NCBI GenBank assembly: GCA_947085465.1
Contig: CAMTWQ010000025.1
Location: 7,691 to 71,690, forward strand
Direction of reading: 5' to 3'
Length of the DNA stretch: 64,000 nt
Source: an uncultured Alphaproteobacteria bacterium
GTDB taxonomy: Bacteria > Pseudomonadota > Alphaproteobacteria > UBA11222
This document shows positions 1 through 64,000 of this stretch, piece by piece. The notes beneath the pieces were generated by a model, which saw only the letters and a program-made list of their open reading frames with translations, did no database searches and was not told where the DNA came from. The translations under genes were made by a program, and so were the position numbers. Numbering within the stretch: the first letter of the stretch is position 1; each line of letters starts with the position of its first letter.

Positions 1-586
1 TGGCCTTTTCCGACGAGTGCACAAGATTACGCCGCTTGCGCGCCAATTCAAACGCCACTTCCGCCACCCGGATGATTTCCGAAGTCGTATAAACTTGCGT
101 GTTGACGCCGCGCCGCTGCCCATCAGGCAGGGTTTCGATGCCGCGCGGCTCGCCGAAATACACGCCACCGGTCAGTTCGCGCACAATCAGAATATCCAGC
201 CCCGTCACCAGTTCCGGCTTCAGCGACGAGGCGCCCGCAAGCGCTGGAAAACAAATCGCCGGGCGCAGATTGGCGAACAAATCAAGCTCTTTGCGAAGCC
301 GCAGCAGGCCGCCTTCGGGCCGCATGTCAAAGCCAAGATTGTCCCATTTCGGGCCGCCGACCGAGCCGAACATCACCGCGTCCACGTTCATGGCCTTTTC
401 CAGCGCCTTGTCCGTCAGCGGCGTACGGTGTTTGTCGATGGATGCGCCGCCGACAATATCTTCGCTGACATCAAAGCTGATGGCGCGGCGTTTACCCAGC
501 CAATTGATCACGCGGCGCACTTCGCCCATGACCTCGGGTCCGATGCCATCACCCGGCAGAATTAAAATCGATCTGTTGCTGGGCAT
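1..586 (-). CDS. leuB: 3-isopropylmalate dehydrogenase, N-terminal part (gene continues beyond window start)
   Basis: Absent from the ORF track because it leaves the window. My minus-strand translation from the ATG at 586-584 gives [30 protein letters not shown]..., the [10 protein letters not shown]-terminus typical of IPMDH. It lies directly downstream of leuD. Confidence 0.85.
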
Positions 587-602
587 AAATGTTATCTTCT
601 TC

Positions 603-1208
603 TTATAGCCAGGGCTGCGCGGCGGCGCGTTTTTGCTCGTACTGATCGATCTTCTGGTTCTGCTGCATGGTCAGGCCGATATCATCCAGCCCCTCGATCA
701 GGCATTGCTTTCTATACGGATCAATTTCGAATTTCACCACGCCGCCATCGGGGCCGCGAATTTCCTGCGCGGCCAGATCGATACTGACCACCGCATTGGC
801 GCCGCGTTCGGCGTCGGCCATCAATTTGTCCACATCGGCCTGCGGCAATCTGATGGGCAGAATGCCGTTCTTGAAACAGTTATTATAAAAAATATCGGCA
901 AAGCTGGTGGCGATGAGGCAGCGCACGCCAAAATCCAGCAGCGCCCACGGCGCATGTTCGCGGCTCGACCCGCAACCGAAATTTTCGCCCGTCACCAGAA
1001 TTTGCGCCTTGCGGTAGGCCGGTTTGTTCAGCACGAAATCCGGCTTTTCCTTGCCATCGGCCGTATAACGCATTTCATCAAACAGGTTCTTACCCAGCCC
1101 CGACCGCTTGATGGTCTTCAGAAACTGTTTTGGAATGATCATATCGGTATCGACATTGATCTGCGGCAGCGGCGCCGCCACGCCGGTTAACTTGTCAAAT
1201 TTCTGCAT
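603..1208 (-). CDS. leuD: 3-isopropylmalate dehydratase small subunit
   Basis: 201-aa [20 protein letters not shown] motif and overall LeuD-like sequence. Synteny with leuC and leuB. Confidence 0.95.
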
Positions 1209-1292
1209 TGTTGTTTGTCCTCAATATTAACTCCACTCCTATCCCCTGCCCACAAGGGAGAGGCGAAGAGTTTCCCTACTACGAACCTGACT

Positions 1293-1329
1293 CCCCTCCC
1301 CTTGATGGGGAGGGGTTGGGGGTGGGGTG
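1293..1329. repeat. Left terminal inverted repeat of the DUF559 cassette (hairpin cccctcccc-ttgat-ggggagggg followed by ttgggggtggggtg)
   Basis: Its reverse-complement partner lies at 1682-1718. The two 37-nt units are near identical when one is reverse-complemented. A degenerate extra hairpin copy lies at 1241-1262. Confidence 0.85.
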
Positions 1330-1341
1330 CCTAAACATGAC

Positions 1342-1680
1342 TCATTCAAGTCCAATTTCCAGTCTGATCATCTGCATGACGCCCTCAACATTCCCCAACA
1401 CATCATTATTCCAGAACCGCAACATCCTATACCCCTGACTTTCGAGCCAAGCTGTTCGTTCCACATCCTTTATCAAAACCTTACCATCTGCGTGCTGTCC
1501 GCCATCACATTCAATCACAAGATTTGCGGAATGACATGCGAAGTCAGCTATATAAATTCCTATGGGCGCTTGCCGTCTGAAATGAAATCCTTCAGTTCTC
1601 AGCTCTCTTAATTTGCTCCAAAGCCTCTGCTCAGCATCTGTCTGGTTCAAACGAAGTTGCCGCGCCCTTTCATTTACCAT
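1342..1680 (-). CDS. DUF559 (Vsr-like endonuclease fold) domain protein
   Basis: MVNERARQLRLNQTDAEQRLWSKLR...FRRQAPIGIYIADFACHSANLVIECDGGQH...LRFWNNDV matches my memory of DUF559 proteins. I moved the start to the internal Met (codon 21 of the track ORF) because the upstream 20 codons translate the G-rich inverted repeat. Confidence 0.75.
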   Translation of the reverse strand: MVNERARQLRLNQTDAEQRLWSKLRELRTEGFHFRRQAPIGIYIADFACHSANLVIECDGGQHADGKVLIKDVERTAWLESQGYRMLRFWNNDVLGNVEGVMQMIRLEIGLE

Positions 1681-1681
1681 T

Positions 1682-1718
1682 ACCCCCACCCCTAACCCCT
1701 CCCCACAAGGGGGAGGGG
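1682..1718. repeat. Right terminal inverted repeat of the DUF559 cassette
   Basis: acccccacccctaacccctcccc-acaa-gggggagggg. Its reverse complement aligns with 1293-1329. Confidence 0.85.
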
Positions 1719-1758
1719 AAGAATGTAAAATCAAATACAACCATTCTAACCGAAAAAT

Positions 1759-2418
1759 TTATCTATTTACCTTTTTGGCGCCACTTACGTAAGGAGAGCT
1801 TCTTGGCTTATCCACTTTACCTCTTCCGCTATGAGTGACAAAACCTTCGGGGAGCGCTCGTAATTCATCATCGGACATTTTCTCTACCTGAAGTGTAACA
1901 AGCGCTTTCAACTCCTCAATGCGAGGCTTAACAAATTTAACTATGATATTCTCTATGCGTTGTGCAAGTTGACGAACATCATCAAAGCCGAACTCCATTC
2001 CATAAATTGAAGAAGACCCCAGTCCTCCACGAGCCAGTGAACCATTGACAATATCTTCCGCTATATGAATTGTCATATTGGCGCGCTCATATCCATTCAC
2101 AGAATGAGCTAAATGCTTGTCCACAAGACCGAGACAAAATTCGTGGTGCTCATGGTCTTCGGCTGACAGAAAGTTGCACTCATCAATTTTAATAGACACC
2201 CTGCAGCCGGTATTGAAACACCGGCGATAGTTAATCAATGCTGAGGTGCAAAGCGCCCTAGCAACGTGGTGAAATGGTGTTATAAATTCGCCTCGACTGA
2301 GAAGTTCATTGCAGCAAGCGACAATATGTTCCAAGTCAAACAAAACACACTCGAAGCCCGCAGCGTCGCGGGCCTCCACGCTGGATATCAATTTTGGCTT
2401 AAATGTTTTTCCTGCCAT
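1759..2418 (-). CDS. Hypothetical protein (219 aa), AT-richer than its neighbours, inserted between leuC and leuD
   Basis: Uninterrupted ORF that starts 19 nt after the leuC stop on the same strand. I recognise no family motif. It has a His/Cys-rich stretch (SAEDHEHHEFC, DKHLAHS). Confidence 0.55.
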   Translation of the reverse strand: MAGKTFKPKLISSVEARDAAGFECVLFDLEHIVACCNELLSRGEFITPFHHVARALCTSALINYRRCFNTGCRVSIKIDECNFLSAEDHEHHEFCLGLVDKHLAHSVNGYERANMTIHIAEDIVNGSLARGGLGSSSIYGMEFGFDDVRQLAQRIENIIVKFVKPRIEELKALVTLQVEKMSDDELRALPEGFVTHSGRGKVDKPRSSPYVSGAKKVNR

Positions 2419-2436
2419 AATTTGTAACTACTTCCA

Positions 2437-3843
2437 CTACTCCAAATCCCTTACATCCATCAGATGGCCGGTTACGGCCGCCGCCACCGCCATGGCGGGG
2501 CTTACCAGATGGGTGCGACCGCCACGGCCCTGACGGCCCTCGAAATTGCGGTTGGAGGTGGAGGCGCAACGCTCTCCGGGTTCCAGCTTGTCGGCATTCA
2601 TCGCCAGACACATGGAGCAGCCCGGCTCGCGCCACTCAAAGCCCGCCGCGATAAAAATTTTATCCAGGCCTTCCCGTTCGGCTTGCTCTTTCACCAGACC
2701 CGAACCCGGCACCACCATGGCGCCCACATGCGCTGCGACCTTGCGGCCCTTTGCGAGCTTGGCGGCGGCGCGCAAATCCTCGATGCGGCCATTGGTGCAG
2801 GAACCGATAAATACCCGGTCGATTTTAACCTCGGTCAACGGCGTCCCCGCCGTCAGGCCCATATAATCAAGCGCGCGCAACATGGATGCCCGGCGCGCAG
2901 CGTCAGGTTCGGCCGCCGGATCGGGCACCTTGCCGGTAATCGGCAGCACGTCTTCGGGGCTGGTGCCCCAGGTCACCTGCGGCGCAATATCGGCGGCGTT
3001 CAATATTACTTCGCGGTCGAAATGCGCGCCCGCATCGCTGGCCAGGGTGCGCCAAGCGTTGAGCGCCAGTTCCCATTGCCCGCCCTTTGGCGCGCGGGGC
3101 TTGCCCATCACGTAGGCGAAGGTGGTTTCATCGGGCGCAATCAGGCCGGCGCGTGCGCCCGCCTCTATGGTCATGTTGCAGACCGTCATGCGGCCTTCCA
3201 TGCTCAGTGCACGGATGGCTTCGCCCGCAAATTCGATGACATGGCCGGTGCCGCCTGCGGTGCCGATCTTGCCGATAATCGCCAGCACAATGTCCTTGGC
3301 GGTGCAGCCCGCGGTCAATTTTCCATCCACCGTGACGCGCATGTTTTTTGCGGGCGCCTGAATGAGCGTCTGCGTCGCCAGCACATGTTCGACCTCCGAG
3401 GTGCCAATGCCGAACGCCAGCGCCCCAAACGCGCCATGGGTGGCGGTGTGGCTGTCGCCGCAGACAATGGTCATGCCGGGTTGCGTGAGGCCCTGTTCCG
3501 GCCCGACAATATGCACGATGCCCTGGCGGATATCGCTCATCGGCAGATATTCAACGCCGAACTCCGCGCAGTTTTCTTCCAGGGTTTCGATCTGGATGCG
3601 CGATTCTTCGTCTTCAATGCCTTTGCTGCGGTCCGTAGTTGGAACATTGTGATCGGCAACTGCAAGGGTTGCACCGGCGCGGCGCACCTTGCGGCCCGTC
3701 ATGCGCAAGCCTTCAAAAGCCTGCGGGCTGGTGACTTCGTGCACCAGATGCCGGTCGATATAGATCAGGCAGGTTCCGTCGCTCTGGACATTGACCAGAT
3801 GCGACTGCCAGATTTTGTCATACAGCGTGCTCGGGCCAGCCAT
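2437..3843 (-). CDS. leuC: 3-isopropylmalate dehydratase large subunit
   Basis: 468 aa. Aconitase-family motifs ([27 protein letters not shown]). Confidence 0.95.
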
Positions 3844-3863
3844 CGAACCACCTCCAGCAGCGA

Positions 3864-4244
3864 TTAATCGCGAACGGTTTTCTTTTCCTGGATGCGGGCC
3901 GACTTGCCGGTCAGGCCGCGCAGATAATACAGCTTGGCGCGGCGCACGCGGCCCCGGCGCACGGTGATGATTTCATCGACCAGCGGGCTATACAGCGGGA
4001 ATACGCGCTCCACACCCTCGCCATAGGAAATCTTGCGGATGGTGAAATTCGCGTTCAGCGTCATGCCGCCGGAACGGCCGATGCACACGCCTTCAAACGG
4101 TTGCAGCCGTTCGCGGGTTCCTTCAACAACACGCACCATGACGCGCACCGTATCGCCCGGGCTAAAATCAGGAATTGTTTTGGCCTGAGTTTTCGCGGCG
4201 CGACTGGCAATCTGGTCTTGTTCAAACTGTTGTAGCAGGTTCAT
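3864..4244 (-). CDS. rplS: 50S ribosomal protein L19
   Basis: 126 aa. FSPGDTVRV...[11 protein letters not shown]...[11 protein letters not shown]. Position after trmD. Confidence 0.95.
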
Positions 4245-4936
4245 TGCTCACTCTCCTTAAACTTGGCATGTGACCGCCACAAATCTGGCCGCCGCGTGCG
4301 CGTAATATCTTCGGCTGCCTGTTGCCGCCATTTGCGAATGGCGGCGTGATTGCCGGACAGCAGCACCGGCGGTATCTCATGCCCCTCCCAAACTGCGGGG
4401 CGGGTATAGTGGGGATACTCCAGCAATCCCTTCTCGAAACTTTCTTCCATCAATGCGGTTGCATCACCAACCACTCCAGGCAACAACCGCACCACCGCAT
4501 CAAGCAAGGCGATTGCGGCAGGCTCACCCCCCGACAGCACAAAATCGCCGAGCGAGACCTGCTCCGCCGCGCGCGCCATTAGCACCCGCTCGTCAACCCC
4601 CTCAAACCGGCCACACACCACGACCACGCCAGAACCCGCCGCCAATTCGCGCACCCGATCTTGAGTAAGCGGCGCACCACGCGGCGTCAGATAAAGTAAT
4701 GGCCTCGGCCCAGCTTCGCGCGCCCGAACATCATCAATAGCGGCTGCCAAGACATCTGGCCGCATCACCATGCCAGGGCCGCCACCTGCGGGGGTGTCGT
4801 CCACGGAGCGGTGTTTATCGCCCGCAAATGCGCGAATGTCCACCGTTTCCAGGCGCCAAAGCCCTGCTTGCAGCGCTTTTCCCGCCAAACTATAGCCTAG
4901 CGGCCCTGGAAACATCTCCGTAAACAGGGTCAGCAC
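4241..4936 (-). CDS. trmD: tRNA (guanine37-N1)-methyltransferase
   Basis: 231 aa. [11 protein letters not shown]...[17 protein letters not shown] motifs. 4-nt overlap with rplS. Confidence 0.92.
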
Positions 4937-4974
4937 TGTGGCGGTCCAGGTATTTGAGGACTTTTGCAGCGTGG

Positions 4975-5526
4975 CTACTCCTCTGGCATTAGCCCAGGCG
5001 GCGGGTTTACCCGGACGAACCCCTTGGCGTCACCCTTTCCCATTCTCACTTCAATTACCACTTCAAGATTAAACGGCAACATTACGTTTTGCGGCTTTCG
5101 CCCGGGTTCCGGCGTCAGCGCCACTTCGATCAAATCCCCCGCACCAAAATTATACACCCCGACGATTTCCCCATCGGGGCGCGGCCCGTCTTGCCACTGA
5201 ACTGCCAAGCCAATTAAATCAGCGTGATAGAATTCCTCATCTGCTGCCAATTCCGGCAAGGCGGATCGTGGGACGTGTAGGCTTACGCCCTTTAGCGCCT
5301 CTGCTGCGTCCCGATCCGTAATCCCGGAAAGCTTTGCGGCCACGCCATCCTTCAGCACCTGTGTTACTTTCAGGCTAAAGCGGCGCGCCCCATCTCCGGT
5401 TTCGACCGGACCAAACGCCCCAACATCTTCGGGGCGATCCGTAAAGCACTTGACCCGCACCAGACCCTGCACCCCATGAGCGCCGAGTATCGCGCCAATA
5501 CAGACCCGGTCTTGCAGGGGTTGCAA
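4975..5526 (-). CDS. rimM: Ribosome maturation factor RimM
   Basis: 183 aa. Starts [16 protein letters not shown]. Canonical position between rpsP and trmD. Confidence 0.88.
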
Positions 5527-5532
5527 GACTGC

Positions 5533-5967
5533 CTAACCTTCGGCTGACTCTGCCGCCTCTGGGGCCGCCTCTGGGGCCACTTCTGGGGCGGGCGCTGCGG
5601 CGGCTGCAGCGACTGCGGCGGCGGCCTTCGCGTCAGCCTCGGCCTTTTGCGCCACACGTTCCAGCGCCTTGGCCTTTGGCTTGCCTTGCTGCGGATTATT
5701 GCCGGCGTCTGGTTTTGCCATCAATCCCGCATCGCCCAGCATGCGCGCAACCCGATCCGTAGGGCATGCGCCAACACCAAGCCAATGAGTGATGCGCTCG
5801 TTCACCAGCTTCATGCGCTGCGCATGGTCCTTGGGCAGCAGCGGATTGAAAAAGCCGAGCTGCTCAATAAAGCGGCCATCACGCGGCGCGCGGGCATCTG
5901 CCACAACGATACGGTAAAATGGGCGTTTTTTTGCGCCGTGCCGGGCAAGGCGAATTTTAAGTGACAT
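5533..5967 (-). CDS. rpsP: 30S ribosomal protein S16 (with Ala/Pro-rich C-terminal tail)
   Basis: [27 protein letters not shown]-terminus. 144 aa. Confidence 0.95.
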
Positions 5968-6005
5968 TGTGATTCCCTGGTTGTGTTTTGAGTTGCGTTA
6001 GTTCG

Positions 6006-7460
6006 TTAGCGTTTGAAGCCGGGAAAGCCAGGCGGCAGCGGCGGCATGCCGGCATTCGGCCCGCCAAGGCCCGGCAATGCGCCAGGTTTGAAACCCGGCG
6101 GCAATGCGGGCATTCCACCGCCGCCCATTCCGGTTAACCCGCCCAGCATGCTTTTCATGCCTTGCTTGCCGACCTTCTTCATCATATCGGCCATTTGCCG
6201 GTGCATTTTCAGCAGCCGGTTCACGTCCTGCACGCTGGTTCCGGAACCAGCGGCAATGCGTTTTTTTCGCGAGCCGCCAAGGATCTTTGGTTTGCGCCGT
6301 TCTAGTTGGGTCATGGAATGCACGATGGCCTCCTGACGCTTGAGCATTTTGTCATCCAAGCCTGCTGCGGACAATTGACTTTTCACCTTGCCGACCCCCG
6401 GCAACATGCCAAGCACCCCCTGCATCCCACCCATTCTACGCATTTGCGCCAATTGCTCCGCCAGGTCGTCGAGATCAAACTCGCCCTTTTGCATTTTTTT
6501 GGCGAGTTTTTCGGCCTTTTCGGCCTCGAAGCTCTCAGCGGCGCGCTCGACGAGGCCAACCACATCGCCCATGCCAAGAATCCGCCCAGCGATCCGCTCT
6601 GGATGAAAATCCTCCAGTTCTTCAAGCTTTTCGCCAACGCCAATGGCCTTGATCGGGCAACCGGTGATAGCGCGCATGGAAAGCGCCGCGCCGCCGCGCC
6701 CATCGCCATCCACGCGGGTCAGAATAATGCCGGTAAGCGGCGTGCGCGCATGAAAGCTTTGCGCCACATTCACAGCGTCCTGGCCGGTCAAGCTGTCGGC
6801 GACCAGCAAGCATTCATGGGGGTTGACGGCGGCGCGCACCGCCGCCACCTCGGCCATCAGCGCTTCGTCTATATGGGTGCGCCCGGCGGTATCGAGCATC
6901 ACCACGTCAAAGCCGCCCAGCCTGCCAGCCTCCATGGCGCGCTTGGCGATATCCACCGGCATTTGCCCAGCGACGATGGGCAGGGTGGCGACACCCGCCT
7001 GCACGCCCAGCACCTTCAATTGTTCCTGGGCGGCAGGCCGCTGCACATCCAGCGACGCCATCAGCACTTTTTTGCGGTCGCGCTTTTGCAGCCGCATAGC
7101 GAGTTTTGCGGTGGTTGTGGTTTTACCCGAACCTTGCAGGCCAACTATCAGCACCGGCACCGGCGCGGGCGCGTTAAGATCAATGCCCTGGGCCGTATCG
7201 CCCAGCATCGCCACAAGACTGTCGTGCACAATCTTGATCACCATCTGGCCCGGCGTGACCGATTTGACGACTTCGGCCCCAATGGCGCGCTCACGCACCC
7301 TGGCGATGAAATCGCGCGCCACCGGCAGCGCCACGTCGGCTTCCAGCAGCGCGCGGCGCACTTCGCGCATGGCGGCGTCCACATCCGCCTCACTCAGCGA
7401 CGCCTGTTTGCGCAGCGCATCGAAAATGCCGGATAGGCGCTCGGAAAGACTTTCAAACAT
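6006..7460 (-). CDS. ffh: Signal recognition particle protein Ffh
   Basis: 484 aa. GLQGSGKTTT P-loop, DTAGR, Met-rich M domain and Gly/Pro-rich tail. Confidence 0.95.
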   Translation of the reverse strand: MFESLSERLSGIFDALRKQASLSEADVDAAMREVRRALLEADVALPVARDFIARVRERAIGAEVVKSVTPGQMVIKIVHDSLVAMLGDTAQGIDLNAPAPVPVLIVGLQGSGKTTTTAKLAMRLQKRDRKKVLMASLDVQRPAAQEQLKVLGVQAGVATLPIVAGQMPVDIAKRAMEAGRLGGFDVVMLDTAGRTHIDEALMAEVAAVRAAVNPHECLLVADSLTGQDAVNVAQSFHARTPLTGIILTRVDGDGRGGAALSMRAITGCPIKAIGVGEKLEELEDFHPERIAGRILGMGDVVGLVERAAESFEAEKAEKLAKKMQKGEFDLDDLAEQLAQMRRMGGMQGVLGMLPGVGKVKSQLSAAGLDDKMLKRQEAIVHSMTQLERRKPKILGGSRKKRIAAGSGTSVQDVNRLLKMHRQMADMMKKVGKQGMKSMLGGLTGMGGGGMPALPPGFKPGALPGLGGPNAGMPPLPPGFPGFKR

Positions 7461-7620
7461 CGCGTGTTAGCCTGTAATACAATACAAAATGCGCCAGTGG
7501 GCGAAACCTCGCTGACTGGCGGGACGTGTTTTCCGATCATCGCTATGATGGATCGGAGCGGAAGTTAGGCTCGCGCCAGGCTAGAGTCAAGTTTTAGCGG
7601 CTAAATTAGAAGGAAACACC

Positions 7621-8133
7621 ATGTTCCCACCGAGCCTGATGGCGCTTGCTGGCCCAGTGGCGGCTATGCTGATTGCCCGCAACCAAACCGTTTCGGTAGC
7701 AGAATCGTCCTGTGGCGGGCTGATTTCAGCGGCGCTGGTGGCTGTTCCTGGCGCCTCTGCCTATTATATTGGCGGCGGGATTGTGTACACGGCCCAGGGC
7801 GGCAGGGCGTTGCTGCCAGAACGGCCAAAAGGGATGAAATCCGCCACCCAGGATTTCGCCCTGTTCGAAGCGCGCAGCATCCGTGAAAAGATGGGTAGCA
7901 CCTGGGGCATCGGCGAAACAGGCGCCAGCGGGCCAAGCGGCAATCCCTATGGCAACCCGCCGGGCCATGCCTGTATCGCCATTAGCGGGCCACCCTCGGC
8001 GCTAGCGCCGGCACAGAGAATCGAGCGGGTGATCACCCTGGCCACGGGAAATTCTGACCGGGAAGCCAATATGTGGGTGTTTAGCGCCGCCGCCCTTGAT
8101 CTGCTGGTCAAGGCGCTCAGTGAGACGCCGTAG
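7621..8133 (+). CDS. CinA-family / PncC-like nicotinamide-nucleotide amidohydrolase domain protein
   Basis: 170 aa. TVSVAESSCGGLISAAL...YYIGGGIVYT resembles the CinA C-terminal domain signature. Confidence 0.7.
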   Translation: MFPPSLMALAGPVAAMLIARNQTVSVAESSCGGLISAALVAVPGASAYYIGGGIVYTAQGGRALLPERPKGMKSATQDFALFEARSIREKMGSTWGIGETGASGPSGNPYGNPPGHACIAISGPPSALAPAQRIERVITLATGNSDREANMWVFSAAALDLLVKALSETP

Positions 8134-8139
8134 GCGCCG

Positions 8140-9288
8140 ATGCGGGTGTTACATATCATTACCGGGCTTGGGGTTGGCGGCGCGGAAACCATGCTGCGCA
8201 AGCTGCTCGCCACACAAGCGCGCGAGCAAGTTGCAAGCCATGTCATAGCGCTGCGCGATGGGCCAATAGCAGCAGAAATTAGAGCGCTTGGCGTTGCGGT
8301 GGAGATCATAGAATTTACGGGCGCCCGCCACGCGCCGGCCGCGATGTTACGCCTCATACGCGCGATCCGCGCCATTGCGCCGGATCTGGTGCAGACCTGG
8401 ATGTATCACGGCGATCTGATTGGCGGGCTGGCGGCGAAGCTGGCCCGGCCAAGAACACCCGTTATATGGAATATACGATTGAGCGAGATCGATCCGGCCT
8501 ATGTGGGAAAGGCGACCCGCGCCGTGATACGCGCCTCTGCGTTGCTCTCGCATGTCATTCCAGAGGCGATTATTGTCAATGCGGATAAGGCGCGTCACAG
8601 CCACAGTGCGCTTGGCTATGCGGCGAAGAAATTCGTTCTTATCCCGAACGGCTTTGACACAGAAAAATTCCGCCCTGACAACGGTGCGCGCACGGCGTTT
8701 CGCGACATGCTTGGCATTCGCCAGGAAGCATTGGTGATCGGTATCGCCGGGCGGTTTGATCCACAGAAAGACTATGCGAATTTCTTCGCCGCAGGCCGTG
8801 AGGTTTGCGCGGCGCGCCCCGATGCGGTGCTGCTCGCCTGCGGCGAGGGGGTAAGCGCCAGCAATCCGCAACTGCTGCAAATGACTGACGGGTTCACCAC
8901 GGCGCAACTGCGTTTGCTGGGCCGGCGCAGCGATATGCCGCAGTTCTGGGCGGCGCTCGACATAGCCGTCTCAAGTTCGATAGGCGAGGGTTTTTCCAAC
9001 GCTATCGGCGAAGCCATGTGCGCAGGCGTCCCCTGTGTGGTGACGGATGTGGGCGATTCGGCGCGGATCGTCAGCGATACGGGCCGCGCCGTGCCGGCAA
9101 GGGATAGCCAAGCGCTCGCCCAGGCGATTTTGGCGCTGGCGGATATGCCGGCAACGGAGCGCCAGACGCTGGGCGCACTCGCCAGGGCGCATATGGTTGA
9201 GCACTATGGTTTACCCGCCGCCGCAGAGGGATTTTTCCATTTGTGGCAAGACGTGCTATCAGACAGATCGCGCGGCGGTAAGGATTGA
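8140..9288 (+). CDS. Glycosyltransferase, GT4-like (GT-B fold)
   Basis: 382 aa. MRVLHIITGLGVGGAE N-terminus and the EGFSNAIGEAMCAGVPCVVTDVG C-terminal motif. Confidence 0.85.
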   Translation: MRVLHIITGLGVGGAETMLRKLLATQAREQVASHVIALRDGPIAAEIRALGVAVEIIEFTGARHAPAAMLRLIRAIRAIAPDLVQTWMYHGDLIGGLAAKLARPRTPVIWNIRLSEIDPAYVGKATRAVIRASALLSHVIPEAIIVNADKARHSHSALGYAAKKFVLIPNGFDTEKFRPDNGARTAFRDMLGIRQEALVIGIAGRFDPQKDYANFFAAGREVCAARPDAVLLACGEGVSASNPQLLQMTDGFTTAQLRLLGRRSDMPQFWAALDIAVSSSIGEGFSNAIGEAMCAGVPCVVTDVGDSARIVSDTGRAVPARDSQALAQAILALADMPATERQTLGALARAHMVEHYGLPAAAEGFFHLWQDVLSDRSRGGKD

Positions 9289-9291
9289 AAG

Positions 9292-10275
9292 ATGCAGGTA
9301 CTGATTACAGGGGCGGCGGGGTTTATCGGCTCGCATGTGGCGCACAGATTACTGGCGCGCGGCGAGCAGGTGATTGGCCTCGACAATCTGAATGATTATT
9401 ACACCGTGCAGTTAAAGCGCGACCGGCTGGCGCGGTTGCAGGCATCGCCCAATTTTCAGTTTGTGCAGGCCGACATATCGGATCGCGAGGCGTTCAATGC
9501 GGCGCTGCGCGGCGTAAAAATCAACCGGATCGTTCATCTGGCGGCGCAGCCGGGGGTGCGCCATTCCATTGAGCATCCGTTTGCCTATACACAGGCCAAT
9601 GTGACCGGGCATCTGGTTGTTCTGGAATATTGCCGTCATCTGGCTGGCCTTGAACACCTGGTCTATGCCTCGTCCAGTTCTGTTTATGGCGGCAATGCAA
9701 AACTGCCGTTTTCCGAGACCGATAGTGTTGACCATCCAGTTTCGCTGTACGCCGCCACTAAAAAAGCCGGCGAACTGATGAGCCATACCTATGCGCATCT
9801 TTACCGCGTGCCGCAGACCGGCCTGCGGTTTTTTACCGTGTACGGGCCATGGGGCCGTCCGGATATGGCGATGTGGATATTTACTGAAGCGATTCTCAAC
9901 GGCAAACCAATCAGTGTCAATAATCATGGGGACATGAAACGCGACTTTACCTATGTGGATGATATTGTTACAGGCGTCGTTGCCTGTCTTGACGGGCCGC
10001 CTAAAGACGATGGAAAAACCGAGCCGCACCGGATTTATAATATCGGCAACCACCGTTCGGAAAAACTAACCTATATGATTGAGGTGCTGGAAAAGGCCTT
10101 GGGCCGCAAGGCGGAAAAAATCCTGGCGCCGATGCAACCGGGCGATGTGCCCGAAACCTATGCGGACATTACGGCTATTCAACGCGATCACGGGTTTTCA
10201 CCCACCACCAGCATTGATGAGGGCATTCCGCGTTTTGTGGAATGGTATAAAGCCTATCACGGCGTCAACGACTAG
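9292..10275 (+). CDS. NAD-dependent epimerase/dehydratase (UDP-glucuronate 4-epimerase-like)
   Basis: 327 aa. VLITGAAGFIGSH Rossmann motif, YAATKKAGE catalytic YxxxK, RFFTVYGPWGRPDMA. Confidence 0.85.
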   Translation: MQVLITGAAGFIGSHVAHRLLARGEQVIGLDNLNDYYTVQLKRDRLARLQASPNFQFVQADISDREAFNAALRGVKINRIVHLAAQPGVRHSIEHPFAYTQANVTGHLVVLEYCRHLAGLEHLVYASSSSVYGGNAKLPFSETDSVDHPVSLYAATKKAGELMSHTYAHLYRVPQTGLRFFTVYGPWGRPDMAMWIFTEAILNGKPISVNNHGDMKRDFTYVDDIVTGVVACLDGPPKDDGKTEPHRIYNIGNHRSEKLTYMIEVLEKALGRKAEKILAPMQPGDVPETYADITAIQRDHGFSPTTSIDEGIPRFVEWYKAYHGVND

Positions 10276-10278
10276 CCT

Positions 10279-11034
10279 GTGGATATCGATTATTTACATG
10301 CCCTGCGGATGTGCGAACTTGCGGCGTGGCTAGCCCGCATACACGCGGATAAAAATCATTCCCTGCTGGAGATCGGCGCCGGTACAGGCGCGCAGGCGGC
10401 CCGACTCAGCCGGCATTTCAGCACCGTTGCAGCGGTTGACCTGGCCGCTTCACCCTATGCCAAGGCGCGAGAGTTTCCCGTGCAGGATTATGACGGCCAG
10501 CGGCTGCCGTTTGCGGATGCAAGCTTTGATGTGATCTACACCAGCCATGTGCTGGAGCATGTGGCTGATTTTGCGGCGTTAAGCGATGAAATGCGCCGGG
10601 TGCTGAAGCCAGGTGGGATAGCGGTGCATGTGCTGCCCACCCCCGCGTGGCGGATCGCCAGTTGCTTCACCCATTATCTCGCACTGCCGAAAATCCTGTT
10701 GTCGCGCGCCGCACCGCAAACTGGCGCCACCGCGCCGGGCGCTGGAAAATCGCTGACCGCGAATTTATTGTCGCTATTGTTCGCCGCCCGGCATGGCGAA
10801 AACGGCAACCGTTTTACCGAAGCCTTTTATTACCGCAGCGCCTGGTGGCGGCGGCGGTTTATTGATGCCGGCTGGCAGGTGACGGATGAATTTCCACTTG
10901 GGCTGTTTTATACCGGATATATGATTTTTGGCACGCGCTTGGGGGTCGCGTTGCGTGGCCGGCTTGCAAATATTCTGGGCAGTTCATCCTATTGTTTTGT
11001 CATGCGCAATGCAGGCGCACTTCCGCAAAGGTGA
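10279..11034 (+). CDS. Class I SAM-dependent methyltransferase
   Basis: 251 aa. LLEIGAGTGAQA motif I and FDVIYTSHVLEHV. GTG start. Confidence 0.75.
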   Translation: MDIDYLHALRMCELAAWLARIHADKNHSLLEIGAGTGAQAARLSRHFSTVAAVDLAASPYAKAREFPVQDYDGQRLPFADASFDVIYTSHVLEHVADFAALSDEMRRVLKPGGIAVHVLPTPAWRIASCFTHYLALPKILLSRAAPQTGATAPGAGKSLTANLLSLLFAARHGENGNRFTEAFYYRSAWWRRRFIDAGWQVTDEFPLGLFYTGYMIFGTRLGVALRGRLANILGSSSYCFVMRNAGALPQR

Positions 11035-11371
11035 GTTCCTCCCGCCCGCCGGGCGACACATAGACAAAACGCAGTTCTGAGGTCTGATCAATCATCACGC
11101 CGGGAAGCGGATGATACACCATGCCGCGCCCGCCAAAGCCGGGGCTGGCCGAACCCACGCTAAAGCAATCGCTGAACACCACCTGCATCAGTTTCAAGGC
11201 CACCCCATCCCTGGTGATCTCCTGGGGGATGCGCGTCAGTTCAAGAAAGGCGCGTTTATCGCTGGCGGCGCGGAATCCCTCGGCGAACGCCAGCCCCGCC
11301 AGCCGGTCCGCCTCGTCATCCTGGCGATGGGGATGGGAATGGCCGTGAAGATGATCATGCGGCGCGCTCAC
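11000..11371 (-). CDS. His-rich small protein (123 aa), last gene of the riboswitch operon; candidate metal-handling accessory protein
   Basis: N-terminus MSAPHDHLHGHSHPHRQDDE. Its GTG start overlaps the TGA stop of the upstream hydrolase (GTGA), which implies translational coupling. No P-loop and no CxxC pairs. Family not recognised. Confidence 0.6.
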   Translation of the reverse strand: MSAPHDHLHGHSHPHRQDDEADRLAGLAFAEGFRAASDKRAFLELTRIPQEITRDGVALKLMQVVFSDCFSVGSASPGFGGRGMVYHPLPGVMIDQTSELRFVYVSPGGREELTFAEVRLHCA

Positions 11372-12543
11372 GAGAAACTCACCGGCTTGTCGATCATGTG
11401 CTTGTGCTTGCCCATCATGCCGTTGGCCACCATGGCGCCAAGCACATCGACAATAACACGCACGCCAAACAACGCGGTGATTTCCGATTGGTCATAGGGT
11501 GGCGACACCTCGACCACCTCAAGGCCGCAAAGCCCCTGCGACGCCACCTTGCCAACCAGCGACAGCACCTCACGCGGCAAGAAACCGCCTGGCTCGGGCC
11601 AGCCCGTGCCAGGCACAAAGCCGCAGTCCACACAGTCAACGTCAAAGCTCAGATACACCGCATCCGCGCCCTTCCAGGCAAGCTCCAGCGCAATCTCGGC
11701 GGTCTTGTCGATGCCCAGTTCCTCGACATCGCGCATCGTGAGAATATTGGTGTTGCGCGCGCGGATCTGCGCCACCGCCTCGCGCGGCACCTGCCAGCCG
11801 CCGATGCCAATCTGCACCAGATTGGTGGCCGGCACATTTGGCAGATTCGTCGCATGAAACCAGGGCGTGGTGTGCATGCGCTCGTCCAGATCGCGCTCCT
11901 GAATATCCGCATGGCGGTCAAAATGAATGATGCCGATTTTTTTTGATGTGCATTGGGCAATGCCGCGCACGGTGGCGAAGCCAATGGAATGATCGCCGCC
12001 CAAAATAACCGGCATGGCGCCCGATGAAAACACATGCGCCACCGCGCGGCTGATCTGGTCAAAGGTTTTTTCGATATTGGCCGGAATAGTGAACACATCG
12101 CCGCTATCGCACAGGCTCATCTGTTCACGCAGGTCAACGCCCAGCTCATAATTATACGGCGTATACAGGGCCGAGATTTTACGCATGCCCTGCGGGCCAA
12201 ACCGCGCGCCGGGGCGGTAGGTGGTTCCGCCGTCAAACGGCACGCCGATGACGGCGGCGTCATAGTTGCCGGTGGCCCGTACGTCTTCCGCATAAGGCGC
12301 CTTGAGAAAGGTGTTGATGCCCGCGAAATGCGGCAATTCACCGCGCGCAAATGTTGGGATGCTGCGGTCCTGAATGCTATCCGCGCCGCTCAGGCCGAGT
12401 TTGAGGCTGCGCGCCTGCTCTTCTTTCCAGCGCTTGTCAGGAAGACCGGCTTCGGCAAGCGCGGCCTTCCAGCCGCGCGCCTGCATCTTATCGAAATCCG
12501 GGTGGTGACGCCGTAGGGAGGCTGGAAGCAATTTCATGCGCAT
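11368..12543 (-). CDS. Arginase/ureohydrolase-family hydrolase (agmatinase-like; candidate guanidine hydrolase)
   Basis: 391 aa. Ureohydrolase metal-ligand blocks are intact: ILGGDHSIG, HFDRHADI, LSFDVDCVDCGF, EVVEVSPPYD. It sits in an operon behind a guanidine-I-like riboswitch. Confidence 0.85.
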   Translation of the reverse strand: MRMKLLPASLRRHHPDFDKMQARGWKAALAEAGLPDKRWKEEQARSLKLGLSGADSIQDRSIPTFARGELPHFAGINTFLKAPYAEDVRATGNYDAAVIGVPFDGGTTYRPGARFGPQGMRKISALYTPYNYELGVDLREQMSLCDSGDVFTIPANIEKTFDQISRAVAHVFSSGAMPVILGGDHSIGFATVRGIAQCTSKKIGIIHFDRHADIQERDLDERMHTTPWFHATNLPNVPATNLVQIGIGGWQVPREAVAQIRARNTNILTMRDVEELGIDKTAEIALELAWKGADAVYLSFDVDCVDCGFVPGTGWPEPGGFLPREVLSLVGKVASQGLCGLEVVEVSPPYDQSEITALFGVRVIVDVLGAMVANGMMGKHKHMIDKPVSFS

Positions 12544-12545
12544 TG

Positions 12546-13271
12546 TTATCTCCGGTGTGTCAAGGGAATGTCATAGGTAATCGTTGCGCCTTGTTTGGCG
12601 TTTTGGGCCTTCAGGGATGGGATTTTATCGAACACCATGACCCGGGTTCCAAGCAAGAATCCTTCCTGTAAATCATGGGTAACCATAAAAATCATCATTT
12701 CATTTTCACGCCACAGGCGCAGGATCAATTCGTGCATGTCCTTGCGGGTTCCTGGATCAAGCGCGCCAAATGGCTCATCCAGCAGCAGCACCTTTGGCTG
12801 CATGATAAGCGCCTGGGCAATGGCGAGGCGCTGCTGCATGCCGCCGGACAGCGCCGCCGGGTAAAGATCGCGGGCCTGCGCCAGGCCAACGGATTCAAGA
12901 TACTGCATGGCGGTTTCCCGCGCCTTCCTGCGCGCCGCGCCGAACAAGCGGCCAAGCAGGGGCGAACCGGAAAAGCTTGGGCCGAGCATGACGTTTTCCA
13001 GCACGCTCAAATGCGGAAACACCGAATAGCGCTGATAGACAACGCCGCGGCCGGGTCCGGGCTCGCGCGCGATAGGCGCGCCATCGATTAATATCTCGCC
13101 GCCCGATGGCGTGACTTCGCTCAACAGCATTCGTAAAAATGTGCTCTTGCCGCAGCCGGACGCGCCGACAATAACGCAAAATTCCTGCCCCGCAATTTCT
13201 ATGTTGATGTCGCGCAGCACCGGCTGGTGGTTATATTCCTTGGACAGATTTTTAATGGAAATCGCTGTCAT
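12546..13271 (-). CDS. ABC transporter ATP-binding protein (NitT/TauT family)
   Basis: GASGCGKST Walker A, LSGGMQQRLAIA signature, LLLDEPFGALD Walker B. I moved the start to the MTAISIKNL Met, which forms an ATGA overlap with the permease stop. Confidence 0.9.
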   Translation of the reverse strand: MTAISIKNLSKEYNHQPVLRDINIEIAGQEFCVIVGASGCGKSTFLRMLLSEVTPSGGEILIDGAPIAREPGPGRGVVYQRYSVFPHLSVLENVMLGPSFSGSPLLGRLFGAARRKARETAMQYLESVGLAQARDLYPAALSGGMQQRLAIAQALIMQPKVLLLDEPFGALDPGTRKDMHELILRLWRENEMMIFMVTHDLQEGFLLGTRVMVFDKIPSLKAQNAKQGATITYDIPLTHRR

Positions 13272-14092
13272 GGCTCGTTCCCGGCCGGTTGAAACCAGAC
13301 GAACCTCGTGCGCTGAATTTTCCGCAGCAGATAATCCGATAAAAAAGCCAGCAAGGTAATCCACGCCACATAGGGCAGGATGACATCCATCGCCAGATAC
13401 CGGCGCACCAGAAAAATCCGGTAGCCAAGCCCCTCTGTCGCCGCAATGGCCTCGGCGGCGATCAAGAACAGCCAGGCCGGGCCAAGCGATAATCGCACCG
13501 CATCAATAAGGCGTGGCATTATCTGGGGCGCCACAATCCGCACTATGATTTGCCAGGTGGATGCGCCAAGGGTCTGCGCCTTGATCAATTGTTCGGCCGG
13601 CAGTTCGGCCACGCGCATGGACATGTCGCGCATCATAAAGGGCGCGACACCTATAATGATGAGAATAATTTTCGACAGCTCGCCCAGCCCAAACACAATG
13701 AACAATATCGGCAATAACGCCATCGGCGGCACCATGGAGAGCACGGCGATCAATGGTGAAAATGTCCGCCCCGCATAGGGCAGCAGGCCCGTTGCAATGC
13801 CAAATGCAAGGCCCATCGCCGTGGCCGATAGAAGACCAATGATCAGACGCCGAAGGCTCGCCACTGTATCCGCCCACAACAAAATATCGCCGCTGCGCGG
13901 ATCTGTTTGCAGCGCCATGCGGTCAATGGCGTCTGCAAACGCCATCAGCGGCGGCAGTAATTTATCATTCGGGTTTGCCTCCTGCCGCACATCGGAGGCG
14001 GCCAGATATACGCCCAGCAGCAGCAAAAAGGGCAACGCGCCCAGCAGCCAGCCACCGAACGCTGACGGGCGCCAGTTGATCATGCGGCGCAT
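13268..14092 (-). CDS. ABC transporter permease (NitT/TauT family)
   Basis: 274 aa, polytopic hydrophobic protein, with a binding-protein-dependent transport signature region (EQLIKAQTLGASTWQIIVRIVAPQIMP). Confidence 0.88.
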   Translation of the reverse strand: MRRMINWRPSAFGGWLLGALPFLLLLGVYLAASDVRQEANPNDKLLPPLMAFADAIDRMALQTDPRSGDILLWADTVASLRRLIIGLLSATAMGLAFGIATGLLPYAGRTFSPLIAVLSMVPPMALLPILFIVFGLGELSKIILIIIGVAPFMMRDMSMRVAELPAEQLIKAQTLGASTWQIIVRIVAPQIMPRLIDAVRLSLGPAWLFLIAAEAIAATEGLGYRIFLVRRYLAMDVILPYVAWITLLAFLSDYLLRKIQRTRFVWFQPAGNEP

Positions 14093-14124
14093 GGGGGTTG
14101 CTGCTTATTTACCGTTGGCCTGCT

Positions 14125-15192
14125 TCACAACTTGCCGTCCGCCGCCATCTGCATGTAGGTCGAATCAAAGCGCAGCTTGATGTTGGCGGTGTCGCCAAGC
14201 ACGCCGCCGCCCGGAAACTGAATGCCGATTTTGTCCACGGACGCGCCGCTTTCGCCAAACAGGCCATGCGCCGCCGAAAATTTCCGCACCGCATCCATGG
14301 TGTTTTTCACAGCGGCGCTATTGGTGAACGCCACCCCTTCGCTGGCGAGATACATCATTTTTGTCGTCGCAAGCTGCGCCTCATATCCGGCAACATCGGT
14401 TCCTGACGCCTTGGCAAGCCCGGCGCGCATCGCTGTGTCTTTTTGCATCAGCGCCATCGCCTCATACCATGCGCCGGTCAACGCCTTGCCGAAGGCGGGA
14501 TTATCCTTAAGGGTGGCGGTGTTGACCACCATCAGATCGATGATCTCACCCGGGATTTGCGAGGAGTCAAATACCTTGCTGGCGCCGGGAACGGCCGCCA
14601 CTTCGGATAATTGCGGATTCCAGGTCACGACAGCGCTCACGTCAGCCGAGCCGCTGAACGCCGCGACGATGTCGGCGTCCGATGTATTGACCACCGTCAG
14701 GTCTTTTTCCGAAAGCTTGTTTTTCTCCAGCGCGCGGGCCAGCAGATAATGCGATACGGAAAGCTCGACCAGATTGACCTTCCGCCCCTTTAGATCAGCG
14801 ACGCTTGCGCCATTTTTCACGACAATGCCGTCATTGCCGTTGGAAAAATCGCCAGTGATCAGCGCCGTGCTGTCCACGCCGCCAACCGCTGGAATGGTCA
14901 GCGCGTCCATATTGGTCATGCTGCACCCATCAAAGCCGCCTGCGGTGTATTGATTGATGGATTCGACATAATCGTTGATCTGCACGATCTCGACATCAAT
15001 GCCGTATTTCTTCGCCCATTTTTTCATGATCCCTGAATCTTGCAGATAACCCCACGGCATCCAGCCCACATAGATCGACCAGCAGACTTTGAAGCTGGAT
15101 TTCTGTGCGGCCGATGCGGGCTGCGTACTTGCCGCGACCAGCATTAATACGGCGCCTAGCATCACGGTGATGTTTTTGAAAAATTTGCTCAT
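14125..15192 (-). CDS. ABC transporter periplasmic substrate-binding protein (NMT1/TauA-like)
   Basis: True start taken at MSKFFKNITVMLGAVLMLVAASTQPASA (signal peptide, GGAGGG RBS 8 nt upstream). The 106 upstream codons of the track ORF cover a repeat element and the riboswitch and are not coding. Confidence 0.88.
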   Translation of the reverse strand: MSKFFKNITVMLGAVLMLVAASTQPASAAQKSSFKVCWSIYVGWMPWGYLQDSGIMKKWAKKYGIDVEIVQINDYVESINQYTAGGFDGCSMTNMDALTIPAVGGVDSTALITGDFSNGNDGIVVKNGASVADLKGRKVNLVELSVSHYLLARALEKNKLSEKDLTVVNTSDADIVAAFSGSADVSAVVTWNPQLSEVAAVPGASKVFDSSQIPGEIIDLMVVNTATLKDNPAFGKALTGAWYEAMALMQKDTAMRAGLAKASGTDVAGYEAQLATTKMMYLASEGVAFTNSAAVKNTMDAVRKFSAAHGLFGESGASVDKIGIQFPGGGVLGDTANIKLRFDSTYMQMAADGKL

Positions 15193-15239
15193 TGCACGAC
15201 CCTCCATAAATGACGCGTTTATCAGCACGGGCGCCGGGC

Positions 15240-15352
15240 CTAGACCATTTCCTGATCGGATTGAATCAATCCGATCAGGAAATGGTCTAACGCATTCAAT
15301 CAGAGCCTTTCTTATCCGGTCAGGTTGGTTCAACCTGACCGGGAAAGGCTCT
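15240..15352 (+). repeat. Double-hairpin intergenic repeat, copy 1 (in the 5' leader of the riboswitch operon)
   Basis: Hairpin 1 is gaccatttcctgatcggattgaatcaatccgatcaggaaatggtc, a perfect 21-bp stem. Hairpin 2 is agagcctttcttatccggtcaggttggttcaacctgaccgggaaaggctct. Near-identical copies lie at 23772-23890 and 30000-30118. Confidence 0.9.
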
Positions 15353-15433
15353 GGGGGTCTGGTTTCGCAGCGGGCGAGAGGGCCATTCCCATGGCATCCC
15401 GAGCGACGGGCAGGCGCCCATTGCCGCACGAAA

Positions 15434-15532
15434 CCTCCCGGGTTTTTGTCCCGCCGTGTGTCCGGCCGGTCAACCGGCTGGATCGCATCTCTCGGACCAG
15501 CACGCCTCATGGAAAAGGCGCCGGAACCCTAG
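15434..15532 (-). promoter_or_regulatory. ykkC / guanidine-I riboswitch aptamer
   Basis: The minus strand reads CTAGGGTTCCGGCGCCTTTTCCATGAGGCGTGCTGGTCCGAGAGATGCGATCCAGCCGGTTGACCGGCCGGACACACGGCGGGACAAAAACCCGGGAGG. The blocks CUAGGGUUCCG, GGUCCGAGAG and ACACGGCGGGA-AAAA-CCCGGGAG match the remembered guanidine-I consensus. Confidence 0.8.
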
Positions 15533-15692
15533 ACGCGTATTAAGCTTCTGTTAAGCAATTGTTATGCCATTAATAAGGGCGCGGCGGCAGGGCGGGGTAT
15601 CGCATCACGGCCGCCATATTTGCCTGAATTTAGGGCTAATCCTGACGGTCTGCCTATTTATCCAGCAATTTAATTCTATCCGCCTCAGAAAC

Positions 15693-15722
15693 GATAACGG
15701 CGGCCCGAAAGCCGCCGTTATC
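15693..15722 (-). terminator. Stem-loop downstream of the PEP-CTERM gene (probable terminator)
   Basis: gataacggcggc-ccgaaa-gccgccgttatc is a perfect 12-bp stem starting 21 nt after the stop at 15743. On the minus strand it is followed by GTTTCT. Confidence 0.55.
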
Positions 15723-15742
15723 AATTGGTGCGTGGGGTGGGA

Positions 15743-16987
15743 CTAAGCCCGCCGCCGCCGCGCCATCCCAATGCCGGCCAGACCCGCGCCGAGCAGGCTC
15801 AAGGTCATCGGTTCGGGAACCCCTGTTGGGCCGGGATTAACGGCGTCCGTATCGAAGGTAACCGGGATCATGCTCATATCCACGGTGCCTGCGCTGACAA
15901 AGGTCAGGCCGGTGACAAACGCCACCGGATTAAGCGGATCGAGCAGCGCCGCCTGATCGATGCCCAGTACGCGGAAGCGGTCAACGCCGTCAACGTCGAA
16001 AGCGTACTCAACACCGGCGAAGGCATTGTCCAGAAAGATGTCAAAGCCATCGCCGTCCCACAGAAAGATTTCATAGGCCCCATCATCTCCCGCTATGGTT
16101 GGCAGAAGCACGCTGGCGATATTCGGGCCGCTATTGATGATATAATCATAACCGACGGCGATGATCGGATCGATGAATACCCGTTCATCCGCCCGCGCAT
16201 CGAATAAAAAATCGAATGAAAAATCTTCCGGATCAATGACAGGCAGCAGTGGCGCTTCTGAACTGGATCCGGGACACACAGTGGCACCGCCGAAGCGGCA
16301 TTCCAGGTCCACTTTGATTGTATCTAACGCCCAGGATTCGTCATCCCCGCCTTGCCATCCTGCGCCGGCAGCGTACAGATCAATGGTGAGGGTGCTGGCC
16401 GTGTGCGCGTAAGCCACTGGGCTAAGGTCATAATAAGCGCTATCTGGAAAACTATTATTGAAACCAAGATTGACGCCAAAAGATATCGGAGACACTGTAT
16501 TTGTGTCGCCATTGACATCGAAGTTGTTAAACGTGGCGCCAAAAGGGGCCCCGCCGTCGATACGGGCTACAAAGAAGTCTGGACCATAAGTGGCGTGATT
16601 ACCGTCCCATGAATCAATGGCTGCAAACAGAAAATCCACACTAAAATGCGTATGCGCCGCCAATCCGGTCAAGCGCAGTGTTGATGCTGTTGCCAGTCCT
16701 CCCACGGAAGAGTTACGCAGGAAAAGATTCCCGAAACCGGGGAGGGAGCCATTACTCACCCCACTGTAACCCTGAGTGCCCTGAATTGTGCCACCGCCAG
16801 TCCATTCGGGCGCTGAATTATCCTCAAAGTCCTCATAATACACGACCAAGGCTTGCGCCTCAGTCGCCCCGATACTTAAAAGTGCAATGCAGGCCATCAG
16901 TACGGCAGCGGCGACCATGGCCGCCGGTAAAAGACTATTTCTGAAACGATTCCGGTATCCGCGATGCGGTTTCCTATTGGGTGTCAT
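15743..16987 (-). CDS. Secreted PEP-CTERM sorting-domain protein
   Basis: 414 aa. N-terminal signal/TM segment (AAMVAAAVLMACIALLSIGA). The C-terminus VPEPMTLSLLGAGLAGIGMARRRRA has the PEP motif, a TM helix and an Arg cluster. Confidence 0.8.
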   Translation of the reverse strand: MTPNRKPHRGYRNRFRNSLLPAAMVAAAVLMACIALLSIGATEAQALVVYYEDFEDNSAPEWTGGGTIQGTQGYSGVSNGSLPGFGNLFLRNSSVGGLATASTLRLTGLAAHTHFSVDFLFAAIDSWDGNHATYGPDFFVARIDGGAPFGATFNNFDVNGDTNTVSPISFGVNLGFNNSFPDSAYYDLSPVAYAHTASTLTIDLYAAGAGWQGGDDESWALDTIKVDLECRFGGATVCPGSSSEAPLLPVIDPEDFSFDFLFDARADERVFIDPIIAVGYDYIINSGPNIASVLLPTIAGDDGAYEIFLWDGDGFDIFLDNAFAGVEYAFDVDGVDRFRVLGIDQAALLDPLNPVAFVTGLTFVSAGTVDMSMIPVTFDTDAVNPGPTGVPEPMTLSLLGAGLAGIGMARRRRA

Positions 16988-17170
16988 TGTATTTTCTCCA
17001 TGTGAATGCTGTTGAATTGATTACCGTCTGCGTAAAGGTGCTATCCAGGGTGCCAACCTAACTTACCCCCCCCCCTGATGAGTCAACTGCATTTTAAGGA
17101 TTTTAAGGATTTATCAGGAATTGGCGCGTGATCGCTCGCAACTGCGGCGGTGAGGCGCCCATCGGGCCGC

Positions 17171-18103
17171 CTATTTATCCAGCAGCTGGATGAGCTCAGA
17201 CGCCCTGACAAAAGGGGATGCATCAGGGGTTGCGGATATCTTACTGCTTACCCGCGCCAGTCCGCGCAGGCCAAACTGTTCCCGCACCATTTCGCCAAGC
17301 CAATGCCGGGCTTGCAGGTTTCGCGTGCGCGGCCCGGCGCCGGTTTGCGCCAACCAGCTTTGATGCCGGTCCAGTTGCAGGAGCAGCGCGTCAATCCCCT
17401 GGCTTTGCGCCGCCGACAGGCTGAGCACCGGGGCCAGCCATTCGCCCTCGCCGATTTCAGAAAGCCCGAGCGCCCCCTCCACATCGGCCTTGGCGCGCCG
17501 TGCCGCCGCCGTCATATCGGCTTTCGTCACCACGGCGATATGCGGGACTTCCATAATGCCCGCCTTCATGAATTGCAGGCTATCACCGGAGCCGGGCTGA
17601 ATACAAAAAACTACCGTGTCCGCCACATTAGCCACGTCGGTTTCCGACTGGCCGATGCCAACGGTCTCGATCAGCACCACGTCATAGATCGCCCGCATCA
17701 ATACCATCGCCGGCAGGGTGAGTGCGGCAAGACCGCCAAGCCGGTCGCGCGCCGCCATGGAGCGGATAAACACGCCCGCATCTTCCGGGTCTGTTGACAG
17801 CCGTGTGCGATCGCCAAGCAACGCGCCGCCGGTTTTGCGCGAGGTAGGATCGACCGCGATCACGGCCACGGTGCGCGCCTGTTTGCGCCACGCTTGCAAG
17901 AGCGCATTGATCAAGGTTGATTTGCCAACGCCGGGCGGTCCGGTCAAGCCAATCACATGGGCGCGCGCGCTGTTCCAGGCGTCATCCAGCAAGCTTGTAA
18001 CGGCCGGATCATCCGTGAACTGTTCAACTGCCGCCAAGGCGCGCGCCATTGCAGACTTGCCGCCGCTACGCAGTTCCGCAAGGGTTGGAATGTCCGGCTT
18101 CAC
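17171..18103 (-). CDS. meaB: MeaB/ArgK-type G3E-family GTPase (methylmalonyl-CoA mutase-associated)
   Basis: 310 aa. GPPGVGKSTLINAL P-loop, ETVGIGQSE, VTKADM. Confidence 0.8.
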   Translation of the reverse strand: MKPDIPTLAELRSGGKSAMARALAAVEQFTDDPAVTSLLDDAWNSARAHVIGLTGPPGVGKSTLINALLQAWRKQARTVAVIAVDPTSRKTGGALLGDRTRLSTDPEDAGVFIRSMAARDRLGGLAALTLPAMVLMRAIYDVVLIETVGIGQSETDVANVADTVVFCIQPGSGDSLQFMKAGIMEVPHIAVVTKADMTAAARRAKADVEGALGLSEIGEGEWLAPVLSLSAAQSQGIDALLLQLDRHQSWLAQTGAGPRTRNLQARHWLGEMVREQFGLRGLARVSSKISATPDASPFVRASELIQLLDK

Positions 18104-18109
18104 CGCGTC

Positions 18110-20806
18110 TCAGCCTTGCTCCGATTTTTCAGCAAGCGCTGCGTGCGCCGCCGCCAGCCGCGCAATAGGAACCCGGAACGGCGAGCAGGAAACGTAATCA
18201 AGCCCGGCGCGATGACAGAAATTCACCGAAGCCGGGTCGCCGCCATGCTCCCCACAAATGCCAAGCTTGAGATCGGGGCGCGTGGCGCGGCCACGTTCAA
18301 AGGCGATGTGGATTAGTTCGCCCACGCCTTCCTGATCCAGGGTGACAAACGGATCCTGCTCGAAGATTCCGGCCTTTAGATAGTCCTTCAGGAAGATCGC
18401 TGAATCATCACGGCTGATGCCAAACGTGGTCTGAGTCAGATCATTGGTGCCAAAGCTGAAAAACTCCGCTTCCTGCGCGATCTCGCCGGCTCGTAATGCG
18501 GCGCGCGGCAATTCGATCATGGTGCCGATCTGATAGTTTAACGCCGCGCCGGTTTCCTTGCTCACTGCTTCGGCGATGGCGATGATGCGCGCCCTGAGTA
18601 TCGCCAGCTCCTTGCGGGTGGCGATTAGCGGCACCATGATTTCCGGGCGCACCGGCGCGCCAGAGGATTTCGCAGCGGCAATCGCCGCCTCAAAAATCGC
18701 CCGCGCCTGCATTTCATAAATTTCCGGATAGGAAATGCCGAGCCGCGCGCCGCGATGCCCGAGCATCGGATTGGATTCGGCCAGCGCCGCCGCCTGGTTG
18801 CGCAGCCGGGCGATGTCCACGCCGGCGGCTGCGGCCACCTGGGTGAACTCCGCATCGGATTTTGGAAGGAATTCATGCAATGGCGGATCTAGCAAACGGA
18901 TCGTCACCGGCAAACCCGCCATGATTTCAAACAGGGCGGTAAAATCCGCCCGTTGCATTGGCAGGATTTTAGCCAGCGCCGAGCGCCTGCCCGCTTCGTC
19001 CGCCGCAAGGATCATTTCGCGCATGGCGACCAGGCGCTCCGCATCGAAAAACATATGTTCGGTGCGGCACAGACCGATGCCCTCCGCGCCAAACCGGCGC
19101 GCGGTGCGCGCGTCTTCGGGGGTTTCCGCATTGGCGCGCACGCCCAGGCGGCGGTGCTTGTCCGCCCAAGCCATCAGTTCGCCGAAATCGCCGCTCATGG
19201 CGGGCTGCACCACGCGAACGCCTCCAAGAATGACTTCGCCCGATGCGCCGTCAATGGTGATGATCTCGCCCTCATGGATTTTTTGTGCATCGACGGAAAA
19301 GAAGCCGCCCGCATAATCGACACGAATTGCGCCAGCGCCCGAAACACAGGGCCGCCCCATGCCGCGTGCAACCACTGCGGCGTGACTGGTCATGCCGCCA
19401 CGGCTGGTTAAAATACCGGCGGCCACATGCATGCCGTGAATGTCTTCGGGGCTGGTTTCCGTACGCACCAGAATCACCTTGCGCCCGTTTGCCGCCCATT
19501 GCTCCGCCTTGTCAGGGGTGAACACAACTTCGCCAGTTGCGGCCCCCGGCGATGCGGGCAGGCCCCTGGTCAGCACATTGCGGGGGGCCTTTGGATCAAG
19601 GCTTGGATGCAGCAATTGATCGAGCGACATGGGATCAATGCGTAAAACCGCTTGCGCCTCGGTGATCAGGCCCTCACGCGCCATATCGACGGCAATCTTC
19701 AGCGCCGCGGCCGTGGTGCGCTTGCCGTTACGGGTTTGCAGCATCCACAGCTTGCCCTTTTCCACCGTGAACTCAATATCCTGCATATCGCGGTAATGCG
19801 CTTCCAGCCGCTGATAGATGGTGGTCAGTTCGGCGAATACGGCGGGCATGTTTTCTTCCAGGGATTTGTGGGTCTCGCCCGCAAGTTCGCGCGCCTGGCG
19901 GGTCAGATATTGCGGGGTGCGGATGCCCGCCACCACGTCCTCGCCCTGCGCGTTAATCAGATATTCGCCGTAAAATTCCTTGGCGCCGTTTGAGGGATTA
20001 CGGGTAAAGGCGACGCCGGTGGCGCTATCCTCGCCCATATTGCCAAACACCATGGCCTGCACGTTAACAGCCGTGCCCCAATTATCAGGAATGCCATGAA
20101 TGCGGCGATAGGTGCGCGCGCGCGCCGATTCCCATGAGCTGAACACCGCGCCGATCGCGCCCCATAATTGCGCGTTCACGTCCTGCGGGAATGGCGTATC
20201 GGTTTCATTGCCAACAATTTCCTTATAGTCATCGATCACTTCGCGCCAGTCATCGGCGCTTAGCTCCGTATCCTGGTTGACGCCGATGCCGTTCTTATGC
20301 CGCTCCAGCGCATCCTCGAACAGGTGATGCTCAACGCCCAGCACCACATCGGAATACATGTGAATGAAGCGGCGGTAGCTGTCATAGGCAAAACGCAGAT
20401 CACCGGATTCCACCGCAAGCCCTGCAACGGTTTCATCATTCAGTCCCAGATTAAGCACCGTATCCATCATCCCCGGCATCGAGGCGCGCGCGCCGGAACG
20501 GATGGATAGCAACAGCGGTTTTTTAGCGTCCCCCAACCGCCGCGCGGTCAATGCGCTCACCCGATCCAGCGCCGCCGCGACCTGTTGTTGCAGATTGTCT
20601 GGATAGGATTTTTGATTGGCGTAAAACGCAGTGCAAACTTCCGTGCTGAGGGTAAAACCTGGCGGCACGGGTATGCCAAGGCTGCTCATCTCGGCCAAAT
20701 TGGCGCCCTTGCCGCCGAGAAGATCGCGCATGGCGCTTGATCCCTCGGCCGCGCCCGCGCCGAATGTGTAGACCCATTTGGTTTGCTGAGATGTATTCCC
20801 GGACAT
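18110..20806 (-). CDS. ppdK: Pyruvate, phosphate dikinase
   Basis: 898 aa. GGKGANLAEM, TSRGGMTSHAAVVARG phospho-His region, FFSFGTNDLTQ PEP-utilising C-terminal domain. Confidence 0.95.
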   Translation of the reverse strand: MSGNTSQQTKWVYTFGAGAAEGSSAMRDLLGGKGANLAEMSSLGIPVPPGFTLSTEVCTAFYANQKSYPDNLQQQVAAALDRVSALTARRLGDAKKPLLLSIRSGARASMPGMMDTVLNLGLNDETVAGLAVESGDLRFAYDSYRRFIHMYSDVVLGVEHHLFEDALERHKNGIGVNQDTELSADDWREVIDDYKEIVGNETDTPFPQDVNAQLWGAIGAVFSSWESARARTYRRIHGIPDNWGTAVNVQAMVFGNMGEDSATGVAFTRNPSNGAKEFYGEYLINAQGEDVVAGIRTPQYLTRQARELAGETHKSLEENMPAVFAELTTIYQRLEAHYRDMQDIEFTVEKGKLWMLQTRNGKRTTAAALKIAVDMAREGLITEAQAVLRIDPMSLDQLLHPSLDPKAPRNVLTRGLPASPGAATGEVVFTPDKAEQWAANGRKVILVRTETSPEDIHGMHVAAGILTSRGGMTSHAAVVARGMGRPCVSGAGAIRVDYAGGFFSVDAQKIHEGEIITIDGASGEVILGGVRVVQPAMSGDFGELMAWADKHRRLGVRANAETPEDARTARRFGAEGIGLCRTEHMFFDAERLVAMREMILAADEAGRRSALAKILPMQRADFTALFEIMAGLPVTIRLLDPPLHEFLPKSDAEFTQVAAAAGVDIARLRNQAAALAESNPMLGHRGARLGISYPEIYEMQARAIFEAAIAAAKSSGAPVRPEIMVPLIATRKELAILRARIIAIAEAVSKETGAALNYQIGTMIELPRAALRAGEIAQEAEFFSFGTNDLTQTTFGISRDDSAIFLKDYLKAGIFEQDPFVTLDQEGVGELIHIAFERGRATRPDLKLGICGEHGGDPASVNFCHRAGLDYVSCSPFRVPIARLAAAHAALAEKSEQG

Positions 20807-20808
20807 GA

Positions 20809-22845
20809 TTACCCTTCGATTTTTCCAAAATCCGCAACCAGTTCCAGCGCCGCGCGGATTTGCGACAGCAACCGCAGCCGGTTAACGCGCAGAGCCGGAT
20901 CGATGGCGTTTACGGTTACCTTATCAAAAAATCCGTCAACCGGCGCGCGTAATTGCGCCAGCGCCGACATGGCGGCGGAAAAATCCTCGCGTGTAACCGC
21001 TGCCTCCGCCTCGGTCGCCGCAATGGAGATCGCCTCGAACAATGCGCGTTCCTCTGCTTCCCGGAACAATGCCGGGTCGGCAAGGCCGTCATACTTTGCA
21101 CTGTCGCGTTTTTCCTCGATGCGCAGAATATTAACGCCGCGCTTGTATGCGGCAAGCAGATTGGCGCCATCATCGGAGCGCACGAATGTATCCAGCGCAT
21201 CGGCGCGCGCGATCAGCAGCACCAGATCGTCCTGGCCGCCCAGCGCGAACACCGCATCGATCAAATCATGCCGTACAGGGTTCCTGGGGCGCTCCCGCAA
21301 ATGCACCTTTAGCCGGTCGGCGAAAAAGTTGAGCAGATCATCCGCCTGCGCTGCAAATATTGGCGCTAGCCGCAGCCGCAGCTTGTTTTCCAGAATAATA
21401 CGGATGACGCCAAGTGCTGCGCGGCGCAGCGCAAACGGGTCTTTCGATCCAGTCGGTTTTTCATCGATCCGCCAAAAGCTGATCAGCGTGTCGATCTTGT
21501 CGGCCAGCGCCAGCGTCACGGATAGGGGCGCGGCTGGACATGCATCGGATGGCCCGGCTGGCGAATAATGTTCCCGGATCGCATCCGCCACCGCCGGGTT
21601 TTCCCCATCGGCCAGGGCGTAATACCGGCCCATGACGCCCTGCAATTCTGGAAACTCTCCCACCATTCCCGTCACCAAGTCGCTCTTGGCGAGCAATGCC
21701 GCGCGCGCTGCAAGTATTTTATCCGTCCCCGGAATAGTTCCGGCAAGGCTTTCAGCCAGCTTTATATTGCGCGCAACCTTTTCCCGCACACTGCCAAGCC
21801 TGGCGTGAAAAACCATGCCGTTCAGGCCATCAAGGCGGCTTTCCAGGGTGAGCTTGCGGTCCTGGTCCCAAAAGAATTTCGCGTCCGACAGGCGCGCGGC
21901 AAGCACGCGCTGATTGCCATCGATGATCATCTTGCCGCCGTCCGCCGCAATGATATTGGCGACAGTGATAAAACGCGGCGCAAGCCTACCGCTATTGGAA
22001 TCGCGTAAAGAAAAGTACTTCTGATGGCTGCGCATGGCGGTGGTTAGCACTTCTGGAGGAACCGCGAGAAAGGCCGCGTCAAACCGCCCCATCAAAACTA
22101 CGGGCCACTCATTGAGGCCTGTCACCTCATCAAGCAATCCCTTATCTTCAATCAGCTCCAGCCCATTATCCCTTGCCAGTGCTTGCGCGTCATGCAGGAT
22201 GCGCGTCTTGCGCGTGATCGGATCAAGACAGACAAACGCCTTTTCCAGCGCGCCGGAATATTCCGAAAAATCCTGTACACGGAGTATATCCGGCGCCATG
22301 AACCGGTGCCCGCGCGTGATATCCCCCGCTTGAACACCATCAATTTCAAATGACACCGGCGCGCCGTCAAAACAGCACAGGATTGAATGCAGCGGCCGCA
22401 CCCAGCGCAAACCGCCATCACCCCAGCGCATGCTTTTGGGCCACGGAAACTCACGCACCGTCTGCGTGACAAGCTCTGTGATCACCTGGGTTGACGGGCG
22501 GCCCTCGCGTTTGGTCACGGCGAAATAAAATTCCGCCTTGCCCACTGTGCGTATTTCGGCCTGCGCCAGGCTAATGCCGGTGGAATTTAAAAACCCCGCC
22601 ACCGCATTTTCTGGCGCGCCAACCCGTGGCCCCTTGCGTTCTTCATCGCGGTCCGGCTGCGCGGCGGGAACGCCTTTAGCCACCAGGCATAAACGGCGCG
22701 GTGTGACATAGCTATGCAAAGCATCAAACGCCAGATCCGCGGCGCGCAAGCCATCGCCGATCAGGCGGCGCAAATCATCGGCCGCCCGCGCCTGCATGCG
22801 GGCGGGAATTTCTTCGGAAAAAAGTTCGAGTAAAAGCTCCGGCAC
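20809..22845 (-). CDS. glyS: Glycine--tRNA ligase beta subunit
   Basis: 678 aa. MPELLLELFSEEIPARMQ N-terminus. Directly follows glyQ. Confidence 0.93.
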   Translation of the reverse strand: MPELLLELFSEEIPARMQARAADDLRRLIGDGLRAADLAFDALHSYVTPRRLCLVAKGVPAAQPDRDEERKGPRVGAPENAVAGFLNSTGISLAQAEIRTVGKAEFYFAVTKREGRPSTQVITELVTQTVREFPWPKSMRWGDGGLRWVRPLHSILCCFDGAPVSFEIDGVQAGDITRGHRFMAPDILRVQDFSEYSGALEKAFVCLDPITRKTRILHDAQALARDNGLELIEDKGLLDEVTGLNEWPVVLMGRFDAAFLAVPPEVLTTAMRSHQKYFSLRDSNSGRLAPRFITVANIIAADGGKMIIDGNQRVLAARLSDAKFFWDQDRKLTLESRLDGLNGMVFHARLGSVREKVARNIKLAESLAGTIPGTDKILAARAALLAKSDLVTGMVGEFPELQGVMGRYYALADGENPAVADAIREHYSPAGPSDACPAAPLSVTLALADKIDTLISFWRIDEKPTGSKDPFALRRAALGVIRIILENKLRLRLAPIFAAQADDLLNFFADRLKVHLRERPRNPVRHDLIDAVFALGGQDDLVLLIARADALDTFVRSDDGANLLAAYKRGVNILRIEEKRDSAKYDGLADPALFREAEERALFEAISIAATEAEAAVTREDFSAAMSALAQLRAPVDGFFDKVTVNAIDPALRVNRLRLLSQIRAALELVADFGKIEG

Positions 22846-22846
22846 C

Positions 22847-23746
22847 TTATTCCTCCACCGCCTCGCCCTGGCTTTTCAGCCAGGCGCCCGCGCACCCCTT
22901 GGACAGGGCGCGGACGCGGCCAATATAGGCGGCGCGCTCGGTGACGCTGATCACGCCGCGCGCATCAAGCAAGTTGAACATGTGGCTGGTTTTCAGCATC
23001 TGGTCATAAGCTGGCAGGGCCAGGCCATGAGCTAAAAGCGCGGCGCATTCTTTTTCAGCATCGGCAAAATGCCGCAGCAATAATTCCGTATCCGCATGTT
23101 CAAAATTATAGGCGGAAAATTCGCGCTCCGCCTGCAAGAACACGTCGCCATACAGAACGCCACGGCCATTATATTCCAGCTCATAGACACTATCCTTACC
23201 CTGAACATATTGCGTCAGCCGTTCCAGGCCGTAGGTCAATTCACCCGACGCGGGCCTGCAATCAAACCCGCCGACTTGTTGAAAATACGTGAACTGGCTG
23301 ACCTCCATGCCATCGCACCAAACTTCCCAGCCCAGCCCCCAGGCGCCCAGGGTGGGGTTTTCCCAATCATCCTCGACAAACCGTATATCGTGCAGGTTGG
23401 GATCAATACCGATTGCATACAGGCTTTGCAGGTACAGTTCCTGAATGTCGAGCGGCGAGGGTTTCAGGATCACCTGAAACTGATAATAATGCTGCAAGCG
23501 GTTGGGGTTCTCGCCATAGCGTCCGTCTTTGGGGCGGCGCGAGGGCTGCACATAGGCGGCGTTCCATGGCTTTGGCCCAAGGGCGCGCAATGTGGTTGCG
23601 GGGTGCGAGGTGCCCGCGCCAACCTCCATATCATAAGGTTGCAGGATGACGCAGCCCTGCGCGCTCCAATACCGCTGCAAGGTGAAGATCACATCCTGAA
23701 ACGATAGAGTTGCCTGGGCGGCGGTGTTCGACATGCGTGATCCCAC
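22847..23746 (-). CDS. glyQ: Glycine--tRNA ligase alpha subunit
   Basis: 299 aa. [24 protein letters not shown]...[23 protein letters not shown]. Confidence 0.95.
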
Positions 23747-23771
23747 TGATCAAGTAACGTTGGGTGATATT

Positions 23772-23890
23772 CTAGACCATTTCCTGATCGGATTGAATCA
23801 ATCCGATCAGGATAAAAATGGTCTAGCACATTCAATCAGAGCCTTTCTTATCCGGTCAGGTTGCTTCAACCTGACCGGGAAAGGCTCTAG
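23772..23890 (+). repeat. Double-hairpin intergenic repeat, copy 2 (between sppA and glyQ)
   Basis: Same two-hairpin unit as 15240-15352, with a 4-nt bulge (ataa) in hairpin 1. Bounded by ctaga...tctag. Confidence 0.9.
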
Positions 23891-23924
23891 CTATAAATCT
23901 ATTAACTAAACGGTCAAGCCCGCT

Positions 23925-24815
23925 TCAAAGACCAAGCCGGCTCCACCACAGGCGCGCCTCGATGGCGCCAAGCAGATCATCCGCCCATCCAGTGCTAAGG
24001 TTGTATCCCCTGCCGGCGCCAGCGCCCGCCCCGCGCCGCCACCATGGGCGCGACGCAGAAATGGGGCGCAGCACCACATCCTCGCCATAACGCGCGCGCA
24101 GTATCGTGCGCACATCGCCGACGCCATCAATCAGGCCAAGCTCAAGCGCGCGTCCGGCGGTCCAGAATTCACCTGAAAACAGCCGCGCATCGTCACCCCG
24201 CAAGCGCTCGCCCCGGCGCTCGCGCACCAAGCGCTTGAAGCCCTCGTGAATATCCTTCTGCAAGGCCAGCAGGCGCTCCACGTCCCCGGGATTTTCCGGC
24301 TGAAACGGATCGAGCATGGCCTTGTTCTCGCCCGCCGTATGCATGCGGCGTTCTATGCCCAGCTTATCAATCAGTCCGGTAAAACCAAATCCCGCCGAGA
24401 TCACGCCGATCGAACCGATAATAGAGTATGGATCAGCAAAGATTTCATCGGCGGCGATGGCCAGCATATAGCCGCCGCTTGCCGCTGCATCCTCTGTAAA
24501 GGCGAACACCGGCACGTCTTTTTCATACGCAAAGGCGCGAATGCGTTTATGGATCAGGCTTGATTGCGCAGGCGAGCCGCCTGGTGAATTTATCACCAGG
24601 GCCACAGCCTTTAAGCAGGGCAAGGAAAACGCCGCCTCAATCAGCTTTGACGTGCCCGCAATATTCAGGCCCCCACCAAATGGCCCAGTAACGCCGCCTG
24701 CGCTGATCATGCCGCTTAGCCGCAGCACAGCGACAATTGGCGGCGGCGTCAATCCTGGAAAATTCGGAAACCGTGCGCTGATCATGTTCATAAGCCTGGA
24801 CAACATTACGCTCAA
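23925..24815 (-). CDS. sppA: S49-family signal peptide peptidase (SppA, 36K type)
   Basis: 296 aa. VINSPGGSPAQS and AASGGYMLA motifs. Confidence 0.8.
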   Translation of the reverse strand: MSVMLSRLMNMISARFPNFPGLTPPPIVAVLRLSGMISAGGVTGPFGGGLNIAGTSKLIEAAFSLPCLKAVALVINSPGGSPAQSSLIHKRIRAFAYEKDVPVFAFTEDAAASGGYMLAIAADEIFADPYSIIGSIGVISAGFGFTGLIDKLGIERRMHTAGENKAMLDPFQPENPGDVERLLALQKDIHEGFKRLVRERRGERLRGDDARLFSGEFWTAGRALELGLIDGVGDVRTILRARYGEDVVLRPISASRPWWRRGAGAGAGRGYNLSTGWADDLLGAIEARLWWSRLGL

Positions 24816-24821
24816 CTACCC

Positions 24822-25631
24822 TCACTCCTGATGTGAAAATTCCAAAGGCTTGGCGTGGCGCAAAACCGCCTCCGCCGCAGCGCTATATTTCGCGGTCCCG
24901 TCATGCAGAACAAGGCCGGGCAGCAACCGCAACGGCGCATCGTTTGCTTTATAGGCGCGCACGATCACCCGCTTGGCCGCCTTGCCCATCCCCGGCCACA
25001 ACGGAAAAACCTCGCATCCCCCTGCGCGGCCCTTCAGCGCCGCCAGCACATCATCCAGCCGGTCCGCCCGGTGGATCAGCGTGATGCACCCAGCGGGCCG
25101 CGCCATGGTGACGGCAAACTTGATCCAGTCGCGCAGATTGGCGCTGGTTTCCTGATGCGCCAGCGCGCGCGCGCTGTTTGGTGACGCTGTTGCCGAGCGC
25201 TGCTCCAGAAAGGGCGGGTTCATAAAAACCTGATGATAGGTGTTGGCGGTGATCCGGTAGGGCGGGGCGGTAATATCGCCGCAATAGATTTCGATATTGT
25301 CCCGAAATCCGTTTCTGATCATATTCTGCCGCGCCAATTCGGCAAGTTCCGGATCGATTTCAATGGCGTCAATGCGAACCCCTGCAACCCGCTTGGCCAG
25401 GCACAGGCTGGCCGCGCCTACACCGCTGCCCCCCTCCAGCGCCAGTTGACCCGCAATGGCTGGCACAGCGGCCGCCAGCAACACCGCATCAACGCCAACC
25501 CGGTGGCCTTTGGTCGGCTGTATAATCTCAAGCCGGCCGCCAAGCAGCTTATCGTCGCTCAGGCTGTCATCCATTTGATTTGACCATGTTTTAAGTATAC
25601 TTCTATGCTCGCCTTGTTCGTGCTCCGTCAA
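24822..25631 (-). CDS. SAM-dependent N6-adenine methyltransferase (TrmN6/YfiC-like)
   Basis: 269 aa. LEGGSGVGAASL motif I and the FMNPPF catalytic motif. The start may be the internal MDDSLSDDKLL. Confidence 0.7.
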   Translation of the reverse strand: MTEHEQGEHRSILKTWSNQMDDSLSDDKLLGGRLEIIQPTKGHRVGVDAVLLAAAVPAIAGQLALEGGSGVGAASLCLAKRVAGVRIDAIEIDPELAELARQNMIRNGFRDNIEIYCGDITAPPYRITANTYHQVFMNPPFLEQRSATASPNSARALAHQETSANLRDWIKFAVTMARPAGCITLIHRADRLDDVLAALKGRAGGCEVFPLWPGMGKAAKRVIVRAYKANDAPLRLLPGLVLHDGTAKYSAAAEAVLRHAKPLEFSHQE

Positions 25632-25648
25632 GCGGGGCGCCTCATATA

Positions 25649-26680
25649 ATGGAGAGTTTCGTGGGAGTAGTTGTACCGCTGAATGGTGAAGAAGCGGGCG
25701 AAAATGGCGCTTTTGAGGCGTTACGCGATCTGGTGGCGGGCGAAATGGTCCGCACCAATGAATTTATCCTCACCCGTATGCATAGCCATGTGCGCATGAT
25801 TCCGGATCTGGCCGGGCATTTGATTGCGTCGGGCGGCAAACGGCTGCGCCCGATGATCACCCTGGCGGTCATGCGCATGTGCGGCTATTCGGGCGACGCG
25901 GATATCAAGCTTGCCGCCAGCGTTGAATTTCTGCACACCGCTACCCTGTTGCATGATGACGTGGTCGATGAAAGCGGCCTTAGGCGCGGTATAGCCACCG
26001 CCAACGTCATTTGGGGCAATCAGGCCAGCGTGCTGGTCGGCGACTTTCTGCTTAGCCGGTCGTTTCAGCTTATGGTTGAGATTGGCTCGCTGCCTATTCT
26101 TGGCGTGTTATCACACGCCGCCAGCACGATTGTGGAGGGCGAAGTGCTGCAAATGGAGCGCGCCAGCGATACGGCCACCACCGAAGACACGTATTTGCGG
26201 ATTATCACCGCCAAGACCGCCACCCTGTTTGCTGCTGCCTGTCAATCGGCGGCGATTATTTCGGGCCAATCGAAAGCCGAAGAAGAGGCGCTTGAATCCT
26301 ACGGCAAAAATCTCGGCATCGCCTTTCAACTGGTTGATGATGTGCTGGACTATTCCGCCAAGCAAGCGGCATTTGGCAAGTCCATTGGCGATGATTTCCG
26401 CGAGGGCAAGATCACCCTGCCAGTGGTGCTGTCATTCCGGCGCGGCAGTGACCCCGAGCGCGCATTTTGGCGCCGGGTGATGGAAGACAAACAACAAGAC
26501 AGCAGCGATATGGCGACGGCGGTGCAGCTAATGCAGCGGCATGGGGCGCTGGCGGACACGGTGGAGCGCGCCCGGCATTATGGCGACATGGCGCGTGATG
26601 CGCTGGCGATCTTTCCAGCATCGAGGGAAAAAACCTGCCTGTCCGGGATTGTCGATTTCTGTATCAACCGCGCCTATTGA
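25649..26680 (+). CDS. ispB: Polyprenyl diphosphate synthase (octaprenyl-diphosphate synthase-like)
   Basis: 343 aa. Two Asp-rich motifs, LLHDDVVDES and FQLVDDVLD. Confidence 0.85.
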   Translation: MESFVGVVVPLNGEEAGENGAFEALRDLVAGEMVRTNEFILTRMHSHVRMIPDLAGHLIASGGKRLRPMITLAVMRMCGYSGDADIKLAASVEFLHTATLLHDDVVDESGLRRGIATANVIWGNQASVLVGDFLLSRSFQLMVEIGSLPILGVLSHAASTIVEGEVLQMERASDTATTEDTYLRIITAKTATLFAAACQSAAIISGQSKAEEEALESYGKNLGIAFQLVDDVLDYSAKQAAFGKSIGDDFREGKITLPVVLSFRRGSDPERAFWRRVMEDKQQDSSDMATAVQLMQRHGALADTVERARHYGDMARDALAIFPASREKTCLSGIVDFCINRAY

Positions 26681-26774
26681 GGGTTTTGGCGGAGCAGGGT
26701 TGCGGACAGGGGCGCCAGCCGTTATAACCCGCCCCTTGCATCCTCCTTCGTTTTTTGCGCTATGGAGGACCAAT

Positions 26775-26851
26775 CGGAGTGTAGCTCAGCCTGGTAGAGC
26801 ACTGCCTTCGGGAGGCAGGGGCCGCAGGTTCAATTCCTGCCACTCCGACCA
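26775..26851 (+). tRNA. tRNA-Pro (anticodon CGG)
   Basis: CGGAGTGTAGCTCAGCCTGGTAGAGCACTGCCTTCGGGAGGCAGGGGCCGCAGGTTCAATTCCTGCCACTCCGACCA. The acceptor CGGAGTG pairs with CACTCCG. Anticodon loop is CUUCGGGAG. It has a GGTTCAATTCC T-arm and an encoded CCA. Confidence 0.9.
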
Positions 26852-26936
26852 CCCTTCGCCCTGCGGGCTTCGGGTGGCTTACGCCGCTTGGCGTAAGACG
26901 CACGGAACCGCACCTTGGGCGTAGGAGGGCTGGAGA
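26845..26936 (+). repeat. 92-bp direct repeat A (starts in the tRNA-Pro 3' acceptor end)
   Basis: ccgaccacccttcgccctgcgggcttcgggtggcttacgccgcttggcgtaagacgcacggaaccgcaccttgggcg... is repeated at 29181-29272 with only 3 mismatches, all near the 3' end. Confidence 0.92.
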
Positions 26937-26940
26937 AAAT

Positions 26941-27183
26941 ATGTTCTACGCTTACTTACTGAGAAGCATCAATTTTCCAGATCAGACGTATATCGGCTTC
27001 ACAGAAGATTTGAAAGCACGCATGAGAGCGCACAATGCCGGTGAATCAAAACACACCTCTAAATTTGCGCCGTGGCGAATTGTCTCTTACCACGCCTTTT
27101 CTGACAAAAGAAAGGCTCAGGAATTCGAGTATTACCTCAAGACCGGTTCTGGAAAGGCGTTTGCGAGCAAGCGATTTTGGTAG
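26941..27183 (+). CDS. GIY-YIG nuclease domain protein (80 aa)
   Basis: MFYAYLLRS...TYIGFTEDLKARMRAHN...FEYYLKTGSG has GIY-YIG-like YAY / YIG blocks plus the conserved R and E. Visibly AT-rich. Confidence 0.75.
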   Translation: MFYAYLLRSINFPDQTYIGFTEDLKARMRAHNAGESKHTSKFAPWRIVSYHAFSDKRKAQEFEYYLKTGSGKAFASKRFW

Positions 27184-27220
27184 TGAAAATTTCAAGGCGT
27201 TGTATTTATTATAATTCAAA

Positions 27221-27276
27221 GGTTCAAATCCTCTGAGGTCGACCACCCTACGCCTTCGGCTTCGGGTTACTGGCTT
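27221..27276 (+). repeat. tRNA 3'-end-like stub plus a degenerate copy of the att-like repeat
   Basis: ggttcaaatcctctgaggtcgacca looks like a T-loop, 3' acceptor strand and CCA. It is followed by ccctacgccttcggcttcgggttactggctt, which is related to the start of repeats A and B. Confidence 0.6.
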
Positions 27277-27284
27277 TAAGCTGA

Positions 27285-27767
27285 TTAATCGCACCACGTA
27301 CGGCGGTAACCGGGGCTATTTATCAGATACATATAATTCATGCTTTCTTTGTGGTCGGTTGGGCCGCTTTGTTTTATAAACGCGCGCTGTTCTTCTCCTG
27401 TATATTCCACGTCCGCAGGGTCGCCAATTTTGTAAAGGAAAGGAAAATAGCCTTCTCCGGAAATCCAGCGCCAGCCCGATACATACTGATCGTTCCACAC
27501 AACCCCATCAATATCCGGCTGCACCACAATATCGCCCTGACTGTTTTTAAGCGCTATCTTCTTTTCAAACCATTGCGTCGCGACAAGACGTGTACCATTG
27601 GGCAGTTGCACACAGCGATATTGGTCATAAAAAATACCGTACGGCACGTACAAGACGGCAAGCGTAAAAAAAGCCGTGCAGACGGTCATATACCATCGCA
27701 ACAGACGGCGAAGCGTATTTCGCGCCATGCGCAGCATCAGGCTCATTATACCAGCTTTCATTTTCAT
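27285..27767 (-). CDS. Membrane-anchored small protein (160 aa); candidate immunity partner of the MuF-domain protein
   Basis: N-terminal basic stretch and one TM helix (MTVCTAFFTLAVLYVPYGIFY), then about 110 soluble residues. It lies downstream and co-directional with 27943-28968. Its ATG directly abuts a remnant of a toxin-like 3' end. Confidence 0.55.
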   Translation of the reverse strand: MKMKAGIMSLMLRMARNTLRRLLRWYMTVCTAFFTLAVLYVPYGIFYDQYRCVQLPNGTRLVATQWFEKKIALKNSQGDIVVQPDIDGVVWNDQYVSGWRWISGEGYFPFLYKIGDPADVEYTGEEQRAFIKQSGPTDHKESMNYMYLINSPGYRRTWCD

Positions 27768-27836
27768 TCAGCCTGCCTCCACATGCAATTCTATCCGCCC
27801 CTGGCCAGCGCCATTCGGCAATTACACAAAATGACG

Positions 27837-27983
27837 TTAGAGCAAAAAATTAAGGTACAGCAGGTACAGAGCGGCAAGCGTACAAAAAGCCGTGCAAACG
27901 ATCCTGTACCATCGCCACATCCAGCGAAGCGCAGCCCGCAGCTTACCTGGAAACAGGCTTTTTATACCGGCTCTCATTTTCAT
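27837..27983 (-). pseudogene. Truncated 48-codon paralog of the N-terminus of the 160-aa protein
   Basis: Hand translation gives MKMRAGIKSLFPGKLRAALRWMWRWYRIVCTAFCTLAALYLLYLNFLL*, compared with MKMKAGIMSLMLRMARNTLRRLLRWYMTVCTAFFTLAVLYVPYG. It overlaps the last 41 nt of the MuF-domain gene in another frame. It is below the size cut-off of the ORF track. Confidence 0.5.
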
Positions 27984-28968
27984 TCAGTTTTGCCTCCGCA
28001 TGCAGTTCTGTCTGCCACTGACCGGTGATGGCGTACACCTTGCCGCCGCCATCGGTGATGAACCGCAAAATCTCTGAAACCGCTTCCACGCTGGGCGTGT
28101 CTGGCAAATATTGAGCGATAATTGCCGTAATGCGCCGCAGAATTTCTGGAACCGAATCCGCGTCGGATATCTCGCGCAAATATCGCCTTATATCTTCCGT
28201 GATGCGCCGCAAAATTTCTGCGGCTTTTGCAGGATCGGACGTGCCAAAAATTAATCTATCCCTGATACGTGCCGGGTCGGTATAGGCATCATCAAAGAAA
28301 TATGCGACCGCCCCGTCAATCTTCATCAAGCCATTTTTCTCTGAAACATATCCCTTAAATATACCAGACACAGTGGACCCACCGTGCGGGTATGCGACGG
28401 CTGTAAAATCGTAGCTTATGGAAAATTCGTAGGGAAAATAGCCATTGCCCACCGCTCGCGCCGCATGAATAACTTGTCTGTTGACCTCTTCAAATATTCC
28501 GGCGTCTCCCAGATGATAGGCATAGTGGTTGATGATATCCTGCAAATGGCCAATCCCGGACAACGTCACATCGCCCCCACCCTTAAACGCATGCTCTACG
28601 AAATCCTGTTTTTTCCATTTCGGGCTTGAATCATTCACTTCGCTGGTAAGCGTCTGATTGGCGAATTCGCTCTCGTTACGCACATAGGGTTCTGCTGTGC
28701 ACCGGCAACCATAATCCTCGCCGGGATGCCGCGTCGGCGGTGGGTTATCCCATGCGAACACTTTTCCATTATTTGCCGCATGCGAGGCGCGCACTTTGTT
28801 ATCGCCCCGCGTGCGCCAAATGTAGTGCGTAGTTGGATGTTCCTGCGCTGATGCCTTCTGTTCTTGTGCCGCCGCCTTCAACGACAGTTCAATGGGTACG
28901 CCTTTCCTGAGATACAGATTGAATGCCTTTTTATAGGCTGGGGTATGGATGATATCCGGGAGAGACAT
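27943..28968 (-). CDS. MuF / SPP1 gp7 head-morphogenesis-domain protein with an unrecognised C-terminal region (candidate polymorphic toxin)
   Basis: Residues about 48-95, YIWRTRGDNKVRASHAANNGKVFAWDNPPPTRHPGEDYGCRCTAEP, match the remembered Phage_Mu_F core (W.T..D.rVR.sH..l.G......p...PG....CRC). Residues 100-341 match no family I know and contain three EILR(R/F)IT repeats. Confidence 0.7.
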   Translation of the reverse strand: MSLPDIIHTPAYKKAFNLYLRKGVPIELSLKAAAQEQKASAQEHPTTHYIWRTRGDNKVRASHAANNGKVFAWDNPPPTRHPGEDYGCRCTAEPYVRNESEFANQTLTSEVNDSSPKWKKQDFVEHAFKGGGDVTLSGIGHLQDIINHYAYHLGDAGIFEEVNRQVIHAARAVGNGYFPYEFSISYDFTAVAYPHGGSTVSGIFKGYVSEKNGLMKIDGAVAYFFDDAYTDPARIRDRLIFGTSDPAKAAEILRRITEDIRRYLREISDADSVPEILRRITAIIAQYLPDTPSVEAVSEILRFITDGGGKVYAITGQWQTELHAEAKLNENESRYKKPVSR

Positions 28969-29180
28969 GGCAACTCCTAAAAGGGCGTAAAGCGAATTTG
29001 CTTTATATCAAAACCCAACCCTTTTGTAAAGAACAAAAAGAGAACATGATAAACCATAGGACTATTGGCATGGTCCTGCCCCCCCCATCCACCAGGCGGC
29101 TCTTTTTATCAACCCATTGTATGACATGGATAAAACGATTAGCCGTATATCGGGGCGGGTTCTGAACCCGTCCACCAGGG

Positions 29181-29272
29181 CCGACCACCCTTCGCCCTGC
29201 GGGCTTCGGGTGGCTTACGCCGCTTGGCGTAAGACGCACGGAACCGCACCTTGGGCGAAGGAGTGCTGGAGA
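29181..29272 (+). repeat. 92-bp direct repeat B (partner of 26845-26936)
   Basis: Preceded at 29155-29180 by a T-arm-like stub (gcgggttctgaacccgtccaccagg). Identical to repeat A over the first 77 nt. Confidence 0.92.
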
Positions 29273-29415
29273 GACCGCCTACGGGCTTCGGGTGGCGACG
29301 CCGTAGCGTGCGAAGCCAGAGCGTATCAGAGGCGAATAGTGCAATCCGCAAAATTTTAATAAGTGATAGGATAAACTCCCGCTGATTCGGTTCCGCTGAA
29401 CGAGTGGTGTTTGTG

Positions 29416-29931
29416 ATGCCGTTTCCACACATCGTAGAATCTGTTTATGACCCAGATTTGCTATTCCAGCGCCCGGAACTGATCATGTTCCTTGCCTACT
29501 GGAACGCCAAGCGGGGCGGGCGGCCATTCCCCTGCCGTGACGATTTCGTTCCGCGTGAACTGTTAAGCGTGCTGCCCTCGGTGCACATGTATGACGTTTT
29601 GGATCCGCCCGGCGGCGCGACTGACAAAGGCAAACAATTCCGAGTTCGTCTTATCGGCACCGCATTGAGTAACTTTTTTCCTAAAATGGACATGCGCGGC
29701 ATATACATCGTCGATTGGCCGCGCCCGATGTTTGAGCGGGTGCAACAGCATCTCCTCACTGTGTTGAAGCGCCGGTCGCCTGTGCGCGTCAGTAATCAGT
29801 CAACCAGCATTCCCGGACAAGAGTTTCAGGGATCTGAAGCCTGCTATGCGCCGCTGTCCAGCAATGGCGATGACATCGACATCATTATCGCTGTTTCAAT
29901 ATTATTATTAGAGCAGCCCGCGATTAAGTGA
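29416..29931 (+). CDS. Small PAS-like domain protein (PAS_5 / DUF1457-like)
   Basis: FLAYWNAKRGGRPFPCRDDFVPRELLSVLP...FRVRLIGTAL resembles the alphaproteobacterial PAS_5 family from memory. The start is taken at the ATG four codons into the track ORF. Confidence 0.55.
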   Translation: MPFPHIVESVYDPDLLFQRPELIMFLAYWNAKRGGRPFPCRDDFVPRELLSVLPSVHMYDVLDPPGGATDKGKQFRVRLIGTALSNFFPKMDMRGIYIVDWPRPMFERVQQHLLTVLKRRSPVRVSNQSTSIPGQEFQGSEACYAPLSSNGDDIDIIIAVSILLLEQPAIK

Positions 29932-29999
29932 AGCCACTTCGTGACCCCACTTAATCGCGGAAAGCTGCTCTAACACATTAAAATCTAGAGCAGATTGCT

Positions 30000-30118
30000 C
30001 TAGACCATTTCCTGATCGGATTGAATCAATCCGATCAGGATAAAAATGGTCTAACACATTCACTTAGAGCCTTTCTTGTCCGGTCAGGTTGGTTCAACCT
30101 GACCGGGAAAGGCTCTAG
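30000..30118 (+). repeat. Double-hairpin intergenic repeat, copy 3 (between the PAS-like gene and the DUF4170 gene)
   Basis: Same unit as copies 1 and 2. Preceded by the palindrome ctagagcagattgctctag (29985-30003). Confidence 0.9.
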
Positions 30119-30135
30119 AGATGAGGGAATAGCTT

Positions 30136-30381
30136 CTATTCTGCGGCTTGCTGTTTATCGTGTCCCATATGCGGATCCATCATGCGGTGCAGATGCACGA
30201 TGAAATAACGCATATGCGCATCATCGACCGTGCGCTGCGCCGCCGCCTTCCAAGCCTGTAGCGCCGGTTCATAGCTTGGGAATATCCCGACAATGTCCAG
30301 ATCATCGGTATTCTTGAATTCAACGCTCTGGGGATCAACAAGCCTGCCGCCAAACACCAGATGCAATAATTGTTCGGACAT
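30136..30381 (-). CDS. DUF4170 domain protein
   Basis: MSEQLLHLVFGGRLVDPQSVEFKNTDDLDIVGIFPSYEPALQAWKAAAQRTVDDAHMRYFIVHLHR matches my memory of DUF4170. The start is moved to the internal Met. Confidence 0.6.
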   Translation of the reverse strand: MSEQLLHLVFGGRLVDPQSVEFKNTDDLDIVGIFPSYEPALQAWKAAAQRTVDDAHMRYFIVHLHRMMDPHMGHDKQQAAE

Positions 30382-30516
30382 GACGAACTCCAATTTGCTG
30401 AACCCAAAGCTTAACTGGATTATGTTAAGCATTCATGATCACCATATAGGCCCTGCATTCGCTTGGCGAAAGGCCACGAAATGGGGCAAACTGAGAATTA
30501 TTGTAGGGAGCCCGCC

Positions 30517-31707
30517 ATGGAGCTGTCGTTCAGCCAGGAAGAAATCGCGTTTCGGGATGAAGTGCGGGCATTCCTGAAGCAAAACCTCAGCCTGGAACTG
30601 ATCGCCAGGACGCGGGAAAGCGCCCTGCCACGGCGTGAAGATGTCGCCCCCTGGCACAGAAAACTGTTCGAAAAGGGCTGGGCCGCGCCGAAATGGCCGG
30701 CTGAGCATGGCGGCCCCGGCTGGACGGTAATGCAGCGCTTTATTTTCGATGCGGAAATGACACTCGCCTCGGCGCCGCCTCTATCCGCCTTTGGCATGAC
30801 CATGCTGGCCCCGGTTATCATGCACTATGGCAGCCCCGCGCAGAAACAACGCTTCCTGCCCAAAATCCTGTCAGGCGAGGAATATTGGTGTCAGGGCTAT
30901 TCCGAGCCGGGGGCGGGATCTGATCTCGCCTCGCTGAAAACCCGCGCCGAGGATAAGGGGGATCATTATCTGGTTAACGGGCAAAAAATCTGGACCAGCA
31001 ACGCCCAGGATGCGGATTGGATTTTCTGCCTGGTGCGCACCAACCCGAGCGCCAAAGCGCAGGAGGGCATCAGCTTCCTTCTGATTGACATGAAAACGCC
31101 CGGTGTGCTGCTAAAACCTATCATATCGATCAATGGCAAGCATAGTTTGAACGAGGTGTTTTTCACCGATGTGAAAGTTCCCAAGGAAAATCTTGTCGGC
31201 AAGGAAAACATGGGCTGGACCTACGCCAAATTCCTGCTCGGCAATGAACGCACGGGAATTGCCGGCGTCTCGCGCGCCAATGGGGCGCTTGAGCGTTTGC
31301 GCGAAATGGCTGTTCTTACGCGCGGTGATGCTGGCGGCCAGTTAAGTGATGATGCGGATTTCTGCCGCCGCTTTGCCGAAATTGAAGTGGACCTGATGGC
31401 GCTGTCGCATACGGATTTGCGTGTGGCGTCCGCTGCGGCGCAAGGCGGGCAGATCGGGCCGGAAGCTTCGATCCTGAAAGTAAAGGGAACCGAGATTCAG
31501 CAGGCGATCAGTGATCTGGCGGTTGATGCGCTGGCCCATTACGCCGCGCCATTCGATAGGCCGCATGGGGATAATCTTGGCGATATCGGCCCCTTGCACC
31601 GCAAAGGCGTTGTGCCCGCGATGCTGTTTGGCCGCGCCGCTTCGATCTATGGCGGCACCAACGAAGTTCAGCGCAACATCGTCGCCAAGGCCGTGCTGGG
31701 ATTGTAG
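30517..31707 (+). CDS. Acyl-CoA dehydrogenase family protein
   Basis: WCQGYSEPGAGSDLASL and QKIWTSNAQDADW motifs. AGGGAG RBS before MELSFSQEE. Confidence 0.9.
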   Translation: MELSFSQEEIAFRDEVRAFLKQNLSLELIARTRESALPRREDVAPWHRKLFEKGWAAPKWPAEHGGPGWTVMQRFIFDAEMTLASAPPLSAFGMTMLAPVIMHYGSPAQKQRFLPKILSGEEYWCQGYSEPGAGSDLASLKTRAEDKGDHYLVNGQKIWTSNAQDADWIFCLVRTNPSAKAQEGISFLLIDMKTPGVLLKPIISINGKHSLNEVFFTDVKVPKENLVGKENMGWTYAKFLLGNERTGIAGVSRANGALERLREMAVLTRGDAGGQLSDDADFCRRFAEIEVDLMALSHTDLRVASAAAQGGQIGPEASILKVKGTEIQQAISDLAVDALAHYAAPFDRPHGDNLGDIGPLHRKGVVPAMLFGRAASIYGGTNEVQRNIVAKAVLGL

Positions 31708-31789
31708 GCAGGCTTACGTTTCTCGCCCCGCCAAGCGCTCGCGCCAATCTGAATACGCCAAAACCCCAGCCGCGCTATATAGTGCCGTG

Positions 31790-34558
31790 ATGAGCAAATC
31801 CAGCGCCCCCATGACGGTGATTCCCGCCGCCTTTATTCCCGGCCGCCAATCCGGCGTGCTGGTCACGGCCGATGGCGAGGTGGAGACGCTGAGCCTGGGT
31901 GACGCCAAGCGGCGCTGGGAGGGCGCGCCGCTGCTGATCTGCCATCGGATCAATGGGGCGAGAAGGCTTGGCGCCAATCTCACCTGGCGGCATTTTGATC
32001 TGCTGGAGTTGTTCGCCTTTGTGTTGCCGGCAAGGTTCTGCCTGCCGACCCCTGCCGGTCTTGCGCAGGCGCTAGGCTTACAGATCAAGGACGGGGCCGA
32101 GGCTGCGGCGATAAGCCTGCATAACGTACGCGCGGCGCTGCTAAAACTGCTGGCAAAGCCTGATTTTCCTGACAAGCCGGATGCGACGCGCGCCGCAGAA
32201 ACCATGGCGCGCACGGGCTGGGCCTGGGGGCCGACGGTGCTGGAGGCCCTGGGTGGCGCGTCCGGAAAAACCGCCGGGCCGATGGGCGGGCTGGATGTGT
32301 GGAACCGGCTGAGTGAATGGGAGGATTTTGCAGCCCCGCCGCCGCCCTCCGATGCGCCTGTTGCTGCCGCCGAGGCGCGGAAATTCCTGGCGCACATGCT
32401 GGCGGGCGCAGGGATTCCCGAAATCCGCCCGGCGCAGGTTCAATATGCCGAAACGGCGACGCGCGCCTTTGCCCCGCGCGCCGCCCCTGGCCAACCCAAT
32501 CTGGTGCTGGCCGAGGCGGGCACCGGCATCGGCAAGACAGCGGCCTATATTGCGCCAGCCGTTTTGTGGGCGCGCGCCAACAAAGGCGCCGTGTGGATTT
32601 CCACCTACACCAAAAACCTGCAACGCCAGATCGATCAGGAAATCACCCGCGCCTATCCCGATCCGGCGGAGAAGGCGGCAAAGGTGGTAATCCGCAAGGG
32701 GCGCGAGAATTATCTTTGCCTGCTGAACCTGCAAGAGGCCAAGGGCGGCGCGCGGCTAGGCAATCCGGCGGCGATTGGGCTGATCGCGCGCTGGGCGCGG
32801 GTCAGCCGCGACGGCGATCTGAGGGGCGGCGATTTTCCCGCCTGGCTTGGCGGGTTGCTTGGCGCGCAATTAATCAGTACACTGAGCGATCATCGCGGCG
32901 AGTGCATTTATTCCGCCTGCATGCATTTCCGCAAATGTTTCATCGAAAAAGTGGTGCGCAAATCGCGGCGCGCCGAAATCGTCATCGCCAATCATGCGCT
33001 GGTGATGACGCATGCGGCTTCGGGGGCCGCGTTAGGCGCCCTATCACAGGGCAACGGCGCCGCGCCGGTGCGCTATGTTTTCGATGAGGGGCATCATCTG
33101 TTCCACGCCGCCGATGGCGCGTTTTCCGCGCATCTAAGCGGCGTCGAGATGGCCGAACTGCGGCGCTGGGTGCGCGGGGCGGAAGCCGGGCGCGGCAAAC
33201 GCGGGCGCGGCCTGTCCGAGCGCATTGGCGATCTGGTTTCGGACAGCGACTCCGATATGGAAATGCTGCAACAGGCGGTGCGCGCCGCCAACGCGCTGCC
33301 GCATGACGGCTGGTGGACGCGGCTTAACGATGAACGGCCGCAGGGCGCGGCGGAAAAATTTCTGGCGCAGGCGCTGCATACAGTGCGGGCGCGGGCCAGC
33401 GATCCAAGATCGCCATTCGATCTGGAGCTAGAGGTGAACGATCCATCGCCCTTGCTGCTTGAATCCGCCGATGGGCTGGCGGCGGCGCTTGATGCGCTGG
33501 CGCAACCTTTGCGCAAGCTGAGTACGCGGCTGAGCGCGCGGCTGAGCGATGAAACGGCGCAACTGGACACCGCGACCCGCAGCCGCATTGAAGCGATGGC
33601 CAGGGGATTGCAGCGGCGCGGCGTGCTAAGCCTGCCTGCCTGGGTGCGGATGTTGAATGACTTGCGCGGCAAAACCCCCGAGGGATTTGTCGATTGGTTT
33701 GCGCTTAACCGCTTGGATGGGCGCGATTTCGACATTGGCCTTAACCGGCACTGGATTGATCCAACGATCCCGTTCGCTGAAAATGTTCTGGCCGAGGCGC
33801 ATGGGGCGCTGATCACCTCGGCCACCTTGCGCGACCGGGCTGCGGAATTGCCCGGTGACTGGAGCGAGGGCGAGGTTCACACCGGCGCCAATCACTTGCC
33901 GCTGCCACCGCACCGGGCGGGTTTTGAATCGCCATTTGATTATGCCGGGCGCACACGGGTGATCATTGTCACCGATGTGCGCAAGACCGAAATTAATCAG
34001 GTGGCCGCCGCCTATCGTGAATTGCTGCTGGCGGCGGGCGGCGGCGGGCTGGGGATTTTTACCGCCATTGGCCGCCTGCGTGCGGTGGCGGCGCGCATTG
34101 CGCCCGAACTTGAGAGGGCGGGCCTGCCACTCTATGCCCAGCATGTAGACGGCATGGATACAGCGACACTGGTGGATATTTTCCGCGCCGAGGAAAATAG
34201 CTGCTTGCTTGGCACAGACGCGGTGCGCGACGGGGTGGATGTGCCAGGCCGGGCGTTGCGCCTGATCGTGTTCGAGCGGGTGCCGTGGGCGCAGCCCGAT
34301 GTGCTGCACCGGGCGCGCAAGTCGGCGTTTGGGGCGCAATATGATGATTTCACCGCCCGCATGCGGCTCAAACAGGCCTATGGGCGGCTGCTGCGCAAGG
34401 CCGCTGATCGCGGCGTGTTTGTGCTGCTGGATGCGCAGACGCCAACCCGCCTGCTGAGCGCGTTTCCGCCGGGTGTGCGTATCGAGCGGCTGGGCATCGC
34501 CGAGGCGGTGCGCCAGGTTGCGGAATTTTTGCAAATGGATGATTCGGTCGCCAATTGA
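31790..34558 (+). CDS. DinG/Rad3-family ATP-dependent DNA helicase
   Basis: AEAGTGIGKTAAY Walker A, VFDEGHHL (DEAH-like box), a Cys cluster near CIYSACMHFRKC and C-terminal helicase motifs. The start is moved to MSKSSAP because the upstream part of the track ORF overlaps the acyl-CoA dehydrogenase gene. Confidence 0.8.
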   Translation: MSKSSAPMTVIPAAFIPGRQSGVLVTADGEVETLSLGDAKRRWEGAPLLICHRINGARRLGANLTWRHFDLLELFAFVLPARFCLPTPAGLAQALGLQIKDGAEAAAISLHNVRAALLKLLAKPDFPDKPDATRAAETMARTGWAWGPTVLEALGGASGKTAGPMGGLDVWNRLSEWEDFAAPPPPSDAPVAAAEARKFLAHMLAGAGIPEIRPAQVQYAETATRAFAPRAAPGQPNLVLAEAGTGIGKTAAYIAPAVLWARANKGAVWISTYTKNLQRQIDQEITRAYPDPAEKAAKVVIRKGRENYLCLLNLQEAKGGARLGNPAAIGLIARWARVSRDGDLRGGDFPAWLGGLLGAQLISTLSDHRGECIYSACMHFRKCFIEKVVRKSRRAEIVIANHALVMTHAASGAALGALSQGNGAAPVRYVFDEGHHLFHAADGAFSAHLSGVEMAELRRWVRGAEAGRGKRGRGLSERIGDLVSDSDSDMEMLQQAVRAANALPHDGWWTRLNDERPQGAAEKFLAQALHTVRARASDPRSPFDLELEVNDPSPLLLESADGLAAALDALAQPLRKLSTRLSARLSDETAQLDTATRSRIEAMARGLQRRGVLSLPAWVRMLNDLRGKTPEGFVDWFALNRLDGRDFDIGLNRHWIDPTIPFAENVLAEAHGALITSATLRDRAAELPGDWSEGEVHTGANHLPLPPHRAGFESPFDYAGRTRVIIVTDVRKTEINQVAAAYRELLLAAGGGGLGIFTAIGRLRAVAARIAPELERAGLPLYAQHVDGMDTATLVDIFRAEENSCLLGTDAVRDGVDVPGRALRLIVFERVPWAQPDVLHRARKSAFGAQYDDFTARMRLKQAYGRLLRKAADRGVFVLLDAQTPTRLLSAFPPGVRIERLGIAEAVRQVAEFLQMDDSVAN

Positions 34559-34599
34559 GGTTGCGGGATCAGGGCCAATCCAATAGGTTCGCCCGTAGT

Positions 34600-35034
34600 A
34601 TGGCAACCAGCGAGACCCGCATGACCTCTACCCTCAACCGGCAAAGCGCGCTTATTTTCATCATGGTCACCATGTCGGCTAGCGATAGCGGTATTGGGGA
34701 TGAGGAGCTGCGCACCATCGGCCGCATCGTCGAAACCCTGCCGGTGTTCAACGGCGTTAACCGCGACGCCATGGTCGCCGCCGCACAGAATTGCGTCAGC
34801 ATGCTGGAGCCAGAAGACGGGCTGGATGCGGTGCTGGGCCTGGTTAAACAGGCGCTGACCCCTGCGTTATGCGAAACCGCCTATGCGCTGGCGTGCGAGG
34901 TGGCGGTGGCCGATGGCAAGCTGGAACAAGAAGAATTGCGGCTGCTGGAAATGATCCGGGATGAGCTTGAGGTTGACCGGCTGGCGGCGGCGGGTATCGA
35001 GCGTGGCGTGCGCGCGCGCTATACCAAAGGATAA
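34600..35034 (+). CDS. TerB-like (tellurite-resistance TerB family) protein
   Basis: Two DG.i...E-type repeats (ASDSGIGDEELRTI; VADGKLEQEELRLL) typical of the TerB fold. Confidence 0.6.
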   Translation: MATSETRMTSTLNRQSALIFIMVTMSASDSGIGDEELRTIGRIVETLPVFNGVNRDAMVAAAQNCVSMLEPEDGLDAVLGLVKQALTPALCETAYALACEVAVADGKLEQEELRLLEMIRDELEVDRLAAAGIERGVRARYTKG

Positions 35035-35043
35035 GCAGGCGGG

Positions 35044-36312
35044 GTGAACGCACCGCCTTCACGCGCGCGCATTGTGTTGCTGGTCGGCGTGTTGTGCGCC
35101 GCCTATATGATCAGCCAGTTTTTGCGCTCCAGCACCGGGGTTATCGCGCCCGATCTGGCGCGTGAACTAAGTCTTGCGCCGGAATCCTTGGGGGCGCTCA
35201 GCGGCGCGTTTTTCTTTTCCTTCGCGCTGGCGCAAATTCCGGTCGGGCTGCTGCTGGACCGCATTGGCGCGCGCGCGACGATGACGATGTTGATGGGCTT
35301 CGCCATTGCCGGATGCCTGCTGTTCGCCACGGCGCAATCGCTCGCTTGGCTCACGGTTGCGCGCAGCCTAATGGGCGTTGGCTGTTCGTGTTTGCTGATG
35401 GGGCCGCTGATGATTTACACGCGCTGGTTCGCGCTGGCGCGCTTCGCCACCATGTCAGGCATACACATCGCCACCGGCACGATTGGCGCCATTATCGCGA
35501 CGGCGCCCCTCGCCTGGATGGCGGAATGGTTTGGCTGGCGCGGCGTGTTCACCGGAACAGCAGTGATCACCCTCCTGATGAGCGCGCTGGTGTGGATGCT
35601 TGTGCGAGACACGCCCCCCGGCGCAAGCGGCGCAGCGCCACAGCATGGGCGGGCGCGCGAGTCATTATGGCAAAGCCTGATGGGGCTTGGCGCGGTTATC
35701 CGCAATCCCAGTTTGCCGCATCTGCTGATTTTGCAATTTGTCGGGCTTGGCAGCATGGCCAGCATTTTTGGCCTGTGGGCCAGTCCGTACTTACATGACA
35801 TTCACGGGCTGGATGGGCCGGCGCGCGGGCAAATATTGCTGGGGATGTCGGTGGCGTCGGCGCTGGGCATGCTGTTCTGGGGGCCGATGGATATCCGCTT
35901 TGACAGCCGCAAGAAGCCTGTGCTGGCCGGCGCTTTGAGTGGCGTGCTTGCCCTGGTCCTGCTGACGGCGCTGGGCGCGCCAAATCTTTGGGTCGTCAGT
36001 GGGCTGCTGGCGCTGATCGGATTTAGCAATGGCTATACGGCGATCGCCGTCGCCCATGGGCGGGCGATTTTCCCTGACCATCTGACGGGGCGCGGCATTA
36101 CGCTGCTCAATATGGGCGGCATGATGGGGGCCGCCGTGTTTCAATATATTTGTGGCGTTATCGTTGGCCTGTTTGCCGCGCCCGGAACACCTGCCCCGCT
36201 GATCGCCTATCGCTACGTGTTTGGGTTTTTGGTCCTGTGCCTGATTGGCGCAATCGCGCTTTATGCGCGGGTCAAGGACGCGCCACCCAGCAGCGATGGG
36301 CATGCATCGTAG
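35044..36312 (+). CDS. MFS transporter
   Basis: 422 aa, about 12 hydrophobic segments, with the loop motif GLLLDRIGAR. Confidence 0.8.
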   Translation: MNAPPSRARIVLLVGVLCAAYMISQFLRSSTGVIAPDLARELSLAPESLGALSGAFFFSFALAQIPVGLLLDRIGARATMTMLMGFAIAGCLLFATAQSLAWLTVARSLMGVGCSCLLMGPLMIYTRWFALARFATMSGIHIATGTIGAIIATAPLAWMAEWFGWRGVFTGTAVITLLMSALVWMLVRDTPPGASGAAPQHGRARESLWQSLMGLGAVIRNPSLPHLLILQFVGLGSMASIFGLWASPYLHDIHGLDGPARGQILLGMSVASALGMLFWGPMDIRFDSRKKPVLAGALSGVLALVLLTALGAPNLWVVSGLLALIGFSNGYTAIAVAHGRAIFPDHLTGRGITLLNMGGMMGAAVFQYICGVIVGLFAAPGTPAPLIAYRYVFGFLVLCLIGAIALYARVKDAPPSSDGHAS

Positions 36313-36322
36313 GTCAGCGGGT

Positions 36323-36949
36323 TCACGCTGAAGTGTCGAGCAAGCCGCCGGTGGCGGGCGCGTCACGACCCTTCGGCGCCGGCGCATTTTTGGCGACGCC
36401 GACCATGGCCGGGCGCAATAGCCGCTCGCCAATCACATAGCCGGTTTGCAAAAGCTGAATCACAACACCATCGGGCGCGCCGCTGTCTGGAACCTCGAAC
36501 ACTGCCTGATGGAAATTGGGATCGAATTTTTCGCCTAGCGGATTGATGGGTGTAATGCCGTGCCGCTCGAAAATACCCAGCAATTGCCGTTCGGTGATTT
36601 CCATCCCTTCAGCCAGGGCTTTTATTGCCTCGCCTCCGGTGGCCCGGGTTTCCTCGCTGACACTGCCAATGGCGCGCGCCAAGGTATCGGTGACAGCCAG
36701 CAGATCGCGCGCCATATTGGCGATGGCGTATTTACTGGCGTCCTGCTTTTCCCTGGCGGCGCGGCGGCGCACATTTTCGGCCTCGGCCACAGCGCGCAAG
36801 GTTTGATCCTTTAGCTCCGATATCTGAGCTTCAAGACCGGCGATAATCTGCTCCGGCTCAAGCTCCGGCGCGGTCGCAGCGGCTTGCGCCTCTGCGTCTG
36901 CGATGATTTTTGACGCAGCCGCTTCAAGTTCGTTTTCTGTATCGCTCAT
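36323..36949 (-). CDS. grpE: Nucleotide exchange factor GrpE
   Basis: LKDQTLRAVAEAENVRRRAAREK...HQAVFEVP...VVIQLLQTGY. The start is taken at MSDTENE. Confidence 0.92.
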   Translation of the reverse strand: MSDTENELEAAASKIIADAEAQAAATAPELEPEQIIAGLEAQISELKDQTLRAVAEAENVRRRAAREKQDASKYAIANMARDLLAVTDTLARAIGSVSEETRATGGEAIKALAEGMEITERQLLGIFERHGITPINPLGEKFDPNFHQAVFEVPDSGAPDGVVIQLLQTGYVIGERLLRPAMVGVAKNAPAPKGRDAPATGGLLDTSA

Positions 36950-36995
36950 TTTCCAACCACTGATAAATGTTATCCCGCTATATAGCAGAGACGGC

Positions 36996-38036
36996 TCAGG
37001 ACAGCAATTTCCCGACCATCTTGGCGGTATAATCCACCATCGGGATGATGCGCGCATAATTCATCCGGGTCGGGCCGATGACGCCAATTACGCCCACCAC
37101 CTTTTCGCTTTCATTGCGATAGGGCGAAATGATCAGCGACGAGCCGGACAGGCTGAACAGCTTGTTTTCCGAGCCAATAAAAATCCGCACCCCTTCGCCG
37201 CCCCGCGCCAATTCCAGCAAGTGCGCCAGATCATTCTTGTTTTCCAGGTCTTCAAACAATGTCCGGATACGCTCCAGATCCGCCAGCGCATGCACGTCTT
37301 CAAGCAAATTCGCCTGGCCGCGCACAATCAGCACGCCGCTGCTTGGGCGGTTGGCGCCGGACCAGCTCGCCAGGCCCGCCTCCACCACTTTGCTGGTCAA
37401 GGCGTCCAGTTCCGTGCGTTTAGCCTCAAGCTCAGCGAGAATTCCGGCGCGCGCTTCTTCCAGGGTGCGCCCGAAAAGCCTGGCGTTGAGATAATTGGTA
37501 GCCTGATTGAGGGCGGAGGGCGTCATGCCCAGCGGCACGGTGATGATGCGGTTTTCGATCATGCCGTCATCGCTGACAATCACCACCAGCGCCTGGCCGG
37601 GGCCCAGATGCACGAACTCAATATGTTTAAGTGGCGCTTCGCTTTTCGGGGAAAGCACCAGGCCTGCGCAATGCGCCAAGCCGGACAGTTTGACGGTTGC
37701 CTCGTTCAGCACGTCCTCGAGATTGGCGGGGCCGCCGCCCATCATGTTTTCAATTTCGCGCCGTTCGGTGAGCGTCAGGTTGCCGATTTCCAGGAACGCA
37801 TCGACAAACATCCGCAACCCGGCCTGGGTTGGCGCCCGCCCGGCGCTGGTGTGCGGCGCATACAACAGGCCCAGTTGCTCCAGATCCTTCATCACATTGC
37901 GGATCGAGGCGGCGCTAAGATTAAGCGGCAACTGCCCGGCCACAGTTTTCGAGCCAACCGGCCCGCCCCCGGTCAAATAAGCCTCGACCAGGGTGCGGAA
38001 AATCTGCCGCGAGCGTTCGTTCAGTTCAGCGATCAT
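36996..38036 (-). CDS. hrcA: Heat-inducible transcription repressor HrcA
   Basis: 346 aa. MIAELNERSRQIFRTLVEAYLTGGGPVGSKT N-terminus. Upstream of grpE. Confidence 0.93.
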   Translation of the reverse strand: MIAELNERSRQIFRTLVEAYLTGGGPVGSKTVAGQLPLNLSAASIRNVMKDLEQLGLLYAPHTSAGRAPTQAGLRMFVDAFLEIGNLTLTERREIENMMGGGPANLEDVLNEATVKLSGLAHCAGLVLSPKSEAPLKHIEFVHLGPGQALVVIVSDDGMIENRIITVPLGMTPSALNQATNYLNARLFGRTLEEARAGILAELEAKRTELDALTSKVVEAGLASWSGANRPSSGVLIVRGQANLLEDVHALADLERIRTLFEDLENKNDLAHLLELARGGEGVRIFIGSENKLFSLSGSSLIISPYRNESEKVVGVIGVIGPTRMNYARIIPMVDYTAKMVGKLLS

Positions 38037-38113
38037 GTGGGGGTAGTATAGCGCATAACTGTATCTGTCACCCTATCCGCTGACGCGAGGCCAGGGCGCG
38101 AGAAAGAAATAGG

Positions 38114-38203
38114 AGAAAGAAATAGGGTCAGACTCGATTTAATTATTATAACCAAGGCGTATCCTTGCATAATCGTAAATCGAGTCTGACCCTATTTCTT
38201 TCT
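38114..38203. repeat. Perfect 28-bp inverted repeat with a 34-nt AT-rich loop
   Basis: agaaagaaatagggtcagactcgattta (38114-38141) is the exact reverse complement of 38176-38203. The 13-mer agaaagaaatagg is also tandemly duplicated at 38101-38113. Confidence 0.9.
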
Positions 38204-38963
38204 AGGGGGCCAGATAGCCGCCCTTTGGTGCCGTGCCGAGGGTTCCGCCTGCGGCCTTGACGGCGCGTTTGTAGGCGGCCTCTGACTTGTAGACGCCAAC
38301 CGGCTTGAATTCCGCCAATTTGGCCACCCTCACCTCGCCCGTATAGGGCATCACCTTGAACAGCCCCGCCCCGGTATCCGGGCGGCCAAGCAGCGGAATG
38401 ATCGCCTGGCGGCGTGAAAACACCCGGCGCATATTGGCCGAATGCTCTTTCATGACATCATATTCTTCCGGGTCGGTTTCGAACGACAGCAGCATCGCCG
38501 CCGTCATTTGCCGCAAAAATTCGCGCTCGACAATGCCGAGATTCGAGATCACCCAGCAGCGGTCCTCGAAATCCCAGTAAAACGAAAAGCCGATAAATTC
38601 CCCCTCACGGGTAATATAGGGAAAAAACGGAAATGTGCGGCAGGCGATGGTGCGGTTGTCGCGCTCGCAAAATGCCGCGCCCTTGCATTCGATGGCGCGG
38701 CAATGGCTGCTCAACTCATCGACAATCTTGCGCGAGGCCGCATCATTCGGCGTATAAGGCCCCCACAAATCCGTGCGGCTTCGCAGCAATTTATATTCCG
38801 CCTTGTCAACCACCGGAATGGCGTTATCGGTGGTGCAGCATACCGGCTGGCCGCCATTCAGCGGCGCGCATTTGCGCCCACAATCGAACTTCGACACCGG
38901 CGCATCGAACATGGCGTAGAGCTGTTTGAAATGTTCAGGAGTGATTCGCGCGGGTTTTACCAT
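38202..38963 (-). CDS. Cys-rich protein, YkgJ/CxxCxxCC-like putative zinc/iron-chelating domain
   Basis: 253 aa. [16 protein letters not shown] ... [24 protein letters not shown] resembles the UPF0153 pattern (C..C..CC ... C.....RP..CR.FP). Confidence 0.45.
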
Positions 38964-39042
38964 AACACCGGTTAATAAGGCTTGCGCGCGCCGCTGCCAA
39001 GCGCGATTGTCCGCTTTTACATCTCTAATTTTAGGAACTCAC

Positions 39043-39762
39043 ATGCGGCCTTCTGGACGAGCGCTTGATGAAATGCGCCAGGTGAGCTTTGAGCCAGGCT
39101 ACGCGCGCCAGGCGGAAGGCTCGTGCCTGATCCGCTTTGGCAATACCCATGTGCTGTGCGCCGCCACCCTGGAGCAAACCGTGCCGCCTTTTTTACGCGG
39201 CGGCGGCGCCGGCTGGGTGACGGCGGAATATGGCATGTTGCCGCGTTCAACCAATGAACGGATGCGGCGCGAGGCAGCGGCCGGCAAACAGGGCGGCCGC
39301 ACGCTGGAGATTCAGCGCCTGATCGGTCGCGCATTGCGCGGGGTGGTGCAATTCGAAGGCATGGGCGAGCGCCAAATCATCATCGACTGCGATGTGATCC
39401 AGGCCGATGGCGGCACCCGCACCGCTTCAATCACCGGCGGCTATGTGGCGCTGTATCAATGTTTTTTGCGGATGCAGAAATCCGGCATGATCAAAACCAT
39501 TCCGTTTATCGATTCGGTGGCGGCTGTGTCGTGCGGCATGTATCAGGGCAAGCCGGTGCTTGATCTGGATTATCCCGAAGACAGCAGCGCCGAGGTGGAC
39601 GCGAATTTCGTCATCACCGGCAAGGGCGGCCTGATTGAAATTCAGGGTACCGCCGAGCGCACGCCGTTTTCCGAGGAGAATTATGTGGCGCTCATGCGGC
39701 TGGCGAAAAAGGGCATCGCGGAATTGACCTTGATGCAACAGGCCGCCATCGCAGGGCTTTGA
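39043..39762 (+). CDS. rph: Ribonuclease PH
   Basis: [20 protein letters not shown]...[14 protein letters not shown]...[12 protein letters not shown]. Confidence 0.95.
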
Positions 39763-39765
39763 GCA

Positions 39766-40365
39766 GTGGGTTCGCTGCGTGGCGTAACAAAGCTGGTAGC
39801 CGCAAGTCACAATGCGGGCAAGGTGCGCGAAATCGAAGATTTGCTGCGCCCGCATCGCATTACAGTGATAAGTGCGGCGGAACTTGGCCTGGATGAGCCA
39901 GAGGAAACCGCGGCGACTTTTACCGGTAATGCTGAATTAAAAGCGCGCGCCGCCGCCGCCGTCAGCGGCATGCCCGCGCTGGCCGATGATTCAGGGCTGT
40001 GCGTGGCAGGGCTTGACGGACAGCCTGGCGTATATTCGGCGCGCTGGGCCGGGCCGGAGAAAGATTTCCGCAAGGCGATGGCGGTGCTAGAGGACAGAAT
40101 ACAGAATACAGAGGACAGACGCGCGCATTTTGTCTGCGCACTCTCATTGTGCTGGCCCGATGGGCAATGCGAAACCTTCCTGGGCGAAGCGCATGGGCTT
40201 TTGGTGTTTCCACCGCGTGGAAGCAAAGGCTTTGGCTATGACCCGATTTTTTTGCCGGATGGGCATGATATGACATTTGGTGAAATGGACCCGGTTGCTA
40301 AACACGCCATCAGCCACCGGGCGGTGGCGTTTAAGAAGCTGATCGATGCCTGTTTTGCAGACTGA
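39766..40365 (+). CDS. rdgB: dITP/XTP pyrophosphatase (RdgB/HAM1)
   Basis: [14 protein letters not shown]...[10 protein letters not shown]...GFGYDPIF...ISHRA. Confidence 0.92.
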
Positions 40366-41512
40366 ACCAACCGAACCCGGATTTGCGCTGTATGTGCATT
40401 GGCCATTCTGCCTGTCAAAATGCCCGTATTGCGATTTCAACAGCCATGTGCGCGCGGGTGTGGATCAAGATCGCTGGCGCGGGGCGCTGCTTAGGGAGCT
40501 GGATCAGACGGCAGACGCCGTCGGGCCGCGCGCGGTGCGCAGTATTTTTTTTGGCGGCGGCACCCCATCGCTGATGCCGCCAGCGACCGTCGAGGCGCTG
40601 ATCAATCGGGCCGCCTCGCGCTGGAGTTTGGACATAGACGCCGAGATCACCCTTGAAGCCAATCCCACCAGCGTTGAGGCGTTGCGTCTGCGGGATTTTC
40701 ACGCCGCTGGCGTAAACCGGGTGTCGCTGGGCGTGCAGGCGTTGAATGACCGCGATCTGAAATTTCTTGGCCGCGGCCATACTGCGAATGAGGCCATTGC
40801 GGCGGTTGAACTGGCGCGCAAAATCTTCCCCAGAATATCATTCGATTTGATTTATGCACGGCCGGATCAGGCGGCTGACGCATGGGCGGCGGAATTGCGC
40901 CAGGCCATCGCCATGGCGGCGGATCATCTGTCGCTATATCAGCTCACCATCGAACCCGGCACCGGGTTTGCGGGCGCGGTGCAGCGCGGCGCGTTCACGC
41001 CAATGGATGGGGACGCCAGCGCTGATCTTTATGAATTAACGCAAGCGCTATGCGAGGCGGCGGGCCTGCCGGCCTATGAAATTTCCAATCACGCGGCGAA
41101 GGGCGCGCAGTCGCGGCACAATCTGGTGTATTGGCGCTATGGCGAATATGCGGGCATTGGCCCCGGCGCGCATGGGCGCTTGCACCGGGCCGGGCAAATA
41201 TCCGCCACCGCCAATCTGCGCAAACCCGAGGCCTGGCTGGCGGCGGTTGACGCGCGTGGCCTTGGCCGCGAAATCACCGAGGCGCTTTTGCCTAGGGATC
41301 AAGCCGTGGAAATGACGATGATGGGATTGCGGCTGCACGAGGGAATCTCGCTGGCGCGTTTTGCGGCGCTGCATGGGGCGCCGCTATCCGGCGAAAATGT
41401 TGATGCGCTGTGTGCAGAGGGTTTTTTGCAGCGTGACGGCGATAGGATAAGCGCCAGTTTGACTGGCCGCCTGTTGCTCAACACAGTGCTGGCCAGGCTG
41501 CTTAATTCGTGA
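40346..41512 (+). CDS. hemW: Radical SAM heme chaperone HemW (coproporphyrinogen III oxidase-like)
   Basis: [19 protein letters not shown] radical-SAM CxxxCxxC motif. 388 aa. Follows rdgB. Confidence 0.88.
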
Positions 41513-42896
41513 TCTCGGTGAATTGGCCGGGCGCCGGATCAATCATTTTTGCCCCGCCCGGGGTGATTTCCAGCACCGCCAGGCCGCGTTCGGAATATCC
41601 GTCCGGGCGCAGGCGGAAGATGCCCTGAATGCCGGTAAATCCATTCGGATTGGTAATCGCTGCTTGCGAGAAGCGGGCGTCATCGCCGCCGGCCTGCTGC
41701 GCCGCCAGGACGGCAGCGAGCGCCACGCCTTCATAGGCAAGCCCCGCCAGCGGCTCTGGCGCGTGGCCATACAGCGCCGTCATGCGCGCAATGAATTCAG
41801 GCGCCGCATCAGGCGGCGGCGCGGGAAACCATGCGCCCGTCAGCACTGATTCTTTGAGTATGTCCGGCGCAACCCAAAGGCCGGTGCCAAGAAATCGCAC
41901 CTTACTGGGATCAATGTCATAAAAAGCCAGCAGCGGCGCAAGGGCGCGCAAATTGGCGCCGCCCTCGGCAATCAATAGCGCATCGAAATCCACCTCGCCA
42001 AACGTATCGCGGGTTTTCAGATCTGCTAGCGCGGCTGGCGCAAATGCGTCATCGCTCGCTTCTAGCCGTGTGATTTCCTCGCGTAACTTTTGCCGCCGCG
42101 CATCATAATTGGCTAGCTGCTTGACCGGCTCATGCATGCCGGCGGCATTTGGCGGGAAATAAACCAATTTCAAACTTGCCGCCGGGTTTTCCGCAAGCAT
42201 GGCGGTTCGATACGCCTCGGCCACCGCTTCGCCATAGGGGGTGCGCGGGACAAGGGCGGCTATGCGGGTTAATCCGCGGCCCTGTGCGTAAGTAATGACG
42301 CGGAAAATTTCCTGTTTGAGCGGGAAGCTCAATAAAAAAACCCCATTCCCAGCAACTTTTGGGTCGCTGGAAAAAGCGATCATATTGCGTCCAGCGGCGC
42401 GTGCAATGGGTGCGGCCCCCGTGACCTCTTCAGCGAATACCGGGCCTAAAAGCAATTGCGCGCCGTCCGCCAGCGCCTCACTCACCGCCGCCGCCGCTCC
42501 TTGCGCTGTGCCTTTGGTGTCGCGTGGCAGCAATAAAAGGCGCGGATCATTGAAATCAAATAGCGCCAGTTGCGCCGCATCGAGAAAAATCTGACCTATG
42601 CCGGCGCGCGGCCCGCTGAACGGCAACAACAATCCGATGCGAATCTCACTACCGCTTGGCGGCGCGGGGATAACGGGCTCAGGCTGATATGCCGGTGATG
42701 ACTGTGTTGCGGGCCTGACAAGCTGTATGACGCCTCCCCCGCCCGGTTCGGATTCGGGCGCGGCTTCTTTTGACGGAGCGCCCATGCAAGCCGCTAGCGC
42801 CAGCAACAAAAGCAGCACCGCCGGGGAGAAAATCCTGATAGGTTGAAACACTGGACAAACCCGCAAAGCAAAATATCGTGCCGCAAGACAACTCAA
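41502..42896 (-). CDS. Periplasmic type-1 ligand-binding-fold lipoprotein (LpoA-like penicillin-binding protein activator)
   Basis: Lipobox LLLLALAAC. Leu/Ile/Val-binding-protein-like body. Divergent from rsmI-yraN as lpoA is in E. coli. The start is uncertain because the ORF overlaps the rsmI ORF 5' end. Confidence 0.5.
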   Translation of the reverse strand: MSCLAARYFALRVCPVFQPIRIFSPAVLLLLLALAACMGAPSKEAAPESEPGGGGVIQLVRPATQSSPAYQPEPVIPAPPSGSEIRIGLLLPFSGPRAGIGQIFLDAAQLALFDFNDPRLLLLPRDTKGTAQGAAAAVSEALADGAQLLLGPVFAEEVTGAAPIARAAGRNMIAFSSDPKVAGNGVFLLSFPLKQEIFRVITYAQGRGLTRIAALVPRTPYGEAVAEAYRTAMLAENPAASLKLVYFPPNAAGMHEPVKQLANYDARRQKLREEITRLEASDDAFAPAALADLKTRDTFGEVDFDALLIAEGGANLRALAPLLAFYDIDPSKVRFLGTGLWVAPDILKESVLTGAWFPAPPPDAAPEFIARMTALYGHAPEPLAGLAYEGVALAAVLAAQQAGGDDARFSQAAITNPNGFTGIQGIFRLRPDGYSERGLAVLEITPGGAKMIDPAPGQFTEITN

Positions 42897-43831
42897 AAAC
42901 CACAGCCGGTAAAGCTAACGCCACTATGAACCCTGAGCCGCCGGGGCAGGCTGCGCAACCTAATCGGGCAACCGACACAAGTAAACTGCCGCCTAAACTA
43001 CAGCCGGGACTCTATGTCGTGGCGACCCCCATCGGCAATCTGGGGGATATTACCTTGCGTGCCCTGGAAGTCCTGAAGGGCTGCGATCAGATCGCCTGCG
43101 AAGACAAAAACGCCAGCGCCAAACTATTGTCACGGTATGGCGTTCGCGTTCCGCTGATAGCGTATCATGAGCACACTACGCAAAAGGCGCGGACAGAGAT
43201 AGTGGCGCGGCTGGCGGCGGGCGCGCGCATAGCGCTGATCAGCGATGCGGGAACCCCGCTGATCTCTGATCCTGGATACCGGCTAGTGCGCGAAGCCATC
43301 GCTGCTGGGCTTAGCGTCACCGGGCTTCCTGGTCCATCCGCCCCACTGCTGGCGCTGACCCTGTCCGGCCTGCCGTGCGACAGGTTTCTATTCGCAGGCT
43401 TTTTGCCGCCACGCGCCGCCGCCCGGCGCGCCGCTCTTGGCCAGTTGGCGCCGCTTGAGGCCAGCCTGATATTTCTGGAGTCGCCCCGCCGGCTGCCCCA
43501 GGCACTGGCCGACATGGCGCAGATGCTGGGTAACCGCCACGCCGCGGTGGCGCGCGAATTGACCAAATTGTTCGAGGAGGTGCGGCGCGCCCCATTGTTC
43601 GAGTTGCGCGATCATTACGCCCAGGCCGGCCCGCCAAAGGGCGAGGTGGTGGTGGTGGTGGCGCCGCCTGCGGCTGAAAATGCGCAAGAGCCGGCGCAGC
43701 TCGAGCTAAGGCTGGCTGCGGCCCTCGGTAACATGCGTGTGAAGGAAGCGGTGGCCGAGGTGGCGGCGCAAACCGGCCTGCCGCGCAAGTTGGTTTACGC
43801 CGCCGCGCTAAAGCTTACCCGCACACAATGA
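42878..43831 (+). CDS. rsmI: 16S rRNA (cytidine1402-2'-O)-methyltransferase
   Basis: LYVVATPIGNLGDITLRALEVL...ISDAGTPLISDPG. The true start may be the MNPEP Met at 42926. Confidence 0.88.
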   Translation: MPQDNSKTTAGKANATMNPEPPGQAAQPNRATDTSKLPPKLQPGLYVVATPIGNLGDITLRALEVLKGCDQIACEDKNASAKLLSRYGVRVPLIAYHEHTTQKARTEIVARLAAGARIALISDAGTPLISDPGYRLVREAIAAGLSVTGLPGPSAPLLALTLSGLPCDRFLFAGFLPPRAAARRAALGQLAPLEASLIFLESPRRLPQALADMAQMLGNRHAAVARELTKLFEEVRRAPLFELRDHYAQAGPPKGEVVVVVAPPAAENAQEPAQLELRLAAALGNMRVKEAVAEVAAQTGLPRKLVYAAALKLTRTQ

Positions 43832-44199
43832 AGCCGCCCGCCGATCCAGGCCGTATACGAGCCTATACACGGGGGCTAAGTGCTGAATTTCTCTGCGTGT
43901 TGCTATTACGCCTCAAAGGCTACCGGATTGTGGCGCGCCGCTTCCGTTGCCCGCTTGGCGAAATTGATATTGTGGCGCGGCGCATGCGGCAGATCGCGGT
44001 GATTGAAGTAAAAGCGCGCCCAAGTGAGCGCGAGGCGCTGGAGGCGGTAAGCCCGCGCCAGCGGCAGCGCATCATCCGCGCAACGGCGGTGTTTTTGGGG
44101 CGCCATCCAGCCCTTAGTGGACATGATTGCCGGTTTGATCTGTTCTGGGTTGGTCCTGGCCTGCGGCACAAACATATCATGGATGCCTGGCGCAGCTAA
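43828..44199 (+). CDS. yraN: YraN-family (UPF0102) endonuclease-like protein
   Basis: 123 aa. GEIDIVARR...IAVIEVKAR core. Follows rsmI. Confidence 0.8.
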   Translation: MKPPADPGRIRAYTRGLSAEFLCVLLLRLKGYRIVARRFRCPLGEIDIVARRMRQIAVIEVKARPSEREALEAVSPRQRQRIIRATAVFLGRHPALSGHDCRFDLFWVGPGLRHKHIMDAWRS

Positions 44200-44250
44200 G
44201 CTTATATAGGTGAGTGATTCGTGAGTGATTTGGAAGTTTCGGGAGCTTGC

Positions 44251-44955
44251 ATGCGTAAATTATTTTCCATGGACATCCTGCTTGCCGTTGGCGTGTGCGC
44301 CGGCGCAGCGTATCTGAGCGGCTGCGTGCCGGTGGTGGTGGGCGCTGCGACGACAACGGGCGTTGCGGTTGTGCAAGAGCGGTCCGTTGGTTCAGCCCTC
44401 GACGACACGGCGATAGATGCGAACATTAACGCTTTGATGCTGGATGAAAGCGGGCGTCTGTTCCGAAAAGTTGGTGTTGAGGTGCTAGAAGGACGGGTGC
44501 TGCTTACCGGCTCTGTGCAAAATCCTGATGACCGGATCAAGGCGACCATGGTTGCGTGGCGGGCGCCTGGCGTGAAGGAAGTGATTAACGAACTCCAGGT
44601 CAGCGACAAGAAAGGCATCTTGAATTACACCAAGGACGCCTGGATCACCACCCAGTTGCGCACCAAGATTTTGACGGACTCTAAAATACTGGACATCAAT
44701 TATTCTGTTGAGACGGTGAACGGCGTGATTTACCTGCTCGGCATCGCCCAGAGTCAGGCCGAGTTGGATAAGGTGACGGGATATGCAAGGAATATTTCAG
44801 GTGTCGAACGGGTGGTAAGCTATGTGCGGACGCCTGGCGCATCAGCCACCCAAGCGCCTATATCCCAGCCGCCCGCCCAGCCATATGGCGGCGCCACGCC
44901 CGCTCAGAGTAATGATCCAAACAGCGACCTGGTCACGCAAGAGCCGGTTAAATAA
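44251..44955 (+). CDS. BON-domain lipoprotein (DolP/OsmY-like)
   Basis: Lipobox AAYLSGC. Two BON-like segments (VEVLEGRVLLTGSV; VETVNGVIYLLGIA). Position after yraN, as for E. coli dolP. Confidence 0.75.
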   Translation: MRKLFSMDILLAVGVCAGAAYLSGCVPVVVGAATTTGVAVVQERSVGSALDDTAIDANINALMLDESGRLFRKVGVEVLEGRVLLTGSVQNPDDRIKATMVAWRAPGVKEVINELQVSDKKGILNYTKDAWITTQLRTKILTDSKILDINYSVETVNGVIYLLGIAQSQAELDKVTGYARNISGVERVVSYVRTPGASATQAPISQPPAQPYGGATPAQSNDPNSDLVTQEPVK

Positions 44956-44994
44956 GGGCTAATACCAACGGCCTGATGAACTTGCTCATTGTCA

Positions 44995-45166
44995 TCTAGA
45001 GCATTTTCAGCCTTTACGGAGTCACTTGACTCCGCAAAGGCGCCCGAAAATGCGGTTGAAATAAAGCCAGAGCGTTTTGAAATGCGCTGAAAATGCCCTG
45101 GTTTTCATATCTGGCCGCGTTTTTGATCGGAAAACCCGGTCCGGGTTTTCCTAAAAACGCTCTAGC
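44995..45166. repeat. About 172-nt nested-palindrome intergenic element bounded by tctagagc...gctctag
   Basis: Internal hairpins are cctttacggagtca/cttgactccgcaaagg, gcattttcagc...gctgaaaatgc and gaaaacccgg/tccgggttttc. The ends are inverted (ctagagc / gctctag). Confidence 0.8.
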
Positions 45167-45327
45167 GCGGCGAGAGGCTGGTGGATTCCGGATCGTAAGG
45201 CTCGCGGCGGTGGAAGTGTGTCCGAGCAAGAATTGGCCCAATGGATCGCCACCAATATGCAAAAAATCTGATTTATTGCGCCGCTCAGGTGTATGCTGGC
45301 GCCGACTCGCAATTAGATTAAAGCCTC

Positions 45328-46587
45328 GTGCCCCCAGATAGTCCCATAAGCAAAGCCGCCGAAGCCACAGCGGCCCCGCAGGCGTTCCATGTGCCGCCCT
45401 GGGCGCCGTGGCTGCTGTTTGGCGGCTTGCTGTCGGTTGGCATTGGCCGTTCCATCACATTGGCGGTGCTGGCCCCTATCGGGCGCGAGTTGGGGCTGAT
45501 GGAGGTTCAGGTTGGGCTGATTTCCGCGCTTACCGCCACCATGTTCTTCTTTGGCGGGCCGTTCTGGGGCCGCCGCAGTGAGGTCATGGGGCGCCGCCCG
45601 GTGATGATCATTGGGCTGACCGGCTATGCGATCACCACCATACTGTTTGCGCAGGTGGTTGAGGCGGGCCTGGCCGGGCTGCTGCCGATTATCGTTGTCT
45701 ATCCGTTGATGATCCTCACCCGGATGTCGTTTGCTGCGGTCGCCAGCGGGATGTTTCCGGCCTCGCAAGCCTTTGTCGCCACCACCACCACGCCCGAGGA
45801 GCGGACCTCGGGCATTGCGCTGCTGAACTCGTCATTCGGCCTGGGATCGATCCTTGGTCCGGCGCTGGGCAGCGCCCTGGTGGTTATCAGCCTGATTGCG
45901 CCGCTTTATGTGGCGGCGGCGGTGGCGGTGATCAGCGCGGTGCTGATCTGGCTGTTTTTGCCGGAGCCGCCCAAGCGCCCCGCGCCGCCGGACGGCGTGA
46001 AGTTACGCTATACTGACAAGCGTATCCGGCCCTATCTGATCATCAGCTTTTTCACCTCCTATATCATGGCCACCGTGCATCAGGTCGGGGCCTTTTATTT
46101 TCAGGACATGCTGCATCTGAATGCAGTGCAGACCGCGAACCGGATCGGCATTGCACTTACCCTGATGGCGATCGTCACCATGGGGGCGCAGTTTTTGATC
46201 ATCCGCCCGTTCCGGCTGACGCCGAAGGTGTTGTTGCGCTATGGAACGCCATTGGTGTTGACGGGGGTATGTGTGCTGGTGTTTTCCAGCAGCCTGCCGC
46301 CGCTGCTGACCGGCATGGTGCTGGTGGGGCTTGGATTGGGTTTCTGCCAGCCAGGGAATTCCGCCGCCAGCAGCCTTATGGTCGCAACCTATGAGCAGGG
46401 CAGCCTGGCGGGCATCTCCATGGCGGCGGGATCGCTTGGGTTTGGCCTGGGGCCTTTGCTTGGCACGGCGATGTACCAGATCAAGCCGGAGCTTCCCTTT
46501 GTGGTCGCGCTGGTAATGTACACATTCATTACTGCCTATGTGTTTTGGCTGAAAATCCCGGATCCACGCGACTATACGCGCGGATAG
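45328..46587 (+). CDS. MFS transporter
   Basis: 419 aa, multi-pass hydrophobic, with the loop motif [13 protein letters not shown]. Confidence 0.8.
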
Positions 46588-46694
46588 GGCCGATAAGATT
46601 TGACAGTTTCGGCCTGGTGCGATACACCCGCCCATCCTCAAGGCGGCCCTATTTGGGTGCTGCCCGGGCATGTCATTATATCTGGGACCAGTTA

Positions 46695-47312
46695 ATGTCT
46701 AAACGGCAACCTTCGAAGTACAAGATCGACCGTCGGTTAGGTGAAAACCTGTGGGGCCGGCCCAAAAGCCCACTTAACAAGCGCGAATACGGCCCCGGCC
46801 AGCATGGGCAGCGCCGCAAAACCAAACTTTCGGATTTTGGCGTTCAGTTGCGCGCCAAGCAAAAACTCAAGGGCTATTACGGCAATATCAGCGAAAAGCA
46901 ATTTCGCGGTATTTACGATGAGGCCGTCCGCCGGCGTGGCGATTCGGGCGAAAATCTGGTTGGCCTGCTGGAGCGCCGGGTGGATGCGATTATCTATCGC
47001 GCCAAATTCGTGCCAACCGTATTCGCAGCGCGCCAGTTCGTCAGCCACGGCCACGTCATGGTCAACGGGTCGCGGGTGACAATTCCCAGCTACCGGGTGC
47101 GCGAAGGCGATGTGATCGAGGTGCGCGAGCGTTCACGCCAGCTTGGCATGGTGCTCGAAGCCATCGAATCGGGCGAGCGAAATGTGCCGGATTATCTCGA
47201 TGTGGATCATCGCGCCTTGAAGGCGGTGTTTACGCGCACCCCCGCGCTGTCGGATATTCCTTATCCGGTGATGATGGAGCCAAACCTGGTGGTCGAGTTT
47301 TATTCCCGCTGA
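46695..47312 (+). CDS. rpsD: 30S ribosomal protein S4
   Basis: [26 protein letters not shown]...[14 protein letters not shown]...HGHVMVNG. Confidence 0.95.
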
Positions 47313-47352
47313 ACCTATCGCATAAAAACAAAAACCAGTTGCGTAATGACTT

Positions 47353-47386
47353 GGCGGCCCGGATCATGGGCCGCCTTTATCTTTTT
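47353..47386 (+). terminator. Rho-independent terminator after rpsD
   Basis: ggcggccc-ggatcat-gggccgcc stem followed by tttatcttttt. Confidence 0.75.
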
Positions 47387-47403
47387 GGCTTATGGAATGA
47401 CGC

Positions 47404-47877
47404 ATGAATGAGCGGGATTATCCCACGCGCCCCTTTGTGGGCGTCGGCGTTGTGGTGTGGCGAGGCGATGAGGTGCTGCTGATTCAGCGGGGAAAGGGGC
47501 CGCGCAAGGGTCAATGGAGCATCCCAGGCGGCATGCAGGAAGTGGGCGAAACCGCGCGCGAGGCGGGCGTCCGCGAAGTGCGTGAGGAGACCGGCGCCAA
47601 TATCGAGATTGACGCCCTGGTCGATGTGGTGGACACGATCATCCGCGATAAGGATGGGGCGGTGAGAACCCACTATACGCTGGTGGATTATGTTGGCCGG
47701 TGGATCGGCGGCAGCCTGATGGCGGGCGATGACGCCCAGGCCGCCGTCTGGGCGCCCTATACAGAACTGCTGCAATATGGTTTGTGGGCTGAAACCCTGC
47801 GCATCATTGAAGCGGCCAGGAAACTGCGCAACGGTGCTTATTTACAGAATAATCCAGGAGGCGAACATGGCGTATAA
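47404..47877 (+). CDS. NUDIX hydrolase
   Basis: Nudix box GGMQEVGETAREAGVREVREETG. Confidence 0.88.
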   Translation: MNERDYPTRPFVGVGVVVWRGDEVLLIQRGKGPRKGQWSIPGGMQEVGETAREAGVREVREETGANIEIDALVDVVDTIIRDKDGAVRTHYTLVDYVGRWIGGSLMAGDDAQAAVWAPYTELLQYGLWAETLRIIEAARKLRNGAYLQNNPGGEHGV

Positions 47878-48637
47878 GGGGATGGATCTGACCGGCAAGG
47901 TGGCGCTGGTCACCGGCGGCAACGGCGGCATCGGGCTTGGCATGGCCGACGCCATGGCGCAGGCGGGCGCGAATGTCGTGGTCTGGGGCACCAACGCGGA
48001 CAAGAATGCAGCGGCGCACGCACAACTGGCGGCGCATGGCGCAAAAGCGCTGGCGCAAAAAATAGACGTGTCACAAGAGCAGCAGGTCATCGATGGCTTT
48101 GCCGAGGCGGTAAAGCAAATGGGCCGCGTCGATACGGTGATCGCCAATGCGGGAATTGGCTTTGGCGCGCCGTCGTTCATGCAATTAAAAACCGAAACTT
48201 TCCGCAAGGTGATGGCGGTGAACCTTGAAGGCGCGTTCTTTACCCTGCGCGAGGCGGCGCGGCATATGACCAGCCGCGAGGGCGGCGGCTCGATTGTCGG
48301 CGTGGCGAGCCTCGCCGCCGTCGAGGGGGCGGCGCGTAATCAGGCCTATGCGGCAAGCAAGGGCGCGCTGATCTCGATGATCAATGGCATAGCGGTGGAG
48401 CTGGCGCGCTATAATATCCGCTCCAATGTGATCTTGCCAGGATGGATCGCTACCGAGATGACGATGGCGTCACAGGAATCGAAAGTATTCAATGACAAGG
48501 TGATTGGACGTGTGCCGATCCGCCGCTGGGGCGAGCCGGAAGATTTCGGCGGCGTCGCGGTCTATCTGGCCAGCGATGCGTCACGGTTTCACACCGGGGC
48601 AAAATTCGTCATCGATGGCGGCTATGCGATTTTCTAA
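47867..48637 (+). CDS. SDR-family oxidoreductase
   Basis: VTGGNGGIGLG and YAASKGAL motifs. The start is taken at MAYKGMDLTGK, an 11-nt overlap with the NUDIX gene. Confidence 0.88.
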   Translation: MAYKGMDLTGKVALVTGGNGGIGLGMADAMAQAGANVVVWGTNADKNAAAHAQLAAHGAKALAQKIDVSQEQQVIDGFAEAVKQMGRVDTVIANAGIGFGAPSFMQLKTETFRKVMAVNLEGAFFTLREAARHMTSREGGGSIVGVASLAAVEGAARNQAYAASKGALISMINGIAVELARYNIRSNVILPGWIATEMTMASQESKVFNDKVIGRVPIRRWGEPEDFGGVAVYLASDASRFHTGAKFVIDGGYAIF

Positions 48638-48663
48638 ACGCTAGGCCATGTTCAATTCATGTT

Positions 48664-49173
48664 TTGTTAAGACATATCATGCATGATGCGTTTCCGGAGA
48701 AATCCGGAAACCTCGAAACGGCATACCGCTGGAAACAGCGGGACGCAAAGTCACCGGCCTTCACCTTGCATGTTTTGTCGCATGCAAAGAAAGGCGGCGG
48801 GACCACCGAAAGGAGCATTAGAATGGCGCTTCCATTGCCGTCGCGCGCAACACACTCATCGCCGATCAGCCGGCTGATTGAGCCATTTGGCTCATTCATT
48901 GACACCTGTCCGTCACCCGAACCAGCTGTCAAGGCCGTGCGCAGTCCGGTTACTTATCGCAGTTCTCCTGATGGCACGGTTACCATGGGAACGGATTCAC
49001 TCTCCGGTCTGGTGGTGCTGATCGTGCAAAAAACGGAAGGGCGCTGGGATATGGCGCTTCCCGGGCAGGTCGAAAATAACACGCAATGCCAACAGCAGCC
49101 CAGCCTGGAAGCGGCCAAGCAGGCGGCGAATGCGGCGTTTGCGGCGTTTCATGCGCGCGCTGGCGCATCCTAG
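48664..49173 (+). CDS. Hypothetical protein (start uncertain)
   Basis: An ORF only, with no recognised motif. It is followed by the hairpin attaagttcga...tcgaacttaat at about 49187-49217. Confidence 0.3.
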   Translation: MLRHIMHDAFPEKSGNLETAYRWKQRDAKSPAFTLHVLSHAKKGGGTTERSIRMALPLPSRATHSSPISRLIEPFGSFIDTCPSPEPAVKAVRSPVTYRSSPDGTVTMGTDSLSGLVVLIVQKTEGRWDMALPGQVENNTQCQQQPSLEAAKQAANAAFAAFHARAGAS

Positions 49174-49323
49174 AGCAATCTGCATTAAGTTCGAACCATG
49201 AGGCTCGAACTTAATAAAGAAAATTGCTTGCCTGTAACCCGGATGTGAAACGGATCGAATAGCTGTTGGATGCGGCGGTAAGCGCCCTTCCTTAACAGAC
49301 ATAACTCACAAGAGGATCCGCTC

Positions 49324-49593
49324 ATGACACTCCGCACCAATATTGTACTGGCCGCAACGGCGTTGGCTCTGTCTCTGTCAAGCGCAGCCTTCGCGCAATT
49401 CAATGAAGACCTAGGCAAGCGCGTCATGGAGAAATGCTCCATGATGATGAAGGGCGACATGCCGAAAATGGACGATATGATGAAAAAATGCGACATGATG
49501 ATGAAAGGCGAAAAGATGGATGACGCCGGCATGATGAAGATGGATGAGATGATGAAGACAGACGGCATGATGAAAGACGATATGAAGAAGTAA
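49324..49593 (+). CDS. Secreted Met/Lys/Asp-rich small protein (MXKDX pentapeptide-repeat-like)
   Basis: Signal peptide MTLRTNIVLAATALALSLSSAAFA. The 65-aa mature part contains 20 Met by hand count, in MMMKGD / MMKK / MMKTD units, plus 2 Cys. Confidence 0.7.
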   Translation: MTLRTNIVLAATALALSLSSAAFAQFNEDLGKRVMEKCSMMMKGDMPKMDDMMKKCDMMMKGEKMDDAGMMKMDEMMKTDGMMKDDMKK

Positions 49594-49663
49594 TATCCTG
49601 GCTTGGCCATCCGCTCGATTAGGTTGGCTTTAGCCAAACCTGTGCGCGGATGGCCGCGCTTTA

Positions 49664-50074
49664 TTATGGGCTGGCTGGTGTTCCGCCCGCTCTGGCGCGA
49701 TAGGACGCCGCCGCATCAGCCAGTTTGGAAAAATTATCCCGGATATGCGCATAAATTTGATGGGCTAATGCGGCGTTATATGTGTGCGAGGTGTTATTGC
49801 GGTCACTCAGCATTTGCAGCCATGCCGCCTCATCATCTATCCACTGCGCTTTGAACGCCTCGCGGATAACAGCGCGCGGGGTGGCGGCGGCAATGCCTTC
49901 CGCTTCCAGCATGTGCATGAGTGTTTTCCAGTTCAGTTCGAAGGCGAACTCGAAGCGCTGAATCGTGCCATCCACGGCCAGCGGATTGGTTTGCGGTTCT
50001 TCCAGCGCTTCCTTTAGCCGCAGCACCGCCTGCTCCAGATTACTCAGCGATTGTTCAATTTTATCCGCGCTCAT
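49664..50074 (-). CDS. HEPN-domain toxin, HI0074/HepT family (nucleotidyltransferase substrate-binding subunit)
   Basis: The Rx4HxY motif is present (RNNTSHTY). 136 aa from MSADKIEQ. The 5' end overlaps the upstream MNT gene by 14 nt. Confidence 0.75.
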   Translation of the reverse strand: MSADKIEQSLSNLEQAVLRLKEALEEPQTNPLAVDGTIQRFEFAFELNWKTLMHMLEAEGIAAATPRAVIREAFKAQWIDDEAAWLQMLSDRNNTSHTYNAALAHQIYAHIRDNFSKLADAAASYRARAGGTPASP

Positions 50075-50363
50075 ACAGCAAGCGTCCTTCCGCCATGATC
50101 CGTTGCGCGAATTCGGGCGCCGCCTCCTCAAGGCGGATGGCGTCGATCTTCAACAAAGTATCCGCCACGTCAATGGCCTCACATATGTCGGCCCAAACCC
50201 GCGCATCCGCCAGCGGGCAGGCAATCGCCAGATCGATGTCCGAGCGCGGGCCAGCATCGCCGCGCGCCCGCGAGCCAAACAGATAGACCCGTTCCACCTG
50301 CGCAAAGCGCTGTAATTGACGCACGACAATCTGCGCCGGGGCAATCTGGTCCGCTAATTCCAT
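50061..50363 (-). CDS. Minimal nucleotidyltransferase (MNT/MntA-type antitoxin)
   Basis: The GSRARGDAGPRSDIDL motif fits GSxxxGxxxxxSDxD. 100 aa from MELADQ. Confidence 0.75.
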   Translation of the reverse strand: MELADQIAPAQIVVRQLQRFAQVERVYLFGSRARGDAGPRSDIDLAIACPLADARVWADICEAIDVADTLLKIDAIRLEEAAPEFAQRIMAEGRLLYERG

Positions 50364-50429
50364 GTGGTGCCGCCGCCTGGTTACCGGTACACTATATGGC
50401 GAACTTACTGGGAATGAGGGGAGATTGCC

Positions 50430-50729
50430 ATGCTGGTTATATCGGGTGAAATCCGGGTCGCACCGGAAAGCCGCGGCAAAATGATCGAACAGGCCATCAT
50501 TATGGCGCAAGCGACGCGCACCGAGGCTGGCTGCCACGCCTACTCTTTTTACACGGACATTGAAGATCCGAATGTATTGCGGATTTTTGAGGAGTGGGAA
50601 TCCGATGCGGCCCTGGCGGCGCATTTCAAGGCCCCACATATGGCGGCCTACCGGGCAGCGACTAAAGGCCTGACAGTGATATCACGCGCCCTCAAAAAGT
50701 ATGAGATAGCAAGCGCCAGCCCGCTTTAG
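50430..50729 (+). CDS. ABM-domain (antibiotic biosynthesis monooxygenase-like / quinol monooxygenase) protein
   Basis: 99 aa. ...TRTEAGCHAYSFYTDIEDPNVLRIFEEWESDAALAAHFKAPH is typical of ABM domains. Confidence 0.6.
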   Translation: MLVISGEIRVAPESRGKMIEQAIIMAQATRTEAGCHAYSFYTDIEDPNVLRIFEEWESDAALAAHFKAPHMAAYRAATKGLTVISRALKKYEIASASPL

Positions 50730-50831
50730 CCCCCTGATGATGTGTCAATGCGCCGGGTTAATACGGGTATATTGACCCGCCGCCCCGGCTGACATATACA
50801 GCGGCTTCCTTTCCGCAAAGCGAATATACAA

Positions 50832-51152
50832 ATGGCAAAAATTACCTACATAGAACATAGCGGCGTCGAGCATGTGATTGACGTGGCTGATGGCCTGTCC
50901 GTTATGGAAGGGGCGGTGCAAAACCTGGTGCCTGGGATTGATGGGGATTGCGGCGGCGCCTGCGCCTGCGCAACGTGCCATGTCTATGTGGATCCGGCCT
51001 GGCTGGAGAAAACCGGCAAGCGTGAGCAGATGGAGCAAAGCATGCTCGATTTTGCATCCGAGGTGAAGGAGAACAGCCGCCTAAGCTGTCAGATCAAGGT
51101 TGCCAAGGCGCTGGATGGCCTTATCGTGCGGATGCCTGAGCATCAATATTGA
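50832..51152 (+). CDS. 2Fe-2S ferredoxin (adrenodoxin/putidaredoxin type)
   Basis: [11 protein letters not shown] ... C cluster motif. 106 aa. Confidence 0.88.
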
Positions 51153-52376
51153 TCAGGCCGCAACCGCCGTCATCGGCACGTTCACATCGGCAAGCTTTTC
51201 CAGATTGATGGGCGTTTTGTTGGCGGCCAATTGTTTAGACGCCATGAATTCTGCGGGACTGTTCACCGCATCGACGGCGATGATCACATTGCCCTTCAGG
51301 TAGAAGGCGGCGAAGGCGCGTTTTTCCATGCTGCCGCGAATGATGACTTTGTCGTGCGCGCCGGACAGGCCAACGATCTGTAATTTCAGATCATATTGAT
51401 CCGACCAGAACCACGGCACTTGAGCATATTCAACCAGCTTGCCGCACATGGCCGCAGCAGCACTCTTTCCTTGTTCCAGGGCGTTATGCACCGACTCAAG
51501 CCGCAACCTGCGCCCCAGCAGCCGGTTGGGATGGTTGGCGCAGTCACCCGCTGCAAAAATATCGGTATCTTGCGTGCGGCCATATTCATCGACCACGATC
51601 CCGTTGTCGCAAGCAAGGCCAGCGGCTTGCGCCAGTTCTACATTGGGGACGATGCCCGCGCCGATAATGGCTACATCTGCCGGGAATTCGCGGCCATCGG
51701 CGGTGAGCACGCGCTCAATCCGGTTACTACCGGAAAATCCCTGGACGGCGGCGCCATTTTCAATTTTCACCCCGGCGCTGCGATGCACGCCTGCGAAAAA
51801 CTCCGCGACCTGAGGATCCATAACCCGCGCCAGAACGGTTGGCGCCATTTCCACCACCGTCACATCAAACCCGCGCGACACCATGACGGCGGCGACCTCA
51901 AGCCCGATATATCCGCCACCTGCAATGACTAGCTTGCCACCAGGTTTCAGATAGGCGCGGATGGCTTCAACATCCTTGATCGTGCGCAGATAAAAGACTC
52001 CGGGCAAATCAACGCCGGGCAAGTTTAAGGTCCGCACACGCGAGCCAGTGGTGATTATCAGTCTGTCATAAGCAATGGCGCGGCCATCGCTGAGCGTCAC
52101 CTGTTTCGCCTTGCGATCAATGGACGCAGCCCTGGTGTTCAGCATCAGCTCAATAGCGGATTTTTCGTAAAACGCAGGCGGTTTAAAATAGACGCGCTCA
52201 ATGTCCAACTCGCCCGCCAAAAACTTTTTCGACAGTGGCGGGCGCTGATAGGGAATGTAAGGCTCCTCGCCAATCATCACAATGCGGCCGGTAAAGCCAC
52301 AGGCGGAACTGCGCAGGCTTTGCGCTACCTGGCCAGCGGCCTGGCCAGCCCCAAGAATTACAAATGTTTCTATCAT
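51153..52376 (-). CDS. FAD-dependent NAD(P)H:ferredoxin reductase (putidaredoxin-reductase-like)
   Basis: ILGAGQAAGQ and IAGGGYIGLE dinucleotide-binding motifs. 407 aa. Its stop abuts the ferredoxin stop (convergent). Confidence 0.85.
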   Translation of the reverse strand: MIETFVILGAGQAAGQVAQSLRSSACGFTGRIVMIGEEPYIPYQRPPLSKKFLAGELDIERVYFKPPAFYEKSAIELMLNTRAASIDRKAKQVTLSDGRAIAYDRLIITTGSRVRTLNLPGVDLPGVFYLRTIKDVEAIRAYLKPGGKLVIAGGGYIGLEVAAVMVSRGFDVTVVEMAPTVLARVMDPQVAEFFAGVHRSAGVKIENGAAVQGFSGSNRIERVLTADGREFPADVAIIGAGIVPNVELAQAAGLACDNGIVVDEYGRTQDTDIFAAGDCANHPNRLLGRRLRLESVHNALEQGKSAAAAMCGKLVEYAQVPWFWSDQYDLKLQIVGLSGAHDKVIIRGSMEKRAFAAFYLKGNVIIAVDAVNSPAEFMASKQLAANKTPINLEKLADVNVPMTAVAA

Positions 52377-52537
52377 TTCAATATCTTAAAAAGTTGATCG
52401 GGCAGAGGCGTTAGGGGGCGCATTTTTCAACTCTATAAACACACTCAGTATACGAGAGCGCGTAAACACTAACCGTAACTTAACTTATTTTATCCATACA
52501 TAACCGGCAACACTCGTTTTCATATTATTCAAATGAG

Positions 52538-52888
52538 ATGGTGGGTGAGTGGCTTTTGCTGTTGTCGGCGCGCGCCGTCGATTCGCCGGAAAGCCGGGCG
52601 GCTTTGTTTAACGAAATCAACTCCACTGCATTCGATTTGATGGAAAATGGCGGCGTATTTGGATATCCGCTGGTCTCAACCTTCGCCGGACAGCTTTATA
52701 AACTCACCGGCAAGGACAGCGGCATGGATGATCCCCATGTGGAGATCATCAGGGCGCATATTGACGCCCTTCGCGCCGTCATCAAGGGGCGCGTAAAAGG
52801 CGTCAGCGGCGATGTTGCCGGAAAATTGATAGCCGATCTTGAAAGCGCTGTAAAAAAGCACGCGCCAGCCATTCAGCTTGCCTCCTAA
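52538..52888 (+). CDS. HPt-like protein with the phospho-accepting His replaced by Phe (shorter paralog of 53588-54127)
   Basis: It aligns by eye over about 100 aa with the C-terminal half of the downstream HPt protein. TAFDLMENGGVFGY aligns with IAHDMKGQGGTFGY. Codon F32 lies at 52631-52633. Confidence 0.55.
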   Translation: MVGEWLLLLSARAVDSPESRAALFNEINSTAFDLMENGGVFGYPLVSTFAGQLYKLTGKDSGMDDPHVEIIRAHIDALRAVIKGRVKGVSGDVAGKLIADLESAVKKHAPAIQLAS

Positions 52889-53016
52889 TCTGTTTTTTGC
52901 TTTCGTGAGGCGCGGATAGTTTTTATCTGAAACCAATGTATTAGATACTATTCCGCAGGTGAGCATACAGAAAGCGTTAAGGATTTTTCCTTAATATTTA
53001 ATACTATTTCTTAGGC

Positions 53017-53595
53017 ATGAGTGCGCCAGAGGCGGCAAAAATGGCTGATTACAATTTTGAACGCCTCAACGTACTTCTGGTCGAGGACAGCCCGTTCCTG
53101 ACATCCTTGATGATGACCTGCCTGCGAGAACTCGGCGTAGTAAATATCAAAACCGCAACACACGGCGGTGACGCTATTGATCTCATAAAACTGATGACTG
53201 TGGATCCGAGCCGCGCCGGGATCATGAGTGTGGATGTGATTATTTCTAATTGGCAGATGTCGCCGGTGGATGGGACGATTTTGCTGCGCTGGGTCCGGCG
53301 GCATAAGGAAAGCCCCAACCGGTTCATGCCATTCATCATGATTTCAGGACATTCCGAAACCCACCTTGTCAATCAAGTTCGCGATTTAGGCGTAACGGAA
53401 TTTCTGGCCAAACCGTTCTCTGTCTTATCGTTTGCCCAGCGCATAGTGCAGGTCGTTGAAAGACCACGCCAGTTTATTCAGTCAGAACAATATTTCGGCC
53501 CGGACCGGAGGCGCAAACCCATCCCGCTTGATAACAGGCCCGACCGCCGCTCGCTTACAGACAGCAGCCCTGAAGTCGAGGTGATTCATGCCTAA
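53017..53595 (+). CDS. CheY-like receiver-domain protein with Asn at the phospho-acceptor position and an Arg-rich C-terminal tail
   Basis: VLLVEDSP..., IISNWQMSPVDG aligns without gaps to CheY VISDWNMPNMDG (D57 equivalent is N78, codon 53248-53250). MISGHS and LAKPF are conserved. The tail is YFGPDRRRKPIPLDNRPDRR. Confidence 0.8.
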   Translation: MSAPEAAKMADYNFERLNVLLVEDSPFLTSLMMTCLRELGVVNIKTATHGGDAIDLIKLMTVDPSRAGIMSVDVIISNWQMSPVDGTILLRWVRRHKESPNRFMPFIMISGHSETHLVNQVRDLGVTEFLAKPFSVLSFAQRIVQVVERPRQFIQSEQYFGPDRRRKPIPLDNRPDRRSLTDSSPEVEVIHA

Positions 53596-54127
53596 CGTGG
53601 ATACAAAACCTAAACCCAATATCAAGGTGCGCATTTTCCGGCTGGAAAACCGCTTGCGGGATAAGGTGGGCGGGCTTGGCGTCGGGCGTGAGAAATTGAG
53701 TATTTCAATTGTGGCTTTGGAAAAGGCTCAGGCGGCGCTTGAGACGCTCTCGGAAGATTATCCTGACTGGGTTTCCAAGCATATCGATCAATTAACGGCA
53801 TTAGTTGTAAACGCTGCGGAGAAGCCTGAAAATCGAAGTGATATTTTCGCCGAAATCAATCACATTGCCCACGATATGAAGGGGCAGGGCGGCACGTTCG
53901 GCTATGTTCTGGTGACCATCTTTGCTGACTCCCTGCACAAGTTCACCACCAAGACCGCAGGCCGCACGGATCAGCACCTTGAAATCGTTAAGGCCCATAT
54001 TGACGTGATGCGCGCGGTGATAAAGGGGCGCGTTCAGGGCAAGGGGGGCGAAACCGGCAAGCAATTGATCGACTCATTGCAAATGGCCATTAAAAAATAT
54101 TCGCCTAAGAATCAGCTAATACATTAG
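53588..54127 (+). CDS. HPt (histidine phosphotransfer) domain protein
   Basis: HDMKGQGGTFG fits the HxxKGxxxxxG HPt signature (H95, codon 53870-53872). Its ATG overlaps the receiver gene by 8 nt. Confidence 0.7.
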   Translation: MPNVDTKPKPNIKVRIFRLENRLRDKVGGLGVGREKLSISIVALEKAQAALETLSEDYPDWVSKHIDQLTALVVNAAEKPENRSDIFAEINHIAHDMKGQGGTFGYVLVTIFADSLHKFTTKTAGRTDQHLEIVKAHIDVMRAVIKGRVQGKGGETGKQLIDSLQMAIKKYSPKNQLIH

Positions 54128-54404
54128 TTTTTGGGAGGCATTGCGCGCCCTGCCTGCGGCCGGTAAAATCTTTCCTTTGCGTCCGTTGGCGTCCCGGAAT
54201 AAACACCGGGGCAGAGTCGCCAGGCTAGGAATACATCCAGAATTTCTGAATTAGCGCGCGCGGCTTCTCTAATTAGTTGAAATATAGAGAAATTTCATTC
54301 ATTTAGTCTGGTAGTCTGGCGCGGAAAATTCCCGTCCCTTTGGATTATCTCCTAAATACGAGATATCGAAAAAGTATAAAAACAGCGGCGCTAATCGGCA
54401 TATA

Positions 54405-55295
54405 GTGACGGATATGACAATAGAAACTGACCCCCTCGCTGAGTTTAGAGATGAAATCGACCAAATCGATGATGCTCTGCATGATCTCATTATGCGGCGC
54501 GCCGGGGTTGTGCAGCACATAGCCGCGGTTAAAGCGAAAGAATCAAAGCACACGGAAGCGCCGGTCTTTGCCATGCGCCCGGGCCGTGAGGCAAAGATTA
54601 TCAGGCGCTTGCTGGCGCGGCATTCGGGTCCGCTTCCAGCGGCGGTCGTTGCCCGTGTGTGGCGCGAACTGATCTCGGCGCTGACTGGTATGCAGGGGCC
54701 TTTAGAGGTGGTGGTGTTTGGGTCATCCGAGCCTGTTGCTTACTGGGATTTGGCGCGCTCGCATTTTGGCTCGGTCACACAGGCAAGCCTCTATACCTCA
54801 ACAGCGCAAGTGATGGGCCGTGTGGCGGAAGGCCTGGGCACGGTTGGAATTTTACCGGCGCCAGGCGGCGGTGATCCGGCTGGCGACTGGTGGCCGGCGC
54901 TGGCGCATGCTTTGCCGGGCCGGGGAGCTGATGGCGGCGTCCGAATCGTCGCGCGACTGCCATTTGTTCGGATGGCTGGCCGGCAGGAGCCGGACGCCGT
55001 CGCCGTGGCGCGCAATGATCGCGAAGAAACCGGTAATGACCGCAGTTACTTGCTGTTATTTTGCCGTAACGAAATGAGCCGTGCGGCGGTCCGGCGGTTA
55101 TTGCTTGGTTGCGGGATTGAAGCAGAACCAGTTGACACCGGCAAGTCGGATAAGCGGCTTATGCTATTCGATGCGGCTGGTTATATCGCTGACGATGATC
55201 CGCGCTTGATAAGCGCCGTGGAGTCTCCAGAAAAATTGCTTGAGCGTATTCTAGTTGCGGGCGGATATGCGGTTCCCTTGCAATTAACGCTATAA
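54405..55295 (+). CDS. Chorismate mutase family protein
   Basis: LAEFRDEIDQIDDALHDLIMRRAGVV is an AroQ-type CM helix 1. Conserved position before hisC-tyrC. Confidence 0.75.
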   Translation: MTDMTIETDPLAEFRDEIDQIDDALHDLIMRRAGVVQHIAAVKAKESKHTEAPVFAMRPGREAKIIRRLLARHSGPLPAAVVARVWRELISALTGMQGPLEVVVFGSSEPVAYWDLARSHFGSVTQASLYTSTAQVMGRVAEGLGTVGILPAPGGGDPAGDWWPALAHALPGRGADGGVRIVARLPFVRMAGRQEPDAVAVARNDREETGNDRSYLLLFCRNEMSRAAVRRLLLGCGIEAEPVDTGKSDKRLMLFDAAGYIADDDPRLISAVESPEKLLERILVAGGYAVPLQLTL

Positions 55296-55310
55296 ATCCG
55301 GAGCGACCCA

Positions 55311-56414
55311 GTGAGCCCCATTAAACCGAGACCCGGCGTGCTCGATGTCAAACCGTATGAAGCCGGCGTGTCAAAGCTTGACGGCATCAAACATGCTGTA
55401 AAATTATCGTCAAACGAGTCTGCATTAGGGGCAAGCCCGAAGGCGGTGGTGGCCTATCAGGCGGCGGCAGCGATATTGCATCGCTATCCTGATGGCGCGT
55501 CGAGCGATTTGCGCGCAGCGATTGCTGCGCATTTTGGACTGGCCGCCGACCGGATCGTGTGCGGCAATGGCTCGGATGAATTAATTCACTTGCTGGCCCA
55601 GGCTTACCTCGGGCCGGGAGATGAGATGCTGTATAGCGCGCATGGCTTTTCGATCTATCCGATAGCCGCAACTGCGGCGGGCGCAAAACCAGTGGCGGCG
55701 CCCGAACGGGACCGCACTGCGGATGTGGATGCGCTGTTGGCGCATGTCACGCCTGCGACCCGGATTCTGTTTCTCGCTAATCCGAATAATCCGACCGGCA
55801 CCTATATCCCAGCGGGGGAGTTGCGGCGTTTGCGCGCCGGGTTGCGGCCGGATGTGTTGCTTGTGGTTGACGCGGCCTATGCCGAATTCGTGCGGCGCAA
55901 TGATTACGAGGCTGGCATCGAACTGGTGGCGACCAGCGATAATGTTGTGATGACGCGGACATTTTCAAAAATATATGGGCTAGCGTCATTGCGTTTGGGC
56001 TGGGCCTATTGCCCGGCGCATGTGGTTGATGTGCTTAACCGCGTACGCGGGCCGTTCAATGTTTCCTTGCCAGCCCAGGCGGCGGGCGTGGCCGCGTTGC
56101 AAGACACGGCCTTTACCGAGGCCGCTGCCGCGCACAATGCGAAATGGCTCGATTGGCTGGAAACTGAGCTTACCCATATCGGCCTGGCGTTTGATAAAAG
56201 CGCCGCCAATTTCGTGCTGATCTCGTTTCCGCCTCAACCGGCGTGTGACGCGCCCGCCGCCGATGCGTATTTGCGCCAGCAAGGGCTGATCCTGCGCCGC
56301 ATGGAAGGCTATGGCTTGCCGCATTGCCTGCGGCTTACCGTAGGCACAGAGGCGGAGAACCGGGAAGTCATCCGCCGGCTGACAGAATTTATGCAAGGCT
56401 GCAAAAATGCCTGA
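55311..56414 (+). CDS. hisC: Histidinol-phosphate / aromatic aminotransferase
   Basis: 367 aa. LSSNESALG, NPNNPTG, RTFSKIYGLASLRLGW (PLP lysine). Confidence 0.88.
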   Translation: MSPIKPRPGVLDVKPYEAGVSKLDGIKHAVKLSSNESALGASPKAVVAYQAAAAILHRYPDGASSDLRAAIAAHFGLAADRIVCGNGSDELIHLLAQAYLGPGDEMLYSAHGFSIYPIAATAAGAKPVAAPERDRTADVDALLAHVTPATRILFLANPNNPTGTYIPAGELRRLRAGLRPDVLLVVDAAYAEFVRRNDYEAGIELVATSDNVVMTRTFSKIYGLASLRLGWAYCPAHVVDVLNRVRGPFNVSLPAQAAGVAALQDTAFTEAAAAHNAKWLDWLETELTHIGLAFDKSAANFVLISFPPQPACDAPAADAYLRQQGLILRRMEGYGLPHCLRLTVGTEAENREVIRRLTEFMQGCKNA

Positions 56415-57357
56415 TCGTGACGGCGCGTTTGAGCGTATTGCGCTTATTGGTCTTGGGCTGATTGGCTCGTCCATTGCCTGGGCGGCCAAGCGCGCCGGTC
56501 TTGCGGGGCATATTACGGGCTTCGCCCAGAGCAGCCGGACGCGGCGCAAAGCACTGGAATTGGGTTTTATTGACAGCATCGCAGAAACGGCGGCGGATGC
56601 GGCGCGCGGCGCGGACCTGGTGATCCTGTGTACGCCGGTTGGAACCTATGCAGGATTGGCGCAGGAAATTCAGTCCGCCTTGAAGCTGGGCGCCATACTT
56701 TCTGACGCTGGCTCGGTGAAGACCGCAGTGGTGCGCGATATAAGCCCGTTTGTGCCCGATGGCGTGCATTTTGTGCCCGCCCATCCGGTTGCGGGCACCG
56801 AATATTCAGGCCCGGAATCCGGCTTTGCCGAACTGTTCGATAACCGCTGGTGCATCTTGACGCCGCCACCTGGCGCTGATCGCGCCGCAGTTGGGCAATT
56901 AACCCGGTTTTGGCAGCGCTGCGGCAGCAATGTGGATTTCATGACGCCAGAGCATCATGATCTGGTGCTCGCCGTCACCAGCCATCTGCCGCATCTGATC
57001 GCCTATAACATGGTGGGCACGGCGGCCGATCTGGAGGAAGTGACCCAAACCGAGGTTATCAAATATTCCGCCAGTGGATTTCGTGATTCCACCCGGATTG
57101 CCGCATCCGATCCCACAATGTGGCGGGATATTTTCCTGAATAATCGTGAAGCGGTGCTGGAGATGCTCGGCCGTTTTTCGGAAAATATCAGCGCCTTGCA
57201 GCGGGCGATCCGATGGGGGGATGGCGATGCGCTGTTCGATTCTTTTTCCCGCACCAGGGCCATCCGTAAACAGATCATTGAGGCCGGGCAGGATACGGCG
57301 GAACCGGATTTTGGCCGCATTTCTAAAAAGTCAAAGCCTGGAAACGAGGCTTCTTAA
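56407..57357 (+). CDS. tyrC: Prephenate/arogenate dehydrogenase
   Basis: IALIGLGLIGSS Rossmann motif, FVPAHPVAGTE, SHLPHL. Confidence 0.85.
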   Translation: MPDRDGAFERIALIGLGLIGSSIAWAAKRAGLAGHITGFAQSSRTRRKALELGFIDSIAETAADAARGADLVILCTPVGTYAGLAQEIQSALKLGAILSDAGSVKTAVVRDISPFVPDGVHFVPAHPVAGTEYSGPESGFAELFDNRWCILTPPPGADRAAVGQLTRFWQRCGSNVDFMTPEHHDLVLAVTSHLPHLIAYNMVGTAADLEEVTQTEVIKYSASGFRDSTRIAASDPTMWRDIFLNNREAVLEMLGRFSENISALQRAIRWGDGDALFDSFSRTRAIRKQIIEAGQDTAEPDFGRISKKSKPGNEAS

Positions 57358-58379
57358 AATAGCGGTTGCAACCGCGCTATCCGGACCGGGCCCAGATACA
57401 CTTCGCCGTCCTGCAAAACCAGCGGCAACGCCAGATCGCCTTTTGCGCCACCCGCAGCATTGGCAATAATCTCAAGCGCCAGGCTGGCGGCGTTTTTCTC
57501 ATCCTCGCTCAATTGGCCCGCCGCATGTAAAGCGCTGATCACGCCATCATATTTCAGCAGCCGTGCCGTCAGTGATCCCATCAGCCGGTTCCGGGCGTCA
57601 AGCGCAGTAGTGCCAGCAGCACTGAGTTGCAGCGGTCCCCAGTCAAGCCTGAATTCAAGTATTTGCACAATGCCGCCCGCATCGCGCCATTCGCGAATGC
57701 CTGCTGTGCCTGTTTGCGCGGGCGGAACGCCTTCTACGCCTGCATTTAGTGAGAGCCGCGTCAATTTCTCGCCAAGCGCCGATCCGGAGAACCCAGGATA
57801 AGTGGAATTTTCAATTTCAATAGCGATTTCAAGCAATGGGGGCTTTTCAATTCTTTGATTGCCCTGGCGCGCATTTAATTGCGCCCGGCCAAGCGATACC
57901 GCGCCCTTAAACCCATCGCCATGAATCTCGCCGCCGGTCAGATCCAGCGCCAACTGCATCAGCTTGCCACCTTCCAATCCCAGTTTCGCCGTCGCCATGT
58001 CCGGCGCGAGCCAGTACTTTTTAACGGCGCCCGTCACAGTGTTGCTATGGGCAATTTCTTGCGGCTCAAGCGCGCTAAGAACAAATTGATTTGGCATATA
58101 GGGCAGGACATGCCCGGCGAGCACTGGCGCGCGCCATTCCCATAGCGCGTCCCCTTGCCGCATGGAAAGCCGGACTTCGGCGGCCTGTAGCTGAATACGC
58201 AACGGATATCCGGATGTCTGTAATCCAGAATATTCGACCACATATCCTTCTGCGCGGCGCTGCTCCGCCCAATTGGCGATGCCCTGCGCAATCTCTCCCG
58301 CCAAGATGAGCCAGTAGATTGTATAAGCCGCGCCAGCCAGTAGTGACGCGCCCGCGAGGACGGCATAACGTAATCGCAT
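57354..58379 (-). CDS. DUF2125-like membrane-anchored protein
   Basis: N-terminal TM segment (AVLAGASLLAGAAYTIYWLIL) followed by ...GYPLRIQL.... It resembles the alphaproteobacterial DUF2125 family from memory. The start is taken at MRLRYAV. Confidence 0.5.
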   Translation of the reverse strand: MRLRYAVLAGASLLAGAAYTIYWLILAGEIAQGIANWAEQRRAEGYVVEYSGLQTSGYPLRIQLQAAEVRLSMRQGDALWEWRAPVLAGHVLPYMPNQFVLSALEPQEIAHSNTVTGAVKKYWLAPDMATAKLGLEGGKLMQLALDLTGGEIHGDGFKGAVSLGRAQLNARQGNQRIEKPPLLEIAIEIENSTYPGFSGSALGEKLTRLSLNAGVEGVPPAQTGTAGIREWRDAGGIVQILEFRLDWGPLQLSAAGTTALDARNRLMGSLTARLLKYDGVISALHAAGQLSEDEKNAASLALEIIANAAGGAKGDLALPLVLQDGEVYLGPVRIARLQPLF

Positions 58380-58389
58380 CACCCCCAAA

Positions 58390-58809
58390 TCACCAATGCC
58401 CGGTATTCTGCATGGATGCCCATGGTTCTGTGGCGGGCAGGGCCTTGCCGGCCTGCAACAGCTCGATGGAAATATTATCGGGCGAGCGCACAAAAGCCAT
58501 GCGCCCATCTCGGGGTGGCCGGTTGATCACAACGCCTTTATCCAGCAGCCGCTGGCAGACAGCATAAATATCTTCAACCTCATACGCCAGGTGGCCAAAA
58601 TTGCGCGCCTCGCCAAATGCCTCAAAGTCCCAATTATGGGTTAGTTCCACTTGCGCAGTCTCGTTCCCTGGCGCAGCCAGAAAAACCAGGGTAAAGCGCC
58701 CCTCCCTGGAGTCGAACCGGCCAAGCTCTGTTAGCCCAAGCTTGTTACAATAGAAATCCAGTGATCCTTCCAGATCGTTCACCCGGACCATGGTGTGCAA
58801 ATATTTCAT
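58390..58809 (-). CDS. gloA: Lactoylglutathione lyase (glyoxalase I)
   Basis: MKYLHTMVRVNDLEGSLDFYCNKLGL ... GHLAYEVEDIY ... ISIELLQ. Confidence 0.85.
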   Translation of the reverse strand: MKYLHTMVRVNDLEGSLDFYCNKLGLTELGRFDSREGRFTLVFLAAPGNETAQVELTHNWDFEAFGEARNFGHLAYEVEDIYAVCQRLLDKGVVINRPPRDGRMAFVRSPDNISIELLQAGKALPATEPWASMQNTGHW

Positions 58810-58903
58810 CGGCGTGTCTCCCCTGAGGTGTGGCATAAGATTGCATATTCCAGGCCGATGCAAAAGCAGGCATGGCTTGGGTGCGCAAACGGCAGGAGGC
58901 CGC

Positions 58904-59350
58904 ATGACAAATGACGCCAATGCGGAAAAACTGGGCTACCGGCTGATTTTAGGTGGCGCCGATGCGTTCATGCGCTTGATCGGGCCGTTCCTTTCCAGGC
59001 AGGAGCGAGAAGGTGATTTTACCTATGCTTTCCGGGTGCGCGAGGCGCATGCTAATGCCAGCGGCGCCGCGCATGGGGGCATGGTGATGAGCTTCGCCGA
59101 AATGGCCATCGCCAATGCCGTGGCCGCCAATGGCGGCAATGCTTCCGGGGCGCTTTCATGGAACGCGGCGTTTCTGGCGCCTGCAAATCCCGGGGATCTG
59201 GTTGAGTGCCGCCCCAAGCTGATTCGCAGTACGGGGGAGATTATCTTTGCCGGCGGGCATTGTTATGTAGGCGAATCACTTGTTTTGTCGGTTAAAGGCC
59301 TGTGGCCTACGCTCGGTTCACGGTCTAAATCTTTCGTTTATCCTGATTAA
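58904..59350 (+). CDS. PaaI-family hotdog-fold thioesterase
   Basis: NASGAAHGGMVMSFAEMA core motif. 148 aa from MTNDANA. Confidence 0.65.
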   Translation: MTNDANAEKLGYRLILGGADAFMRLIGPFLSRQEREGDFTYAFRVREAHANASGAAHGGMVMSFAEMAIANAVAANGGNASGALSWNAAFLAPANPGDLVECRPKLIRSTGEIIFAGGHCYVGESLVLSVKGLWPTLGSRSKSFVYPD

Positions 59351-59467
59351 TCCCCATATTTCTTCTGGTGTCATGAAGGATTCATCGCTTCGTGACTTAA
59401 CCTGAACATCCCTTGCTCATATCTGCACCCGGCTTCACAGCAACAACAGTGGAGAAGGGATAACCAG

Positions 59468-60256
59468 ATGCTTATTCAGACCCGCAGTAATGACTACCGG
59501 TTCGCTGTTCGTCTTGCCCGCGATGAGGGCGAAATCCAATCCGCCCAGCGGCTGCGATATCAGGTCTTTTATGAAGAGATGGGCGCGCGGCCAACCCCCT
59601 GGATGGCGCTAGAACACCGGGATGCAGATTGTTTTGACCATCTCAGCGATCATCTTCTGGTGATTGACACCCAGACCAGGGATAAGTGGGGCGATCCGCA
59701 GATCGCTGGCGCCTATCGCTTAACCCGCCGCGATGCGCTTGGGCGGCAGCAGAAATTTTATACCGAATCGGAGTTTGATCTGAGAGCCCTTAAGGGGTTC
59801 CCCGGAGAAATTCTGGAACTTAGCCGGTCCTGTGTGCACCCTTGCTACCGCAACAGGGCTGTGCTGGACATGCTCTGGATGGGCTTGGGCGAGTATGTCA
59901 CCACCCGCAATATTGACATCATGTTCGGCTGCGCGAGTTTTCCTGGCGCCGATCCCGAGCAGGCGGCGGATGCGCTGACGTTTTTACACACTTATCATAT
60001 GGCGAGTGAGGAGCTGCGGCCGCATGCGCATCCAGATCAATATGTGAGTATGCAGCGCCGTTACGTGGGTGAGATCGACAAGCGCCAGGTGATGCGGCAA
60101 ATGCCTCCCTTGATTCGCGGCTATGTTGGCGCTGGGGCCATGGTCGGCGACGGCGCGGTGATTGATACAGTATTTAACACTGTTGATATCTGCGTCGTGG
60201 TGATGACTAATCAACTGAGCCGCAATTATGCGCGCCGCTACCGGGGCGCGGCATGA
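59468..60256 (+). CDS. olsB: GNAT-family N-acyltransferase, ornithine-lipid synthase OlsB-like
   Basis: EIQSAQRLRYQVFYEEMGA...FDHLSDHLLV...AGAYRL...ELSRSCVHPCYR...FGCASFPG. Followed by an OlsA-like acyltransferase. Confidence 0.8.
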   Translation: MLIQTRSNDYRFAVRLARDEGEIQSAQRLRYQVFYEEMGARPTPWMALEHRDADCFDHLSDHLLVIDTQTRDKWGDPQIAGAYRLTRRDALGRQQKFYTESEFDLRALKGFPGEILELSRSCVHPCYRNRAVLDMLWMGLGEYVTTRNIDIMFGCASFPGADPEQAADALTFLHTYHMASEELRPHAHPDQYVSMQRRYVGEIDKRQVMRQMPPLIRGYVGAGAMVGDGAVIDTVFNTVDICVVVMTNQLSRNYARRYRGAA

Positions 60257-61113
60257 TCATGACGGCCCGGCAGGTCCGGGCGGGCATCCGGCTGATGTGT
60301 TTTCTGATAATGACGCTGGTATGTATTCCGTTATACCGCATCAGCGGAAAACTGGGCGCGCAGCGGAGCGTGGCGGGCCTGTGGTTCCGGGTGACAAACC
60401 GGATCATCGGTTTGCGGCTTCGCGTCTCGGGGCAGGCACAGCAACACGGACCAGTTTTGTACGTGGCCAATCACGTATCCTATCTTGATATCGTGATTTT
60501 AGGGGTGCTGTTAGACGCGGTGTTTGTCGCCAAACAGGACGTGGCGGGTTGGCCCCTGTTTGGACGTATCGCCAGCCTGGGACAATGCATCTTTGTCACG
60601 CGCAAGGCGGCGCATGTAAAAACTGAAGCCGCCTGTATCCGGTCGCATCTGGCGTCCGGGCGGAATGTCATTTTGTTTCCGGAAGGCACAACCGGGGATG
60701 GGGGTAAACTGCTGCCATTCAAATCCGCGCTGCTTGGCGCTTTAGACGGGGTGCGACAGGCAACCGTGCAACCGGTTACCATTGCCTATCCGGATTTGCA
60801 GCGCGGCGGCCGCGATACATCTCTTGCCTGGTATGGTGATATGGCCATGCTTCCGCACCTGTGGCTGGTGTTAATGCGCGCGTTCGCTCCGGCGCGGGTG
60901 CATTTTCACCCTGCATTGGCGGTTGAGGATTATCTGGATCGTAAAGCGCTGGCGTCCGCATGTAGCGCGCAGGTGGCTGGCGGTTTGGCCAGCCTGCTCA
61001 TGCCATCACCTGAGGAAATGTCTGGCGGCGATACCGGCATGTCCTTCTTGGATACAAGGCAATGGCGATTGCCCGCTGCGTCACAAAACGCCTATAAATT
61101 AGGCATAAAATAA
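60253..61113 (+). CDS. olsA: Lysophospholipid (lyso-ornithine lipid) O-acyltransferase, OlsA-like
   Basis: NHVSYLD (HX4D) and FPEGTTGDG motifs. 4-nt overlap with olsB. Confidence 0.8.
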   Translation: MIMTARQVRAGIRLMCFLIMTLVCIPLYRISGKLGAQRSVAGLWFRVTNRIIGLRLRVSGQAQQHGPVLYVANHVSYLDIVILGVLLDAVFVAKQDVAGWPLFGRIASLGQCIFVTRKAAHVKTEAACIRSHLASGRNVILFPEGTTGDGGKLLPFKSALLGALDGVRQATVQPVTIAYPDLQRGGRDTSLAWYGDMAMLPHLWLVLMRAFAPARVHFHPALAVEDYLDRKALASACSAQVAGGLASLLMPSPEEMSGGDTGMSFLDTRQWRLPAASQNAYKLGIK

Positions 61114-61279
61114 ACAGATGCTTAAGTTATCGCCATTTATAGCCGCGGTAACGGCATGTTATCTAACTCCCCTGTTAGCCGGTATTACCCGGCCTAAGGC
61201 ATCCCCCCAAAGCACTCATGGCATGTGTTTTGCTTAACCATATTTTAAGACTTCCGGCAAAAACAAAGGGGAACGGGGT

Positions 61280-62560
61280 ATGCAAAAATTTCTACGTAAG
61301 GCGGCGATGGTTGCCACCATCGCTGGATGGGGTGTAGGCGCTGCGGTGGCGGCGGACGACACCATCAAGGTGGGTGTTCTGCATTCATTGTCAGGCACCA
61401 TGGCGATCAGCGAAACGACTTTGAAAGACACTATTCTGATGATGATCGACGATCAGAATAAGAAGGGCGGCCTGCTTGGCAAGAAGCTCGAAGCAGTAGT
61501 GGTCGATCCGGCCTCCAACTGGCCGCTGTTCGCCGAAAAAGCCCGCGAGCTGATCCAGGTGAAAAAAACCGATGTAGTGTTTGGCTGCTGGACCTCGGTG
61601 TCGCGCAAATCGGTGCTGCCGGTGTTCGAGGAATTGAACGGTTTGCTATTCTATCCGGTGCAGTATGAAGGCGAGGAATCCTCGCGCAATGTGTTCTATA
61701 CCGGCGCCGCGCCAAACCAGCAGGCGATCCCGGCGGTGGAATATCTGATGAGCAAAGATGGCGGCGACGCCAAGCGTTGGGTGCTTTTGGGCACCGACTA
61801 TGTGTATCCGCGCACCACCAACAAAATCCTGCGCGCGTTCCTGCACGCCAAGGGCGTGGCGGATGCGGACATCATGGAGGAATATACGCCGTTCGGCCAT
61901 TCCGATTGGCAAACCATTGTGGCTAGCGTGAAGAAATTCGCGTCCGAGGGCAAAAAGACCGCCGTGGTGTCAACTATCAATGGCGACGCCAACGTGCCGT
62001 TCTATAAAGAACTGGGCAACCAGGGCATCAAGGCGGAAGACATTCCGGTTGTCGCCTTCTCGGTCGGTGAAGAAGAGCTGGCCGGTCTTGACGCAACGCC
62101 GCTGGTTGGGCATCTGGCGGCATGGAACTATTTCATGTCGGTCGACTCGCCAAAGAACGCCGAGTTCATCAAGCAATGGCAGACCTTCATCAAAAACCCC
62201 AAGCGCGTGACCAACGATCCGATGGAAGCCCATTATATCGGCTTCAAAATGTGGGTGCAGGCGGTTCAACAGGCCGGCACCACCGATGTGGACGCCGTGC
62301 GCCAGGCCATGTATGGCCAGAAGGTCAAAGCCCCCGGCGGTTTTGACAGCGTCATGAACGTCAACCATCACCTGTCCAAGCCGGTGATGATCGGCGAAAT
62401 TCAGGCGAATGGCCAGTTCGATATCGTATGGCGCACCGAAGGCCCGATCGTCGGCGACGCCTGGTCCGATTTCATTCCCGAAAGCAAGAAGCTGACGGCG
62501 GATTGGACCTTCCCATGGGTGTGCGGCAACTGCGAAAAGCCGAAATACACCGCGAACTAG
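61280..62560 (+). CDS. urtA: Urea ABC transporter substrate-binding protein
   Basis: 426 aa. Signal peptide, then IKVGVLHSLSGTMAISE...FGCWTSVSRK...PWVCGNCE, typical of UrtA. Confidence 0.88.
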   Translation: MQKFLRKAAMVATIAGWGVGAAVAADDTIKVGVLHSLSGTMAISETTLKDTILMMIDDQNKKGGLLGKKLEAVVVDPASNWPLFAEKARELIQVKKTDVVFGCWTSVSRKSVLPVFEELNGLLFYPVQYEGEESSRNVFYTGAAPNQQAIPAVEYLMSKDGGDAKRWVLLGTDYVYPRTTNKILRAFLHAKGVADADIMEEYTPFGHSDWQTIVASVKKFASEGKKTAVVSTINGDANVPFYKELGNQGIKAEDIPVVAFSVGEEELAGLDATPLVGHLAAWNYFMSVDSPKNAEFIKQWQTFIKNPKRVTNDPMEAHYIGFKMWVQAVQQAGTTDVDAVRQAMYGQKVKAPGGFDSVMNVNHHLSKPVMIGEIQANGQFDIVWRTEGPIVGDAWSDFIPESKKLTADWTFPWVCGNCEKPKYTAN

Positions 62561-62586
62561 TTTCCTTCCTGAACACGTCTATACTG

Positions 62587-62629
62587 GGGCCGGAATCTTG
62601 CCATACGGCAGGATCCGGCCCGTATTTCT
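62587..62629 (+). terminator. Imperfect stem-loop after urtA (possible terminator/attenuator)
   Basis: gggccggaatcttgcc-atac-ggcaggatccggccc followed by gtatttct. Confidence 0.45.
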
Positions 62630-62677
62630 GGATGCTGGCTTTTGGCGGAATGTTCCCTAATGTTACGTCTTTCAAAA

Positions 62678-62757
62678 GCCCCCTTGCCCTCGTGGGGAGG
62701 GGTTGCCTGCCTGCGCGAAGCCGGGGCTTCGCTCCGGCGTAGGCAGGGGGTGGGGGT
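62678..62757. repeat. Solo copy of the G-rich DUF559-type repeat, split by a 41-nt hairpin
   Basis: cccccttgccctcgtggggaggggtt | tgcctgcctgcgcgaagccggggcttcgctccggcgtaggca | gggggtgggggtc. The outer halves match the 1293-1329 unit. Confidence 0.7.
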
Positions 62758-62794
62758 CGACACATAATCCGATCTAACTGGATAGCGCGCTGGT

Positions 62795-64000
62795 ATGTTA
62801 AATTTTTTTTCACTTCTCCTCTGCCTGCTGTTCGCGCCACTGCATGCATTTGCGCAAGCGCAAGCGGACCTTCCAGCACTTATCCAGAAGCTGGCGGATA
62901 AAAGCCGCAGCATACAGAGCGAAGCTATTGACGCATTAACCGCCACCGGCAATCCCAATGTCATTGCGCCGCTTGACGCGCTGTTGAATGGTAATCTTTA
63001 TGCGCGCAAATCTGACGGCAGCATTTGGATCACGACCGAAACCCCAACAGGCTTTGGGCTAAAACATCCGCTGACCGGCGCAGCGGGCGGCAGCGCCGCA
63101 CCGGAAGAATTGACCAAGGCCAATATCACCAACGCCATCCGCACACGTTTGCGCGGCGCGCTGGGCGGCATGTCGCTGCTTGGCCCCGATCCCAAATTAC
63201 GCAAACAGGCGGCCGACGCGATTTTCAAAAACGCTGCGCCGGAAAGCATACCGTTATTGGAAACGGCGATCGCCAAGGAAACCGACGCCGCCGTTCTGCG
63301 CCGTATGCAGCGCGCCCTGGCGGGCATTCACTTCAATCTCTCAGACGATGCCCAAACCCGGCTTAAAGCGATTGAAACCCTAGGCGGCTTTACCGATCAG
63401 GAGGTGCGCGCGCTGCTCAATAACGTTGTTGCGCGCGGCAGTGCGGGCGCGGGCGGCGATGAGGTTCTTGCCGCTGCTGAAAAAGCTTTGCAGGGTGTTG
63501 AAAGCCGCCTCGAATTTTGGGGCATGGCGGAAGCCCTGTTTCATGGCGTAAGCCTTGGTTCGGTGTTGCTTCTGGCGGCGATCGGGCTGGCGATCACCTT
63601 TGGTGTGATGGGCGTCATCAATATGGCGCATGGCGAAATGGTGATGCTTGGCGCCTATACGACCTATATGGTGCAGGAGGTTATCCGCACCGCCTATCCC
63701 GGCCTGTTTGACGTATCGTTGTTTATCGCTATTCCTGCGGCGTTCATGGTGGCGGGCCTGGTCGGCGTCGCCATTGAGCGCGGCATTATCCGGTTTCTCT
63801 ATGGGCGGCCTCTGGAAACCCTGCTGGCCACCTGGGGCGTCAGCCTGATTCTGCAACAAACCGTGCGTTCGATCTTTGGCCCGACAAATAAAGAGGTGGG
63901 CACGCCAAGCTGGATGAGCGGCGCAATGGAATTCGAGAGTGGTCTGGCGCTGACCTATAACCGTGTGGCGATCATCATTTTTTCGCTGATGGTGTTGGGT
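62795..64000 (+). CDS. urtB: Urea ABC transporter permease UrtB with a long periplasmic N-terminal extension (runs off window end)
   Basis: Not in the ORF track because there is no stop in the window. Hand translation gives MLNFFSLLLCLLFAPLHAFA... then ...LGSVLLLAAIGLAITFGVMGVINMAHGEMVMLGAY..., typical of the LivH/UrtB family. Confidence 0.85.
   Translation, partial: MLNFFSLLLCLLFAPLHAFAQAQADLPALIQKLADKSRSIQSEAIDALTATGNPNVIAPLDALLNGNLYARKSDGSIWITTETPTGFGLKHPLTGAAGGSAAPEELTKANITNAIRTRLRGALGGMSLLGPDPKLRKQAADAIFKNAAPESIPLLETAIAKETDAAVLRRMQRALAGIHFNLSDDAQTRLKAIETLGGFTDQEVRALLNNVVARGSAGAGGDEVLAAAEKALQGVESRLEFWGMAEALFHGVSLGSVLLLAAIGLAITFGVMGVINMAHGEMVMLGAYTTYMVQEVIRTAYPGLFDVSLFIAIPAAFMVAGLVGVAIERGIIRFLYGRPLETLLATWGVSLILQQTVRSIFGPTNKEVGTPSWMSGAMEFESGLALTYNRVAIIIFSLMVLG

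What the first reader, a model, noticed from the sequence alone, without database searches (positions are those of the whole stretch)
27285..28968. MuF-domain protein with an unrecognised C-terminal module plus a membrane-anchored partner: candidate polymorphic toxin/immunity pair outside a prophage
The 341-aa ORF has the conserved MuF/SPP1-gp7 core at residues about 48-95 (nt 28684-28827): YIWRTRGDNKVRASHAANNGKVFAWDNPPPTRHPGEDYGCRCTAEP. It is followed by about 240 residues that match no toxin or enzyme family I recognise. MuF domains are known N-terminal carrier modules of phage-borne polymorphic toxins, whose variable C-terminal toxin domains are followed by a cognate immunity gene. Here the next co-directional gene encodes a 160-aa single-TM protein. 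No portal, terminase, capsid or integrase gene lies anywhere nearby. The pair sits in a 2-kb tRNA-linked islet inside housekeeping DNA. Both the effector domain and the delivery route (no phage particle encoded) are therefore unexplained.
Basis: partly seen in the sequence, partly recalled or inferred. Interest (0 to 1): 0.8.

Follow-up and report, generated by a model that had tools for sequence, protein, structure and literature searches.

The report
Phage-head protein fused to colicin-M-like toxin
A small imported two-gene cassette encodes a phage-head-type protein fused to a probable cell-wall-precursor-cutting toxin, followed by a membrane-anchored protector; relatives lie inside prophages and at the end of gene-transfer-agent clusters, which suggests how such orphan toxins are delivered.

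Summary
A 341-aa ORF (27943-28968, minus strand) scores PF04233 above threshold. A 160-aa single-TM ORF follows it. Both lie in a low-GC islet beside tRNA-Pro, with housekeeping genes only for 9 kb on each side.

The unrecognised C-terminal module now has a lead. AlphaFold models (pLDDT 88) match only colicin-M-family lipid-II-degrading bacteriocins in the PDB (Foldseek prob 0.98-1.00, but TM below 0.4). A weak colinear profile alignment agrees. Pfam Colicin_M does not hit, and the catalytic motif is only approximated.

The fusion is a conserved alphaproteobacterial family of about 270 clusters. It is not polymorphic at its C-terminus. In 75 of 90 loci a membrane protein abuts its 3' end, against 23% for control genes. 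These partners fall into three unrelated families, as colicin M immunity proteins do. The window's partner belongs to the largest family.

Relatives sit in Rhodobacterales prophage head modules, next to integrases, and in six genomes overlapping the last gene (g15) of RcGTA-type clusters.

Best reading: a toxin-immunity cassette whose toxin is loaded in trans into phage or GTA heads and ejected into the recipient's periplasm. Toxicity, immunity and packaging are all untested.

The parts
27943..28968 (-). Gene for the 341-aa MuF / colicin-M-like fusion protein, the putative toxin
   Evidence: ORF. PF04233. 319 homologues cover the full length. dN/dS is 0.10-0.14 against L005, L001 and L004.
28870..28947 (-). 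N-terminal family motif, residues 8-33: TPAYKKAFNLYLRKGVPIELSLKAAA. Family consensus YRKAFxxYLRxGTPIxLSLK. Candidate capsid-targeting or processing signal.
   Evidence: The motif is present in about 95 family members and matches only one other of 4,896 ORFs (L139, an apparent chance match). A profile of it ranks the RcGTA capsid segment QKAFAAYLRTG second and third among 177,635 PDB sequences, at E 0.26, which is suggestive only.
28693..28875 (-). MuF / SPP1-gp7 core, residues 32-92, covering only the C-terminal half of the Pfam model
   Evidence: In 295 phage records only residues 45-103 find a match.
27946..28653 (-). Colicin-M-like C-terminal domain, residues 106-341. Conserved residues: W118, H126, G202xFxG206, D227xYxD231, R236, GGGxxY312xI, W318.
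   Evidence: AF2 pLDDT 87.8. Foldseek against the PDB: pectocin M1 prob 0.98, syringacin M prob 1.00 with TM 0.38 (full-length model). hhalign against a ColM family profile gives P 0.0016 and is colinear over ColM positions 12-137 of 150. Pfam Colicin_M is not hit.
28054..28233 (-). Helical insert of three 24-aa tandem repeats (EILRRIT...), residues 246-305, within the ColM-like domain
   Evidence: 72-nt repeats x3. Absent from most homologues of 270-295 aa. Modelled as three helices with pLDDT 59-87.
27285..27767 (-). Gene for the 160-aa N-terminally anchored, periplasm-facing partner (putative immunity protein, partner family I). Cysteines at C52 (CVQLPNG) and C159.
   Evidence: Family I comprises 45 loci. 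No known family matches. dN/dS is 0.71 against L005 and 0.27 against L004.
27837..27983 (-). Truncated duplicate of the partner gene's 5' end: a 48-codon ORF that keeps the TM helix and overlaps the MuF stop codon
   Evidence: 177-nt repeat at 73% identity. Translation. The same remnant is present in L005, and the L001 MuF tail diverges exactly at this point.
27220..27254 (+). tRNA-3'-end-like repeat marking one end of the MuF-partner module
   Evidence: Repeat D3. Homology to L005 at 89-90% nt starts at 27229. Conserved in L005.
29156..29196 (+). tRNA-3'-end-like repeat marking the other end of the module
   Evidence: Homology to L005 ends at 29190.
26845..26936 (+). 92-nt direct repeat, copy 1, starting in the tRNA-Pro 3' end. 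Copy 2 is at 29181-29272.
   Evidence: 98% identical. Folds as a long hairpin at -50.3 kcal/mol, z -3.85.
29181..29272 (+). 92-nt direct repeat, copy 2, at the far edge of the islet
26775..26851 (+). tRNA-Pro(cgg), the insertion landmark
26941..27183 (+). 80-aa GIY-YIG nuclease-family gene: a separate small unit between the tRNA and the module
   Evidence: PF01541 at 53.7 bits. Homologous GIY-YIG units flank the module in L005-L008.

Best explanation
The locus is a horizontally acquired two-gene toxin-immunity cassette. Its module spans 27229-29190, is bracketed by tRNA-3'-end-like repeats, and sits next to tRNA-Pro.

Gene 1 joins three parts:
- a conserved N-terminal motif;
- the core of a MuF/SPP1-gp7 phage head protein;
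- a divergent colicin-M-like domain, which I infer cleaves lipid II or a related polyprenyl-pyrophosphate-linked wall precursor in the periplasm.

Gene 2 encodes a protein with a cytoplasmic basic N-terminus, one TM helix and a periplasmic domain with two cysteines. I infer that it protects the producer and its kin in the periplasm, as Cmi and PmiB/BmiB do for colicin-M-type toxins.

The protein has no signal peptide and no TonB-box or receptor domain. Relatives are encoded in prophage head modules and are translationally coupled to g15 of RcGTA-type clusters. I therefore infer that the toxin is packaged through its MuF module, and perhaps through the capsid-like N-terminal motif, into phage or GTA heads. 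For orphan copies such as this one, packaging would be in trans. The toxin would then be ejected with the DNA into the recipient's periplasm.

Shown: the anatomy, the family conservation, the fold-level resemblance, the partner synteny, the contexts of relatives, and purifying selection.

Inferred: enzymatic activity, toxicity, immunity, packaging and delivery.
For: - MuF core above the curated thresholds.
- High-confidence AF2 models (pLDDT 88.2 and 87.8). Their only confident PDB neighbours are ColM-family bacteriocins: pectocin M1, syringacin M, pectocin M2 and colicin M.
- hhalign against ColM profiles gives P of about 0.002 and is colinear over the whole catalytic domain. Invariant residues of both families align (H126/H135, GxFxG/GxYxG, GGxxYxI/GKEYQI).
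- 75 of 90 family loci have an abutting membrane-protein gene, against 23% of control genes. These partners form three unrelated families: a single anchor with two Cys, a convergent 3-4 TM type, and a co-directional 5-6 TM type. Published ColM immunity proteins show the same heterogeneity (PMC5821083).
- Start and stop overlaps of 4-8 nt are common.
- The toxin gene has dN/dS 0.10-0.14. The partner evolves faster, at 0.27-0.71.
- Up to three paralogous pairs occur in one MAG (L009, L014, L025).
- Delivery. Relatives lie after lambda-type terminase, portal, protease and DUF6441 genes (L094), or 79 nt after a tyrosine integrase (L095). In six genomes they overlap the end of GTA g15 (GTA_TIM/Rcc01698_C).
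- RcGTA ejects its contents into the periplasm (PMC7296036).
- The module boundaries and tRNA-end repeats are shared with L005, which sits beside a different tRNA-Pro. Seven loci are tRNA-adjacent.
Against: - The ColM relationship rests on fold and weak profile signals. TM-scores are 0.30-0.38 and Foldseek E-values 1e-3 to 1e-2.
- hhalign probability is only 6-16%.
- Pfam Colicin_M hits none of 115 members, and a PDB profile search finds no ColM.
- The ColM catalytic motif DxYDx5HR is not reproduced. The family has DxYxDx4R, and I could not verify the structural register.
- Toxins 89% identical (window against L001) have unrelated partners. That is unusual for specific toxin-binding immunity.
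- No GTA or phage gene lies in the 64-kb window, so in-trans packaging is pure inference.
- The family also occurs in Rickettsiales-labelled genomes, including Ca. Cyrtobacter. From my own knowledge, GTAs are not expected there.
- The N-terminal motif's match to the capsid is not significant on its own (E 0.26).
- No experiment exists for any member. None of the four literature searches surfaced a paper linking GTAs to MuF proteins or polymorphic toxins (only 12 of the 691 matching papers were listed).
Confidence: 0.55

Rival explanations
1. Accessory infection or transfer protein rather than a competition toxin. The MuF-ColM-like protein is an ejected head protein that locally removes or sequesters lipid II or wall precursors, helping phage or GTA DNA cross the envelope. 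The membrane partner protects the producer or acts as superinfection exclusion.
For: - The gene is translationally coupled to the GTA baseplate gene g15 and is followed by DUF2793 and Hydrolase_2 genes, inside a structural locus.
- RcGTA already carries wall-degrading proteins and ejects into the periplasm.
- The fusion is under strong purifying selection.
Against: - Most copies are orphan cassettes in housekeeping DNA, with several paralogous pairs per genome and swapped partners. That looks more like a toxin arsenal.
- The R. capsulatus GTA structure paper read here names no MuF-type component, so such a protein is not needed for GTA function.
Confidence: 0.2
2. Decaying remnant of a prophage or GTA: a relic head-morphogenesis gene and a neighbouring ORF with no present function.
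For: - No integrase or structural genes remain at the locus.
- A truncated gene copy and degenerate tRNA-end repeats show past rearrangement.
- Public annotation calls relatives 'phage minor head protein'.
Against: - Both ORFs are intact.
- dN/dS for the MuF gene is 0.10-0.14.
- The two-gene unit is conserved across about 90 loci in unrelated chromosomal sites.
- The same 1.96-kb module is found at 89-90% nt identity in another genome, beside another tRNA.
Confidence: 0.1
3. Diffusible colicin-M-type bacteriocin released by leakage or lysis. The MuF-derived N-terminus would have been re-purposed for receptor binding or import instead of capsid packaging.
For: - Colicin M itself has no signal peptide, and its immunity protein Cmi is periplasmic and anchored in the cytoplasmic membrane.
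- The family occurs in genomes with no phage genes nearby.
Against: - The N-terminal region is the most conserved part of the protein. Bacteriocin receptor and translocation domains are usually the most variable.
- I saw no consistent TonB-box-like motif in the aligned N-termini.
- Repeated linkage to head and GTA genes has no explanation under this model.
Confidence: 0.1
4. Lysis effector. A lipid-II-degrading protein antibiotic would lyse the GTA or phage producer cell, with the membrane partner acting as a holin-like exporter or timer.
For: - The pair lies at the end of structural operons near a Hydrolase_2 gene.
- The partners are small membrane proteins.
Against: - Fusion to a MuF head-protein core and strict conservation of that fusion.
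- Orphan copies far from any particle genes.
- Family I partners have a large periplasmic domain with conserved cysteines, which does not resemble a holin.
Confidence: 0.05

Closest known systems
MuF polymorphic toxins of temperate phages (Jamet et al. 2017, PMC5576092)
   Same: - PF04233 core followed by a C-terminal extension of more than 100 aa.
- A small downstream gene with no known domain.
- Some relatives lie in prophage head modules (L094).
- That paper already noted many proteobacterial MuF proteins with unknown C-terminal extensions.
   Different: - This copy, and most of the family, lies outside prophages.
- The C-terminal domain is not polymorphic.
- Only the C-terminal half of the MuF model is present.
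- The effector is ColM-like; the phrase 'colicin M' does not occur in that paper.
- Some copies are embedded in GTA clusters.
- The partner is a periplasm-facing membrane protein rather than a cytosolic immunity protein.
Colicin M family lipid-II-degrading bacteriocins with Cmi, PmiA, PmiB or BmiA immunity proteins (Ghequire et al. 2018, PMC5821083)
   Same: - The only confident structural neighbours.
- Colinear motif matches.
- Neither has a signal peptide.
- Adjacent cytoplasmic-membrane partners of several unrelated topologies, either upstream-convergent or downstream. These include a single-anchor type with two conserved cysteines.
   Different: - No Pfam PF14859 match.
- The catalytic motif is altered.
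- The N-terminus is a phage head module instead of TonB-box and receptor-binding domains.
- A helical repeat insert is present.
- The family is restricted to Alphaproteobacteria.
RcGTA-type gene transfer agents (Bardy et al. 2020, PMC7296036)
   Same: - In six related genomes the pair overlaps the end of g15 within the GTA locus.
- The N-terminal motif resembles RcGTA capsid residues 65-75.
- Delivery into the periplasm would match the site where a ColM-type enzyme acts.
   Different: - No GTA gene is present in this window.
- The RcGTA structure paper read here names no MuF-type component.
- Presence in particles is untested.
Novel colicin-M-like toxin domain with membrane-anchored BamE-like immunity proteins (Burroughs et al. 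2025, bioRxiv 10.1101/2025.01.14.632903)
   Same: A divergent ColM-fold toxin paired with a fast-evolving, membrane-anchored periplasmic immunity protein.
   Different: - Those toxins carry lipobox/cystatin-like N-termini, not MuF.

Membership tests
MuF polymorphic toxins (Jamet 2017) | PF04233 MuF domain | tested here: met
   53.7 bits against a cut-off of 29.6. All 115 aligned members hit it.
MuF polymorphic toxins (Jamet 2017) | C-terminal extension of at least 100 aa carrying a toxin domain | tested here: inconclusive
   The extension is about 245 aa. It resembles ColM by fold only. No toxin Pfam family hits it.
MuF polymorphic toxins (Jamet 2017) | C-terminal domain varies among proteins that share the N-terminus | tested here: not met
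   The same C-terminal domain occurs across 319 word-index hits and 272 clusters. Every long variant tested keeps MuF.
MuF polymorphic toxins (Jamet 2017) | Encoded in the head-morphogenesis module of a temperate phage | tested here: not met
   The window has only housekeeping neighbours. The feature is met for Rhodobacterales relatives L094 and L095.
MuF polymorphic toxins (Jamet 2017) | Small downstream candidate immunity ORF | tested here: met
   A 160-aa ORF here. 75 of 90 loci have an abutting membrane ORF.
Colicin M family | ColM catalytic-domain fold | tested here: inconclusive
   The top PDB hits are all ColM family, at prob 0.98-1.00. However TM is 0.30-0.38 and E is 1e-3 to 1e-2.
Colicin M family | Sequence membership (Pfam PF14859) | tested here: not met
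   No member hits it at E<=10. hhalign gives only 6-16% probability.
Colicin M family | Catalytic motif DxYDx5HR | tested here: not met
   The window has D227-A-Y-T-D231-PARI-R236. The family consensus is FxDx[FY]TDPxDIRE. The register against ColM could not be fixed.
Colicin M family | Adjacent cytoplasmic-membrane immunity protein acting at the periplasmic face | tested here: met
   By topology and synteny only. Function is untested.
Colicin M family | Lipid II cleavage to undecaprenol plus PP-MurNAc(pentapeptide)-GlcNAc | not testable with these tools
   Needs a biochemical assay.
RcGTA-type GTA component | Encoded in or next to the GTA structural cluster | tested here: not met
   Not in this window. 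Met in L011, L013/L169, L014, L015, L019 and L023.
RcGTA-type GTA component | Present in purified particles | not testable with these tools
   Needs particle proteomics.
tRNA-targeting integrative islet | Insertion at a tRNA 3' end with direct repeats | tested here: met
   tRNA-Pro, 92-nt direct repeats and three tRNA-3'-end-like repeats. The same module lies beside another tRNA-Pro in L005.
tRNA-targeting integrative islet | Own integrase | tested here: not met
   None in the islet. Rhodobacterales relatives have a tyrosine integrase 79 nt upstream.

The most novel reading that the evidence does not exclude
Orphan MuF-ColM-like cassettes are cargo for gene transfer agents and for related temperate siphophages. 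The protein would be recruited into the head by its MuF core and a capsid-like N-terminal signal. It would then be ejected into the recipient's periplasm and would kill or penalise recipients that lack the cognate membrane immunity protein. GTA particles would then double as kin-discriminating bacteriocin delivery devices.
Probability: 0.25. Interest if true: 0.9.

Novelty: new variant of a known kind. Interest (0 to 1): 0.65.

Why it matters
Three points would matter if the reading holds.

- Delivery of MuF toxins. MuF toxins are known only as prophage-encoded proteins with an unproven delivery route. This family joins a MuF core to a periplasm-acting, colicin-M-like domain. It occurs as chromosomal orphans, in prophages, and fused onto GTA operons.
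- Role of GTAs. The protein would be the first toxin cargo proposed for gene transfer agents. That would give a concrete and testable reason why GTA exchange might be restricted to kin.
- Reach of the colicin M superfamily. The family would extend it into Alphaproteobacteria with a new delivery module and three new candidate immunity families.

If the ColM-like call is wrong, the locus is still a widespread, conserved two-gene mobile cassette of unknown function, currently annotated as 'phage minor head protein'.

Tried and rejected
- Sequence-family searches of both proteins (Pfam, NCBIfam, PHROGs) found only the MuF core.
- A PDB sequence search of the protein found only designed helical repeats and syntaxin, matching the 24-aa repeat region. 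I judge these spurious.
- A PDB profile search with the family found nothing relevant.
- The Pfam Colicin_M model hit no member.
- Foldseek of the C-terminal domain against BFVD viral structures gave nothing credible.
- tblastn of the 45-aa N-terminus against phages gave no match.
- The full protein against 50,697 phage genomes matched only the MuF core, so the fusion is not in sequenced phages.
- Partner families I, II and III matched nothing in Pfam; family I also matched nothing in the PDB.
- A CtrA-box scan (TTAA-N7-TTAA) and promoter/terminator scans gave nothing above chance near the islet.
- Rfam found only the tRNA.
- GIY-YIG association is limited to the window and its closest relative, so it is not a family feature.
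- I looked for C-terminal domains without MuF. The short hits look like truncated gene calls.
- The idea that the C-terminus varies after residue 235 was rejected. The tblastn breaks there are caused by the variable helical insert.
Full report
**1. The observation**

- PF04233 scores 53.7 bits (cut-off 29.6) on residues 32-92, but only over model positions 50-111 of 112.
- TIGR01641 and several PHROG head-morphogenesis families agree.
- The 160-aa protein matches nothing in Pfam, NCBIfam or PHROGs. It has a basic N-terminus followed by one hydrophobic helix.
- tRNA-Pro(cgg) lies at 26775-26851.
- GC drops to 46-52% across the islet from 57-62% on both sides.
- The ten neighbouring genes within about 9 kb are all housekeeping: PPDK, GlyRS alpha and beta, S49 peptidase, methyltransferase, polyprenyl synthase, acyl-CoA dehydrogenase, DinG-like helicase, TerB and MFS.

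**2. Anatomy of the islet**

- 92-nt direct repeats (26845-26936 and 29181-29272, 98% identical) flank the islet. They begin in the tRNA 3' end and fold into a long hairpin.
- Three tRNA-3'-end-like repeats are present: the real one, 27220-27254, and 29156-29196. They divide the islet into two units.
  - One unit holds a GIY-YIG gene (26941-27183).
  - The other is the MuF-partner module.
- That module (27229-29190) recurs at 89-90% nt identity in metagenomic contigs L005-L008. There it sits beside a different tRNA-Pro (tgg), in different chromosomal surroundings, and is flanked by two GIY-YIG units and the same pseudo-tRNA ends.
- Seven of about 60 family loci have a tRNA within about 500 nt.
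- A 177-nt repeat at 73% identity is a truncated copy of the partner gene's 5' end. It is a 48-codon ORF (27837-27983) that overlaps the MuF stop codon.
  - L005 carries the same remnant.
  - In L001, whose MuF protein is 89% identical, the sequence diverges exactly at this point and an unrelated 188-aa six-TM gene follows.
  - Partner replacement has therefore occurred by recombination at the 3' end of the toxin gene.

**3. The protein family**

- The word-index search gave 319 homologues. Most are 270-295 aa and cover the whole query at 40-60% identity. Where named, they are called 'phage minor head protein'.
- An exhaustive search with residues 106-341 alone found 272 clusters at 50% identity. 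Every long variant tested retains MuF. The short ones look like truncated gene calls.
- The C-terminal domain is therefore not polymorphic. It is a fixed fusion.
- Conserved residues:
  - an N-terminal motif, YRKAFxxYLRxGTPIxLSLK;
  - the MuF core (Y49, W51, D56, R60, C88-R-C90);
  - in the C-terminal domain W118, H126, G202xFxG206, D227, D231, the GGG309 run and W318.
- The window protein and its closest relatives carry a 3 x 24-aa helical repeat insert at residues 246-305.
- All 80 genome loci are alphaproteobacterial. They include Phyllobacterium, Rhodobium, Methyloligella, many Rhodobacterales, Parvibaculales, and Rickettsiales-labelled MAGs.
- In 50,697 phage genomes only the MuF core finds a match.

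**4. What the C-terminal domain is**

- AF2 models of the whole protein (pLDDT 88.2) and of residues 106-341 (pLDDT 87.8) are confident.
- Against 350,542 PDB chains, the only hits with meaningful probability are colicin-M-family lipid-II-degrading bacteriocins:
  - pectocin M1: E 1.1e-3, prob 0.98;
  - syringacin M: E 5e-3, prob 1.00, TM 0.38, rmsd 7.3 Å;
  - pectocin M2;
  - colicin M itself: prob 0.25-0.33.
- All other hits have probability of about 0.13 or less.
- TM-scores stay below 0.4. Part of the reason is that the targets carry about 120 extra N-terminal residues and the query carries a 60-residue insert.
- At sequence level the evidence is weak but colinear.
  - hhalign of the family against colicin M alone gives P 0.0068.
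  - Against a seven-member ColM profile it gives P 0.0016-0.0019, probability 14-16%, spanning ColM catalytic-domain positions 12-137 of 150.
  - Residues invariant in both families align: H126 with H135, G202xFxG206 with G193xYxG197, and GGxxY312xI with GKEY255QI.
- Negative results:
  - Pfam Colicin_M hits none of 115 members.
  - A profile search of PDB sequences misses ColM.
- The ColM catalytic motif DxYDx5HR is only approximated, by D227-x-Y-x-D231-x4-R236. Its register could not be fixed without coordinates.
- I put homology to the ColM catalytic domain at about 0.7, and a lipid-II-type activity at about 0.5.

**5. The partner**

A survey of 90 MuF-ColM-like genes found that 75 have an ORF of 100-300 aa with at least one predicted TM helix starting within -60 to +500 nt of the stop codon. 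By the same rule, only 100 of 426 control genes do. The binomial p is 5e-33, but the loci are not phylogenetically independent.

The partners form three families with no detectable sequence similarity to one another.

| Family | Orientation | Size and topology | Loci | Notes |
|---|---|---|---|---|
| I | co-directional | 136-240 aa, N-terminal anchor | 45 | CVxLPNG motif after the helix and a C-terminal Cys; often overlaps the MuF stop by 4 nt |
| II | convergent | 3-4 TM | 21 | |
| III | co-directional | 5-6 TM | 3 | |

- The window's 160-aa protein is a member of family I. It is 81% identical to the L005 partner and 46-49% to those of L004 and L011, with weaker matches to many others. Its cysteines are C52 and C159.
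- None of the three families matches Pfam; family I also matches nothing in PDB sequences.
- This patchwork of membrane partners with different topologies and orientations is what Ghequire et al. describe for ColM immunity (PMC5821083):
  - Cmi: single anchor plus a periplasmic domain with two Cys;
  - PmiB/BmiB: the same topology;
  - PmiA: 4 TM;
  - BmiA: 3 TM.
- The toxin gene is under purifying selection, with dN/dS 0.10-0.14. The partner evolves faster, at 0.71 against L005 and 0.27 against L004.
- One MAG carries three paralogous pairs: L009, L014 and L025.

**6. Where relatives live**

- Housekeeping sites. Many copies are orphan pairs in unrelated housekeeping contexts:
  - between lpxC and ftsZ;
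  - after recN in five Phyllobacterium genomes;
  - after SMC, aconitase, YchF or CcmH;
  - among acyl-CoA dehydrogenase genes.
- Prophages. Sixteen IMG/VR contigs carry family members.
  - In L094 the pair follows a lambda-type terminase, portal, S49 protease and DUF6441.
  - In L095 (Cereibacter ovatus) it lies 79 nt after a tyrosine integrase, near a GpA terminase.
  - By BLAST, DUF6441 homologues occur in 18 loci (directly upstream of the MuF gene where gene order was read, as in L094) and integrase homologues in 11 (directly upstream in L095, L074 and L085).
- GTA clusters. In L169/L013, whose protein is 56% identical to the window's, the gene starts 8 nt inside the end of a 1,316-aa g15 carrying PF13547 GTA_TIM, PF13550 and PF23666 Rcc01698_C.
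  - That g15 closes a complete RcGTA-type row: connector, head-closure, tail-completion, major tail, two chaperones, DUF2460, BR0599 and NlpC/P60.
  - A 168-aa family-I partner follows the MuF gene, then DUF2793 and Hydrolase_2.
  - The same arrangement holds in L011, L014, L015, L019 and L023. These six genomes are related to one another, with g15 80-94% identical, so this is essentially one lineage.
  - L014 comes from the MAG that also holds the 89%-identical orphan copy L009.
- The window itself has no GTA gene. Its MFS-rpsD segment is 77-82% nt identical to L169, so the organisms are related.

**7. How it probably works**

- The protein has no signal peptide, and I saw no consistent TonB-box-like motif in the aligned N-termini.
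- Its most conserved parts are the MuF core and the N-terminal motif.
- The motif resembles RcGTA capsid Rcc01687 residues 64-92 (HQKAFAAYLRTGDDDGLRGLSLEGKALNS).
  - A profile of the motif ranks that capsid second and third among 177,635 PDB sequences, but at E 0.26.
  - From my own knowledge of HK97-type capsids, this segment lies just upstream of the prohead-protease cleavage site. If so, the motif could be a targeting or processing signal. This is a lead, not a finding.
- RcGTA ejects its contents into the recipient's periplasm (PMC7296036). That is the compartment where ColM-type enzymes act, and the side of the membrane that the partner faces.
- The most economical model has three steps:
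  - the toxin is packaged in trans into phage or GTA heads through its MuF module;
  - it is ejected into the recipient's periplasm;
  - the membrane partner neutralises it in kin.
- Every functional step of this model is inferred.

**8. Rivals**

- A non-toxic accessory for envelope crossing.
- A decaying relic.
- A diffusible bacteriocin.
- A lysis effector.

Each is weighed in its own section above. The main weaknesses of the preferred model are:

- the modest structural scores;
- the altered catalytic motif;
- unrelated partners for nearly identical toxins;
- occurrence in Rickettsiales-labelled genomes;
- the absence of any particle genes in this window.

**9. Novelty**

MuF toxins (PMC5576092) and ColM polymorphic toxins (PMC5821083) are both known. 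So is a divergent ColM-like toxin domain with membrane-anchored immunity proteins.

I found no report of:

- a MuF-ColM fusion;
- its orphan chromosomal cassettes;
- any link between GTAs and MuF or polymorphic toxins.

I rate the finding a new variant of a known kind. The GTA-cargo reading would be a substantially new idea if it holds.

Noticed in passing
window 26845-26936 and 29181-29272: The 92-nt direct repeats flanking the islet fold into a very stable long hairpin (-50.3 kcal/mol, z -3.85). A third partial copy of the hairpin's core lies at 29278-29296. This could be a REP/MITE-like element or an extended tRNA terminator rather than a simple att duplication.
   Followed up: partly
window 26941-27183; L005 6162-6359 and 8937-9176: A small GIY-YIG nuclease gene sits between tRNA-Pro and the module. 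In L005-L007 two such units, within 358 nt of 89-90% direct repeat, flank the same module beside a different tRNA-Pro. GIY-YIG-driven homing into tRNA flanks might move the cassette. The link is seen only in this subclade.
   Followed up: partly
window 28054-28233 (residues 246-305): Three tandem 24-aa 'EILRRIT' helical repeats are inserted in the ColM-like domain. They are present only in the closest relatives (P0001-P0004) and absent from most of the family. By sequence they weakly resemble designed helical repeat proteins. Their role is unknown.
   Followed up: partly
window 28830-28865 (residues about 35-46): The linker before the MuF core reads AAQEQKASAQEH, whereas the close relatives P0001 and P0002 read AAQEH. 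This 7-aa insertion (EQKASAQ) looks like a small duplication and accounts for the length of 341 aa against 334.
   Followed up: no
L005 about 7800-7990: Between the truncated partner remnant and the full partner gene, L005 carries an extra insertion of about 190 nt with inverted-repeat character. The window lacks it. It may be a MITE.
   Followed up: no
L017, L027, L030, L031, L039 (Phyllobacterium); L003/L022: In five Phyllobacterium genomes the pair lies directly after recN. In an unrelated MAG it lies between lpxC and ftsZ, next to recN, bamD and ligA. This suggests either an old, vertically kept insertion site or a preferred target near the cell-division cluster.
   Followed up: no
L032 4473-5867: In a Methylopilaceae MAG a Terminase_6N/6C large terminase gene lies about 130 nt upstream of the MuF-ColM-like gene. 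I recall the RcGTA terminase being of this type. The contig ends just after the gene, so the context is incomplete.
   Followed up: no
L064/L098, L078, L097: Some Rhodobacterales loci that carry the DUF6441-MuF pair also carry homologues of GTA g12 (DUF2460) and g15, at 52-63% identity, a few kb downstream. These prophages appear to combine lambda-like heads with GTA-like baseplates.
   Followed up: no
P0158, P0221, P0246 (proteins): A minority of family members have an extra 90-140 N-terminal residues, and some (P0221, P0246) also show fuller MuF model coverage (positions 21-111 of 112). The two whose sequences were read (P0158, P0221) lack the YRKAFxxYLRxG motif. They may be the ancestral phage-type form.
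   Followed up: partly

Follow-up and report, generated by a model that had tools for sequence, protein, structure and literature searches.

The window, a 64,000-nt stretch of DNA from an uncultured alphaproteobacterium, carries a tandem duplication across the junction between a toxin-like gene and the gene for its downstream partner, a candidate immunity protein. On the minus strand, a 341-aa toxin-like ORF is followed by a 48-codon ORF, a remnant of a toxin tip (GQGRIELHVEAG and a stop), and a 160-aa ORF (Table 1). The scar probably arose through one unequal crossover between two modules of the same or a closely related kind, with no foreign cassette involved.

A repeat search aligned positions 27595 to 27771 with positions 27811 to 27987 at a spacing of 216 nt, with 73% identity and no gaps. 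Once one 1-nt indel was allowed, MAFFT and self-BLAST extended the match to 27815 and 28030, yielding 73.7% identity over 213 nt (E = 3.5e-33). The upstream copy (U) and the downstream copy (D) abut and form a true tandem duplication with a period of 216 nt. The initial annotation had described segments 27655 to 27815 and 27871 to 28030 as paralogs, each containing the end of a toxin frame and the MKM start of a gene for a transmembrane (TM) protein. We recovered the paralogy, both ends, and both starts, but the segments were drawn too short; both copies are longer (Table 1).

The repeat is not a product of chance. Without gaps, 126 of 173 positions matched, whereas 200 shuffles gave 63 matches on average and never more than 70. 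Together with the E value from self-alignment, this test excluded low complexity and random similarity. Furthermore, the homology is protein coding in two frames. An assembly artifact was also ruled out, since divergence between the copies is 26% and the architecture recurs in four independent assemblies from a sister lineage. We consider the probability that the duplication reflects chance, low-complexity sequence, or misassembly to be close to nil.

Table 1. Features of the duplicated junction and its neighboring genes, in window coordinates
Feature	Position	Strand	Description
Intact toxin-like gene, 341 aa	27943-28968	minus	30-aa leader, mini-MuF core (residues 32-92), conserved C-terminal domain
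Upstream copy U of the junction	27811-28030	minus	3' end of the apparently live toxin gene and a partner-gene 5' portion that is apparently dead; repeat search, MAFFT, self-BLAST, shuffles
GGAGG Shine-Dalgarno-like motif of the 48-codon ORF	27993-27997	minus	9 nt before ATG, inside toxin codons for AEA; putative function
48-codon partner-fragment ORF	27837-27983	minus	Basic tail and TM helix; at the canonical partner position
Partner homology past the stops	27811-27836	minus	Reaches ~codon 57 (...V-stop-LPNGA); ends at the duplication joint
Toxin-tip remnant	27768-27815	minus	Reading frame GQGRIELHVEAG plus stop at 27806-27768, 13 codons
GGAGG in the toxin-tip remnant	27780-27776	minus	8 nt before the intact partner ATG
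Downstream copy D of the junction	27595-27815	minus	Repeat search, MAFFT, self-BLAST
Intact partner gene, 160 aa, candidate immunity	27285-27767	minus	Basic N-tail, one TM helix, predicted periplasmic domain, LPNG motif

The toxin gene and the distal partner gene both appear to be live. When the window was compared with the sister locus, dN/dS was 0.14 for the toxin gene, which indicates purifying selection. For the partner gene, the ratio was 0.70 overall and 0.46 outside its fast-evolving first 57 codons. The toxin frame ends in GQWQTELHAEAKLNENESRYKKPVSR, with its stop at 27943 to 27945.

The 48-codon ORF starts 40 nt ahead of that stop, as partner genes do in relatives. Its premature end, reported in the initial annotation, was reproduced. 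Homology to the partner continues through two TAA stops to ~codon 57 (...LPNGA), and identity was 53% over residues 1 to 59 with both TAA codons included. Relative to the 53-codon version in the sister lineage, the U fragment has a dN/dS of 0.93, and the stop positions differ. The differences between U and D were distributed across codon positions as 15/19/14. Because this ratio reflects neutral drift, the fragment behaves as a pseudogene, and the 48-codon ORF is probably a pseudogene fragment. Alternatively, the ORF could encode a working small membrane protein, or the junction could act as a regulator that tunes partner translation, in which case it would not be a fossil. Consistent with such a function, an ATG, a GGAGG motif, and a full TM helix are kept at the canonical coupled position, and the frame is open in both lineages. 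However, the near-neutral ratio, the shifting stop, the 48-nt deletion and mobile-element insertion in adjacent DNA, and the lack of such an ORF at other family loci make it very unlikely.

Downstream of this fragment lies the toxin-tip remnant. As first described, a 1-nt length difference (GGAGGC-AGGCTGA versus GGAGGCAAAACTGA) brings a TGA into frame here. Among 18 toxin tails, the remnant was nearest to those of the resident toxin subclade (82 to 85% over ~30 nt). Since GGAGG is kept 8 to 9 nt before the ATG in both copies, the remnant plausibly provides the displaced partner gene with its ribosome-binding site.

The scar is shared with a sister lineage. Four assemblies (L034 to L037; two from ENA and two from Logan) are 88 to 90% identical to window positions 29213 to 27229 and contain the same duplication. 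This rules out a strain-specific slip, the possibility that the initial annotation had set against its own interpretation. At the joint, the sister lineage has 48 extra nt, through which partner homology continues to ..QWFEK (~codon 69). The same nucleotides prolong the toxin-tip homology to K(I)AVCYCQWRIE... Because both homologies extend, the 48 nt are ancestral, and the original unit was therefore ~264 nt, with the window lineage losing 48 nt later. Between GGAGGC and the ATG of the partner, the sister lineage also carries an insert of 133 nt, for which the window represents the empty site. This insert belongs to a CTAG-bounded two-hairpin repeat family that is also found in the window at 15240 to 15352, 23772 to 23890, and 30000 to 30118.

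Divergence provides a relative age for these events. Neutral divergence was ~0.10 to 0.14 between the lineages and ~0.3 to 0.4 between U and D, which places the duplication at approximately three times the age of the lineage split. Meanwhile, dS between window and sister was 0.37 for the toxin gene and 0.14 for the partner gene, and the identity profile was mosaic, ranging from 75 to 99% per 100 nt. The dS mismatch and the mosaic profile therefore indicate that recombination with other copies has occurred at the locus.

Related loci reveal the arrangement from which the window departs. In relatives, a homologous single-pass partner (...VQLPNG...) is read in a different frame and begins ~40 nt ahead of the stop of the toxin gene. 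We observed this overlap in G011, L042, and the U copies of the window and L034, as well as in G001 and G010, which have extended upstream ORFs. The full partner gene of the window has instead been pushed 216 nt downstream, behind the copy of the toxin tail. Partners are also exchanged at this position. Specifically, an unrelated 6-TM partner, of the type found on contig C83 of the same genome, follows toxins that are 89 to 91% (G003/L047) and 76% (L049) identical to the window toxin. Homology of these loci to the window breaks inside the overlap, just after CGGTATAAA and ~20 nt before the toxin stop, while the toxin tails still encode a relic "MKA..ING.KM" partner start. In locus L038, the toxin is followed by a 5-TM partner and then by an orphan-like single-pass partner without overlap. 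The initial annotation had suggested a comparison of related loci, which thus uncovered partner variation at exactly this junction. It had also called orphan toxin and immunity fragments typical of such systems, and these were present in relatives: L022 has a 101-aa piece of the toxin C-terminal domain, L049 has a 42-aa immunity fragment, and both L015 and L023 have acidic immunity ORFs. The window itself has no more than the junction scar.

Under the crossover model, an unequal (illegitimate) exchange would have fused partner codon ~69 to approximately codon -21 of the toxin, duplicating ~264 nt that span the toxin/partner overlap. Both genes would have stayed whole, in the order toxin, dead partner 5' fragment, dead toxin tip, and partner, with the toxin tip retaining a GGAGG motif and start context for the displaced partner. 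Decay followed: the window lineage lost 48 nt at the joint, giving the present 216-nt period, and in the sister lineage the 133-nt two-hairpin mobile element came to separate the putative ribosome-binding site from the ATG.

A second model, cassette displacement, holds that an incoming toxin gene with the 5' part of its partner was inserted upstream of a resident module. The resident toxin tip and intact partner would have been orphaned, and the present toxin would then rely on the older partner. This model draws on the swapping of partners by close relatives at exactly this junction, on the succession of partners in L038, and on the orphan fragments in L022 and L049. Phylogeny bears on both models. 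A maximum-likelihood partner tree, based on 175 nt of the partner 5' region, placed U, D, and the L038 allele in a trichotomy and does not separate in situ duplication from allele import. By path length, U and D were nearest to each other, and a U+D clade was not rejected (AU, P = 0.19). The lengths of the branches are those expected under a clock with neutral change in U and ~0.7 of that rate in D. U keeps RWMWRWY/RRIWRWY, which is common to other alleles, while D has a derived RRLLRWY. The retained motif fits either crossover or import, and U could come from a distinct allele.

Four observations count against a single crossover: the trichotomy, the motif that U shares with other alleles and not with D, the mosaic toxin gene with dS above that of the partner, and the 6-TM partner of other close toxin relatives. 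The first three also favor displacement. Against displacement, the remnant tip best matches the resident subclade, the U+D clade was not rejected, the branch lengths fit the clock, and the C-terminal domain of the toxin belongs to a single conserved type. In addition, the incoming partner would have been incomplete from the start, a risky condition for an active toxin. We consider displacement unlikely, although it is a serious rival to a crossover.

A comparison with known arrays points in the same direction. In the orphan arrays of CDI (cdiA-CT/cdiI) and Rhs systems, toxin 3' fragments and immunity genes lie behind the active toxin. As in the window, these downstream pieces are made by recombination at conserved sequence. 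However, the order in the window is reversed, with the proximal partner truncated and the distal partner intact, and what remains of the second toxin is a resident-type piece of only 13 to 21 codons. Furthermore, CDI and Rhs toxins recombine at pre-toxin motifs (such as VENN or PxxxxDPxGL), whereas the recombining segment here is the overlap of toxin tail and partner start. Such an array would hold, behind an intact toxin/immunity pair, a displaced toxin C-terminal domain preceded by a homology stretch and accompanied by an intact immunity gene. With its proximal partner truncated at 48 codons and its toxin remnant of 13 codons, the locus was rejected as a CDI/Rhs-type orphan array. We favor one crossover because the remnant tip is resident-like, the U+D clade was not rejected, the clock fits, and the layout is unlike that of CDI and Rhs arrays. 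The initial annotation had interpreted the scar as cassette turnover. This interpretation is supported in part. Turnover at this junction does occur in the family, but the scar itself shows no swapped C-terminal cassette; throughout the family, the C-terminal domain of the toxin is conserved, not variable, and the remnant tip is of the resident type.

The toxin-like protein contains part of a phage head protein domain. Residues 32 to 92 match the C-terminal half of Pfam Phage_Mu_F (PF04233; 53.7 bits, cut-off 29.6), as well as TIGR01641, with the match covering only profile positions 50 to 111 of 112 (~60 aa). The protein also matched a PHROG head morphogenesis family (E = 9e-23), and phage records aligned to residues 46 to 104 only. 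Using a word-based search, we found 319 relatives, mostly 270 to 335 aa long, that aligned over near-full length. In the family alignment, the region beyond the MuF core is a conserved domain with no variable tip. Its near-invariant residues, in window numbering, are W118, H126, G140, Q165, R171, F182, Y186, F188, D227, D231, and W318.

Structural comparison suggested a possible activity. Two AlphaFold (AF2) models were confident, with a pLDDT of 83 for the whole toxin and 87 for residues 100 to 341. Top Foldseek hits in the PDB belonged to the colicin M family (pectocin M1/M2, syringacin M, and colicin M), whose chains took the first 8 places with the full model and the first 4 with the model of the C-terminal domain. 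These matches were weak (E = 5e-3 to 5e-2, probability up to 0.96, TM-scores of 0.22 to 0.32). The toxin family motif F-x-D-x-F-T-D-P-x-D-x-R (window residues D227, Y229, D231, and R236) is similar to the ColM motif DxYDx5HR, but the spacing is off by one residue and the His is missing. In the toxin, this acidic motif (D-x-[YF]-T-D-x4-R) comes after a long beta-strand; unlike ColM proteins, the toxin lacks a receptor-binding or TonB-box N terminus. There was no match between the toxin and Pfam ColM (PF14859) at E <= 1, and a PF14859 search of the same genome missed the toxin loci. A PDB profile search with the toxin returned no ColM, with only chance GAPDH matches, and a fold search of BFVD (viral) with the toxin model returned nothing meaningful. 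ColM bacteriocins (Ghequire et al. 2018, PMC5821083) are thus the best fold matches of the toxin, yet without a match at the sequence level. A colicin M-like toxin acting in the periplasm is a tentative lead that is somewhat less likely than not, and lipid II, which colicin M-type bacteriocins degrade, is a possible target.

The partner is a candidate membrane-anchored periplasmic immunity protein. Cys52 and Cys159 are present in both the window and the sister lineage, and both are Tyr in five other alleles. This swap pattern suggests a disulfide bond and therefore a periplasmic location for the partner domain. Homologs of the partner sit directly after related toxins in G011, G010, G001, and L042; no further copy was found elsewhere in the genome, a 69%-complete metagenome-assembled genome. 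The 160-aa partner had no match in Pfam, NCBIfam, or PHROGs, and neither the 6-TM partner nor convergent "MNYWFW" membrane proteins matched Pfam or PHROGs. Across the family, the toxin is always trailed by a partner gene. Toxins and partners have co-diverged in one clade (toxins 66 to 69% and partners 48 to 51% identical), and close toxins are nonetheless paired with unrelated partners. ColM immunity proteins either are periplasmic with a single membrane pass or span the membrane with 3, 4, or 6 TM helices, and related toxins swap them (PMC5821083). The partners described here have the same range of topologies and the same exchange between close toxins.

The N-terminal part of the toxin is also combined with other domains in relatives. 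The leader and MuF core (residues 1 to 95, 77 to 86% identical) are joined to another C-terminal domain in L025/L026, which has a weak match to DUF4258 (E = 0.026). A full RNAse_A_bac domain was found in L033 (46.7 bits), and on contig C101 the 30-aa leader alone precedes the start of RNAse_A_bac. Polymorphic toxins (Zhang et al. 2012) reportedly share an N-terminal trafficking module, carry alternative C-terminal toxin domains, and are accompanied by a downstream immunity gene and orphan cassettes. The family has a shared N terminus with alternative C-terminal domains and, in relatives, orphan cassettes. This agrees with the initial description of a polymorphic-toxin-type locus.

A more specific parallel is offered by the MuF toxins of temperate phages, which consist of an N-terminal MuF/SPP1 gp7 domain and a C-terminal extension and are followed by a presumed immunity gene (Jamet et al. 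2017, PMC5576092). The window locus has the same N-terminal MuF domain, C-terminal extension, and small downstream gene, and in both groups the N terminus is joined to different toxin domains. However, the window protein contains only the C-terminal half of MuF (~60 aa) in a total of 341 aa, and the gene of its membrane-protein partner begins within the last 40 nt of the toxin gene in the canonical arrangement. The setting differs as well: MuF toxins are located by the portal gene in the prophage head module, whereas the window copy shares a tRNA-Pro islet with a GIY-YIG gene, and paralogs follow gene g15 of a gene transfer agent (GTA) instead of a portal gene.

This islet is low in GC (46 to 52%, compared to 57 to 63% in the flanks), adjoins tRNA-Pro(cgg), and has 92-nt direct repeats and tRNA-3'-like stubs at its borders. 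Within its limits (26852 to 29272), there were no phage genes; the GIY-YIG gene that it carries encodes 80 aa. An Rfam scan of 26500 to 29600 returned only tRNA-Pro and a sub-threshold chance match to a snoRNA. In a promoter and terminator scan, sites were no more frequent than in shuffled sequence, and none fell between toxin and partner. In the sister lineage, the module is at tRNA-Pro(tgg), between ~400-nt direct repeats with GIY-YIG genes. Locus C83 of the window's own genome is likewise at tRNA-Pro(tgg), with a different toxin and partner. Judging from these neighborhoods, the scarred module occupies two different tRNA-Pro islets in two lineages. Meanwhile, primary copies of the toxin family directly follow the GTA tail gene g15 (GTA_TIM, Phage-tail_3, Rcc01698_C) in 7 of the 13 genomes from the bacterial family, including contig C101 of the same genome.

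These observations suggest a broader scenario. The overlap (~60 to 90 conserved nt) may be the joint at which the family swaps partners, and the scar may be a misfire of that process; the toxins may be GTA cargo, and the window copy a satellite. As a joint proposal, this is a long shot. The mini-MuF module may serve in head packaging, placing either a colicin M-like enzyme that acts in the periplasm or an RNase inside GTA heads for delivery to recipient cells, and membrane-anchored partners may protect kin. The window copy, in turn, may have spread to tRNA-Pro islets together with the GIY-YIG gene. A literature search found no paper linking GTAs with MuF toxins. We raise delivery by GTAs as speculation because of the adjacency to g15 and the head-internal role of MuF proteins (PMC5576092).

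By itself, the scar is a routine by-product of recombination, and its value is that of a dated marker. It marks the overlap of toxin end and partner start as the site where the family breaks and rejoins. It also indicates that, once the scar had formed, the 2-kb module relocated between two tRNA-Pro sites, and that a partner gene can leave its coupled position and still survive. The toxin family is less ordinary, combining a mini-MuF N terminus and possibly a colicin M-like domain with interchangeable membrane partners. If GTAs do carry such toxins, this would bear on why GTAs are maintained.

We compared the window copy of the toxin-like gene (27943-28968, minus strand) with its counterpart in the sister-lineage locus L034 (2637-3638). 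Identity along the gene was mosaic, ranging from 75 to 99% per 100 nt, and synonymous divergence (dS) was 0.37, well over the 0.14 of the adjoining partner gene. Because the toxin is both mosaic and far more divergent at synonymous sites than its partner, the sequences suggest gene conversion among the three or more toxin paralogues of the source genome. One of these paralogues lies directly 3' of the tail/host-specificity gene g15 (domains GTA_TIM, Phage-tail_3, and Rcc01698_C) of the gene transfer agent (GTA), with the toxin start overlapping the g15 stop. This order was found in 7 of the 13 genomes of the bacterial family.

The window toxin carries tandem "EILRRIT..I..YL" repeats. In the toxin-family alignment, the repeats were also present in the toxins of L034, related genome G003, and L049, and in altered form in the P0004 toxin; a single copy is the usual state among family members. 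The 30-aa MuF-toxin leader, "TPAY..AF..YLR.G.PIE", also begins an open reading frame (ORF) that enters a CdiA-CT RNase A-like domain without the MuF core. A complete RNAse_A_bac protein is encoded in related genome G001, close to its GTA end.

Features of the toxin loci, with coordinates in the window or in relatives' loci (L numbers)
Feature	Location	Strand	Remark
Three tandem 72-nt (24-aa) repeats	window 28052-28220	-	within toxin gene, immediately ahead of conserved toxin tail
g15-adjoining toxin paralogue	source genome G000:C101 (L008 1161-6028)		also L032, L033, L015, L016, L017, L022
Leader + RNase A-like ORF	L008 6709-7122 (source-genome contig C101)		interrupted by contig end
Leader + RNase A-like ORF	L033 7389-8015
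Two-hairpin element, sister-locus insertion	L034 3858-3990
Two-hairpin element, window copies	15240-15352, 23772-23890, 30000-30118
Islet features, window	26845-26936 / 29181-29272; 27220-27254
Islet features, relatives and source genome	L034 2001-2395 / 4880-5275; L009 100-176
"MNYWFWLLI.." proteins	L032 5540-5995, 6357-6839, 7054-7566
"MNYWFWLLI.." proteins	L008 6065-6622; L030 5270-5758		plus many other loci

Toxin/partner modules are housed in small, integrase-free islets at tRNA-Pro genes; the tRNA anticodon is cgg for the window islet and tgg for those of L034 and source-genome contig C83. Direct repeats and tRNA-3'-like stubs border these islets, every one of which contains a small GIY-YIG gene. 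Separately, a CTAG-bounded two-hairpin mobile element sits in the sister locus between the putative ribosome-binding site of the partner and its ATG. Differences between copies of this element are paired changes, in both stems.

In the partner, the candidate immunity protein (window 27285-27767), cysteines at residues 52 and 159 occur together in the window and L034; both positions are tyrosine in loci L038 and L042 and genomes G001, G010, and G011. Since the two cysteines are kept or replaced together, they fit a predicted lineage-specific periplasmic disulfide. Downstream (3') of many toxin loci, in convergent orientation, are multi-transmembrane proteins beginning "MNYWFWLLI..", which are triplicated in G011. 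These proteins, which had no match in Pfam or PHROGs family searches, may represent an additional type of immunity protein.

What the first reader, a model, noticed from the sequence alone, without database searches (positions are those of the whole stretch)
52538..54127. Kinase-less HPt(His->Phe) - receiver(Asp->Asn) - HPt(His) cassette
Three small co-directional genes sit in a visibly AT-richer patch. (i) A 116-aa protein aligns along its length with the HPt half of gene iii but reads TAFDLMENGG where gene iii has the HPt signature IAHDMKGQGG. It has lost both the His and the Lys. (ii) A CheY-like receiver has a core, IISNWQMSPVDG, that aligns without gaps to CheY VISDWNMPNMDG. This puts Asn at the Asp57 position while the ED pair, Ser/Thr and Lys-Pro are retained. 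(iii) A 179-aa HPt protein with an intact His overlaps gene ii by 8 nt. A receiver that cannot accept phosphate on Asp, flanked by one competent and one dead HPt and with no histidine kinase in the window, does not fit a standard phosphorelay. It may be a phosphorylation-independent or decoy module.
Basis: partly seen in the sequence, partly recalled or inferred. Interest (0 to 1): 0.6.

Follow-up and report, generated by a model that had tools for sequence, protein, structure and literature searches.

The report
Asn-receiver c-di-GMP sensor with HPt partner
Two of the three genes are one widespread but unstudied alphaproteobacterial signalling unit, a CheY-like protein with a c-di-GMP-binding tail and no phosphorylatable aspartate, joined to a histidine-phosphotransfer protein; the third gene, the "dead" HPt, is a one-off truncated copy found only in this genome.

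Summary
Gene ii (53017/53041-53595) is a receiver domain with Asn78 at the CheY Asp57 position, and its other active-site residues are kept. Gene iii (53588-54127) is a CheA-P1-like HPt with His95. Gene i (52538-52888) is a 5'-truncated paralog of gene iii with His->Phe and Lys->Met.

The Asn is not strain decay. It is present in about 90% of orthologs across several alphaproteobacterial orders, and the tree shows about 7 N<->D switches.

This tail aligns without gaps to the Arg-rich c-di-GMP-binding peptide of the Caulobacter Cle proteins, which act without phosphorylation.

Genes ii and iii overlap by 8 nt. They are collinear with an abundant family of single-chain REC-ARR-HPt proteins of about 354 aa. 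In that fused family Asp is always kept, but about a quarter have Leu in place of the His. The two phospho-sites are therefore lost separately in different lineages, while the neighbouring GQGGTFGYPL motif stays invariant.

Gene i is absent from relatives whose receiver is 85% and 96% identical. It has no relative above 45% identity among 1.84 billion cluster representatives (each standing for a 50%-identity cluster).

Kinases, GGDEF proteins and FliM exist elsewhere in the genome.

Verdict: this is a new variant of the Cle-type c-di-GMP effector coupled to an HPt. The mechanism is inferred, not shown.

The parts
52538..52888 (+). Gene i: a 116-aa, 5'-truncated, His-less paralog of the P1-like HPt (Phe32 at the His position, Met35 at the Lys position). 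It is a singleton and is probably a remnant or, at best, a decoy.
   Evidence: It is 48% identical to gene iii residues 67-177 and 56-58% identical to the HPt of two same-family genomes. It lacks the N-terminal ~66 residues that carry family-invariant motifs. There is no homology upstream of the ATG and no good Shine-Dalgarno site. It is absent from relatives. The next best hit among 1.84e9 representatives is 45% identical. Its branch is long, 0.86 against 0.09 for gene iii. Omega is 0.23-0.29.
52902..52926 (+). Terminator-like hairpin plus T-run after gene i. This is weak evidence.
   Evidence: Consensus scan. The number of such sites in the region equals the shuffled expectation, so this is only suggestive that gene i is a separate unit.
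52939..53015 (+). AT-rich leader of gene ii carrying a 21-nt imperfect direct repeat (TATTAGATACTATTCCGCAGG / TATTTAATACTATTTCTTAGG). It may be a regulatory site.
   Evidence: The repeat was found. The proximal ~70 nt are conserved in the relative whose receiver is 96% identical, L025.
53041..53460 (+). Gene ii receiver (REC) domain. It is CheY-like and Asp-less, with Asn78 (53248-53250) at the acceptor. Glu23/Asp24, Ser110, Lys132 and the alpha4 residue Arg122 are kept.
   Evidence: PF00072 E 3.3e-16. Alignment to CheY. Family conservation. The Met9 start follows from the orthologs.
53461..53562 (+). Gene ii Arg-rich region (ARR), RPRQFIQSEQYFGPDRRRKPIPLDNRPDRRSLTD. It is a Cle-type putative c-di-GMP-binding peptide.
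   Evidence: It matches [YF]xGP[DE][RK]R (PMC5677366). It aligns gaplessly to the CleD peptide SKPREWVEAVAYVGPDRRRFNSADYKGPRKRKADAS (PMC7382256). Equivalents of Y150, D154, R155, R156 and R169 are kept at the same spacing. Y163 is replaced by D, G165 by R, and D172 is shifted by one residue. The motif is conserved in the family.
53563..53595 (+). Gene ii C-terminal strand (SSPEVEVIHA). It corresponds to a beta-strand in the fused homologs.
   Evidence: It is collinear with residues 176-185 of the fused protein P0257. That segment is strand E179-184 with pLDDT of about 93 in the AF2 model.
53588..54127 (+). Gene iii: a 179-aa CheA-P1-like HPt with His95 (53870-53872) in AHDMKGQGGTFGY. Its N-terminal VRIFRLENRLRDKVGG segment is a strand/linker in the fused homologs. 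The start overlaps the end of gene ii by 8 nt.
   Evidence: PF01627 19.6 bits, below the cut-off. His is present in 119 of 120 homologs. Profile hits to CheA P1 and YPD1. AF2 core pLDDT 80-92 and top Foldseek hits to CheA P1. The receiver-HPt adjacency is conserved in 80 named loci.

Best explanation
Genes ii and iii form one signalling unit, a split version of a REC-ARR-HPt protein that is widespread in Alphaproteobacteria.

Gene ii is a Cle-type CheY-like protein. Its input is most likely c-di-GMP bound by the C-terminal Arg-rich peptide, not phosphorylation, because the acceptor Asp is Asn in most orthologs.

Gene iii is a CheA-P1-like HPt that keeps its His. It is made in fixed proportion to gene ii through an 8-nt overlap, and it probably stays bound to gene ii through a small beta-sheet that is shared across the point where the gene is split.

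The inferred mechanism is as follows. c-di-GMP binds exactly at the REC/HPt junction and changes how the non-phosphorylatable receiver sits on the HPt. This would gate either (a) the access of His95 to outside partners, namely the receiver domains of hybrid kinases such as the CheA-REC or HK-REC-HPt proteins encoded elsewhere and a downstream regulator, or (b) the receiver's alpha4-beta5-alpha5 face towards the flagellar switch protein FliM. Either route would link c-di-GMP level to a phosphorelay and to motility.

Gene i is not part of this conserved unit. It is a singleton, 5'-truncated, His-less copy of an HPt gene from the same bacterial family. It is most likely a remnant of a lost second cassette, and at best a decoy.

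What is shown here: the residues, the conservation, the synteny, the fusions and the predicted folds. What is inferred: c-di-GMP binding, complex formation and the gating.
For: - Asn at the acceptor, with DD, T and K kept.
- N in 110 of 121 homologs and in 41 of the 51 fully scored named receiver-HPt pairs.
- The receiver tree needs 7 N<->D changes. D lineages nest within N clades, and the fused outgroup is all D.
- The ARR tail matches the Cle motif and the CleD c-di-GMP contact residues (PMC5677366, PMC7382256).
- Cle proteins act without phosphorylation, and CleD naturally has Glu at the acceptor.
- The alpha4 Arg is conserved.
- The receiver-HPt adjacency, with overlap, is conserved in relatives and in 80 named loci from Kordiimonas, Emcibacter, Sneathiella, Iodidimonas, Rhodothalassium, Micropepsaceae and others. 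These loci often lie next to flagellin, flaG, flaF and flbT genes.
- All 120 best matches to the fused query are single-chain REC-ARR-HPt proteins of about 354 aa. They are collinear with gene ii plus gene iii.
- The AF2 model of a fused member has pLDDT 86.5 and pTM 0.76, with confident strands on both sides of the split point.
- The gene iii fold is closest to CheA P1.
- The genome has 6 GGDEF proteins, a FliM with an LNQDEIDSLL CheY-docking motif, a CheA-REC hybrid and a hybrid HK-REC-HPt.
- Gene i is absent from relatives and is a singleton.
Against: - No binding, phosphotransfer or expression data exist.
- The second half of gene ii's ARR is degenerate: the aromatic residue and the Gly are lost, and the final Asp is shifted by one. 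Affinity for c-di-GMP may therefore be low.
- The strict retention of DD, T and K around the Asn, and of the His in N-type pairs, suggests the active site still does some chemistry or recognition that this model does not explain.
- About 26% of the fused proteins lack the His, so phosphotransfer may not be the core function of the HPt-like domain at all.
- Gene i keeps an open frame, a coding-like GC pattern and omega of about 0.25, so it may not be dead.
Confidence: 0.55

Rival explanations
1. Gene ii is a pure Cle-type motor brake. It works like CleA or CleD: c-di-GMP binds the tail and the receiver docks on the FliM N-terminal peptide to alter flagellar rotation. The HPt-like partner would be a structural or localisation subunit whose His is incidental, and no phosphorelay would be involved.
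For: Cle precedent (PMC5677366). FliM with the CheY-binding motif is present. Orthologous cassettes frequently lie beside flagellin, flaG and flaF/flbT genes. About 26% of the fused homologs have Leu instead of His while ELRGQGGTFGYPL stays invariant. Other members carry H->M, H->N or H->F.
Against: In N-type pairs the His is essentially invariant: 119 of 120 homologs and 41 of 41 scored pairs. No pair lacking both sites was seen. This argues that one phospho-site is still needed. Many N-type operons also carry a second, canonical Hpt gene upstream (PF01627 E 1.2e-9), which points to phosphorelay traffic.
Confidence: 0.22
2. The Asn receiver is still phosphorylated, on the neighbouring Ser77 (position D-1), by HPt~P. 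This was shown for the laboratory mutant CheY D57N, which is phosphorylated on Ser56. On this reading the pair is a slow, long-lived phosphorelay step.
For: Ser or Thr at D-1 is invariant (117 S, 4 T). DD, T and K are all retained. The precedent is Appleby & Bourret 1999, Mol Microbiol 34:915; the citation was verified and its content is taken from my own knowledge.
Against: Ser at D-1 is equally invariant in the D-type members, so it is not an adaptation to Asn. Ser phosphorylation of D57N was slow and is a laboratory artefact with no known natural counterpart. The repeated N<->D switching fits near-equivalence of the two residues better than a changed chemistry.
Confidence: 0.06
3. The whole three-gene patch is decaying: it is a degenerate, horizontally acquired, AT-rich relic with no current function.
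For: GC is lower than in the surroundings. Gene i is truncated and unique.
Against: Genes ii and iii are intact. They are syntenic with close relatives, with the same flanking fdxR and chorismate mutase-hisC-tyrC genes. They are highly conserved at 50-65% identity across orders, with long invariant motifs. They keep the conserved 8-nt overlap. Omega for gene iii is 0.13-0.15.
Confidence: 0.03

Closest known systems
[quoted passage not shown] 2017, PMC5677366; Hee et al. 2020, PMC7382256)
   Same: Both are a single CheY-like receiver followed by an Arg-rich peptide with the motif [YF]xGP[DE][RK]R, a conserved upstream P-R-x-[WF] and a conserved Arg in alpha4. Both are alphaproteobacterial. Cle proteins are activated without phosphorylation, and CleD also lacks the Asp (it has Glu70).
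   Different: Here the acceptor is Asn and this is conserved across orders. The second ARR repeat is degenerate in this genome. The protein is translationally coupled, and in other lineages fused, to a P1-like HPt domain. Neither Cle paper read here mentions such a partner; a term search of the 2017 paper found no 'Hpt'.
CheA P1 domain and stand-alone P1-like HPt proteins such as HmrX (CC_1220) of Caulobacter (PMC11481889)
   Same: Gene iii has an HxxKG..GTFG signature and a helical-bundle core. Its best fold matches are PDB 8C5V, 1I5N and 2LD6, the same three entries reported for HmrX. HmrX affects the motile-sessile switch and c-di-GMP-linked phenotypes.
   Different: Homology to HmrX could not be tested because its sequence was not obtainable here. 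Gene iii has an extra conserved N-terminal segment (VRFYRFxNRLKEK). It is bound genetically to an Asp-less receiver, not to a kinase.
REC-HPt relay segments of phosphorelays (ArcB/BarA-type unorthodox kinases; Sln1 receiver with Ypd1)
   Same: The domain order is receiver then HPt. The fused relatives keep both Asp and His, as a D1-H2 relay would. The REC of the fused model matches the Sln1 and CheY receivers.
   Different: There is no kinase core. An ARR c-di-GMP peptide is inserted between REC and HPt. The Asp (this clade) or the His (about a quarter of the listed fused proteins) is dispensable.
Pseudo-HPt proteins of plants (AHP6 / PHP; e.g. PMC11497342)
   Same: Gene i has an HPt fold with the phospho-His replaced, which could in principle compete for partners.
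   Different: AHP6 is conserved and functional. Gene i is truncated, has no ortholog and has no expression evidence.
Bacterial pseudo-receivers / aspartate-less receivers (review PMC12632262)
   Same: Gene ii meets the definition: it is a PF00072 domain lacking the D site. About 2% of receivers lack it, and about 0.9% of Hpt domains lack the His.
   Different: The review reports that Glu commonly replaces the D site, whereas here it is Asn with every other catalytic residue retained. Unlike nearly all characterised atypical regulators, it is not an orphan but is paired with an HPt.

Membership tests
Response regulator receiver domain (PF00072) | Profile match above the curated cut-off and a (beta-alpha)5 fold | tested here: met
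   59.9 bits against a cut-off of 30.2. CheY structures match at E 3e-9. The REC of a fused homolog superposes on CheY and Sln1 REC at TMt 0.85-0.87.
Response regulator receiver domain (PF00072) | Phospho-acceptor Asp at the end of beta3 | tested here: not met
   Asn78 aligns with CheY Asp57. N is present in 110 of 121 homologs. The domain is therefore a pseudo-receiver (ALR) as defined in PMC12632262.
Response regulator receiver domain (PF00072) | The other four catalytic residues (DD, T, K) | tested here: met
   Glu23-Asp24, Ser110 and Lys132. ED and K are at least 90% conserved; the Thr/Ser position is only 60-90% conserved.
[quoted passage not shown] | Single CheY-like REC with a C-terminal Arg-rich region carrying tandem [YF]xGP[DE][RK]R | tested here: inconclusive
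   The first repeat, YFGPDRR, is exact. The second, DNRPDRR, keeps only P-D-R-R in this genome, but it is canonical (for example FDGPDRR) in many orthologs. Alignment to the CleD peptide is gapless.
[quoted passage not shown] | c-di-GMP contact residues DRR ... [R/K]RxxD (CleD D154, R155, R156, R169, D172) | tested here: inconclusive
   D163, R164, R165 and R178 lie at the same 15-residue spacing as D154 to R169. The final Asp is displaced by one residue (RRSLTD). The Y163 equivalent is Asp.
[quoted passage not shown] | Conserved Arg in helix alpha4 required for function (CleA R111, CleD R113) | tested here: met
   Arg122 lies in 'VRDLG' at acceptor+44, compared with +43 in CleD. The family consensus is ARD.G, at least 90% conserved and invariant in the fused family. 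The positional equivalence is inferred from spacing, not from a structure.
[quoted passage not shown] | Binds c-di-GMP and then FliM | not testable with these tools
   Only the prerequisites were checked: 6 GGDEF genes and a FliM with LNQDEIDSLL are present in the genome.
HPt domain (PF01627), CheA-P1 type: gene iii | Profile match above the curated cut-off | tested here: not met
   19.6 bits against a cut-off of 24.6, E 1.1e-3. Some family members do carry a precomputed PF01627 hit.
HPt domain (PF01627), CheA-P1 type: gene iii | Solvent-exposed His in an HxxKG motif on a helix of a four-helix bundle | tested here: met
   AH95DMKG lies in predicted helix 80-104 with pLDDT of about 90. His is present in 119 of 120 homologs. 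Top Foldseek hits are CheA P1 domains, prob 0.95-0.99, although the E-values are not significant. The profile hits CheA P1 and YPD1 at E 0.02-0.2.
HPt domain (PF01627), CheA-P1 type: gene i | Phospho-accepting His | tested here: not met
   Phe32 aligns with His95, and Met35 with Lys98. There is no Pfam or NCBIfam hit.
Functional pseudo-HPt (AHP6-like decoy): gene i | The His-less form is conserved in orthologs, which would show selection for the decoy | tested here: not met
   No ortholog was found. The gene is absent from relatives whose receiver is 85% and 96% identical. The best non-self hit in 1.84e9 representatives is 45% identical and is an ordinary His-bearing HPt.

The most novel reading that the evidence does not exclude
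The REC-ARR-HPt unit may be an undescribed junction between c-di-GMP signalling and His-Asp phosphorelays. On this reading the Asp-less receiver keeps a complete Mg2+/phosphate pocket (DD, T, K) because it acts as a non-consuming reader or clamp of the phospho-His of its HPt partner, and c-di-GMP bound at the REC/HPt hinge sets whether the His is exposed to outside kinases and regulators. The repeated, separate losses of Asp (this clade) or His (about a quarter of the listed fused proteins), never both in one unit among those examined, would then reflect lineages that keep only the input side or only the output side of the relay.
Probability: 0.25. Interest if true: 0.8.

Novelty: new variant of a known kind. 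Interest (0 to 1): 0.58.

Why it matters
Cle proteins showed that a CheY-like fold can be driven by c-di-GMP instead of phosphorylation. Here the same kind of receiver is welded, genetically or physically, to a histidine-phosphotransfer domain.

The HPt family occurs in about a third of sampled alphaproteobacterial genomes (54 of 151). Strict motif scans found 160 genomic stretches encoding a relative in the species-representative genome collection. Pfam does not see the HPt part, so databases list these proteins simply as 'response regulator'.

If the unit couples c-di-GMP to a phosphorelay, it would be a direct meeting point of the two main bacterial signalling currencies, and it sits near flagellar genes. 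The natural D/N and H/L/F/M/N variants amount to a ready-made mutational series. They could be used to test what pseudo-receivers and pseudo-HPts do, which a 2025 review (PMC12632262) calls an open question.

Tried and rejected
- Gene i as the counterpart of the small canonical Hpt gene that sits upstream of the receiver in Kordiimonas-type operons. Rejected: there is no sequence similarity (best E above 1). Gene i belongs to the P1-like family.
- Gene i as a recent tandem duplicate of gene iii. Rejected: nucleotide identity is about 56%. Gene i is closer to the HPt of other genera of the family (56-58% against 48%). It branches near the base of the family clade on a long branch.
- Asn78 as a sequencing or assembly error. 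Rejected: N is shared by relatives at 96%, 85%, 70% identity and beyond.
- A kinase hidden in the window. None was found by tblastn.
- A covariation test between the receiver D/N state and changes in the HPt 'HDMK' motif. Only 3 independent contrasts were available; all or most went the same way, but p = 0.25-0.5. This is suggestive only.
- Whole-chain fold search of the fused model. Only the REC domain found matches (TMq 0.32), and no solved structure has this architecture.
- Expression evidence from public runs.
- Direct test of homology to Caulobacter HmrX.
- The sigma-70 promoter scan found nothing in the region. This is uninformative for an alphaproteobacterium.
Full report
**Observation.** The three co-directional ORFs are present as described.

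Gene ii matches the receiver profile PF00072 well above its cut-off (59.9 bits against 30.2). HMMER alignments to CheY crystal structures run without gaps through the active-site strand. They put Asn78 on Asp57, Glu23-Asp24 on the acidic pair, Ser110 on Thr87 and Lys132 on Lys109.

Gene i aligns over 111 residues with the C-terminal two-thirds of gene iii at 48% identity (E 1e-36). It reads AFDLMENGG where gene iii has AHDMKGQGG.

Genes ii and iii overlap by 8 nt. The lower GC is real but modest. It comes mainly from spacers of 38-39% GC, while the three genes have a normal coding GC1/2/3 pattern.

Two refinements apply. Gene ii most likely starts at Met9 (53041), as in all orthologs and behind a GAGG site. 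Gene iii is below the Pfam Hpt cut-off (19.6 bits against 24.6), so its HPt identity had to be established by other means.

**Is the Asn conserved?** Yes. The collection of about 5.8 billion non-redundant proteins holds 595 proteins matching gene ii at E <= 0.001, and the best 120 are about 183 aa long. In the alignment, the acceptor column is N in 110, D in 10 and A in 1. The surrounding S-N-W-x-M-S-P-V-D-G, the ED pair and K-P-F are conserved at 90% or more.

In 80 loci from named genomes, the fully scored receiver-HPt pairs are N/H in 41, D/H in 9 and D/F in 1. These genomes include Kordiimonas, Emcibacter, Sneathiella, Iodidimonas, Rhodothalassium, Eilatimonas, Pedomonas, Micropepsaceae and Sphingomonadales MAGs.

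A maximum-likelihood tree of 146 receivers needs 7 N<->D changes. The D lineages are nested inside N clades, and the outgroup (the fused relatives, see below) is uniformly D. N and D differ by one transition (AAY/GAY). So the Asn is an old, widely kept state that has been reversed several times, while the rest of the pocket stays intact.

**The receiver tail.** After alpha5, gene ii continues with RPRQFIQSEQYFGPDRRRKPIPLDNRPDRRSLTD.

Nesper et al. (PMC5677366) defined the Cle family of Caulobacter as CheY-like proteins with a C-terminal Arg-rich region. That region carries tandem [Y/F]xGP[D/E][R/K]R and binds a c-di-GMP dimer. [quoted passage not shown] Hee et al. (PMC7382256) solved the structure of the peptide-ligand complex. 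[quoted passage not shown]

The gene ii tail aligns to the CleD peptide SKPREWVEAVAYVGPDRRRFNSADYKGPRKRKADAS without a gap. The equivalents of P-R-x-W/F, Y150, D154, R155, R156 and R169 are present at identical spacing. In this genome the Y163 and G165 equivalents are lost and the last Asp is shifted by one residue. Many orthologs have a canonical second repeat, for example FDGPDRR. Arg122 in alpha4 ('ARD.G') is conserved at 90% or more.

The genome also holds a D-type Cle-like paralog with a textbook tandem ARR (YFGPCRR...YHGPERR) on contig C14. Gene ii is therefore a Cle-type protein by sequence. Ligand binding itself is untested.

**The HPt partner.** Gene iii belongs to a family of about 168-aa proteins with an invariant AHDMKGQGGTFGYPL. 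His is present in 119 of 120 homologs.

A profile of 25 members hits CheA P1 domains and YPD1 weakly in the PDB. An AlphaFold2 model has a confident five-helix core (residues 60-170, pLDDT 80-92) with His95 on the second core helix. Its best Foldseek matches are CheA P1 domains (8C5V, 1I5N, 1TQG, and 3KYJ, which is CheA3-P1 with CheY6). Probabilities are 0.95-0.99 but the E-values are not significant, which I would expect for small helical bundles.

The same three PDB entries (8C5V, 2LD6, 1I5N) were reported as the nearest structures to HmrX. HmrX is a stand-alone P1-like HPT of Caulobacter that affects motility, holdfast and c-di-GMP-linked phenotypes (PMC11481889). I could not obtain the HmrX sequence, so this remains a lead only.

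With a profile search, the family is found in 54 of 151 evenly sampled alphaproteobacterial genomes, often in several copies.

**Genes ii and iii are one unit.** The receiver-HPt adjacency, usually with the same short overlap, holds in close relatives and in more distant paralogous pairs with a normal Asp. It also holds in most of the 80 named loci; in the rest, my crude ORF caller missed one of the two genes in high-GC genomes.

In three genomes of the class the two are one open reading frame. A search with such a fusion listed 120 single-chain proteins of about 354 aa as its best matches. They come from Rhodospirillales, Magnetospirillum, Roseospirillum and relatives, and Pfam annotates all of them as PF00072 only.

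These proteins are collinear with gene ii plus gene iii. The fused sequence '...GDDHITQVYSADNVKRPRNPSDVWVFRLPNTLKEKLGG...' corresponds to the end of gene ii ('...TDSSPEVEVIHA') followed by the start of gene iii ('MPNVDTKPKPNIKVRIFRLENRLRDKVGG...').

AlphaFold2 on a fused member, with the 120-sequence paired alignment, gives pLDDT 86.5 and pTM 0.76. It predicts a CheY-like REC, a beta-hairpin at the start of the ARR (as in the CleD peptide), and then confident strands at 179-184, 187-189 and 197-200 (pLDDT of about 93) before the helical bundle.

The gene split in our organism falls between the first and the later strands. This suggests that the two polypeptides are held together by strand complementation. 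Consistent with this, the N-terminal 59 residues of gene iii modelled alone are of low confidence.

**Mosaic loss of the phospho-sites.** In the fused family the acceptor is D in 120 of 120. The His column, however, is H in 89 and L in 31, while the flanking ELRGQGGTFGYPL remains invariant. Other members have H->M, H->N or H->F with a D receiver (L067).

The units examined are therefore D/H, D/non-H or N/H. None lacks both sites, but the number of independent events is too small for a statistical claim. A contrast test between the D/N state and changes in the HPt 'HDMK' motif had only three independent pairs.

Two inferences follow. Asp-to-His transfer inside the unit cannot be its universally conserved function. 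Yet each unit seems to keep one site for dealing with outside partners.

**Context.** In Kordiimonas-type genomes the operon is: a small 95-aa protein, then a canonical 123-aa Hpt (PF01627 E 1.2e-9), then the receiver(N), then the P1-like HPt. A large coiled-coil membrane protein is encoded divergently upstream. VWA, MoxR, flaG and flagellin genes, or flaF/flbT and flagellin genes, lie downstream.

An earlier agent of this scan described the same four-gene operon in another genome (note e1-2168937). That is agreement, not independent evidence.

In our MAG (69% complete) the pair sits between a ferredoxin reductase gene and chorismate mutase-hisC-tyrC, exactly as in a relative whose receiver is 85% identical. 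The VWA-MoxR-flagellin block lies on another contig, next to a hybrid HK-REC-HPt kinase.

The genome also has a CheA-REC hybrid, at least 8 further HisKA kinases, an orphan P1-like HPt paralog, 6 GGDEF proteins and a FliM with the CheY-docking motif LNQDEIDSLL. 'Kinase-less' therefore describes the locus, not the cell.

**Gene i.**
- It lacks the first ~66 residues of the family, including the invariant R15, N21, L23, K26, G29 and EDYPDW.
- Nothing upstream resembles them in any frame.
- There is no convincing ribosome-binding site.
- It is followed by a weak terminator-like hairpin.
- It is missing from the relative whose receiver is 85% identical, where only 160 nt separate the upstream gene from the receiver. 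It is also missing from the relative at 96%, whose similarity to the window begins only about 70 nt upstream of the receiver.
- It is not a recent copy of gene iii. Nucleotide identity is about 56%. It is closer to the HPt of other genera of the same family. It sits on a branch nine times longer than that of gene iii, inside the well-supported family clade.
- Pairwise omega is 0.23-0.29, against 0.13-0.20 for the intact genes. dS is saturated. The frame was therefore constrained for most of its history.
- An exhaustive HMMER search of 1.84 billion cluster representatives returns only itself above 45% identity. The short hits below that are ordinary His-bearing fragments.
- Its substitutions cluster at the phospho-site, where 6 of 10 residues in AHDMKGQGGT are changed, while the core residues persist.

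My reading is that gene i is the 3' remnant of a second, diverged or imported cassette. The odds are about 60:40 in favour of a non-functional remnant over a His-less decoy. The 'dead HPt' is not a conserved feature of the system.

**Mechanism.** The best-supported reading treats genes ii and iii as a split REC-ARR-HPt unit. In this unit the receiver is a c-di-GMP-controlled, non-phosphorylatable regulatory subunit of the HPt, or it is a Cle-like motor ligand with an HPt-like partner, or both.

I favour gating of the HPt for four reasons. The ARR lies exactly at the REC/HPt junction. The His is essentially invariant wherever the Asp is lost. Many N-type operons add a second Hpt. The intact DD/T/K pocket around the Asn looks like a site that still recognises something, plausibly the phospho-His.

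The pure Cle-type motor-brake model is the main rival. It is favoured by the His-less fused clade and by the flagellar neighbourhoods. Phosphorylation on Ser77, by analogy with CheY D57N (Appleby & Bourret 1999), is possible but unlikely, because that Ser is equally conserved in the D-type members. Decay is excluded for genes ii and iii.

**Verdict.** The item is a new variant of a known kind: a Cle-type c-di-GMP effector that is Asp-less by Asn and paired or fused with a P1-like HPt that domain databases do not detect. No experiment bears on it yet. The decisive tests are c-di-GMP binding, complex formation, phosphotransfer assays with N78D, S77A and H95A, and genetics in a cultivable Kordiimonas or Iodidimonas.

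Noticed in passing
proteins P0270-P0357 (fused REC-ARR-HPt family; alignment A2): 31 of the 120 fused REC-ARR-HPt proteins have Leu at the phospho-His position (LALELRGQGGTFGYPL), while the flanking motif is invariant and the receiver Asp is always kept. This His-less HPt-like group seems to be under strong constraint.
   Followed up: partly
L067 (MAG, Sphingomonadales; receiver and HPt near 6400-7513): This pair has the reciprocal state to the window: the receiver has reverted to Asp, and its full-length HPt partner has Phe at the His position (AFDMKGQG).
   Followed up: no
own genome contig C14:69675-70190 (-): A second Cle-like receiver (171 aa) has a normal Asp acceptor (MVILDWEMPGIDG) and a textbook tandem ARR (YFGPCRRR...YHGPERR). 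No adjacent HPt gene is present.
   Followed up: partly
own genome contig C35:199-705 (-): An orphan P1-like HPt paralog (168 aa, AAHDLKGLGATYGFPV) has no receiver upstream. It lies 200 nt from a contig end.
   Followed up: no
own genome contig C123:21967-28706: A membrane hybrid kinase (HisKA-HATPase-REC-HPt, 736-codon frame) lies directly beside VWA(CoxE-like)-MoxR and two flagellin genes. This is the same block that flanks the receiver-HPt operon in Kordiimonas, so this kinase is a candidate phosphodonor for gene iii.
   Followed up: partly
L030, L032, L034-L036 and about 25 other loci, about 650-1000 nt upstream of the P1-like HPt: Many N-type operons carry an extra canonical Hpt gene (about 123 aa, HKLKGA, PF01627 E 1e-9) and a conserved 95-aa protein of unknown function just upstream of the receiver. 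Neither has a detectable homolog in this 69%-complete MAG.
   Followed up: partly
window 52939-52959 and 52995-53015: A 21-nt imperfect direct repeat (TATTAGATACTATTCCGCAGG / TATTTAATACTATTTCTTAGG) lies in the AT-rich leader of gene ii. The proximal copy is conserved in the relative whose receiver is 96% identical. It may be an operator.
   Followed up: no
window 49324-49593 (+): An 89-aa ORF with a signal-peptide-like start and an extremely Met-rich mature part (MMMKGD/MMKxD repeats) could be a periplasmic Cu(I)-binding mini-protein.
   Followed up: no
window 49664-50363 (-): A HEPN (RNNTSHTY) and minimal nucleotidyltransferase pair looks like a type VII toxin-antitoxin module. It lies just upstream of the ferredoxin/ferredoxin-reductase pair.
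   Followed up: no
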